Source: Candidatus Binatia bacterium (lineage in GTDB: Bacteria; Desulfobacterota; Binatia; UBA9968; JAJDTQ01). From it: a stretch of DNA of 64,000 nucleotides. The notes beneath the pieces are model-generated. The model did no database searches. It worked only from the letters and a program-made list of their open reading frames with translations, and was not told the DNA's origin. The position numbers were made by a program, and so were the translations under genes. Positions within the stretch are counted from its first letter, which is position 1; the number at the start of each line of letters is the position of its first letter. Below are positions 1 through 64,000 of the stretch, piece by piece. The DNA lies in assembly GCA_963666515.2 (NCBI GenBank), contig OY762897.2, positions 3,360,001 to 3,424,000 on the forward strand, in the 5' to 3' direction.

Positions 1-845
1 AGGCCGGCGCCCACCTGCCGCCAAGTCCGGCCGGAGTCCTCGCTCCGGTAGATGCGGCCGTCGGCGCCGCTGGGGCGGTCCCAGTACTGGGGCGAGCCGT
101 GTCCGCCCGCCAGGAACAGCGCCGGCGGGTCGCCCGGCAGCATCACCACGTCGTGGAAGTAGTCGCTCTCCATGCCCTGCTCGGCGCGCTGCCACCCGGC
201 CTCGGGCGGGTCGCCCCGGAAGAACCCGCGAGAGGTGGCGGTGAAGAAGGCGGCGGGGTTCTCGGGCGAGCGGACGATCATGTGCACGTCCGGGTACTCG
301 ATGCCCTCGCTCACGTCCTCCCAGGTCCCGCCCCGGTCGAAGCTGCGCACGATGCCGCCGTGCTCCAGCGCGAGGTAGAGGGTGTCGGTGTTGTCGGGGT
401 CGATGTAGATGTGGCGCACGTGGCCGTGGTGCGGCGGGTAGGGAAACCACCAGTGGTGCTGGACCTCGGGAGGCAGCGCCCGGAGCCCTTCCAACTCCTC
501 CCACGAGCCGCCGCCGTCCTCGCTGCGAAACAGCATCACCGGCTCCGTGCCGGCGTAGACCACCCGGTCCTCGATGGGATCCACGGTGACCCAGCGGATG
601 TCGCCCTCCAGCACCCGCTGCCAGTGGCGCCCCTGGTCGCGGGTGCGGTAGAGGCCGTCCTGGGTCACGCCCGCGTAGACCACCTCCGGGTTATTGCGGC
701 ACCCCCACACCGAGTCCACCACCTGGTCCGGGAAGAAGCTCTGGTACTCCCGCGACCCGCGCATGGAGGTCCAGATATCCCCCACCCCGCGCAGGATCAC
801 CATGCCCTCCTGGGTGCCGGCGTAGAGTCTGAGAGCCTCGGCCAC
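1..845 (-). CDS. BNR/Asp-box beta-propeller protein (WD40/YVTN/BNR-like), 3' end outside window
   Basis: Manual translation from GTG 845 (GGAGGA RBS upstream): MAEALRLYAGTQEG... with repeated Asp-box motifs YRTRDQGRHW, FRSEDGGGSW, RSFDRGGTW, YRSEDSGRTW; open to the window edge, absent from the ORF track. Confidence 0.8.
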   Translation of the reverse strand, partial: MAEALRLYAGTQEGMVILRGVGDIWTSMRGSREYQSFFPDQVVDSVWGCRNNPEVVYAGVTQDGLYRTRDQGRHWQRVLEGDIRWVTVDPIEDRVVYAGTEPVMLFRSEDGGGSWEELEGLRALPPEVQHHWWFPYPPHHGHVRHIYIDPDNTDTLYLALEHGGIVRSFDRGGTWEDVSEGIEYPDVHMIVRSPENPAAFFTATSRGFFRGDPPEAGWQRAEQGMESDYFHDVVMLPGDPPALFLAGGHGSPQYWDRPSGADGRIYRSEDSGRTWRQVGAG

Positions 846-878
846 GTGCTGTCTCCTCCGAAACGGTGTTGCCCCAGG

Positions 879-1505
879 TCAGGCCTGCTGCAGCTTCTCC
901 AGGAAGGTGGCCGTATCCATCACCACGCCGAAGTGCTTGTCGAAGTTCTGCAAGGTCGCGGCCTGCTCCTCGTCCGAGAAGCAGGCATTGCTGTCGGAGA
1001 GGAACAGAACCTTGAAGTCGCGCATGGCGCCGTCCCGGGCGGTGCTGTCGCAGCACACGTTGGTGGCCACGCCGGTGATGGCGATGGTGTCCCGCCCCAG
1101 CCGCCGCAGCACGTTCTCCAGGTTGGTGCCGTAGAAGCCGCTGTAGCGGAACTTCTTGATGGTGATCTCGTCCTCCTCGGGCTTCACGCTCTCCAGGAAC
1201 TCAGCGCCGGGCGCCCCCTCGATGTTGGTCCAGGGATCGTCGGTGTGGTGGGTCACGGGCTTCAGGTCGGCGAACACGCCCACGTCCGCCAGGTCCTTGC
1301 GCTTGGTGGTGTAGAGGTAGATGACCGGCACGTCCGAGGAGCGGCACACCGTCAGGAGTTCCTGGATCTTCGGGATGATGTCCTCCGACGACGGCAGGTA
1401 GCGGCACCCCCTGGGGTCCACCCACATGTTCTGCATGTCCACCACGATCAGCGCGGTGTTGTCCTTGCCGATGCGCCAGTTGTCAGCCGAGCGTGACTCG
1501 TCCAT
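879..1505 (-). CDS. Isochorismatase-family cysteine hydrolase
   Basis: ALIVVDMQN, KKFRYSGF and GVATNVCC give the Asp-Lys-Cys triad; ATG 1505 follows AGGAGG. Confidence 0.88.
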   Translation of the reverse strand: MDESRSADNWRIGKDNTALIVVDMQNMWVDPRGCRYLPSSEDIIPKIQELLTVCRSSDVPVIYLYTTKRKDLADVGVFADLKPVTHHTDDPWTNIEGAPGAEFLESVKPEEDEITIKKFRYSGFYGTNLENVLRRLGRDTIAITGVATNVCCDSTARDGAMRDFKVLFLSDSNACFSDEEQAATLQNFDKHFGVVMDTATFLEKLQQA

Positions 1506-1745
1506 CTTCCGCCTCCTTTTGCGATAGGGTCCGGGGCAGTGCCGGAACCCCCGTCTATCACAGACGAAACCGCGCTCACAAGCCAAGCCGCCGGACCGCA
1601 ACCGTTGCCTCGCCGGGTTGACAAAGGGCACTGTTTCAATGATGGTGCCGGTTTTCGTTGAACTCCGCTGTCAGCGATGTTCCGCCCGGCATGTCTTCGC
1701 GGCATGAACGGCATGAATCCGGGGCGTCACAAAGAGGAGGAGAAA

Positions 1746-2687
1746 ATGACAAAGCTGGTAATCGGGTTGCTGGCCCTGGTGTTCATGGCCCAGGGCGTTC
1801 ACGCGCAGACCGTCAGCATCGGCACCAACCCCCAGGGCTCGCTGGCTTACGCCACCGGGGCCGGAGTCGCCAAGGTGGCCATCGAGGCGGGCGGCGTCAA
1901 CATGCGCGTGGTGCCCCAGGGCGGACCGGTGGTGACCCTGCCGCTGGCCAACAACGGCGAGCTGGACTTCACCATCTCCAACGTGGCCGCCAGCTCGTTC
2001 GCCGTGCTGGGCAAGGAGATGTTCAAGGGCCGGAAGCAGGCAAACATACGGCTCGTGGCCGTGCTGTTCCCGCTGTACGGCGGCTTCTACGTGCGCGACG
2101 ACTCGGACATCAAGACGCTGAGCGACCTCAAGGGCAAGCGGCTTCCCAGCAAGTACACCAAGCAAAAGATCGTCGGCCTCAACTCGCTGTCGGTCCTCAA
2201 CACCGTGGGGCTGAGCTACAAGGACGTAGTCGGCGTGCCGGTGCCCAACGGGGTGCGCGGGGTGCGCGACTTCATGGAGGGGAAGAACGACGCGGCCTAT
2301 TTCTCCCTGACCTCGGGGATCACCCGGCAGGCCCACGCCGCCGTCGGAGGCATCCGGGTCCTGTCCATGGAGAACACGCCCGAGGCGCTGGCGGCGATGC
2401 GGAAAATCGTCCCGGCCGCGAGCATCGCGACCCTTCAACCCAAGAAGCTTTACCCCGGCATCACGAAGCCCACCCACGTGTTCCAGGCGTCCTTCGTCGT
2501 CAACGCGAGCGCGAGCACGCCGGACGACGTCGTCTACAAGGTGGTGAAGGCGCTGCACGCCAACAAGCAGAAGCTGATCGGCTCCCACGGCATGTTCAAG
2601 CAGTTCAATCCCGCAAAGATGCACGTCGACCTGGGCGTCCCGTACCATCCCGGCGCCGCCCGCTTCTACAAGGAGAAGGGGCTCTAG
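1746..2687 (+). CDS. TAXI-family TRAP transporter solute-binding protein
   Basis: Signal peptide MTKLVIGLLALVFMAQGVHA, IGTNPQGS, C-terminal PYHPGAARFYKEKGL; GAGGAG RBS; adjacent fused permease. Confidence 0.88.
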   Translation: MTKLVIGLLALVFMAQGVHAQTVSIGTNPQGSLAYATGAGVAKVAIEAGGVNMRVVPQGGPVVTLPLANNGELDFTISNVAASSFAVLGKEMFKGRKQANIRLVAVLFPLYGGFYVRDDSDIKTLSDLKGKRLPSKYTKQKIVGLNSLSVLNTVGLSYKDVVGVPVPNGVRGVRDFMEGKNDAAYFSLTSGITRQAHAAVGGIRVLSMENTPEALAAMRKIVPAASIATLQPKKLYPGITKPTHVFQASFVVNASASTPDDVVYKVVKALHANKQKLIGSHGMFKQFNPAKMHVDLGVPYHPGAARFYKEKGL

Positions 2688-2709
2688 GGCGACCGCGGGT
2701 CGCCCCTGC
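2685..2709. repeat. GTAG-type REP-like palindrome
   Basis: TAGGGCGACC-GCG-GGTCGCCCCTGC hairpin immediately after the stop codon; related copy at 7123-7152. Confidence 0.55.
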
Positions 2710-2769
2710 AATGCGACTACTCGGACGGGCTCCCAGCCGGGTAGAAAGACGACGTGCTGAATCCTCGCC

Positions 2770-4689
2770 ATGGCCAGCGGTGACGGAGACGCCGTCCGGG
2801 CGCCGATCGCGTCCTGGACGGTGCGTATCGCCGGACGCCTGCTGGGCGGACTGCTGACGGCCGCGGCCCTGGCCGAGGCCGCGGACCTCTACCGGGCCGT
2901 CGGCATCGTGGTGTTCGCCGAGCAGCGCCTGCTGGCCCTGCTCGGCCTCGCCCTCGGCACCCTCTACCTCCTCAAGGGGGCCGGACCGGGCCCTCGCCTT
3001 CGCGTGCCCTGGTACGACGCGGTAGCGGCGGTGGCCGGCCTGGTCGTGTGCGCCTACCTGAGCTGGCACTACGAACGGATCTTCGAGGAACTCTACGCGC
3101 GCCCGCGCGACGCCCTGATAGGAGGCGCGATCATCCTCGCGCTGGTGGCGGAGGGGGTGCGCCGCTCCGCCGGCCCCGTGCTGTTCATCTTCCTGCTGTC
3201 GTTCTTCACCCTGGGCTTGGTGGGCCACTTCATCCCCGGCCAGTTCCAGGGACGCGACGTGGATTTCGACCGGCTGGTGATCTACCTGAGTCTCGACTCC
3301 AACTCGCTGGTGGGGATTCCCCTCACCGTGGCCACCACCATCGTCATCTCGTTCATCTACTTCGGCAACCTGCTCGACCTGTCCGGCGGATCGAGGTTCT
3401 TCACCGACATCTCCACTGCGCTCATGGGCCGTTACCGCGGCGGCTCCGCCAAGATCGCGGTCACCGCCTCGTCGCTGTTCGGCTCCATCTCGGGCAGCGC
3501 CACCTCCAACGTGGTCTCCACCGGCGTCATCACCATCCCGCTGATGAAGAAGGGAGGCTACCCCGCGCATACCGCGGGCGCCATCGAGGCCGTGGCCTCC
3601 ACCGGCGGCCAGTTGATGCCGCCGATGATGGGCGCCGCCGCCTTCGTCATGGCCGAGTTCCTGCAGATCTCCTACCAGGAGGTGGTGCTGGCGGCGCTGA
3701 TCCCGGCGGTCCTCTACTACGTGGCGCTGTTCATCCAGGCGGACCTGTTCGCCGCGCGGGAGGGCATCGCGCGCGTGGACGAAGGCGCCATCCCGCCCCG
3801 CTGGCCGGTATTCCGCGCCGGCTGGCCTTACGTGGTGCCGTTCGCCGTGGTGATCTGGTGCCTGTTCTACCTCAACCTGAGGCCCGAGACTTCGGCCCTG
3901 TGGGCCGCCGGCAGCCTCGTCCCCGTCGGCCTGTTCATCGGCTACCAGGGCGAGCGGATGCGCTGGTGGGTCATCTTCACCGTCCTCGCCAAGACCGGCG
4001 CCCTGTGCGTCCAGGTGCTGATGATAAGCTGCATGGCCGGCGTCATCATCGGCGTCCTCAACATCACCGGCCTGGGCTTCGCGCTGACCCAGGCCATCAT
4101 CCACCTGGCCGGGGGACAGACCCCCCTGATCCTGCTGCTGGCGGCGCTGATCTCCATCGTCCTCGGCATGGGCATGCCCACCCTCGGCGTCTACCTGCTG
4201 CTGGCGACCCTGGTGACCCCGTCCATGGTGGAAGTGGGCATCCCGCCCATGGCCGCGCACCTGTTCGCGCTCTACTTCGGCATGCTGTCGCTGATCACCC
4301 CGCCGGTGGCGGTGGCGGCCTTCACCGCGGCCACCGTCGCCGAGTCCGACTTCCTGCGCACGGGTTTTGCCGCGGTGCACTTCGGCTGGACCGCCTACGT
4401 CCCGTTCCTGTTCGTGCTGGCGCCCGAGCTTCTCATGGAGGGCTCGGCCCTGACGATCATCCACACCGCGGCCACCGCGGTCATCGGCGTCTGGCTCGTG
4501 TCCGCGGGATTCATGGGGTATTTCGCCAGACCTCTGGGTGTCGGCCACCGGGTGCTCTTCATGGCCGCCGGGCTGCTTTTGTTCTTCCCGGCCGGAGGGG
4601 TGAGCTACGGCATCTGGACGGACGTGGCCGGCGCCTGTCTGGCCGGGGTGCTGGCCGCGATCGGGGGATTCCGGGGCGAGAAGAGCTGA
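2770..4689 (+). CDS. TRAP transporter fused (4TM/12TM) permease
   Basis: Highly hydrophobic; GGSAKIAV, ISGSATSNVVSTG, EAVASTGGQLMPPMMG, LGMGMPT and ITPPVA motifs. Confidence 0.92.
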   Translation: MASGDGDAVRAPIASWTVRIAGRLLGGLLTAAALAEAADLYRAVGIVVFAEQRLLALLGLALGTLYLLKGAGPGPRLRVPWYDAVAAVAGLVVCAYLSWHYERIFEELYARPRDALIGGAIILALVAEGVRRSAGPVLFIFLLSFFTLGLVGHFIPGQFQGRDVDFDRLVIYLSLDSNSLVGIPLTVATTIVISFIYFGNLLDLSGGSRFFTDISTALMGRYRGGSAKIAVTASSLFGSISGSATSNVVSTGVITIPLMKKGGYPAHTAGAIEAVASTGGQLMPPMMGAAAFVMAEFLQISYQEVVLAALIPAVLYYVALFIQADLFAAREGIARVDEGAIPPRWPVFRAGWPYVVPFAVVIWCLFYLNLRPETSALWAAGSLVPVGLFIGYQGERMRWWVIFTVLAKTGALCVQVLMISCMAGVIIGVLNITGLGFALTQAIIHLAGGQTPLILLLAALISIVLGMGMPTLGVYLLLATLVTPSMVEVGIPPMAAHLFALYFGMLSLITPPVAVAAFTAATVAESDFLRTGFAAVHFGWTAYVPFLFVLAPELLMEGSALTIIHTAATAVIGVWLVSAGFMGYFARPLGVGHRVLFMAAGLLLFFPAGGVSYGIWTDVAGACLAGVLAAIGGFRGEKS

Positions 4690-6156
4690 CTATAGCGCCT
4701 CGGCCCCGAACCGTTCGATGGTCTCCAGGGTCTCGCGGACGTCGTTCCAGGTGGTGTTGTGGTTGATGATGCACAGCCGGAGGGAAAACTTCCCGGCCAG
4801 CGTCGTCGATGAGATGAGCGCGCGGTCCTCCCAGAAGACGCGGGCGAGCACGTTGCGGTTGACCTTTTCCAGTGTCTCATCGTCGAGGTCCCGGCCGGCG
4901 GGGTTCACCCGGAAACACACGATCCCCAGCGATGCCGGGTTCAGCGTCTCGAGCATCGGGCTCTCCCGCACGTAATCGTCGGCCCGGGCCGCCAGCTCCA
5001 TCCCCTGCGACACCGCCCGCCGGAACGCGGCCATCCCGAAGGTCTGCACCGACATCCATATCTTCAACGCTCGGGCCGAGCGGCTGAGCTGCAGGCCGCG
5101 GTCCGAAAAGTTCGGATGGTTGGCGCCCCAGATGGTGTCCTGGAGCACATCGTGGTGCACTTCGAACGCCCTTTCGAGCGTGGCGGCGTCCTTCACCAGC
5201 AGACCGCCCACCTCGTAGGGCTGGAAAAACCACTTGTGGCCGTCCAGGTTCACCGAGTCGGCGCGCTCGATGCCGCGCAGGATTTCCTTGCCCCGCTCCG
5301 TCACTACCGCGAAGCCGCCGTAGGCGCCGTCTACGTGCAGCCAGATGCCCTCCGCCTCACAGAAATCGGCGATTTCCTCGAGCGGATCGATGGCTCCCGT
5401 GCTGCTGGCTCCGGCGTTGGCGCACACCGTGACGGGATTGAGGCCGGCGGCGCGGTCTTCGGCCACGGCGCGAGCCAGCGCATCCACGTCGAGGCGGAAA
5501 CGTTCGTCCGTCGGCAGCAGCCGCGTGTGCTCCCGCCTGACGCCCGTGATCCTCGCGGCGCGGACCTGGGCGCTGTGGCTCTGGTCGCTCATGTACACGG
5601 TGGCGCCGTCGGGGTTGCCGGCGGCTTCCCTGGCCGCGACGAAGGCGTCCACGCTGGCCGCCGAGCCCCCGCTGGTCAGAAGCCCTCCGGCGCTGTCCGG
5701 GTAGCCGATCCAGCGCTTCAACCAGTCGATGACCACCAGCTCGATCTCGCTGGGACCGCTCGCCACCAGCCAGGTGCATTGGTTGAAGTTGTAGCCGGCG
5801 GCCATGAAGTCGGCCAGCACACTCGGCCACGTCGGCGACGACGGGATGAACGCGAAGCAACGCGGGTGATCCAGGCGCGTGGCGAACGGGAGCACCTCGC
5901 GCGCGACCCGGTCGATGACCTCCGCGCCCGGCCGGCCGTCCTCCGGCGGGTCCTCCTTGAGCGTGGCGTCGAGCGCCTGCTGGAAGTCCCCGTCCCAGGC
6001 GTTGTCCACGGGCAGGCCCTTGATTCGCTCCACCAGGATCTCCGCGGCCTTGCGCGCGAGTTCGAGCATGGCCTCGGGCGCCATCTCGAGGGGGCCGTGA
6101 CCGGGCGTGTCCACTGCCGACCCTTTGCTGTCCTTGTCCTTGTTCGAATGGTCCAT
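4690..6156 (-). CDS. PLP-dependent group II decarboxylase (aromatic-L-amino-acid decarboxylase-like)
   Basis: HPRCFAFIP, LTSGGS, WLHVDGAYGG, DGHKW (PLP lysine); start taken at MDHS. Confidence 0.88.
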   Translation of the reverse strand: MDHSNKDKDSKGSAVDTPGHGPLEMAPEAMLELARKAAEILVERIKGLPVDNAWDGDFQQALDATLKEDPPEDGRPGAEVIDRVAREVLPFATRLDHPRCFAFIPSSPTWPSVLADFMAAGYNFNQCTWLVASGPSEIELVVIDWLKRWIGYPDSAGGLLTSGGSAASVDAFVAAREAAGNPDGATVYMSDQSHSAQVRAARITGVRREHTRLLPTDERFRLDVDALARAVAEDRAAGLNPVTVCANAGASSTGAIDPLEEIADFCEAEGIWLHVDGAYGGFAVVTERGKEILRGIERADSVNLDGHKWFFQPYEVGGLLVKDAATLERAFEVHHDVLQDTIWGANHPNFSDRGLQLSRSARALKIWMSVQTFGMAAFRRAVSQGMELAARADDYVRESPMLETLNPASLGIVCFRVNPAGRDLDDETLEKVNRNVLARVFWEDRALISSTTLAGKFSLRLCIINHNTTWNDVRETLETIERFGAEAL

Positions 6157-6283
6157 GTCACCCGCGATAGCACATTCTCCCGGCACAAAGAAACCCGTGG
6201 TCACGTGACCGTTGGAGCGGGTCCTTGAACCTCCGCCGACCGGCGGGATAGACTGGCCGCCGACCCGCGATTGGGAGGATTTT

Positions 6284-7105
6284 ATGACCGAAGTCATCAT
6301 GATCGGGACGGGAGTCCCGGAGCCCAACCCGAACCGGCAGGGTTCGTGCATCGCCATCATCATCGACGGGAAACCCATCCTGCTCGACTGCGGCCGCGGC
6401 GCGCTCACGCAGCTCGTCCGCGCGGGCATCGACCCGGCGCAGGTGGAGCAGGTGTTTCTCAGCCATCTCCACTACGACCACATCATCGGGCTTCCGGACC
6501 TGCTGCTGGGGAGCTGGATGGTGGGGCGCAGCACGGGCGTCGAAGTGTTCGGCCCGGCTGGGACCACGGCGTTCGTGGAAGGGCTCCTGGAAGCCTTCAA
6601 GATCGACATCCAGGGCCGCAAGGCCACCGGCACCAACTCGAAGTTCGAGGTCTCCACCCGCGAGATCGACGAGGGGCAGGTGTGGGAGACGCCGGACTGG
6701 AAACTCGACGCGGTGCGGGTGGTGCACATACCCGGCAGCCTGGGCTTCCGCGTGGACACCCGGGACCGTTCCATCGTGTTTTCCGGCGACACCCGGCCGT
6801 GCCCGGCGCTGGTGGAACTGGCCAGGGACTGCGACCTGCTCATCCACGAGGTGCTCTTCTCGCCGGAGATGGAGCAGAACGGCGCCCCCGCCGGCCGCCA
6901 TCCGGAGTTCATCCACCCCGAGTGGGCCAACCGCGTGCGCCATACCAAGCCGCATCAGGTAGGAAAGATCGCCGCCGAAGCCAACGCCGGGAAGCTCGTG
7001 CTCACCCATTTGTGGTCCGAGAAGGAAGAGGAGCGGCTCAAGGCCGAGGTAGCGGAGCACTACTCGGGCGAGGTCGTCGTGGCCCAGGACCTGATGCGAG
7101 TCTGA
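6284..7105 (+). CDS. MBL-fold metallohydrolase (RNase Z/AtsA-like)
   Basis: IGTG, LLDCGRG, SHLHYDH (HxHxDH), FSGDT, LIHE, LVLTH; GGAGG RBS. Confidence 0.87.
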   Translation: MTEVIMIGTGVPEPNPNRQGSCIAIIIDGKPILLDCGRGALTQLVRAGIDPAQVEQVFLSHLHYDHIIGLPDLLLGSWMVGRSTGVEVFGPAGTTAFVEGLLEAFKIDIQGRKATGTNSKFEVSTREIDEGQVWETPDWKLDAVRVVHIPGSLGFRVDTRDRSIVFSGDTRPCPALVELARDCDLLIHEVLFSPEMEQNGAPAGRHPEFIHPEWANRVRHTKPHQVGKIAAEANAGKLVLTHLWSEKEEERLKAEVAEHYSGEVVVAQDLMRV

Positions 7106-7122
7106 CCGGGCGTCCTCGCGGT

Positions 7123-7152
7123 GTAGTGGACCGACCCGCCGGTCGCCCCTAC
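7123..7152. repeat. GTAG-type REP-like palindrome (degenerate)
   Basis: GTAGTGGACCGACCCGCCGGTCGCCCCTAC with GTAG...CTAC ends; shares GGTCGCCCCT with 2685-2709. Confidence 0.5.
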
Positions 7153-7194
7153 CCGCTACGACTGGATTACTTGGACAGGCTGCAGGCTGGCACC

Positions 7195-8280
7195 ATGACC
7201 CTGATCCTCACCAACGAGGAGATCGAGAGCTGCTTCACCCTGGAGGAATGCTTCAGGGTGTTGGAGCCCGCGTTCATCGACCTGGGCAACGGCGCCGCCG
7301 CGAACCTGCCGCGCCAGGACCTGCTGGTGCCCGGGCCGCTGGAGGGCAGCTACCACGGCCTCAAGTCCGCCGGCGGGGCGATGCCACGGTTCGGCGTCAC
7401 TGCCGCCCGGCTGACGTCCGACATCGTCACTTGGCCGGAGGTGGACGGCGAGCGGCGCCGGGTCAAGGTGCCGCTGGCCATGGGCAGCAAGTACGTGGGC
7501 TTGGTGTTCCTGTTCAGTACCGCCACCGGCGAGTTGCTGGCCATCTTTCCCGACGGCCTGGTCCAGGCCATCCGCGTTGGCGTCACCAACGCCTTGTCCG
7601 CCAAGTACATGGCGCGCCCGGAATCGTCGGTCCTGGCACTCTACGGCTCCGGCTGGCAGGCCCGGTCCGGACTGCTGTCCATGTGCACGGCCATGCCCAT
7701 CCGCGAGGTGCGGGTCTACAGCCCCACGGAGGAGCACCGCTGGACCTTCGCTCGTGAAATGGACGGCCGGGTGGAGGCCCAGGTGAGCGCGGTGGACCTT
7801 CCCGAGCGCGCGGCGGAGGGAGCCGACATCGTGCTCCTCACCACCAACGCCCTGAAACCCTTTTTCCCGGCGGAGTGGGTCCGCGACGGCATGCACATCG
7901 CCACCGTCCGCTCCAGCGAGATGACCGTGGACGCGCTGCTGCGTTGCGACCGGCTGGTGGTGTCGAGCCGGGAAGCGGCCCGGCTGGTGACGCTGCCCGG
8001 TGAGGAGGAACGTATCCCCGAAGCGGGTCAGGGCGACTACCGGCGCGAGGAGTTGGAGGACACCGAAGCCGACTGGAGCAAGAAACCGGAGTTGGGAGAA
8101 ATCATGGCTGGGAAGGTAACAGGCAGGGAACGCGGGGCAGAGGTAACCTGCATGCTCAACTACGTCGGCCTCGGGCTCCAGTTCGCTGCCGCCGGAGCTC
8201 GGATTTACGAGCTGGCCAGGGAGCGCGGCCTCGGACGGGAGCTGCCCACCGAATGGTTCTCGCAGGACCTGCACTCGTAA
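7195..8280 (+). CDS. Ornithine cyclodeaminase / mu-crystallin family protein
   Basis: LFSTATGELLA, YGSGWQA (Rossmann), VRVYSPT, GLGLQFAA; C-terminal part of ORF 6271..8280. Confidence 0.85.
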   Translation: MTLILTNEEIESCFTLEECFRVLEPAFIDLGNGAAANLPRQDLLVPGPLEGSYHGLKSAGGAMPRFGVTAARLTSDIVTWPEVDGERRRVKVPLAMGSKYVGLVFLFSTATGELLAIFPDGLVQAIRVGVTNALSAKYMARPESSVLALYGSGWQARSGLLSMCTAMPIREVRVYSPTEEHRWTFAREMDGRVEAQVSAVDLPERAAEGADIVLLTTNALKPFFPAEWVRDGMHIATVRSSEMTVDALLRCDRLVVSSREAARLVTLPGEEERIPEAGQGDYRREELEDTEADWSKKPELGEIMAGKVTGRERGAEVTCMLNYVGLGLQFAAAGARIYELARERGLGRELPTEWFSQDLHS

Positions 8281-8330
8281 GCCCCGACGCATGACGGGCC
8301 TGCCGCGCAATGCCGCACTATGCTTCCGAC

Positions 8331-8738
8331 CTACGGGAAGAAGATCAGCTTCACCAGCAGCGCGACGATGGCCGGTTGGAAAGTGAAGACCGCCAGCTTG
8401 AGCACGGCGACACTCTTATCGAGCTTGGCGATGTCTTCTCTCATGGATTTCTCCAACCTTGCCATGTCCTCCTTGGTGGACAACTCCAGCCTTGCCATGG
8501 CCTCCTTTGTGGATAACTCCAGCCTTGCGATGTTCGCCTTCGTCGCATTCTCCAAGTCGGACATGTCTGACCTGAGCACGTGCTCCAGTTTGGCAACATC
8601 TTGCTCCAATCTGGAAATGTCTTCCTTGGTAGCGAGGCGATCACCGTGCGGGATCGCGGCTGCCGCCGCCTTGGCCTTCTCCTTGGAAGCTCCAGCTTCG
8701 ACCAGCGCCTCGTAGACTTCCAGAACAATCACAGTCAT
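8331..8738 (-). CDS. CCDC90/DUF1640-like head-neck-stalk coiled-coil membrane protein
   Basis: Head VYEALVEAGASKEKA, neck LATKEDI, 11-residue coiled-coil repeats, C-terminal hydrophobic anchor. Confidence 0.7.
   Translation of the reverse strand: MTVIVLEVYEALVEAGASKEKAKAAAAAIPHGDRLATKEDISRLEQDVAKLEHVLRSDMSDLENATKANIARLELSTKEAMARLELSTKEDMARLEKSMREDIAKLDKSVAVLKLAVFTFQPAIVALLVKLIFFP
8451..8549. repeat. 33-bp tandem repeat (3 copies) inside the coiled-coil gene
   Basis: Units start at 8451, 8484 and 8517 (CTCCARCCTTGCSATG...). Confidence 0.8.
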
Positions 8739-8949
8739 GGCTCCATCCCGGCCAACTCCAGCCATTGTAGTTCGATAATTCAAAAACACAACCTCGATGC
8801 AAAGACAGTCTCCGAGCGCAACGGACGGGCACTGTCCTCATAGTCATGAATCGGCACTCCCGTACCGTTCTTTAGCCCAGAGCGTTCTTTTTCCGGCGGG
8901 AGCCGGATTCGTAACGACGTCCACGCCGGGCAGCGTCGCCGGGTTGGGC

Positions 8950-9939
8950 TTACGGAATCAGCAGGATCTTGCCGGTGGTGTTTCGGGATGCCAGCAGGCG
9001 GTGGGCCTCGGCGGCCCGGGAAAGCGGCAGCGTGGCGCCGATGCGGACGGCAAGCTTTCCGGCCTCGATCCACCGGAGTACGTCTCCGGCTCGGGCGAGG
9101 ATCTCGGCTCGGTCGGTGGTGTGGTGGGTAAGGCTCGGGCGGCTGAGGGAGAGAGAGCCCTTGGCGTTGAGGATGGCGGTGTCGAAGGGCGGCACGGCGC
9201 CGCTGGACTGGCCGTAGATCACCATGCGGCCGCGCGGCGCCAGGGCGTCGAGGCTCTTCTCGAAGGTGCTCTTTCCCACCGAGTCGTAGACGGCGTTGAC
9301 GCCGCGGCCGCCGGTGAGACGGCGCGCCTCGGCGGCGAAGTCCTGGCTGGTGTAGTCGATGACCGCATCGGCGCCGGCTTCCTCGGCGATGCGCGCTTTC
9401 TCGGTGGTCGACACGGTGCCGAACACGCGCGCGCCGCGCATCTTGGCCATCTGGATCAGCAGCAGTCCGGTGCCGCCGGCGGCGGCGTGGACGAGCACCG
9501 TGTCCCCGACGCCTACCGTATAGGTGTCGCGGGAGAGGTAGTGCGCGGTCATGCCTTGGAGCATGGCGGCGGCCGCGGATCGGAGGTCCACCGCCTCGGG
9601 CACCCGCACCAGGTGACGCTCCGGCACCGCGGCCAACTCGGCGTAGGAGCCGTATCCGTTGGAGATGCCGTAGGCGACCCGGTCGCCGACCTGGATCTCG
9701 TACACGTCCGGCCCGACGGCGAGCACGGTGCCGGCGCCCTCGGCGCCGGGGATGTACGGGAGCGGGCGCTGGTGATGGCCGCCCCAGTGGAAACCCGAGC
9801 GGTAGTAGATGTCCAGGTAGTTGACGCCGCAGACCGCGACCTTCACCAGCGCCTCGCCCGGCCCGGGCTCGGGGTCCTCCACCTCCTCGTAGCGGAGCAC
9901 CTCCGGGCCGCCCAGCTCGTGCACCCGGACGGCCTTCAT
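8950..9939 (-). CDS. qor: NADPH:quinone oxidoreductase (zeta-crystallin/Qor family)
   Basis: GGPEVL, GVNYLD, PGAEGAG, LQGMTAHYL, VHAAAGGTG, VYDSVGK, TTGKILL. Confidence 0.88.
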   Translation of the reverse strand: MKAVRVHELGGPEVLRYEEVEDPEPGPGEALVKVAVCGVNYLDIYYRSGFHWGGHHQRPLPYIPGAEGAGTVLAVGPDVYEIQVGDRVAYGISNGYGSYAELAAVPERHLVRVPEAVDLRSAAAAMLQGMTAHYLSRDTYTVGVGDTVLVHAAAGGTGLLLIQMAKMRGARVFGTVSTTEKARIAEEAGADAVIDYTSQDFAAEARRLTGGRGVNAVYDSVGKSTFEKSLDALAPRGRMVIYGQSSGAVPPFDTAILNAKGSLSLSRPSLTHHTTDRAEILARAGDVLRWIEAGKLAVRIGATLPLSRAAEAHRLLASRNTTGKILLIP

Positions 9940-9955
9940 CGCGGACCGCGCGCCA

Positions 9956-10654
9956 TCAGTCCAGCAGCGCCACCACCCGGGCCGGGGCGGACTCGGTCTT
10001 CCACTTGGCCGGGAGCGCGATGATTTTGGCGGTGGGGCCGATCTGGTCCAGGTTGATGAGGTTCTCGATCTGGCAGGTCACCTTGGGCAGGATCGTGCGG
10101 TGCACGGTCATGCCGCTGCCCAGGATCTCGTCGGCGTGCTGGTAGTCCGAGCCCTTCTCCTCCTGGGCGAAGTCGTAGCCGATGACCGCGGGCTGCTTGT
10201 CCACGACCCACTGGGCCGCCTCCCGGGAGAGGAACGGCGAGTCGTTCCACCAGGAGGGATCGGTGGTCCGGTGCCCCTTGGGCCAGTCGGTGCGCAGCAG
10301 CAGGATGCCGCCGGGCTCGATCGCCACCCCCTGCTCGGCCAGCGCCGCCTCGGCCCGTTCCATGTCCTCCGGCGTGATGCGCGCGCCGGGCTGGCAACGG
10401 AAAGACAGGTCCAGGACCACCGCCGTGCCTATCAGCGGCTCCAGCGGAAGCTGCTCCACCGACGGCTTGTCGCGGAAGAAGTGGTGCGGCGAATCGATGT
10501 GCGTGCCCGCGTGAACGGTCAGCTCCACGAGGTTGGAGACGAACCCCTTGTCCTCCCAGTCGATGATGGGCTTGATCCTGAAGTAGGTCTCGTCGGGGGC
10601 GAACGGAGCCGAGTCGCACTCCTCTACGGTCATGCTGAGATCGACGATACGCAT
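9956..10654 (-). CDS. Cyclase family metal-dependent hydrolase (kynurenine formamidase-like)
   Basis: MRIVDLS, HAGTHIDSPHH (HxGTHxDxPxH), LLRTDW, IENLINL, SAPARVVA. Confidence 0.88.
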   Translation of the reverse strand: MRIVDLSMTVEECDSAPFAPDETYFRIKPIIDWEDKGFVSNLVELTVHAGTHIDSPHHFFRDKPSVEQLPLEPLIGTAVVLDLSFRCQPGARITPEDMERAEAALAEQGVAIEPGGILLLRTDWPKGHRTTDPSWWNDSPFLSREAAQWVVDKQPAVIGYDFAQEEKGSDYQHADEILGSGMTVHRTILPKVTCQIENLINLDQIGPTAKIIALPAKWKTESAPARVVALLD

Positions 10655-10789
10655 GGAAAAGGCTCCTTTCCGCAAGACAAACGGCTCGCGTCCTTATATC
10701 ATTGCACGGCGTCCGAAAGTCAACGCGCGGTGAGCCGTCCGGCGTCCTCCGGCGGACCCCCGGCAACACACATCGAAGGAGGCGACAGC

Positions 10790-11077
10790 ATGATCTACGA
10801 AGTGAGGATGCAGACGGTGGACCCCGACAGGCGCAGCGAGTACGTGCAGGCATACAAGGAAGCCATCCAGTCCAGCAAGGAAGCGGGATGCCACGGCGGG
10901 CTGATCATGTGCAGCGACGACGATCCCTCCAGAGTCATGGTCCTGCTCCACTGGCCGACCCGCGAGCACCACGAACGCTGGCGCGGCACGCCGACCCACG
11001 TGAAGTTCCGCCAGACCATCGACCCCTGGCAGACCCAGCCCAGCGTCGGCGACTACTATGTGGCGGAGACCATATGA
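10790..11077 (+). CDS. Antibiotic biosynthesis monooxygenase (ABM)-like protein
   Basis: 95 aa after GAAGGAGG RBS; AGCHG...DDPSRVMVLLHWPTREHHERW pattern typical of ABM. Confidence 0.72.
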   Translation: MIYEVRMQTVDPDRRSEYVQAYKEAIQSSKEAGCHGGLIMCSDDDPSRVMVLLHWPTREHHERWRGTPTHVKFRQTIDPWQTQPSVGDYYVAETI

Positions 11078-11099
11078 TGTGCTGTCCATATCATATGAT
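11071..11099. promoter_or_regulatory. AT-rich inverted repeat / candidate operator or hairpin upstream of the hydantoinase B gene
   Basis: CATATGATGTG-CTGTC-CATATCATATG stem overlapping the perfect palindrome ATCATATGAT (11090-11099). Confidence 0.4.
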
Positions 11100-11117
11100 T
11101 GACCCCGGACATTGACC

Positions 11118-13418
11118 ATGGACGTCGATCCCATCCGCTACGAGATGTTTCTGCACCGCCTGTGGGCGGTGGGCGAGGAGGGGCGCTCCACCCTCCAGCG
11201 CGTCACCGCCTCGCCCATCGTGGCCCAGGGCGGCGAGGTCATGAGCTCGTTCTACGACGCCGAGGGCAAGATGGTGCTGGCCTGCTCCGGCCACCTGCGG
11301 TTCGCCGCCGCCACCTCGGACGCCATCAAGTACCTCATCGAGTGGTACGGCGAGTCGCCGGGGTTCCACGACGGCGACCAGCTCTTCTTCAACGACCCCT
11401 ACGTGGCCGGCTCCCACACCTACGACATGATGGTGATCAAGCCCATCTTCCTGGACGGGCGCCTGATCGCCTGGATCGCCACCAGCACCCACACCGCGGA
11501 CACCGGCGGGGTGCTGCGGGGCGCGGCCCTGGAGATCTTCCACGAGGGCATCCGTATCCTGGGGGTCAAGGTGGTGGAGCGGGGCGAGTTCCGCGAGGAC
11601 GTGTTCCGCACCCTCACCGAGCAGTGCCGGGACCCGCAGTACGTGGGGCTTGACATCAAGGCCATGATCGCGGGCAACAACGTGTGCGCTTCCCGCTACC
11701 TGAGTCTGGTGGAGAAGTTCGGCCTGGAGTTCATCGAGGCGGCGGGGGAGAAGACGCTGGCGGACGCCGAGGAGATGGCGCGCGCCAAGCTGCGCTCGCT
11801 GCCCGACGGCGTCTGGCGCTCGCGGGTCTACTACTCCGCGCGCGAGGCCGACCAGTCCGACGCCGACATCATCGCCGTCATCTGCGCCGTCACCAAGAAG
11901 GGTGACTCCCTGGACATCGACCTCGACGGCACCAGCCCCCAGACCTCCGGGGACACCAACTCGACCCTGCCGAGCACGGTGGCGCACCTGAACATCGCGC
12001 TCACCAACCAGCTCTTCTGGGACGTCCCGTGGAACGACGGCAAGCTGGCGCCCATCCGCATGAGGGTGCCCGAAGGCTCGGTGCTGAACTGCACCTTCCC
12101 CGCGGCCTGCGGCTTGGCGCCCATGATCGGCGGCATGTTCGTGGCCGCGGTCAGCGAGTGCCTGGCCAAGATGCTCTATGCCGCCGGACGGAAGGACGAC
12201 GTAAACGCCGGCTGGTTCGGCGCCTGGTACTCGGGCGGCCCGGGCTTCATGTACGGCGGCCACAACCGGGAGGGGCTGGCCAACGCCCAGGGGCTCTACG
12301 ACGTGCACGGCGGCGGCCTCGGCGCCACCCCGGACCGGGACGGCGTGAACACCGGCGGCCACATGAACATCCCGTCCGGCGGCATCTCCGACATCGAGCG
12401 CATCGAGATGCAGTACCCGTTCATCTACCTGGCGCGCAGGCACGTGAAGGACGGCTCGGGCTTCGGCAAGCATCGCGGCGGCTACGGCAGCGAGCGGCTG
12501 CTGTTCGTCTACGGCTCCGCCGACGTTTCCGCCAACTACCGCCCCTACGGCGCGGTGCCCAACGGCTTCGGGCTGTTCGGCGGCTATCCCGCGGGCTTCG
12601 GCGGCAACCGGGCGCTTTACCGCACCGAGGGCCTGCTGGAGCGCCTGCGCGAGGGCGCCTACCCCACGGGCGCCGACGAGCTGCAGGGCCTGGACTGGTG
12701 CCGGCTGGACCTGCCCGAGGGCTTCCGGCCGCGGGTGCCGATCCCCGAGATGACCTTCGTCACCGACGTCACCCAGAGCGGCGGCGGGTTCGGCGACCCG
12801 CTGGAGCGGGACCCCGCGCAGGTGGAGCGTGACGTCCGCACCGGCCGTACCAGCGCCGACGTAGCCGACCGGATCTACGGCGTCAGGCTCGACGGCGACG
12901 GCCGGGTGGACGCCGCCGCCACCGCGGAGCGGCGGGAGGAACTGCGGGCCGAGCGGCTGGCCCGGGGGTCCCGTCCCGCCGGCGACGCCGGTGACGGCAG
13001 CGCCAAGGGCCTCGCCGGTGCCTCGATTTCCGCAATCGACCCAGGCGCTCCGGCCGTCGCGGCCGGCGCCCGCGCAACCGGCGCGGAGGTCATTCTGCAC
13101 GTGCACGAGTACCTCGATCTGGTCAGGGCCGGAGGCCGCCTCGTGGTGTGCTGCCGCAAGTGCGCCCGCGTGTTCTGCGACGGCGGGGAGAACTACAAGC
13201 GCGGCGCCGTCGAGATCACCATGGACCTGGAAGAAGTGGCCGGCCAGCGCGTCCCCTCCGGCGAGCCCTATCGCGGCGTGCTGCTGGGCTATGTCTGTCC
13301 CGGTTGTGCCACGCTGCTGCAGGTCGACGTCTTCTGCCCCACCCGCGACGACCAGCGGCCCCTCTGGGACATCCAGCTCGACTGCTCGACGTTCGCGTCG
13401 AGTCCCCCCAATTTGTGA
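11118..13418 (+). CDS. Hydantoinase B/oxoprolinase family protein with C-terminal acetone carboxylase gamma-like domain
   Basis: DPIRYE, NDPYVAGSHTYD, HTADTGG, EIFHEGI, GGGFGDPLERDP; C-terminal HEYL...CRKC...NYK...CPGCATLL. Confidence 0.85.
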   Translation: MDVDPIRYEMFLHRLWAVGEEGRSTLQRVTASPIVAQGGEVMSSFYDAEGKMVLACSGHLRFAAATSDAIKYLIEWYGESPGFHDGDQLFFNDPYVAGSHTYDMMVIKPIFLDGRLIAWIATSTHTADTGGVLRGAALEIFHEGIRILGVKVVERGEFREDVFRTLTEQCRDPQYVGLDIKAMIAGNNVCASRYLSLVEKFGLEFIEAAGEKTLADAEEMARAKLRSLPDGVWRSRVYYSAREADQSDADIIAVICAVTKKGDSLDIDLDGTSPQTSGDTNSTLPSTVAHLNIALTNQLFWDVPWNDGKLAPIRMRVPEGSVLNCTFPAACGLAPMIGGMFVAAVSECLAKMLYAAGRKDDVNAGWFGAWYSGGPGFMYGGHNREGLANAQGLYDVHGGGLGATPDRDGVNTGGHMNIPSGGISDIERIEMQYPFIYLARRHVKDGSGFGKHRGGYGSERLLFVYGSADVSANYRPYGAVPNGFGLFGGYPAGFGGNRALYRTEGLLERLREGAYPTGADELQGLDWCRLDLPEGFRPRVPIPEMTFVTDVTQSGGGFGDPLERDPAQVERDVRTGRTSADVADRIYGVRLDGDGRVDAAATAERREELRAERLARGSRPAGDAGDGSAKGLAGASISAIDPGAPAVAAGARATGAEVILHVHEYLDLVRAGGRLVVCCRKCARVFCDGGENYKRGAVEITMDLEEVAGQRVPSGEPYRGVLLGYVCPGCATLLQVDVFCPTRDDQRPLWDIQLDCSTFASSPPNL

Positions 13419-13451
13419 GACAGTTGCGAACTCCGTAAGGGAAACCCATCC

Positions 13452-15044
13452 ATGCACCGAATCATCAGCTCGCTGGCCGGAGCGCTCTTCATCGTCCTGG
13501 CCTTCGCCGCGCCGGTCCAGGCGGAGACGCTGCGGGACACGCTGGTCATGGCCAGGGACCTGGGCGACCTCATCACCCTGGATCCCGCCGAATCGTTCGA
13601 GATCTCCACCGGCGAGATCATCGCCAACATCTACGACCGGATCATGATGTTTGAGCCGGAAGACATGCGCCAGCTTGCCGGCGGCGTGACCGAGAGCCAC
13701 GAGGTGAGCGGCGACGGCAAGACCATCACCTTCCGGATACGAGACGGCCTGCGCTTCCATTCCGGCAATCCGGTGCGCCCGGAGGACGTCGAATTCTCCA
13801 TCGAGCGCGCCGTGAAGCTGGCCAAGACGCCTGCCTTCATCTTCACCCAGCTCGGCTGGAACGACGACAACGTGGAGGAACTGATCGAAGTGGTGGACGG
13901 CCGGCACGTCCGCATCACCGTCGTCGAGGGGTTCTCCCCGGTGCTGGTGCTGAACACGCTCTCCGCCGGCATCGCCTCGGTGGTCGACAAGGAACTCGTG
14001 CTCGCCCACGAGAAAGACGGCGACCTCGGCAACGGGTGGCTCAGGGCCAACAGCGCCGGCTCCGGCCCGTTCAGGCTGTACCGCTGGAAGGCCGGCGAGA
14101 CCGTGGTCCTGGACGCCAATCCCGGCTACCGCCACGGCGCGCCCGGGGTGAACCGCGTCATCCTGCGCCACGTGCCGGAGCCGGCCGCGCAGCGGCGGCT
14201 GCTCGAGAACGGCGACGTCGACATGGCGCGCAACCTCACGCCCGAACTAGTCCGGGAGATCGAGGGCCGCGCGGACCTCGCCGTCGACGGCCATCCCAAG
14301 GGCACCATCATCTACCTCGCGGCCAACGCGTCACATCCCGTCCTCGGCAAGACCCGGGTCGTGCAGGCGTTGCGTCACGCGGCGGACTACCACGGCATGG
14401 CGGATTCGTTCCTCGCCGGCCAGTTCGTGGTGCACCAGGCGTTCTGGCCGCGTGGCCTGTGGGCGGCCCACACCGGGACGCCATACCGGCTCGACCTGGC
14501 CAAGGCGAAGTCGCTGCTCGCGGCCGCGGGCCATGCCGGCGGTTTCGAGGTGCGCATCGACACGCTCACCAACCCGCCGTTCCCGGAGATCGCCCGGTCG
14601 CTGCAGGCCACTTTCGCCCAGGTGGGCATCAAGGCTCGAATCGTGACACAGGAGGGCAGGACGCTCTGGCCGAAGTACCGCACGCGCGGGCATGAGCTGA
14701 TCCTGGCGCCGTGGTCGCCGGACTACGTGGACCCGCATTCCAACGCGGGGGCCTTTGCGCACAACCCGGACAATCGGGTCGAGGCCAATCTCGCCGGCGT
14801 GGTCGCGTGGCGCAACGCGTGGGCGCGCGACGACATCAACGCAATGGCGGTGGCGGCGCGCGACGAGCGGGACCCGGAGAGGCGCGCGCAACTCTACGTG
14901 GACCTCCAGAAGCGCCTTCAAGTCGAAGGACCGTACGTGATCCTGTTCCAGCAGAACGAACAGGTCGCGCGCCGCACGAACGTCGCGGGCTTCGTCTCCG
15001 GTTCGAACTTCGACCTGGTCTACTACCGCAACGTAACCAAGTAG
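13452..15044 (+). CDS. ABC transporter substrate-binding protein, family 5 (peptide/nickel type)
   Basis: Signal peptide, TLDPAESFE, FHSGNPV, AGSGPF, WSPDYVDPH; no permease or ATPase adjacent. Confidence 0.9.
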   Translation: MHRIISSLAGALFIVLAFAAPVQAETLRDTLVMARDLGDLITLDPAESFEISTGEIIANIYDRIMMFEPEDMRQLAGGVTESHEVSGDGKTITFRIRDGLRFHSGNPVRPEDVEFSIERAVKLAKTPAFIFTQLGWNDDNVEELIEVVDGRHVRITVVEGFSPVLVLNTLSAGIASVVDKELVLAHEKDGDLGNGWLRANSAGSGPFRLYRWKAGETVVLDANPGYRHGAPGVNRVILRHVPEPAAQRRLLENGDVDMARNLTPELVREIEGRADLAVDGHPKGTIIYLAANASHPVLGKTRVVQALRHAADYHGMADSFLAGQFVVHQAFWPRGLWAAHTGTPYRLDLAKAKSLLAAAGHAGGFEVRIDTLTNPPFPEIARSLQATFAQVGIKARIVTQEGRTLWPKYRTRGHELILAPWSPDYVDPHSNAGAFAHNPDNRVEANLAGVVAWRNAWARDDINAMAVAARDERDPERRAQLYVDLQKRLQVEGPYVILFQQNEQVARRTNVAGFVSGSNFDLVYYRNVTK

Positions 15045-15123
15045 AGCCGGGGATTTTGCAAAGAACGGCGCTCCTGTGATAACCCCGGCTGGAGTGCCAG
15101 CAAGTCTACCACGGAGGTGAACC

Positions 15124-16137
15124 ATGCAGAGAAGAACGAGTTTGCGAAGGTCCTTTGCGATGTCGGCCGCGGCTTCGGCGGCGATGCTCCTGTGCCTGAT
15201 CGTGGGCTCCAACGCCGGCGCCCAGAAGCTGCCGGGCAAGATCACCTGGATCGTTCCCTTCGGGCTTGGGGGCGGCACCGGGACGTCGGCGCTGCTGCTG
15301 GCTCCGAAGCTTCAGAAGACGCTCGAAGGCAACGGCGTCAAGGAAGTCAAGGTGGTGAGCCTGCCGGGGGCCGGCGGCACCGTGGGGACGAAGCGGCTCT
15401 ACGGCTCGCCGGCGGACGGGAGCGTCATCGGCAGCATGCTGCCGGCGGGCGGACTGGCGCAGTCGGCGACACGGGACGTGGGCTTCGACCTGTCCAAGTT
15501 CACCTACCTGGCCAAGATTACCACCGCTCCCCGTTTCCTGTTCGTCAAGGGGGACTCCCCCATCAAGTCGCTTGACGACCTCATCGCGGAAGGAAAGAAG
15601 CGGCCCCTGAAGTTCTCCTCCGCGGGCGCGGCGTCGGCCGGATCCTTCGTGCTGGCCAACCTCATCGACAAGACCGGCATCAAGGTGAAGGACGTCACCG
15701 GGTACAAGAGCGGACGCTCGCTGGTGGTGGCGGTGGCGCGCGGCGACGTGGACACCACCATCAAGACCACCGGCGGGGTGATCACCTTCATCAAGTCCGG
15801 CGAGGTCCGAGGCCTGGTGCAGCTCTCCTCGGAGAAGGACAAGGACCCGTTCTTCCCGGACGTGCCTTCGGCCGAAGCCCTGGGACGCAAGGACCTCATG
15901 GCGGGCGGCATCCTGTACATTCTCACGGCCGCGCCCCCCAAGGTGCCGCAGGCCGTGGCGGACGTGCTGAGCAACGCCATGCACCAGGTCATCTCGGAGT
16001 CCAAGGCGGAGTTGGAGAGCAAGGCCCAGGTCATCCACTCGCCCGCCACCGGGAAAGAGACGGCCATGCTCGTCAACAACCTGATCAAGGACTACGCGAA
16101 CCTGATCGCGCTCTACAAGGCGCAGCAGAAGAAGTAG
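15124..16137 (+). CDS. tctC: Tripartite tricarboxylate transporter substrate-binding protein (TctC/Bug)
   Basis: Signal peptide, WIVPFGLGGGT, PGAGG, SPADG; upstream of tctA. Confidence 0.8.
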   Translation: MQRRTSLRRSFAMSAAASAAMLLCLIVGSNAGAQKLPGKITWIVPFGLGGGTGTSALLLAPKLQKTLEGNGVKEVKVVSLPGAGGTVGTKRLYGSPADGSVIGSMLPAGGLAQSATRDVGFDLSKFTYLAKITTAPRFLFVKGDSPIKSLDDLIAEGKKRPLKFSSAGAASAGSFVLANLIDKTGIKVKDVTGYKSGRSLVVAVARGDVDTTIKTTGGVITFIKSGEVRGLVQLSSEKDKDPFFPDVPSAEALGRKDLMAGGILYILTAAPPKVPQAVADVLSNAMHQVISESKAELESKAQVIHSPATGKETAMLVNNLIKDYANLIALYKAQQKK

Positions 16138-16177
16138 GTTCGCAGCCTCGCGGGCAACGCGCCGGAAGAGATGCTCC

Positions 16178-17692
16178 GTGATTGAGGCCATCGGTGAAGC
16201 GCTGCTGAACGTTTTCGGGTTCCCGAACGTTCTGGTGGTGCTTCTCGGCGTCACGGTGAGCATGCTGTTCGGCGCCCTGCCCGGCCTGGGCGGCATCGTC
16301 ATCCTGACCCTGGCGCTGCCCATCATCATGGCGATGGAGACGCAACTGGCCATGATGGTCTTCGCCGCTTCCATCGGCGGCATCACCTTCGGCGGCTCCA
16401 TCTCCGCCATCCTGCTCAACGTGCCCGGCACCGTCGCCAACATCGCCACGGTCTTCGACGGCCACCCGCTGGCCCGGCAGGGACGCGCCGGATATGCCCT
16501 GGCCATCTCCGCCACGGCGTCTGCCCTGGGGTCGGTGTTCGGCTACGTGATCTTTCTGGTGCTGCTCCCGGTGGTGCGCTCCATCGTCTTTTCCTTCGGC
16601 CCCCCGGAGTTCTTTCTCATGGCGCTGCTGGGCATCAGCATGATCGCGTCGCTGACTCAGAAGGAGCCGGTCAAGGGGCTCATCTCCGCGGGGTTGGGAT
16701 TCCTGGTGGCCTTCATCGGATATTCTCCCATCACCGGGGACGTGAGGTACGCGTTCGACCTGGACTATCTCTGGGACGGGGTCCACACGGGCGTCATCGC
16801 CATCGGCATCTTCGCCGTTTCCGAGATGTTCTTCCTCGCGGTGAAGGGAGAGGAGCTGGTCCAGGACACCGACGTGGTGCGGCCCACGCTGAGGGACGTG
16901 CTGGACGGTGTCCGATTCGTGCTCGCCAACTTCTTCCTGCTGGTCCGGAGCGCGGTCATCGGCTGCGTGGTGGGCATCATCCCCGGCGTCGGCGCCAACG
17001 TCGCAGCCTTTCTGGCCTATGCCCAGGCGCAGGCGACCTCCAGGAACCGCGCCAACTTCGGCCGCGGCGCACCCGAGGGCGTGCTCGCGCCGGAGGCTTC
17101 CAACGACGCCAAGGACGGCGGCGCGCTGCTGCCCACGGTGGCCTTCGGCATCCCCGGGAGCGCGCCCCACGCCATCCTGCTGGTGGGGCTGCTGCTGCTC
17201 GGATTGAACCCGGGCAAGGAGCTGCTGACCACGCACCAGGCCACGGTCTTCACCCTGGTGCTGGCGCTGATCGCCGCCAACGTGTGGACCTCCATCCTGG
17301 GGCTCCTGTTCGCCAACCAGCTCGTCAAGATCACGCGCATCCGGGTCACGCTGATCATCCCCATCGTGCTGGTCATCAGCTTCGTCGGCGCCTTCGTGCT
17401 GCGGAACAATCTGCTGGACGCGTTCGCCGTGCTGGTGTTCGGGTTCATCGGCTACGGCATGAAGAAGTACAGCTACTCCTTCATCACCTTCATCCTCGCC
17501 TACGTGCTGGGAGAGATCGCCGAGGTGTCGCTGTTCCAGACGCTGCTGATATCGGACACGGGGTTCCTGATCTTCGTCACCCGCCCCATATCGCTGGTGC
17601 TGACCCTGCTCATCCTCGCGGCCCTGGGCCTTCCGCTGGTGGCGCCGATCAGGCGGGCGTGGGCGCAGCGTCAACAACCGGACACCCCTTAG
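16178..17692 (+). CDS. tctA: Tripartite tricarboxylate transporter large permease TctA
   Basis: GALPGLG, GGSISAILLNVPG, FDGHPLA, PEASNDA, FGIPGS. Confidence 0.92.
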   Translation: MIEAIGEALLNVFGFPNVLVVLLGVTVSMLFGALPGLGGIVILTLALPIIMAMETQLAMMVFAASIGGITFGGSISAILLNVPGTVANIATVFDGHPLARQGRAGYALAISATASALGSVFGYVIFLVLLPVVRSIVFSFGPPEFFLMALLGISMIASLTQKEPVKGLISAGLGFLVAFIGYSPITGDVRYAFDLDYLWDGVHTGVIAIGIFAVSEMFFLAVKGEELVQDTDVVRPTLRDVLDGVRFVLANFFLLVRSAVIGCVVGIIPGVGANVAAFLAYAQAQATSRNRANFGRGAPEGVLAPEASNDAKDGGALLPTVAFGIPGSAPHAILLVGLLLLGLNPGKELLTTHQATVFTLVLALIAANVWTSILGLLFANQLVKITRIRVTLIIPIVLVISFVGAFVLRNNLLDAFAVLVFGFIGYGMKKYSYSFITFILAYVLGEIAEVSLFQTLLISDTGFLIFVTRPISLVLTLLILAALGLPLVAPIRRAWAQRQQPDTP

Positions 17693-17698
17693 CCCCCC

Positions 17699-20600
17699 AT
17701 GACCTTCTACGCCGACCTGCACGTCCACTCCCGGTTCTCCCGCGCCACCAGCCGGAACCTGGACCTGGAGCACTTGGCCGTCTGGGCTCGCAAGAAGGGC
17801 ATCGGCGTGGTGGGCACCGGCGACTTCACCCATCCGGCGTGGCGGGCCGAGTTGAAGGAGCAGCTCGTGCCGGCGGAGCCCGGGCTGTTCCGGTTGCGCG
17901 CCGACCTGGAGCGGGCGGTCGAGCGGCAGCTTCCGCCGGCCTGCGCCGGCGGCCTCGCCGCGGTGCGGTTCATGCTGTCGGTGGAGATCTCCACCATCTA
18001 CAAGAAGGGCGACAAGACCCGGAAGATACACCACCTGGTCTACTGTCCGGACTTCGACTCGGCCGACCGGCTGGTGGCCGCCCTCTCCCGCATCGGCAAC
18101 CTGCACTCGGACGGGCGGCCGATCCTGGGGCTGGACTCCCGGCACCTGCTGGAGATGACGCTGGAGTCGGGTCCGGGCTCGTACCTGGTGCCGGCGCACG
18201 TGTGGACCCCGTGGTTCGCCGCGCTGGGCTCCAAGTCCGGCTTCGACGCCGTGGACGACTGCTACGGGGACTTGGCGCCGCACATCTTCGCGGTGGAGAC
18301 GGGGCTCTCGTCCGACCCGCCCATGAACTGGCGGGTGTCGTCCCTGGACCGCTTCCGGCTCATGTCCAACTCCGACGCCCACTCGCCCGAGAAGCTGGGG
18401 CGGGAGGTGTGCGTCTTCCACACCGAGATGGACTACTTTGCGTTGCGCCGGGCGCTGGAGACGGGCGAGGGCTATGGCGGCACCCTGGAGTTCTTTCCGG
18501 AAGAGGGCAAGTACCATCTCGACGGCCACCGCAACTGCAACGTCCGCCTGGAGCCGGACGAGACCCGCGGGCTCGACGGCCGCTGCCCGGCCTGCGGCAA
18601 GCCGCTGACCGTGGGGGTGATGCACCGGGTGGAGGACCTGGCCGACCGGGCTCACGACGAGGCGCCGCCGGACACCGCGGGGGACACCCGCGGGCTGATC
18701 CCGCTGCCGGAAATCCTGGGTGAGATCCACCGCGTGGGCCCCAAGAGCAAGCGGGTCGCGCAGGACTACGAAGGGCTGCTGGCGCGGCTCGGACCGGAGC
18801 TGCAACTCCTGAACAGCGTGCCGCTGGAAGACATCGGTCCGGTCGCGCCGTCGCTGGTGGCCGAGGCGGTGGCGCGTCTGCGGCGGCGGGAAGTGATCCG
18901 GGAGGCCGGCTACGACGGCGTGTACGGCACCATCCGCCTGTTCCGGGACGCCGAGCTGGAGCGGCGGAGCCGGGGGGCGTCGCTGTTCGGGGAGGAGACC
19001 GCGGGATCGGCGACGGCTCAGGCCGCTCCGAGTGGGATGGATTCCGGCCAGGAGATCCCCCGTCCCGGAGTCGAAGCGCCGGAACGGGCCGCTCGGGCGC
19101 ATGAACCGGCGGCGGACGATCCCGCGATTGCGCGCCGGGAGCCGCTCGATCCCGGTTCCGCACCCGCACCCCACCCGGCTGATGAGCGCCGGGACGGCGG
19201 CTCACCGGGACAACTGTCGCTCCCCGCCGACCTGTCCCCCGGCGGCCGCGATCTCCTGGCCGGCCTGGACGCGGATCAGCGACGCGCGGCGGAGATCGTC
19301 GACGGACCCTTGCTGATCGTAGCCGGTCCCGGATCGGGGAAGACCCGGACCCTGACCCGCCGCATCGCCCACCTCGTCACGAACCACGGCGCGTCCCCGT
19401 CCGGCTGTCTTGCCGTCACCTTCACCCGCCGGGCCGCGGACGAGATGCGGAGCCGTCTGCGTGAGCTCCTGCCGGACGCATGGGCCGACATCCCGCTGCA
19501 CACCTTCCATTCCCTAGGCTTGGACATCCTCCGGGAGCACTGGAACGCCGCGGGGTTGCAACGGGGTTTCCGGGTTGCCTCGGAGGCCGAGCGGCTTCGG
19601 CTGCTGCGGGACGCGCTGGGGATCTCCGAGCGGCAGGCCCGCGCGCGCCAGTCGGCCATCTCCCAGGGCAAGCGGACCGGCGCGCCGTCCGCGGACGAGA
19701 AGCTCGCGCAGGCGTGGGAGGCCTACCGGCACGAGATGGAAACACGCAACTGGTGCGACTTCGACGACCTGGTCATCCGGGCTGCGGATGCCCTGGAACG
19801 CGACCCCGGAGTCCGCGAACAGGTGCGGCAACGGTATCCGTGGGTCTGCATCGACGAGTACCAGGACGTGGACGAGCAGCAGGTCCGGTTGATCAGGCAG
19901 ATCGTCCCTCCCGACGGGAACATCTGCGCCATCGGCGACCCCGACCAAGCCATCTACGGCTTCCGGGGCGCAGACCGCCGGTTCTTCTCCGAGTTTACCG
20001 AACACTTTCCGGGCGCCCATGTGGTGCGGCTCAGCCGCAACTATCGCTCCAACTCCAACATCGTCACCCTCTCCTCGCAGGTCATGGCCGTAGCGGCCTC
20101 GGCCGGACCTTCCATCCCGGTGCTCGACGACGACCCCGACCGCGTCACCCTGCACGAAGCCCCGAGCGAGAAGGCCGAGGCCGAGTTCATCGTGCAGTCC
20201 CTGGAGCAGGCGCTGGGCGGCCACAGCTTCTTCTCCATCGACAGCGGCCGATCGACCGAGGCCCTGGGCCACGATCTCTCGTTCTCCGATTTTGCAGTAC
20301 TCTACCGCACCGAGGCCCAGGCCGCGGCACTGGTGGAGGCGCTCCAGCGCTCCGGCATGCCCTGCCAGCAGCGCTCCCACAACCCGCTGCTGGATCATCC
20401 CGGCGTCGCCGCACTGGTGGAGGCATTGGGCCGCGCCCCGGACACCGGCTCGGTGCGCAGGCGCCTCGAAGCCGCCGGCATGGACGGCGAACCGCCGGAA
20501 GCCTGCGAGCTGCTGAAACCGCTGGCCGACGCCTGCGGCGACGACCTGGAGCGCTTCCTTTCCGAACTGGCCCTGGGCAGCCAGGTGGACACCTGGGACC

Positions 20601-20950
20601 CGCGCGCCGACCGGATCTCGTTGCTGACCCTCCACGCCGCCAAGGGGCTCGAATTCCCCGTCGTCTTCATCGTGGGATGCGAGGACGGCGTGCTCCCCCT
20701 GACGTGGGGCAAGGCGGATCCGGACGACCTCGCCGAAGAGCGGCGCCTGTTCTACGTCGGCGTCACCCGCGCCATGAGCAAGCTCTACCTGTGCCGCGCC
20801 CGCAAGCGGCTCTGGCGCGGAAAGGTCCGCGAGCTGCCTGCTTCTCCTTTCCTCGCCGACATCGAGCAGCGGCTCCTGGAACGAAGCCGTGCGCGCCCCG
20901 CCGGACCGAGGACACGGGAGCAGAACAGCCAGTTGGACCTGTTCAAGTAG
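17699..20950 (+). CDS. Endonuclease Q (PHP)-UvrD/Rep-like helicase fusion
   Basis: N-term ADLHVHSRFSRATS, GTGDFTHP, PAHVWTPW, ETGLSSDP, SNSDAHS, GKYHLDGHRNC...CPACG; C-term AGPGSGKT, IDEYQD, IGDPDQAIYGFRG, NYRS, TLHAAKGLEF, EERRLFYVGVTRA. Confidence 0.92.
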   Translation: MTFYADLHVHSRFSRATSRNLDLEHLAVWARKKGIGVVGTGDFTHPAWRAELKEQLVPAEPGLFRLRADLERAVERQLPPACAGGLAAVRFMLSVEISTIYKKGDKTRKIHHLVYCPDFDSADRLVAALSRIGNLHSDGRPILGLDSRHLLEMTLESGPGSYLVPAHVWTPWFAALGSKSGFDAVDDCYGDLAPHIFAVETGLSSDPPMNWRVSSLDRFRLMSNSDAHSPEKLGREVCVFHTEMDYFALRRALETGEGYGGTLEFFPEEGKYHLDGHRNCNVRLEPDETRGLDGRCPACGKPLTVGVMHRVEDLADRAHDEAPPDTAGDTRGLIPLPEILGEIHRVGPKSKRVAQDYEGLLARLGPELQLLNSVPLEDIGPVAPSLVAEAVARLRRREVIREAGYDGVYGTIRLFRDAELERRSRGASLFGEETAGSATAQAAPSGMDSGQEIPRPGVEAPERAARAHEPAADDPAIARREPLDPGSAPAPHPADERRDGGSPGQLSLPADLSPGGRDLLAGLDADQRRAAEIVDGPLLIVAGPGSGKTRTLTRRIAHLVTNHGASPSGCLAVTFTRRAADEMRSRLRELLPDAWADIPLHTFHSLGLDILREHWNAAGLQRGFRVASEAERLRLLRDALGISERQARARQSAISQGKRTGAPSADEKLAQAWEAYRHEMETRNWCDFDDLVIRAADALERDPGVREQVRQRYPWVCIDEYQDVDEQQVRLIRQIVPPDGNICAIGDPDQAIYGFRGADRRFFSEFTEHFPGAHVVRLSRNYRSNSNIVTLSSQVMAVAASAGPSIPVLDDDPDRVTLHEAPSEKAEAEFIVQSLEQALGGHSFFSIDSGRSTEALGHDLSFSDFAVLYRTEAQAAALVEALQRSGMPCQQRSHNPLLDHPGVAALVEALGRAPDTGSVRRRLEAAGMDGEPPEACELLKPLADACGDDLERFLSELALGSQVDTWDPRADRISLLTLHAAKGLEFPVVFIVGCEDGVLPLTWGKADPDDLAEERRLFYVGVTRAMSKLYLCRARKRLWRGKVRELPASPFLADIEQRLLERSRARPAGPRTREQNSQLDLFK

Positions 20951-21079
20951 CTTCGGACCGGCGTGGTGCGGCTGCCGGGAGCCCGACCTGCGCGATGGCT
21001 CTTGACTCTGGCCAAGGGGTTCTGGAAAACTAGGGGTTGTGACCCCGACTGTAAGTCCAACAACGAATGAGGAGACGCC

Positions 21080-21562
21080 ATGCACGCACTCAGAATGGCC
21101 CTTGTGGGCCTCGTTGCCTTGACGCTGGCCCTTGCCGGCTGCTCTGCCAACCCCGGGAAGAAGGAAGCCGTTGGAACGTTGCTGGGCGCCATCGGCGGCG
21201 GGGTCGCCGGTGCGCAAGTAGGCAAGGGGCGCGGAAAACTCGTCGCCACGGGCATCGGCACGCTCCTCGGCGCGGCCATCGGCAACGAGATCGGCAAGTC
21301 CCTGGATCGCGCCGACCGTCTGGCCATGCAGCGCACCAACCAGCAATCGCTGGAAACGGCAAAAACCGGCACCACCAGCACCTGGAAAAACCCCGATTCC
21401 GGCAACCAGGGCACGATCACGCCGAAGAAAACTTACAAGAAGCCGGACGGAACCTACTGCCGTGAGTTCCAGCAGACCGTTACGATCGGCGGCCGTACCG
21501 AGGAAGCCTACGGCACCGCCTGCCGCCAGCCCGACGGGAGCTGGAAGCTCGTCTCGACGTAG
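21080..21562 (+). CDS. Glycine-zipper outer-membrane lipoprotein (17-kDa surface antigen, RT0821/Lpp0805-like)
   Basis: Lipobox LAGC, glycine zipper, WKNPDSG, CREFQQT, GTACRQPDGSW. Confidence 0.9.
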   Translation: MHALRMALVGLVALTLALAGCSANPGKKEAVGTLLGAIGGGVAGAQVGKGRGKLVATGIGTLLGAAIGNEIGKSLDRADRLAMQRTNQQSLETAKTGTTSTWKNPDSGNQGTITPKKTYKKPDGTYCREFQQTVTIGGRTEEAYGTACRQPDGSWKLVST

Positions 21563-21565
21563 GCC

Positions 21566-22219
21566 GTGCCGCCCCCCGTTTCGCCCAATATCTACCACAT
21601 CGCGCATGTCGATCGGCTGCCGTCGATAATCACAGACGGCTACCTCTGGTGCGATGAAGAGATGACGCGACGAACCGAGGCCCAAGCCGACGTAGGCACG
21701 GCGATCGGAATGAGCAGCATCAAGCAGAGGCGGTTGACTGAACTCTCGCTCGACAGCCATCCGGGCCTCTACGTGGGGCAGTGTGTGCCCTTCTACTTCT
21801 GCCCGCGTTCGGTCATGCTCTACGTGATCCACCGTGCAAGCCGTGACGAGCTTTCCTATCGTGGTGGGCAAGGTCCCATATTACATCTCGAAGCCGACTT
21901 GCAGGACGCTGTTCACTGGGCTGACTCCAACAAGCGTCGCTGGGCGTTCACGCTGTCGAACGCAGGAGCGTATTACTTCGAGGACCGTGCGGACTTGGCG
22001 CAACTGGTGTTTTCCAGCCGCCAACGCCGCCCGGACTTCTGTATAGAAGCGTTGCGAGCTGACGCCGACGCGCCTGACCAACTCCCAAGGAAACGAGCGC
22101 TCCAATAGGAATTCCGCCTGTTTCGGTTCCTTGCAGTTTTGCCAATATTGAGCGTTGATGGCCGCCCAATCGAGTTCGTCCAGCCGCATCTTGCGATAAT
22201 GCCGGGATGGTACTACTGA
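21566..22219 (+). pseudogene. darT: DarT DNA ADP-ribosyltransferase toxin (DUF4433) disrupted by an internal 172-bp inversion
   Basis: IYHIAHVDRLPSI, IKQRR, VPFYFCPRSVML, FTLSNAG on +; DWAAI...KQAEFL...FPWELV on - (22008-22179); PGWYY* tail back on + at 22217-22219. Confidence 0.9.
22004..22183. other. Inverted segment within darT bounded by a 4-bp inverted repeat CTGG/CCAG
   Basis: CTGG at 22004-22007 and CCAG at 22180-22183; reverse-complementing 22008-22179 gives a stop-free frame 21566-22219. Confidence 0.9.
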
Positions 22220-22235
22220 CGGGCGGAAGGTAAAG

Positions 22236-23303
22236 ATGCTCGAATTCAAGACGGGCGACATTCTCGCTGAAGACGCGGACGCCTTGGTGAACACGGTGAA
22301 CTGCGTGGGGGTGATGGGGCGTGGGATCGCGCTCCAGTTCAAGAATGCCTTCCCTGAGAATTTCAAGGCCTACGCCGATGCCTGTAAGCGTCACGAGGTA
22401 GAACCGGGCCGTATGTTCGTGTTCCAGACCGGCCAACTGACCAACCCGCGCTACATCATCAATTTCCCGACCAAGCGCCACTGGCGCGGAAAGAGCCGGA
22501 TGGAAGACATCGACGCAGGGCTGAAGGCGCTACGGGAGGTGATCCGTGAGAATGGCATCCACTCCATTGCCATTCCTCCACTTGGCAGCGGCCTGGGTGG
22601 ACTGAACTGGGGCAATGTGCGCTCCAGGATCGAAGAAGCGTTAAGAGATTTCGAAGACTTGCGCATCGTGGTATTCGAACCCGGCGAGGCGCCGAAGACT
22701 CAACAGATGCCCAAGCACCGGTCGGCGCCTGAGATGACGCCCGGTCGCGCGGCGCTTGTGGGGCTGATGGACCGCTATCTTGGGGGTCTTCTCGACCCGT
22801 CCGTGACCCTGCTCGAAGTCCATAAGTTGATGTATTTCATGAAGATCAGTGGAGAACCCGCTATGGACAAGCTCCGGGTGGTAAAGGGTCTCTACGGTCC
22901 TTACGCGGAGAATCTGACCCATGTGCTTCGTGAGGTTGAGGGATATTTCATCTCGGGTTATCGGGACGGGGGCGACCAGCCTGAAAAGCAGATTGAACTG
23001 GTGCCGGGCGCAGTCGCCGACGCCGACGCATTCCTGGAGAAACATCCCGACACGCGCACCCGATTCGACCGCGTAGCCGATCTGGTCGCAGGCTTCGAGT
23101 CATCTTTTGGCCTCGAGCTTCTGTCGACTGTGCATTGGGTCATCACACAGGAATCTGCCAGCAATCTGGACGACCTGATCTCGCGCGTCTATGGCTGGAA
23201 TGATCGCAAAAAGCAATTCTCGGCTCGCCAGATCGGCTTGGCTGCCGATGTCCTGGCGAAAAAGGGCTGGGTCGAACCTCTCCTCTCCGCTTCTGACTCA
23301 TGA
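22236..23303 (+). CDS. darG: DarG antitoxin (macrodomain ADP-ribosylglycohydrolase)
   Basis: GDIL...ALVNTVNCVGVMGRGIA, INFPTKRHW, IPPLGSGLGGL, C-terminal KLMYF...YGPYA...GFES..GLELLSTVHW. Confidence 0.95.
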   Translation: MLEFKTGDILAEDADALVNTVNCVGVMGRGIALQFKNAFPENFKAYADACKRHEVEPGRMFVFQTGQLTNPRYIINFPTKRHWRGKSRMEDIDAGLKALREVIRENGIHSIAIPPLGSGLGGLNWGNVRSRIEEALRDFEDLRIVVFEPGEAPKTQQMPKHRSAPEMTPGRAALVGLMDRYLGGLLDPSVTLLEVHKLMYFMKISGEPAMDKLRVVKGLYGPYAENLTHVLREVEGYFISGYRDGGDQPEKQIELVPGAVADADAFLEKHPDTRTRFDRVADLVAGFESSFGLELLSTVHWVITQESASNLDDLISRVYGWNDRKKQFSARQIGLAADVLAKKGWVEPLLSASDS

Positions 23304-23315
23304 CCACCGACACCT

Positions 23316-23353
23316 CCGAACGCCGCCTACGACGGCGTGGGCTGGGCGTTCGG
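23316..23353. terminator. GC-rich hairpin between convergent darG and tctB-like genes
   Basis: CCGAACGCC/GGCGTTCGG outer stem plus GCCTAC/GTGGGC inner stem; no U-tract. Confidence 0.4.
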
Positions 23354-23374
23354 CCCCGCTGATCGGAAGCCCGC

Positions 23375-23890
23375 TTACAGCCCCACCGCCTTCCACACCA
23401 CCCCCTCGTGCAGGGGCGCGCCCATGACGACGATGAAGACGACGTAGACGAACGCCCAGGTGACCGCGGTGATGGAGAGGGTCATGAGCCAGCTCTCGGA
23501 GGAGCGGAGGCGCAGGAACAGGATGAGGAACAGGGGGATGGCCACGAGGTAGCCCAGGAAGTAGATCAGCGCAATCAGCAGCAGCAGCCAGGCGGCGAAG
23601 TTGAGTTCGCGGCGGTAGACGGCGCTGGAGGAGCCGGTCTCCTCGGAGGGTTCGGCGGCGCGGCCGGTATCGATGCCGAAGAGGTCGTATTCCTGCAGGA
23701 AGCTGAAGCGGCGGGCGACCGCGGGAACCATGTCGATCAGAAGCTGGAGCAGGGTGAGCAGCAGCGTGGGGACGGCGATGATGAGCGGCACCAGCCGGGC
23801 CCTCGGCTGGTAGTCCAGGGACAGAACCAGGAAGCCCAGGACCAGGACGAAGACCGCGAGAGTGAAAAGGGTCCTGTCGTTCAGCCTCAC
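23375..23890 (-). CDS. tctB: TctB-family small membrane subunit
   Basis: 171 aa with 4-5 hydrophobic helices; ARLVPL..., YFLGYLVAIPLF and VF...PL..G pattern. Confidence 0.72.
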   Translation of the reverse strand: MRLNDRTLFTLAVFVLVLGFLVLSLDYQPRARLVPLIIAVPTLLLTLLQLLIDMVPAVARRFSFLQEYDLFGIDTGRAAEPSEETGSSSAVYRRELNFAAWLLLLIALIYFLGYLVAIPLFLILFLRLRSSESWLMTLSITAVTWAFVYVVFIVVMGAPLHEGVVWKAVGL

Positions 23891-23924
23891 GGGTGCACCT
23901 TACGCCTGACCGAGGCCGCGTCCA

Positions 23925-25385
23925 TCAGGCGTCCCTCTGCTCCAGCCGCAACGACAGGTCGTCCCGCCGGATATGGACCTGCCGGAGTTCCCGAGCGCCC
24001 GCGAGTTGCTTCAGGAGGACCGAGACCGGACGGCGGGCATCGAGAAACTCCCTGGGCGCGCCGGCGGCCAGCATCTCCTTGACGGAATCCGGGCCTGCGA
24101 CGACCCGGATCACCAGTTCCTCGTCCGAGACTCCCGGGCCGCCGAACTTCCGCCTTACTTCATCGAGGGAGGGCTCGGGCCAAGTCCAGCTTTCCCATTC
24201 CCGCGCCCGCGGTCGGCTCAGGATCTTGTCCTTGACCCCCGGGTCCATGAGCCGCGCACCCTCCTCGCCCCAATATCCCAGAGCATACTGAATGCTCTGG
24301 TCGGTGACCTCCTTGTAGCGTTCCCCGGCCATGACGTTGACGGCCGCCTGGGTGCCCACGAACTGGGCCAGCGGCGTCACCATGATGGGATAGCCGTACT
24401 CCTCGCGCACGCGGCCCGCCTCCTCCAGGGTCTCCTCAAGCCTGTCGCCCATGCCCACGGTTTCGAGTTGAAAGCGCAGGTTGGAGATCATGCCGCCGGG
24501 CACCTGGTGCTGGTATTGGGCGTAATCGTATTCACGGGGCGCGCCGAAGGGAAAGTTCTCCTGCCGGGCGACGCGGGTGAAGTGCTCCTCCACCGGCCTC
24601 ACCGCCTCCAGGTCCACCATCGGCGTGAAGCCCAAGGCCTCGGCATTGGCCGCCACGTTGAAGATGGAGGGCTGCGACGAGCCGTTGGCAAGGGGCGGAA
24701 TGGCGGTGTGGAGCGTCTTGACCCCCAGCTTGAGGGCTTCGACGTAGTTGAACGGCGCGAGGCTGTTGTTGCAGTGGGCGTGGAACTCCAGCGGGATGTC
24801 GCCGACGTTGGCCATGACGAGCTGGAGCATCTCCCGGGTGCGGTCGGGCGTCAGCAGCCCGCCCACGTCCTTGAAGCAGATCCGGTAGGGGTGCAGCGCC
24901 GCCAACTCGCGGGTCTTCCGCTCGTAGTACTCGTTGGTGTGCTTGGGCGAGACCGAGTAGATGATGTTGCCCACCACCTCCATGCCCCTGTTTCCCAGAA
25001 ACTCCAGCTCCTTGGCGAGCACGTTGTAGTCGTTCCACGGGTTCGACGAGCGCGTGAGGGTGATGCCGTGGGCGATGACGCATTCCAGCAGGAGGCGGCG
25101 GATGCACGGGGGAATGGGCTCGAAGCCGGAGCCGATGCCGCCGTGATAGCGCAGCCGGGTCCTGGAAAATTGCTTCACCCCCAACCGCACCCAGTCCCAG
25201 GGGTTCTCCTTCAACTCCCGCACCTGCTTGATGATGCTGGCGAAGCCGAAGAATTCCATGGACTCGAAGCCGCAGCGGTCCATCTGTTGGGCGGCGCCGA
25301 GCATGTGGCCGATGCGCATGCGCAAGGCCCACAGGCTCAAATGCCCGTCCCTCAAGGTGGTGTCGACAAAACGTATCTCGCTCAT
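23925..25385 (-). CDS. Carboxyltransferase domain protein (pyruvate carboxylase B / oxaloacetate decarboxylase alpha-like) without biotinyl domain
   Basis: DTTLRDG, ENPW, CFKDVGGLL, HAHCN, HQVPGGMISNL, GYPIMVTPLAQFVG; no AMKM motif. Confidence 0.88.
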   Translation of the reverse strand: MSEIRFVDTTLRDGHLSLWALRMRIGHMLGAAQQMDRCGFESMEFFGFASIIKQVRELKENPWDWVRLGVKQFSRTRLRYHGGIGSGFEPIPPCIRRLLLECVIAHGITLTRSSNPWNDYNVLAKELEFLGNRGMEVVGNIIYSVSPKHTNEYYERKTRELAALHPYRICFKDVGGLLTPDRTREMLQLVMANVGDIPLEFHAHCNNSLAPFNYVEALKLGVKTLHTAIPPLANGSSQPSIFNVAANAEALGFTPMVDLEAVRPVEEHFTRVARQENFPFGAPREYDYAQYQHQVPGGMISNLRFQLETVGMGDRLEETLEEAGRVREEYGYPIMVTPLAQFVGTQAAVNVMAGERYKEVTDQSIQYALGYWGEEGARLMDPGVKDKILSRPRAREWESWTWPEPSLDEVRRKFGGPGVSDEELVIRVVAGPDSVKEMLAAGAPREFLDARRPVSVLLKQLAGARELRQVHIRRDDLSLRLEQRDA

Positions 25386-25649
25386 GCCAGTCCGTTCATG
25401 GGTCCTGTCCCGCAGCCGGTCCGTGGGACCGGGCGCCCTGGGGAATCCCGCGACGCTGCTTCATAGTACCGAAGGCCGCCCGTTAAAACCAGTTTCAAAG
25501 GAGGAGGCTTGCAATTTACCGTTGGGTTGCCCAAGCTCAAGGGTGCAGCTTGCATGGCTCTCTTCTCGCACGGCACCGCCCGATCTGCTAGCATGGCGCG
25601 TCACATTAACTCGCAACCAACCCGGCGACCCGTGGAAAAGGAGCTGCCG

Positions 25650-26255
25650 ATGACCGATCAAGTGACCCTGGAGGTCTTCTCGGATTTCGTCTGACCGTGG
25701 TGCTATCTCAGTACCGGGCGTATTGAGAAACTGCGGCAGAATTATGATCTGAACGTTGTCTACACCCAGTTCCCGTTGCATCCCGATACGCCGCCCGAGG
25801 GCAAGGCGCGCAACATGAGCGGCCCGAGCCGGGTGGACGCCATGCTGGAACGCGAGGGCCTGCCTTTTACCGAGCGCAAGTTCAGCTACAACAGCCGCTC
25901 GGCCCAGGAGCTGGCAAAATGGGCGAAACGCGAGGGGCGGGAAGACGCCTTCAACGACGCGGTGTACCGCGCCTATTTCGTGGAGGCGGCGAACATCGCC
26001 GAGCCTGAAGTCCTGCTCCGGCTGGTGGAAGAGGCGGGGCTGCCGGTGGAGGAGGCGCGCGGGGTGTTGTCGGACCGGACCTTCCAGCAGTCCGTCAATG
26101 ACGACTGGCAGCGCTGCTACTCCCTGGGTGTGACGGCCGTTCCCACCTACCTGTCGGAAGGCTTGGCCATCGTCGGCGCCGAGCCCTACGAGCAATTGGA
26201 ACGGCTTGTCACCGAGGCGAGCGCCAAGCGGTCGGCGGAGGCGGCGGACGCCTGA
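25650..26255 (+). CDS. DsbA/FrnE-like thiol-disulfide oxidoreductase selenoprotein (U15-P-W-C)
   Basis: AAGGAG RBS, ATG 25650, FSDFV-TGA(25692)-PWCY in frame with ORF 25776..26255; FPLHP and GVTAVPT motifs; downstream hairpin. Confidence 0.88.
25695..25736 (+). promoter_or_regulatory. Bacterial SECIS-like stem-loop
   Basis: Directly 3' of the UGA: lower stem CCGTGG/CTGCGG, upper stem TCTCAGTAC/GTATTGAGA, apical loop CGGGC. Confidence 0.72.
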
Positions 26256-26404
26256 CCGCAATCCACGAGCCGCGATCCCACGCACATCGGGATCGGACCT
26301 TGGATTTGCCTTTACGGTCCTTAACTAACTGGATTGACAGGGAAGTCGTTTGTTCGGATATCGGCGAGTCGGCCGACAACCACGGCCGGTATCGGAGAGT
26401 GATC

Positions 26405-27319
26405 GTGTCAGGCATACCTCAGGTCGATTTTGAACCGTTCATGAACGGTGGTGCCGCGGCACGCGGGCGCGTGGCCGCCGAGATACGCGCAGCTTGCAGC
26501 GAGTACGGTTTTCTCAACGTCGCCAACCTGCCGTTGCCCGAAGGGTTGCTTCAACGGGTATCGTCCAAGGCCAGGGAGTTCTTCGCCTTGCCCCGGGAGG
26601 TCAAGGAAGCCATCGGGCGGTCCGAGCTGGACGTCATATCGGGCTACGTAGGCATGGCCGTCGAGCACCTCGACACGCGACAACCCGGTGACCTCAAGGA
26701 ATCCTTCAGCCTGAACCAAGCCAGTCTCGCGCTGCTGGACCGTTGGCACATTCCCGTGGCCGGGTTCCGCGAGACGGTCCTGGAACTCCACGAGGCCGGC
26801 GCCCGGGCGTGTGCGACGCTGGTCCAGGCCATGGCCCTCTCCCTGGGCGCGCCCGAGGACTTCTTCGTCGACAAGCACGCCCCCCACGCCAGCACCGTGC
26901 GTTTCTTCCACTACCCGCCGGTGGAACACCGGCCGGACGCCGGTCAACTGCGCGCCGGGAGCCATTCCGACTACGGCACGGTCACGCTCGTTTTCCAGGA
27001 TGCGGTGGAGGGGCTGGAGGCGCTGGTGGACGGTGAATGGCTGACCGTGCCGGCGATACCCGGAACCGTCACGGTCAACGTGGCGGACCTGCTGTCGCGC
27101 TGGACCAACGGCATCTACCGGTCGCCGGAACACCGAGTTGCCTTGCCCGTCGCGGACGTGAAACAGTCCCGGTACTCCACGGTCTTCTTCTACAACCCCA
27201 ACAGCCAAGTCACCGTTCGCTGCATCGACTCCTGTTGCAGCGAACAACGTCCACGGCAGTTCCCGCCCATCGAGGCGGGAGAATTTCTAAGGCAGCGCCG
27301 CACCGCCCAGTACGATTGA
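26405..27319 (+). CDS. 2OG-Fe(II) oxygenase, isopenicillin N synthase family
   Basis: IPQVDF, ACSEYGF, DLKES, HYPP, HSDYGTVT (HxD), DLLSRWTNG, HRV, RYS; start approximate. Confidence 0.9.
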   Translation: MSGIPQVDFEPFMNGGAAARGRVAAEIRAACSEYGFLNVANLPLPEGLLQRVSSKAREFFALPREVKEAIGRSELDVISGYVGMAVEHLDTRQPGDLKESFSLNQASLALLDRWHIPVAGFRETVLELHEAGARACATLVQAMALSLGAPEDFFVDKHAPHASTVRFFHYPPVEHRPDAGQLRAGSHSDYGTVTLVFQDAVEGLEALVDGEWLTVPAIPGTVTVNVADLLSRWTNGIYRSPEHRVALPVADVKQSRYSTVFFYNPNSQVTVRCIDSCCSEQRPRQFPPIEAGEFLRQRRTAQYD

Positions 27320-27363
27320 GGGGGATGTCGGCCGGGGGATGGTACTGCCCAGCCTCCCCACAC

Positions 27364-27391
27364 CTGGATTCCGGCTTTCGCCGGAATGACG
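27364..27391. repeat. REP-like palindromic element (CGTCATTCCGGCGAAAGCCGGAATCCAG on minus strand)
   Basis: ATTCCGGC-TTTC-GCCGGAAT hairpin in the intergenic region between convergent genes; a common dispersed-repeat type. Confidence 0.7.
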
Positions 27392-27477
27392 ATTCGAGTG
27401 TCGTCGCCTTTCCGCACGCAGGTCGGAGTTTTGGCACAGCCTGTTTCGCGGGATTGCGGAGTGGAGCGCGGGGGTGA

Positions 27478-28305
27478 CTAGCGGGACGCCAAGTTGCGTT
27501 CGAGGAAATCCAGCAGCACCGGCTGCACGGTGAGGTTGGGCTCCTGGTCCACGCGCCTGCGGTCGGGCTCGTTGGGCAGGTAGGTGAACCACGAGTGGCC
27601 GGCGCCCGGCACGAACAGGGTCTCCACCTCGGCCCCGGCGGCGCGGAGCGCGGCGATGAAGCGCTCGGACTGGTTGTGGTGGACGATGGGATCCTGCTCG
27701 CCGTGGATGATGAGGTAGGGCACCCCGGGCGGCACTCCCTGGGCCTCGACTCCCTGGAGCGGGGAGAAGCTGCGGTAGGCGTCCGGGGCCTCGGAGGGCG
27801 TCGTGCCCATGAGCCTGCCCACGGGGTCGTCCTGCCGTTTCTGCGTCACCTCCCACCAGTCCAGCAGATCGTAGATGCCGTAGACTCCCACCACGGCCCG
27901 CAGGTGCGGCCGGACCCAGTCCTCCAGGGCCAGCAGCGCCGCCATGTGCCCGCCGGCCGAGTCGCCCACGAGCCCCAGCCGCGCGGGATCCACGCGTAGA
28001 CCGGACGCCTCTTCCAGCAGCCAGCGCAGCGCCCGCCGGATGTCCTCGTGTACGCCCGGCCACGACGGCGAGACGTTCTTCGACAGCCGGTAGTCCACCG
28101 CCACCAGCGCATAGCCCCGGGCCGCCAGCCACGGCCCCCATTCCTGGTACTGGCGCCGGCTGCCGTGCGCCCAGCCGCCGCCGTGAAAGCACAGCAGCGC
28201 CGGATGCGGCCCCGGACCGACGGGCAGGTACACGTCGTTGCAGAGCGTGCCGTCGGGGCCTCCCCCGTACGGAACGTCGAGCCGGATCTCCACCTGTGCG
28301 CTCAT
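27478..28305 (-). CDS. Alpha/beta hydrolase (HSL-like esterase/lipase)
   Basis: HGGGW, VDYRL, GDSAGG, HGEQD, GAGH. Confidence 0.9.
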   Translation of the reverse strand: MSAQVEIRLDVPYGGGPDGTLCNDVYLPVGPGPHPALLCFHGGGWAHGSRRQYQEWGPWLAARGYALVAVDYRLSKNVSPSWPGVHEDIRRALRWLLEEASGLRVDPARLGLVGDSAGGHMAALLALEDWVRPHLRAVVGVYGIYDLLDWWEVTQKRQDDPVGRLMGTTPSEAPDAYRSFSPLQGVEAQGVPPGVPYLIIHGEQDPIVHHNQSERFIAALRAAGAEVETLFVPGAGHSWFTYLPNEPDRRRVDQEPNLTVQPVLLDFLERNLASR

Positions 28306-28342
28306 CGCGTCGCCTCCTCGGAACTCAGCGTGCCAAACCGGG

Positions 28343-29221
28343 CTATCGCGCCGACAGGAAGCGGCGAATGGCTTCCGCGCAGGCTTCCGGCGCTTCTTCG
28401 GCTATGAAGTGACCGCAGTCCAACTCGGCCTCGGACACGTCGCCGGCCCATCGTTCCCAAATCGGGCGAAGCGGTTTGGGCTTGCGAGGCGATCCTCGCA
28501 CCACCAGGACCGGGCATTGGAGCTTCCTTCCCGCCTGCCGGTCCTGCCGGTCGAGCTCGTAGTCGATGGTTGCTCCGGCCCGGTAGTCTTCCGCCATCGC
28601 CTGCATCACGCTCGGTTTCCGAAACGCGGCCTTGTACGCTTCGACCGCGGCCGGGTCCAACACACCCGGCCGTCCGGCCCACCGGTCCAGCAGATGCAGG
28701 ATGAAGAAGTCCGGGTCCGCGCCCATCAGTCTTTCCGGCAAGGGCGCCGGTTGCGCCAGAAAAGACCAATGATATCGCCTGATGGAGACCGCCATGTCCG
28801 TGGCCTCCCAGGAGTCGAGCGTCGGCACCGTGTCCAGGCTCACGAAATGGCTGACCCGTTCAGGGTGATCGAGCGCAAGCCGATAGCCGACCCGCGCGCC
28901 GCGGTCATGCGAGACGATGCCGAACCTGTCATGCCCGACCTCCGACATGACCTGGACCATGTCCCCGGCCATCTCGCGCTTGGAGTAGCTGACGTGTTCA
29001 GGATCGGGCGCGGGTCCCCGGCTTGCTCCGTAACCCCGGAGATCGGGGATGACCAGCGTAAACGCATCCATCAGCAGCGGCGCCAGCCGGTGCCATTGAA
29101 CATGGGTTTGCGGGAATCCGTGCAACAGCAGAAGCGGTTCGCCCCGGCCGCCGACGCGGCAATGGATGGTGGCGTTCTCGCAACGGATATCGTGTATCGC
29201 GAATCCCTCGAACATGGGCAT
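28343..29221 (-). CDS. Haloacetate/fluoroacetate dehalogenase-like alpha/beta hydrolase
   Basis: LLHGFPQTH, DLRGYG, YSKREMA, SHDRGARV, YHWSFLAQP, EDYRA, CGHF. Confidence 0.85.
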   Translation of the reverse strand: MPMFEGFAIHDIRCENATIHCRVGGRGEPLLLLHGFPQTHVQWHRLAPLLMDAFTLVIPDLRGYGASRGPAPDPEHVSYSKREMAGDMVQVMSEVGHDRFGIVSHDRGARVGYRLALDHPERVSHFVSLDTVPTLDSWEATDMAVSIRRYHWSFLAQPAPLPERLMGADPDFFILHLLDRWAGRPGVLDPAAVEAYKAAFRKPSVMQAMAEDYRAGATIDYELDRQDRQAGRKLQCPVLVVRGSPRKPKPLRPIWERWAGDVSEAELDCGHFIAEEAPEACAEAIRRFLSAR

Positions 29222-29417
29222 CACCCGCAATAGTCCGTTGCCAGAACGGGACCGAAAATGCAAAACCCTCCATGTAGACACCGTCGGTCGGCGCACGGAG
29301 CCCTCCGTGGACGAATTCCCGGGAGGGTCCCCGAAGCGGTATTTTTGGGCTATATTGAAGGCTCTCCGTCCGGGCCGCGCGCTTGGCAGACGACAACACG
29401 AAGGCAGATCAACTCCC

Positions 29418-30446
29418 ATGAAGAAGCATTCCGCAGTGCTCATCCCCGGAGATGGCATCGGTCCCGAGATCACGGCGTCCGTGCGCCGCATTCTCGAAGC
29501 CGCCGCCGCGCCCGTCGAATGGGTCGAATGCAAAGCCGGCGTGGCCGCCCTGGAGAGCGGTCCCGACGTGCTGCCCGAGTCCACCACCGAAGCCATCGAG
29601 CACCACGGCGTGGCCCTCAAGGGACCATGTACCACGCCCGTGGGCGAGGGCTTCACCTCGGTCAACGTGCAGTTGCGCCAGCGCCTCAACCTCTACGCCG
29701 CGGTGCGTCCGGTGCGCTCCCTGGCCGGAGCGCCGACCCGCTTCCAGGACGTGGACCTCATCATCGTCCGGGAGAACACCGAAGGGCTCTACAGCGGCGT
29801 GGAGAACCAGGTCACCGACGACGTGGTGATGAGCATGAAGGTGGCCACCAAGAGCGCCAGCCTGCGCATCGCCCACTGGGCGTTCCGGTTCGCCACCCGG
29901 CGCCAGCGCCGCAAGATCACCGTCTTCCACAAGGCCAACATCATGAAGGTCACGGACGGACTGTTCCTGCAGTGCGCCCGCCGCATCCACCAGCACGAGT
30001 ACCCGAACATCGAGTACGAGGAGAACATCATCGACGCCGGCTGCATGAAGCTGGTGAAGGACCCCGGCCGCTTCGACGTGCTGCTGCTGGAGAACCTCTA
30101 CGGCGACGTCATCAGCGACCTGTGCGCCGGCTTGGTGGGCGGCCTCGGGGTGGTGCCCGGGGCCAACTTCGGCGAGGAGCGCGCCGTCTTCGAAGCGGTG
30201 CACGGCTCCGCACCGGACATCGCCGGCGCCGGCACGGCCAACCCCCTGGCCATGCTGATGTCCGCTGTGATGATGCTCAACCATCTGGCCGACACGCGCG
30301 AGGACGAGCGCTGCCGCCACGCCGCGGAACGCATCAAGGCGGCCTACGACCAGGCCCTCGACGACGACTGCAAGACCCGGGACCTGGGCGGCAGCCTCGG
30401 CACCGAAGCCTTCGCCGACGCCGTCATCGAGCGGCTGGCCGGCTGA
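29418..30446 (+). CDS. Isocitrate/isopropylmalate dehydrogenase family (NAD-IDH-like)
   Basis: IPGDGIGPEI, SVNVQLR, RENTEGLY, HKANIMK, NLYGDVISD, EAVHGSAPDIAG. Confidence 0.92.
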   Translation: MKKHSAVLIPGDGIGPEITASVRRILEAAAAPVEWVECKAGVAALESGPDVLPESTTEAIEHHGVALKGPCTTPVGEGFTSVNVQLRQRLNLYAAVRPVRSLAGAPTRFQDVDLIIVRENTEGLYSGVENQVTDDVVMSMKVATKSASLRIAHWAFRFATRRQRRKITVFHKANIMKVTDGLFLQCARRIHQHEYPNIEYEENIIDAGCMKLVKDPGRFDVLLLENLYGDVISDLCAGLVGGLGVVPGANFGEERAVFEAVHGSAPDIAGAGTANPLAMLMSAVMMLNHLADTREDERCRHAAERIKAAYDQALDDDCKTRDLGGSLGTEAFADAVIERLAG

Positions 30447-30499
30447 ACGGTTTCCACCCTTTCCCCTTCCGAAACCCGATCTGCCTGCGACTCCTGCCC

Positions 30500-30527
30500 T
30501 TGACATCGTCTCCCGTCCGGCGATAAT
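30500..30527 (+). promoter_or_regulatory. Candidate sigma70 promoter of the RAYT gene
   Basis: TTGACA-N16-GATAAT about 45 bp upstream of ATG 30572. Confidence 0.45.
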
Positions 30528-30571
30528 GCCTCACAGGGTCAGACCTTGAACTGTGTCATTCGGGGGGTAAC

Positions 30572-31579
30572 ATGGCACGGCCGCTACGGATCGAATTCCC
30601 GCACGCGCACTACCACGTCACCTGCCGCGGCAATGACCGGCGGCGGATCTTCGGGGATGACGACGACCGGCATGCCTTCCTGGAAAGGCTGCGCAGGTCG
30701 CTGGATATCTACGAGGTTAAGCTGCACTGCTACGTGCTGATGAACAACCACTTCCACCTCGTGGCGGATACTCCCAGGGGCAATCTCTCCGAGTTCATGC
30801 GGCACTTCAACGTAGCCTACACGTCGTATTTCAACCGGCGCCACCGCCGCACGGGCCATCTCTACCAAGGGCGCTTCAAGGCGATCCTGATCCAGCCCGA
30901 TGCCTGGCTGCTGGAGTTGAGCCGGTACGTTCACATGAATCCGGTGCGGACGCCCCGGCTCAGGCGGGGCATGGCCCCGGACCAGGTGCGGCAACTGTGG
31001 CAGTACCCCTGGAGCAGCCTGGGCGGATACGTTTCCGTGCGGCGCCGAAAGCCGTGGGTCCACTATGACGAGGTGTTGTCGCGGACAGGTGATTCCCGGC
31101 AGCAGTACGGCCGGTTCGTCCAGGACGGGTTGGAGCAGGGCGTGACGAGTCCGTGGAAGCAAGTGCGCGGGCAGGTGGTCCTGGGCGATGACCGCTTCTG
31201 GACCGGCGTCAGGGAGCAGTGGGCCGGCGCTGCCGGCAGCGCCGCGGTGCGGGAACTCCCGCTGCCCGCGGCAAGGATGGACCCCGCCCGAATCACCGCG
31301 GAGGCAGCGAGGTACTTCAACCTGGCGCCCGAACGGCTTCGGCGCAAGCGGGGCCGCTGCCGGGACCAGCGGGGTGTATTGATGGAGCTGCTGTACCGCC
31401 ACGGCGGCATGACCCAGCAGGCCATCGGCGCCCACCTCGGCGGCCTGGACTACACCGCGGTGAGTCACGAGCGGCGCCGGGCGCGGGAGCGCATGGCGCA
31501 GAACGAGGTGATGGCAGGGTGGTGGCTCGATCTGGATTCCGCGCTCGGATCCGCTGACCGGCAAAGCGTCAACCGTTAA
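30572..31579 (+). CDS. REP-associated tyrosine transposase (RAYT/Y1_Tnp) with C-terminal HTH
   Basis: MARPLRI, YHVTCRGN, LMNNHFHL (HUH), HLYQGRFKA, YVHMNPV; C-terminal IGAHLGGLDYTAVSH. Confidence 0.88.
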   Translation: MARPLRIEFPHAHYHVTCRGNDRRRIFGDDDDRHAFLERLRRSLDIYEVKLHCYVLMNNHFHLVADTPRGNLSEFMRHFNVAYTSYFNRRHRRTGHLYQGRFKAILIQPDAWLLELSRYVHMNPVRTPRLRRGMAPDQVRQLWQYPWSSLGGYVSVRRRKPWVHYDEVLSRTGDSRQQYGRFVQDGLEQGVTSPWKQVRGQVVLGDDRFWTGVREQWAGAAGSAAVRELPLPAARMDPARITAEAARYFNLAPERLRRKRGRCRDQRGVLMELLYRHGGMTQQAIGAHLGGLDYTAVSHERRRARERMAQNEVMAGWWLDLDSALGSADRQSVNR

Positions 31580-31582
31580 GGG

Positions 31583-31607
31583 CCTTCCGCCGCCGCAAGG
31601 CGGAGGA
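31583..31607. terminator. Hairpin between convergent RAYT and LLM genes
   Basis: CTTCCGCC/GGCGGAGG stem with a GCAA-containing loop. Confidence 0.4.
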
Positions 31608-31619
31608 CCCAGCCGGTAC

Positions 31620-32594
31620 TCACCGCAGGGCCGGCATGACTTCCCGGGCGAAGAGGTCCAGGGACCCCATGGACGCCTCGCGGGAGATGCCGGGGACGGA
31701 GAAGCGGCAGATGAGGTGATCCAGCCCGAGCTCTTGCCGGAAGCGCGAGATCTCCCGGATGCAGGTCTCGGGGTCGCCCAGGATGATGCGGTTGCGGGCG
31801 AGCCGCTCAATGGTCAGCTCCCCGTCGGGCCGCTTGATGACCGGGTGCGGCCAGCGGAAGTACATGTTCTCGTAAGCCTGGATGAAGGAATCCCCCGCCG
31901 ATTCCAGCGCCTGCTCGGTCGTGCCGGCGACGAACACGTAACGGAACGCGGCGATGGCGCCCGGCTCCTTGCCCAGCGCCGCGCGCGCCTGCCGGTATGA
32001 CCCAACGCATGACGACAGCTCCGACAGCGCCGCCGATGGCCCCCCCAGCCAGGCGTCGCCCAGGCGCGCGGCCCGCTCGATGGCGGGCGCGGTCCAGGCG
32101 CCGAACCAGATCGGCGGCGCCGGTTGCTGCACCGGCCGCGGTCCGACCGTGGCGTCTTCCACTTGGTAGTAGCGGCCGTGGTGGGTGACGTGGGTCTCGG
32201 TCCACAGCCGGCGCAACAGGGCAGCCCCTTCATCGAGCCGGCTGCCGCGCTGTTTCACCGACAGGCCGAAGGCGGCGAACTCCTCGGGCGCGTATCCGGC
32301 CCCCACCCCCAGGATGAGACGGCCGCCCGAGATCATGTCCACCATGGCGCCCTCCTCGGCGACGCACATGGGATGGTAGAGCGGCAGCAGTAGGACTCCG
32401 GTGCCCAGCGACACCCGGCTGGTGCGGGCGGCGATGGCGGCCAGTCCCAGCAGCGGCGCCGGGTAGAGGACGGGATTGTTGTGGTGCTCGCCGAGCCAGA
32501 CCGAATCGAACCCCGCGGCTTCCGCGCGCTCGCATTCCCGGATGGTCTCCTCGAAGCTGTCGGTGCCCTGCAGCGGGCTCAATCCCAGTTTCAT
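31620..32594 (-). CDS. LLM-class flavin-dependent oxidoreductase
   Basis: GFDSVWLGEHH, LLLPLYHP, AEEGAMVD, SGGRLILGVGAGY, PRPVQ. Confidence 0.92.
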   Translation of the reverse strand: MKLGLSPLQGTDSFEETIRECERAEAAGFDSVWLGEHHNNPVLYPAPLLGLAAIAARTSRVSLGTGVLLLPLYHPMCVAEEGAMVDMISGGRLILGVGAGYAPEEFAAFGLSVKQRGSRLDEGAALLRRLWTETHVTHHGRYYQVEDATVGPRPVQQPAPPIWFGAWTAPAIERAARLGDAWLGGPSAALSELSSCVGSYRQARAALGKEPGAIAAFRYVFVAGTTEQALESAGDSFIQAYENMYFRWPHPVIKRPDGELTIERLARNRIILGDPETCIREISRFRQELGLDHLICRFSVPGISREASMGSLDLFAREVMPALR

Positions 32595-32651
32595 CGGCTC
32601 TCCCGTTTTCTTGCGTCCAAGCCCGTGGGCCGGGCTTCTGTCTGCGGCGGT

Positions 32652-33362
32652 TTACCCGGATCGCGGGACGTTTGGGCCGGGCCGCCCGGCGAGCGCGGCA
32701 AACGCCCCTTCCGCCTCCGCAACGAACATTCGGACCCGATGGGGGTCCTTGCGGCCGTCCGGGCCCTCCACACCGGTGTGGGCGTCGACCCCGGCGGGCC
32801 GTACGGTCCGTATGGCCTTGGCGACGTTCTCCGGCGTCAGCCCTCCGGCCAGTATGACAGGTCGCGGGCTCAGTTCCACCAGCCGTCGGCTCACGGCCCA
32901 GTCGTGGGTCTTGCCGGTGGCGCCGGAGGCTCCGGTGGCGGGATCGAAGGTGTCGGTGATGAAGCCGTCCACGTGCGGCGAGAAGGCCGTAACGCCGGCC
33001 TCCAGCTCCGCCAAGTTGTCGTCCCGCACGATCAGGCTCCTGACCACTTGCAGGCGGGGACGCAGCGCCCGGAGGCCCGCCACCCGGCCCTTGTCGACAG
33101 GGCCGTGCAGTTGCACGCCGGCGCAGCCGAGCCTGTCGCACAAGGCGGCGATGGAGCGCGGATCGTCGAGGTAGGTGATCAGCGAGGCGCACGGACCCAA
33201 GCCCAGTGTCCGGATGATGGCCGCGGCTTCGTCTTCCGGGAGATCCTCCCGGTGGACCACCAACCCCAGAGGGAACCCCAGCCGTTGAACGCCGCTGTCT
33301 GCCAGCATCTGCGCTTCCGCCCGGTCAAGGATGCCGGCTATCTGAATGATGGGATTCGCCAC
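32652..33362 (-). CDS. trpF: Phosphoribosylanthranilate isomerase-like protein
   Basis: IQIAGI, VQLHG, DT...GATGKTHDW, ILAGGLTPENV, GVDAHTGVE...KD; GTG start. Confidence 0.82.
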   Translation of the reverse strand: MANPIIQIAGILDRAEAQMLADSGVQRLGFPLGLVVHREDLPEDEAAAIIRTLGLGPCASLITYLDDPRSIAALCDRLGCAGVQLHGPVDKGRVAGLRALRPRLQVVRSLIVRDDNLAELEAGVTAFSPHVDGFITDTFDPATGASGATGKTHDWAVSRRLVELSPRPVILAGGLTPENVAKAIRTVRPAGVDAHTGVEGPDGRKDPHRVRMFVAEAEGAFAALAGRPGPNVPRSG

Positions 33363-33385
33363 CAGGAGCCCGTCCGAGCAGTCTC

Positions 33386-33892
33386 CTACCCCCCGGTCGT
33401 TTCCACGTAGCGTCGCAGCACGTAGAGGCCGTCCGGGGTGAAGGGTTCCGTGGCCGCGGCCCGGAACACCGCGTCCACCTCCATGAAGGCGCCGCTCTCC
33501 ACTTCTTCCTCCTGGAGGGTCACTTCGCCGTCGTAGACGCACCGGAAGGCCGCGCCCCACACCCGGCTGTTGTCATCCGCGTGGTAGAACTCGAACAGGC
33601 TCTGGAGCGGGACGTCGCGGATGCCCATTTCTTCCTCGAGCTCCCGCCGGGCGCCATCGAGGTAGCTCTCCCCCGCCAGCACGACGCCGCCGGCCGCGGG
33701 ATCGTAGTACCCCGGGAACACGTCCTTGGTGCGCGTGCGCTTCTGTATGTAGATTTCGCTCCCGGAGTTGAACACCAGGATGTAGGTGCTGCGGTGCGGC
33801 AGCCTTCGCGCCCGCATCTCGCGCCGCGGCGCGGAACCGACGACGTTGTTGTCCTCGTCGACGATGGCCACGATCTCGTCGCCCGGGTCCAT
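33386..33892 (-). CDS. NUDIX hydrolase (YfcD/IDI-like)
   Basis: IVDEDN, QKRT..KD..PG..D..AGG, Nudix box GESYLDGARRELEEEMG. Confidence 0.9.
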   Translation of the reverse strand: MDPGDEIVAIVDEDNNVVGSAPRREMRARRLPHRSTYILVFNSGSEIYIQKRTRTKDVFPGYYDPAAGGVVLAGESYLDGARRELEEEMGIRDVPLQSLFEFYHADDNSRVWGAAFRCVYDGEVTLQEEEVESGAFMEVDAVFRAAATEPFTPDGLYVLRRYVETTGG

Positions 33893-33994
33893 GAGATATG
33901 CGGGTTAACGGCGGCTGGTCAGCTTGTCAACCGTCCACGAGCCCGACCATGTCCTGTCCCAAGTAATTCTTACCGATCTGCTGGTCTTTCTCGT

Positions 33995-34033
33995 CCGTTC
34001 GTCCTGAGCGTAGCGTAGCGAAGTCGAAGGACG
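33995..34033. repeat. Dispersed palindromic repeat (CGTCCTGAGCGTAGCG...AGTCGAAGGACG type)
   Basis: CGTCCT...AGGACG ends; resembles the widespread GTCCTGAGC..GTCGAAGGA intergenic repeats; single copy here. Confidence 0.5.
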
Positions 34034-34091
34034 CCTTGCCGACAACAAGAAATCCTGCGCAGCTTGGTAAAGAACTACGTCGGACAGGACA

Positions 34092-34952
34092 TTAGAACGC
34101 CGTCAACACCACGCCTCCGGCGCATATCAGCAGTGCCCCGGCGACCGCCTTCGAGGTAACCTGTTCCTGGTCCTTGAGCAGCAGGTGGGTGAAGGTCACC
34201 GAGAACAGCGGCGTGGTGGCGATCAGCGGGTCCACCAGCACCACGTCGCCCATGCTCAGCGACAGCATGTAGGAGGTGATGCCGCAGCTCGTCACCGCTC
34301 CGGAGAGGCCGAACCACAACACCGTGCCGCGGTTGACGCTCACGTCTCGGTAACCGCGCCACGCCACTAGGTAGAGGAGCAGGCCGCTGACGCTGCCTAT
34401 CAGGGTCAGGGAAATGGCCAGCGGCACGGAGGTCACCATCCCGTAGCCGTACTTGCGGATGGGGCTGGCGACGCCTCCCAGGATCGACGCGCCGAGCGGA
34501 AACAGCAGGTCGCGCTTGCGGAAGTCCGTGAGCGCCCGCTCGTCGCGCATTCCCAACACCGTGGCCCCGAGGATGATCATGAGGGTGCCGCTCACGAGCG
34601 CCAAGGTCCATTGTTCCCCCAGCCACGCCACTGCCAGCAGGCCGGCGAACAGAGGCGAGGTGTTCCGCAACGGCGAGGCCCGGGCCACGCCGACACGGGA
34701 GATGGCGGCGTAGAACAGGAACTGGGTGGCCAGGGGCGCCACCGCTCCGGCGAGAATGAACCACCCCGCCGCGGCAGGTGACAACTGCGCCCAGTCCGCC
34801 CGGGGCCCCATCACCGACAGCAGCACCGCGCCCATCGTGAGGAGGTTGAAGGTGATGGCGGTGGTGGGTCCGCCGGTACGAAGACCCCAGCGCACCAGGA
34901 TGTGAGCCGAACCAAAGAAGAACGCGGCGCCCAACGCGAAGAGTATTGCCAT
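34092..34952 (-). CDS. DMT/EamA family transporter
   Basis: About 10 TM helices in two repeats; SPLFA...WLGE and TPLFS...LLKDQE. Confidence 0.88.
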   Translation of the reverse strand: MAILFALGAAFFFGSAHILVRWGLRTGGPTTAITFNLLTMGAVLLSVMGPRADWAQLSPAAAGWFILAGAVAPLATQFLFYAAISRVGVARASPLRNTSPLFAGLLAVAWLGEQWTLALVSGTLMIILGATVLGMRDERALTDFRKRDLLFPLGASILGGVASPIRKYGYGMVTSVPLAISLTLIGSVSGLLLYLVAWRGYRDVSVNRGTVLWFGLSGAVTSCGITSYMLSLSMGDVVLVDPLIATTPLFSVTFTHLLLKDQEQVTSKAVAGALLICAGGVVLTAF

Positions 34953-34963
34953 GTGCAAGCGCT

Positions 34964-36136
34964 CTAGTTCGCGGTGAAAAGGGTTGCCTGGCCGGCCGGG
35001 ACCTGAAGCGGCCCGTCCGAAGCAAACGGATCGGCAGCCTGTTTGGGGAGGCGCAGCTTCCGGCGAATTTCCGCCACGGTTGGAGACGCCTCGTAGTGGC
35101 GGCCCCGTCTTTCGCCTTTTGCCACGATAAGGTCCGTGTCCACCAGGACCTTCAGGTCACGGCTGGCGAGGTTGTTCGACACGTCTGCGCTCACTCGATA
35201 TGACGAGTTCCTCACCTTGCTGCCGAATGCAGCCTGGAGCAGCGCCATGGCCGTGCGCTCGGGAAGGCCCCTGGACTCCACCAGGTTGAGAAGCTCTGCA
35301 TAGACTCTCTCCAGCTCCCGCGTCCGGCGAAGAAGTGTCTGTGCCTGCAGGTAGTGGCCGCTCAGGCAGAAGCGCACCCATGGTTTGGCATCGCGCCGCG
35401 GGTTCCATCCGCCGCCGCCCACCGCCGCCAGCACATGGTAGTACTCCTGTTGATTGTGACCGATATACTCCTCGATTGAGGAAAACGCTGGCGCGACAAT
35501 CCCGTCGCCCGCCAGCACCGCGGTCTGGATGCACCTGGCCGTGCGGCCATTGCCATCCGTAAACGGATGCAGCAGCGCCAGGTTCAGATGCGCCATCGCC
35601 GCGCGGAGGAATACGGAATCGACGTCCTCATCGTTTACATAGTCCAGAAGCTCGCGGATCAGCGGCTCCAGTTGGTCACGGTCCACCCCCTCGTGCACGA
35701 CGTCACCGGTCTTGGTGTTTCTGACACCAACCCACCCGGGACGGTACTGACCCGGATGTGCCTGCAGATCCGACTGGCAGATCATGAAGTGGACCGCCAG
35801 GAGCACGTCTTCCGTGATCCTGAAGGACGCGCTCTTCCGGCGCTGGAGGGTGTAGTCCATGGCTTCACGGTAACCGACAACGGCCCGCCACGTCTCGCGG
35901 TCGGTGCTCGCGGGGTCTTCGCCGTCAATCGCGGCGATGGCATCCTCATCAGACACATGGATGCCCTCCACACTGTTGGAGGCCATGAGCGCCCGGGCCC
36001 GGGTCATGCGGGCCAACAGGCCGGTCCAACGACGCGGTTCGGTGACGACGTAGTTGCGTAGATCAGCCCGTATGCGGGCCGTGGCAGCCTCTACTCGCTT
36101 CTCGTCGTCATCCAGTGCAGAATACGTGTACAGCAT
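34964..36136 (-). CDS. Fic family protein with C-terminal winged-HTH
   Basis: SNSVEG, PGQYR, canonical HPFTDGNGRTAR; C-terminal ASRDLKVLVD...GERRGRHY. Confidence 0.9.
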   Translation of the reverse strand: MLYTYSALDDDEKRVEAATARIRADLRNYVVTEPRRWTGLLARMTRARALMASNSVEGIHVSDEDAIAAIDGEDPASTDRETWRAVVGYREAMDYTLQRRKSASFRITEDVLLAVHFMICQSDLQAHPGQYRPGWVGVRNTKTGDVVHEGVDRDQLEPLIRELLDYVNDEDVDSVFLRAAMAHLNLALLHPFTDGNGRTARCIQTAVLAGDGIVAPAFSSIEEYIGHNQQEYYHVLAAVGGGGWNPRRDAKPWVRFCLSGHYLQAQTLLRRTRELERVYAELLNLVESRGLPERTAMALLQAAFGSKVRNSSYRVSADVSNNLASRDLKVLVDTDLIVAKGERRGRHYEASPTVAEIRRKLRLPKQAADPFASDGPLQVPAGQATLFTAN

Positions 36137-36139
36137 GAT

Positions 36140-36208
36140 CATATGTAATTGACAACTGATTTCAAGACAGTTAATAACCGTCGTAAGGTCAGTTGTCAAT
36201 TGTATATG
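36140..36208. promoter_or_regulatory. Long inverted repeat in the fic / TAXI-like divergent region
   Basis: AATTGACAACTGA (36147-36159) and TCAGTTGTCAATT (36189-36201) form a perfect 13-bp IR; each arm contains TTGACA. Confidence 0.6.
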
Positions 36209-36238
36209 GGGCCGTCCACCCGCAAGGAGAACCATCAC

Positions 36239-37231
36239 ATGGCCTACGACGACCGCAGCGTGAAACCCATGAGCTCGAGCCTGTTGCGGGCGCAGATCGG
36301 CACCAAGCTCCTGGCCGGCCTGTACGACTCGGTGCCCACCATGATGACCAGCGCCATCCGGCTTTACGTGGACCTGCCCGGCGCCGGCGGCTCCGCCGGC
36401 CCTCCCTTCGCCTTCAACATCGCCATCAGCCCGGCCTGGTGCAGCGGCATCCAGGGCGCCCGCCTGGTGGGACGGCGCAAGATCGACATCGCCTGGCTCA
36501 ACCCCTCGTGCATCCCGGCCATGGCCTATCACGGACGCGGCCCCTTCCGGAAAGCGCTGCCGTTGCGAGCGCTGGCGGTGTTTCCCTCCAATGACCGGAT
36601 GGTGGTGGCGCTGGGGCGCAGGCACGGCATCCGCTCCATGGACGAGCTCAAGCGCCGGAAGCCCGCCCTCACGGTCTCGGTGGCCACCAACGACTGCGTC
36701 AACTTCGCCATCAACGCGGCCCTGCGCGCCCACGGCATGAGCCTCAAGACCTTCGAGGAGTGGGGCGGGGTGGTGGAGCCGGTAGTGCGGCCCAGCAACC
36801 CGCGGCGCCTGGAAGGCATCCGCACCGGCGACGTCGACGCGGTCATCGACGAGGGCCTGCCCTCCTGGGCCGGCGCCGCGGTGGAGGAGGAGATGGCCTT
36901 CCTGCACTTCTCGCCCAAGGCCATGGCGTCGCTCGACCGCTACGGCTTCAGCCGCGCGCCGCTGGACGGCCCGCTGTTCGACGGAAAGCTTCCCGAGCCG
37001 GTCACCGCCGTGGACTTCAGCGGCTGGCCCATCGTCACCCACGCGGACCTGCCGGACGAGCTTGCCTACCAGGTGGTCGGCGTCATCGAGCAGATGCGGG
37101 AGAACATCGAATACGACACTCCGGGAATCCCGCCCATGACCCAGTTCTGCACGGACACCCCGGACGGCCCGCTGGACCTGCCGCTGCACCCCGGGGCCGA
37201 GCGGTATTACCGGGAGAAGGGGTATCTCTGA
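36239..37231 (+). CDS. TAXI-like solute-binding-fold protein lacking an obvious signal peptide
   Basis: LRALAVFP, GIRSMDEL, AVDFSGW...LPDELAY, C-terminal PLHPGAERYYREKGYL; AAGGAG RBS. Confidence 0.78.
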   Translation: MAYDDRSVKPMSSSLLRAQIGTKLLAGLYDSVPTMMTSAIRLYVDLPGAGGSAGPPFAFNIAISPAWCSGIQGARLVGRRKIDIAWLNPSCIPAMAYHGRGPFRKALPLRALAVFPSNDRMVVALGRRHGIRSMDELKRRKPALTVSVATNDCVNFAINAALRAHGMSLKTFEEWGGVVEPVVRPSNPRRLEGIRTGDVDAVIDEGLPSWAGAAVEEEMAFLHFSPKAMASLDRYGFSRAPLDGPLFDGKLPEPVTAVDFSGWPIVTHADLPDELAYQVVGVIEQMRENIEYDTPGIPPMTQFCTDTPDGPLDLPLHPGAERYYREKGYL

Positions 37232-37263
37232 GGCATCCCGATAGTTTGATCTGTTATGGGAGG

Positions 37264-64000: not shown

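Follow-up and report, generated by a model that had tools for sequence, protein, structure and literature searches.

The DarTG2 class of toxin-antitoxin systems is defined, according to the accessible text of PMC11543638, by its macrodomain antitoxin, and the substitution E160A in the DarT toxin of Thermus aquaticus is given as catalytic-null in the available parts of PMC5179494 and PMC11543638. Genes that are interrupted by the flipping of an internal DNA segment were described by Chanin et al. (bioRxiv 10.1101/2023.03.11.532203), whose invertons, as far as the accessible text goes, are invertase-mediated, have detectable inverted repeats, and usually occur as mixtures in clonal samples; enzyme-independent 7-bp flips in mitochondria are mentioned in the same source. 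Among the papers listed by a literature search on inversions or pseudogenes in darT or DarTG, none dealt with a DNA inversion in darT.

The darTG locus discussed here, from a Candidatus Binatia bacterium associated with a sponge, lies in the window, i.e., the whole stretch of 64,000 nucleotides that was analyzed. Compared with DarTG2, the DarT domain is present but split across the two strands, the adjacent DarG is present, and the catalytic Glu is missing from the toxin frame. In all likelihood, a recent, lineage-specific, one-off inversion mediated by microhomology made darT a pseudogene and left darG intact. The coordinates of the relevant features are collected in Table 1.

Table 1. Position and strand of the features of the darTG locus and of the mobile-element genes in the window, with the basis of each assignment
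Feature	Position	Strand	Basis or remark
darT 5' part, residues 1-147, GTG start	21566..22007	+	NAD-binding N-terminal portion of the DarT domain
CTGG, left arm of the 4-bp inverted repeat, left breakpoint	22004..22007		Sequence; contig joint at 22007/22008
Inverted segment, 172 nt	22008..22179	-	Pfam DarT profile on the minus strand; 7omv match; opposite-strand matches in relatives
CCAGCCGC, 8 nt	22014..22021		Now a direct repeat of 22180-22187, 166 nt apart
Premature TAG closing the 180-aa plus-strand ORF	22106..22108	+	ORF list
CCAG, right arm of the 4-bp inverted repeat, right breakpoint	22180..22183		Sequence; contig joint
darT 3' tail, TGA and the 12 codons before it	22181..22219	+	Original frame and strand kept
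darG, 355 aa, N-terminal macrodomain, intact	22236..23303	+	Pfam Macro PF01661, E 1.3e-26
IS200-like Y1 transposase homologue, 335 aa, long for the family	30572-31579		8-17 kb downstream of darTG
rve-type IS integrase	39028-39933		8-17 kb downstream of darTG

The plus-strand ORF at 21566..22108 encodes 180 residues, and residues 10-147 match positions 1-124 of the Pfam DarT profile PF14487 (E 1.2e-33), while the last 33 residues are unrelated and have no Pfam match; the initial annotation had read the frame in the same way, as DarT up to L147 followed by 33 foreign residues. The rest of the domain is found on the opposite strand, where residues 60-126 of a minus-strand ORF (21881..22366) match profile positions 122-194 (E 6e-14). 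The DarT residues encoded there are 148-205, and they occupy 22007-22180, i.e., the inverted segment plus one base from each repeat arm. When the segment 22008-22179 was reverse-complemented with a script, a stop-free darT frame of 217 codons was obtained, closed by the TGA at 22217-19, so that the earlier claim of a 217-aa ORF restored with no base lost or gained is reproduced. The positions proposed for the missing minus-strand part, the return of the tail to the plus strand, and the bounding motifs CTGG (22004-07) and CCAG (22180-83) also hold in the sequence. A DarT search of the whole genome gave matches at the darT locus only, in the same two opposite-strand pieces, both of which pass the cut-off.

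The inverted repeat at the breakpoints is perfect over 4 bp, and only 6 of 8 bases match when it is extended; taken alone, the 4-bp repeat is no more than would be expected by chance. The weight of the inversion call lies in the continuity of the profile, which passes from position 124 in the first piece to 122 in the second, and in the colinear alignment of the flipped form, over residues 1-217, with six relatives.

The 2 contigs of this genome were assembled from a metagenome, and chimeric reads can yield small inversions, which leads to the question of whether the true darT is intact and the inversion was made by misassembly or by chimeric reads. The stretch was found in seven public runs, four of which (X1, X4, X5, and X7) were compared as Logan contigs. 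Contigs from X4 (covering 21800-22900), X5, and X7 (both covering 21803-22263) cross both inverted junctions colinearly and with 0 differences, and neither opposite-strand joints nor intact junctions were found in the contigs of these three runs. The runs represent three samples of one study, from which the assembly probably came, and cannot be counted as independent. An artifact would require two precise junctions in every library, and this explanation, which is considered highly improbable, was rejected because the separately built contigs of three runs carry both junctions.

The intact orientation was found in X1, a sponge metagenome from another study, on a contig of 3379 nt with a depth of 325. 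This contig corresponds to 21508-22007 on the minus strand, 22008-22179 on the plus strand, and 22180-22900 again on the minus strand, with joints exactly at 22007/22008 and 22179/22180 and 4 ambiguous letters. The three portions differ from the window at 3, 1, and 18 positions, respectively, which amounts to 22 differences over 1393 nt (~98.4% identity). The inversion is real, and both alleles exist in nature, in strains that are ~98.4% identical. It is also judged to be recent, because the frame has suffered no further damage and the intact allele is found in a strain of ~98.4% identity; the earlier proposal of a very recent event agrees with this estimate.

As for the state of the toxin, the N-terminal DarT piece matches the structure of Thermus DarT 7omv (E 4e-14), as well as 7yk3, and the minus-strand piece matches positions 137-189 of the 7omv chain (E 3.6e-9). 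The Glu of the motif KQAEF is encoded by the minus-strand codon at 22112-14 and becomes residue 170 in the restored frame, as had been proposed for the Glu of the QAE motif (E170 of the reconstruction). It aligns with an Ala of the crystallized Thermus DarT 7omv, at the mutated catalytic position, and this alignment suggests that the deposited chain carries E160A. The plus-strand ORF ends at 22108 and the Glu codon is on the minus strand, which places the catalytic residue outside the plus-strand toxin frame. The present orientation parts this Glu from the NAD-binding N-terminal portion, and the reading of the locus as toxin-OFF is accepted on the ground that the two lie on opposite strands. 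The 180-aa plus-strand product, devoid of the active-site Glu, should be inactive.

Among 41 related genomes searched, G020, G013, G003, and G021 match the middle segment on one strand and its flanks on the other, which corresponds to the uninverted arrangement. In the comparison of darT across related genomes, suggested earlier as a check, the flipped DarT is 63-79% identical to six of the seven congener loci and colinear with them over residues 1-217. Among these six, the darT of G013 has an in-frame stop, seen after residue 157 in the translation. The seventh locus belongs to the closest relative, G021 (darG 89% identical in nucleotides), where residues ~40-157 are absent from both copies of darT. 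The order UvrD/PHP helicase, 17-kDa lipoprotein, darT, darG, TctB is common, wholly or in part, to G021, G002, G016, G020, and G003, and the DarTG locus looks like an old chromosomal locus, as judged from this gene order, not like a recent mobile insertion.

The repeat arms are less constant than the gene order. The right arm differs in 6/6 congeners, being CCAA in 4/6, TCAA in 1/6, and CAAA in 1/6, and the left arm differs in 4/6, CTGG being kept in the other 2/6. This variation argues against a reading akin to the ON/OFF switch raised in the initial annotation, namely, that the segment is a programmed, reversible intragenic inverton of the premature-stop class, with a recombinase that flips the DarT toxin between ON and OFF within the population. 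Such a switch would agree with a flip that is exact, in frame, and free of other damage, and with the occurrence of the two orientations in strains ~98.4% identical, and design could be read into the fact that the sole in-place inversion in 64 kb strikes, exactly in frame, the catalytic part of a toxin. Furthermore, the accessible text of bioRxiv 10.1101/2023.03.11.532203 reports invertase-mediated premature-stop invertons in Bacteroides and many isolates, and allows that the invertase may have been lost where a locus is fixed at 100%. Yet the perfect repeat is 4 bp long, with 6/8 bases in the extended form, and the genome lacks a serine recombinase: a search with PF00239 gave 0 matches in this 98.35%-complete genome, the same search being positive in 12/14 reference genomes used as a control. 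Tyrosine recombinases (PF00589) number three in the genome, none near the locus, the nearest being 66 kb upstream; the other two (E 6e-50 and 1e-45) are taken to be Xer-like from their strong scores.

Beside darTG itself, no recombinase of a recognized family was found in the Pfam annotation of 42 window ORFs. A nearby invertase was also rejected as a candidate; the sole mobile-element genes in the window are the two IS genes listed in Table 1.

The runs and the relatives also speak against the programmed switch. Each run shows one orientation, the contigs are unbroken across both junctions, and the coexistence of both orientations was not seen in any of X1, X4, X5, and X7 at the level of contigs, which drop rare variants. 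No further cross-strand split of darT was met in the genomes and loci searched, and unrelated lesions break the same gene in relatives. A programmed switch is, on this evidence, unlikely. Both arguments that the initial annotation had itself raised against it, the inverted repeat of only 4 bp and the absence of an invertase from the window, are upheld, and its proposal of a reversible ON/OFF switch is unsupported: the repeat is unconserved, no plausible invertase was found, and each sample has a single orientation at contig level, the three samples of one study being inverted only and the relatives intact. A working ON/OFF flip of this DNA-ADP-ribosylating defense toxin could also be imagined, both states being present in the species, through an unrecognized recombinase, or through the hairpin and microhomology themselves, with flips frequent enough for revertants to be selected by phage; it is regarded as quite improbable. 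If true, an uncultured sponge symbiont would control an abortive-infection toxin by a phase switch that is intragenic and enzyme-light. Likewise, the finding of both orientations in one sample would make this locus an uncommon example of toxin control by phase variation, which the current evidence makes unlikely.

The preferred explanation is a spontaneous, single 172-bp inversion, which would have occurred between the 4-bp inverted microhomologies CTGG and CCAG in a chromosomal locus of the DarTG2 type. Inversions between short inverted repeats are known in E. coli, and a homology of 4 bp stands at the short end of the range reported for bacterial inversions. The DNA around the right breakpoint may have contributed: before the inversion, the complement of 22014-21 faced 22180-87 over a 6-nt loop, forming an 8-bp hairpin, and the junction DNA of the intact form folds with -10.7 kcal/mol vs a mean of -4.6 (sd 1.9) for shuffled sequences. 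The left breakpoint has 6/8 bases in common with the 5' arm of this hairpin. As far as the congener sequences indicate, the breakpoint hairpin is specific to this lineage.

The ancestral 8-bp stem may have aided the inversion, with a stalled or broken fork at the hairpin being followed by two template switches, or by a repair event that used the 4-nt microhomology, with no base gained or lost. The process would likely be enzyme-independent, consisting of either replication template switching or microhomology-mediated repair, and the flip would have carried residues 148-205, together with the catalytic Glu, to the other strand, leaving a pseudogene. The inverted allele would then have been fixed in the population, probably because the loss of a self-toxic enzyme is neutral or favored.

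A side effect of the event is the direct repeat CCAGCCGC, which was made by the inversion and through which the inverted segment could now be deleted by slippage.

The inverted allele might also have acquired a function, if the 180-aa fragment with its new tail, or the minus-strand ORF at 21881..22366, were selected, e.g., as a decoy or a regulator. Both ORFs are open, and intragenic inversions can recode proteins, as stated in the accessible text of bioRxiv 10.1101/2023.03.11.532203. This idea is very hard to credit, as neither the 33 new residues nor the flanks of the minus-strand ORF have a Pfam match beyond the DarT pieces, and the allele occurs in a single lineage, with no such form in any relative searched.

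The one-off inversion that is favored here can be set against the fate of darT in the rest of the genus. A DarT profile search of 28 genus genomes found 18 loci in 14 genomes, 11 of them unbroken and 7 broken, the latter comprising two loci with in-frame stops in G013, same-strand splits in G011 and G042, a deletion in both copies of G021, and the inversion in the present genome (G000), which is the only opposite-strand split among the 18 loci. darT thus decays repeatedly in the genus, by differing lesions (7/18 loci). In both copies of G021 (C1, loci L004/L029, and C3, loci L028/L030), profile positions 1-27 and 145-201 are kept and 28-144 are missing, with the edges of the deletion taken from the identical HMM boundaries, as the DNA alignment of the two remnants is poor at the 5' end.

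In the HMM rows of the other broken loci, single in-frame stops are seen at the two G013 loci L015 and L024 (TGA and TAG), and darT appears as two same-strand matches in G011 (L021/L027) and G042 (L022/L026).

The picture is the same outside the genus. A phylum sample of 401 genomes contained 34 that were DarT-positive, and its other split loci, in G354, G107, and G225, are all same-strand. The 80 darG-anchored loci examined, which come from many phyla, comprise 65 with one colinear and stop-free DarT match, 1 with none, and 14 in which it is truncated, stopped, or split. No other opposite-strand darT split was found among the 18 genus loci, the 33 other DarT-positive phylum genomes, and the 80 darG-anchored loci.

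As a synteny control, the window was compared by blastn with syntenic DNA (65 kb) of four congeners, and 19-48 kb aligned in each case; the darT segment is the sole in-place match on the opposite strand. A lineage-wide tendency to small inversions was rejected because the 19-48 kb aligned per congener contain no other in-place one.

One further opposite-strand match, out of place, concerns 40 nt at 33995-34034, which are 97.5% identical to a sequence in the G013 region and may be a short dispersed repeat.

In contrast to its toxin, the antitoxin gene is in good order. The claim that darG is intact was borne out by its 355-aa product, with the Macro domain of PF01661 (E 1.3e-26) and a full-length alignment to relatives, over residues 1-355 or 1-348/349. 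The gene has its own Shine-Dalgarno-like sequence GGAAGG upstream and, in the restored frame, is separated from darT by 16 nt. Compared with 80 loci, DarG shows 63-90% identity over its full length, and 65/80 of these loci have an unbroken darT directly upstream. DarG is full length next to a broken darT at each such locus compared, i.e., in G013, in both copies of G021, and in G000.

The rates of substitution complement these observations. By the Nei-Gojobori method, the dN/dS of darG is 0.125 between the window and G021 C1, 0.177 between the window and G021 C3, and 0.156 between the two G021 copies. The genes of C1 and C3 are 89% and 85% identical to that of the window in nucleotides, and 90% and 84% in protein, respectively, both DarG proteins being 355 aa long. 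When the window is set against X1, 17 differences (10 synonymous, 7 not) fall in the first 665 nt of darG, and 4 (2 synonymous, 2 not) in darT. From these values, darG seems to have been kept under purifying selection after the loss of darT. The pair C1/C3 has a pS of 0.24 and identical boundaries of the darT deletion, and a dN/dS of 0.156 at this pS suggests that darG of G021 was long retained after its darT was lost. In the present genome, the whole-genome profile search found no DarT elsewhere that the DarG of the window could neutralize, and the persistence of a constrained darG in a genome without any DarT suggests a separate role for DarG, e.g., against a foreign DarT or against other DNA ADP-ribosylation.

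MAGs titled Vicinamibacterales, Paracoccaceae, Gemmatimonadetes, and Candidatus Entotheonella encode DarG proteins with 75-79% identity to the present one (e.g., L036, L037, L041, L044, L047, and L052). This cross-phylum identity is nearly as close as that of some congeners (80-84%), and points either to this DarTG lineage having spread horizontally between phyla or to binning errors.

The surroundings of the locus include several other genes of note. A 1083-aa UvrD-type helicase (17699-20950) lies directly upstream of the lipoprotein-darT-darG group, in an order that is kept in several congeners, and its N-terminus is what we take to be a PHP-like region (HVHSxxS); that a DNA-repair helicase stands beside a system for DNA ADP-ribosylation may be coincidental. 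A 741-aa Fic-domain protein is encoded at 34964-37189, in the same range of 8-17 kb downstream of darTG as the two IS genes of Table 1. Further on, an ORF of 1906 aa at 48144-53864, about twice the normal length of UvrA, contains UvrA_DNA-bind, UvrA_inter twice, and ABC_tran. The ORF at 25461-26285, a crude call, has no Pfam match at E 1e-5.

The inversion of darT illustrates an ordinary process neatly. It offers a clean natural example of the loss of a self-toxic defense gene, in which one exact inversion takes the catalytic residue out of frame. It also has a practical side, as gene callers will label the 180-aa product "DarT" and score as present a defense system that has probably lost its function.

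When set beside the known systems, the locus resembles DarTG2 of Thermus aquaticus, M. tuberculosis, and E. coli in having, in one operon, a PF14487 DarT and then a macrodomain DarG, a Glu that aligns with E160 of the Thermus toxin, and two darT pieces that both match 7omv. It departs from them in that the toxin gene is inverted within and the catalytic Glu is off the plus-strand product. The likeness to the premature-stop invertons of Chanin et al., as presented in the accessible text of bioRxiv 10.1101/2023.03.11.532203, consists of an intragenic inversion that adds a premature stop and of a protein that is restored by flipping back; unlike those invertons, darT has a repeat of 4 bp that is not conserved, no invertase was found for it, one orientation is present per sample at contig level, and the flip was not met again in the related loci searched. 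With degenerate toxin-antitoxin loci that have an "orphan" antitoxin, the locus shares an inactivated toxin and an intact, constrained antitoxin, and it differs from the usual ones in that the genome has no other DarT and in the unusual nature of the lesion, an exact inversion. Finally, as in spontaneous microhomology inversions, the inverted homology is very short, no recombinase is evident, and a hairpin-forming sequence lies at one breakpoint, features of the sequence that point to a mechanism of the same kind.
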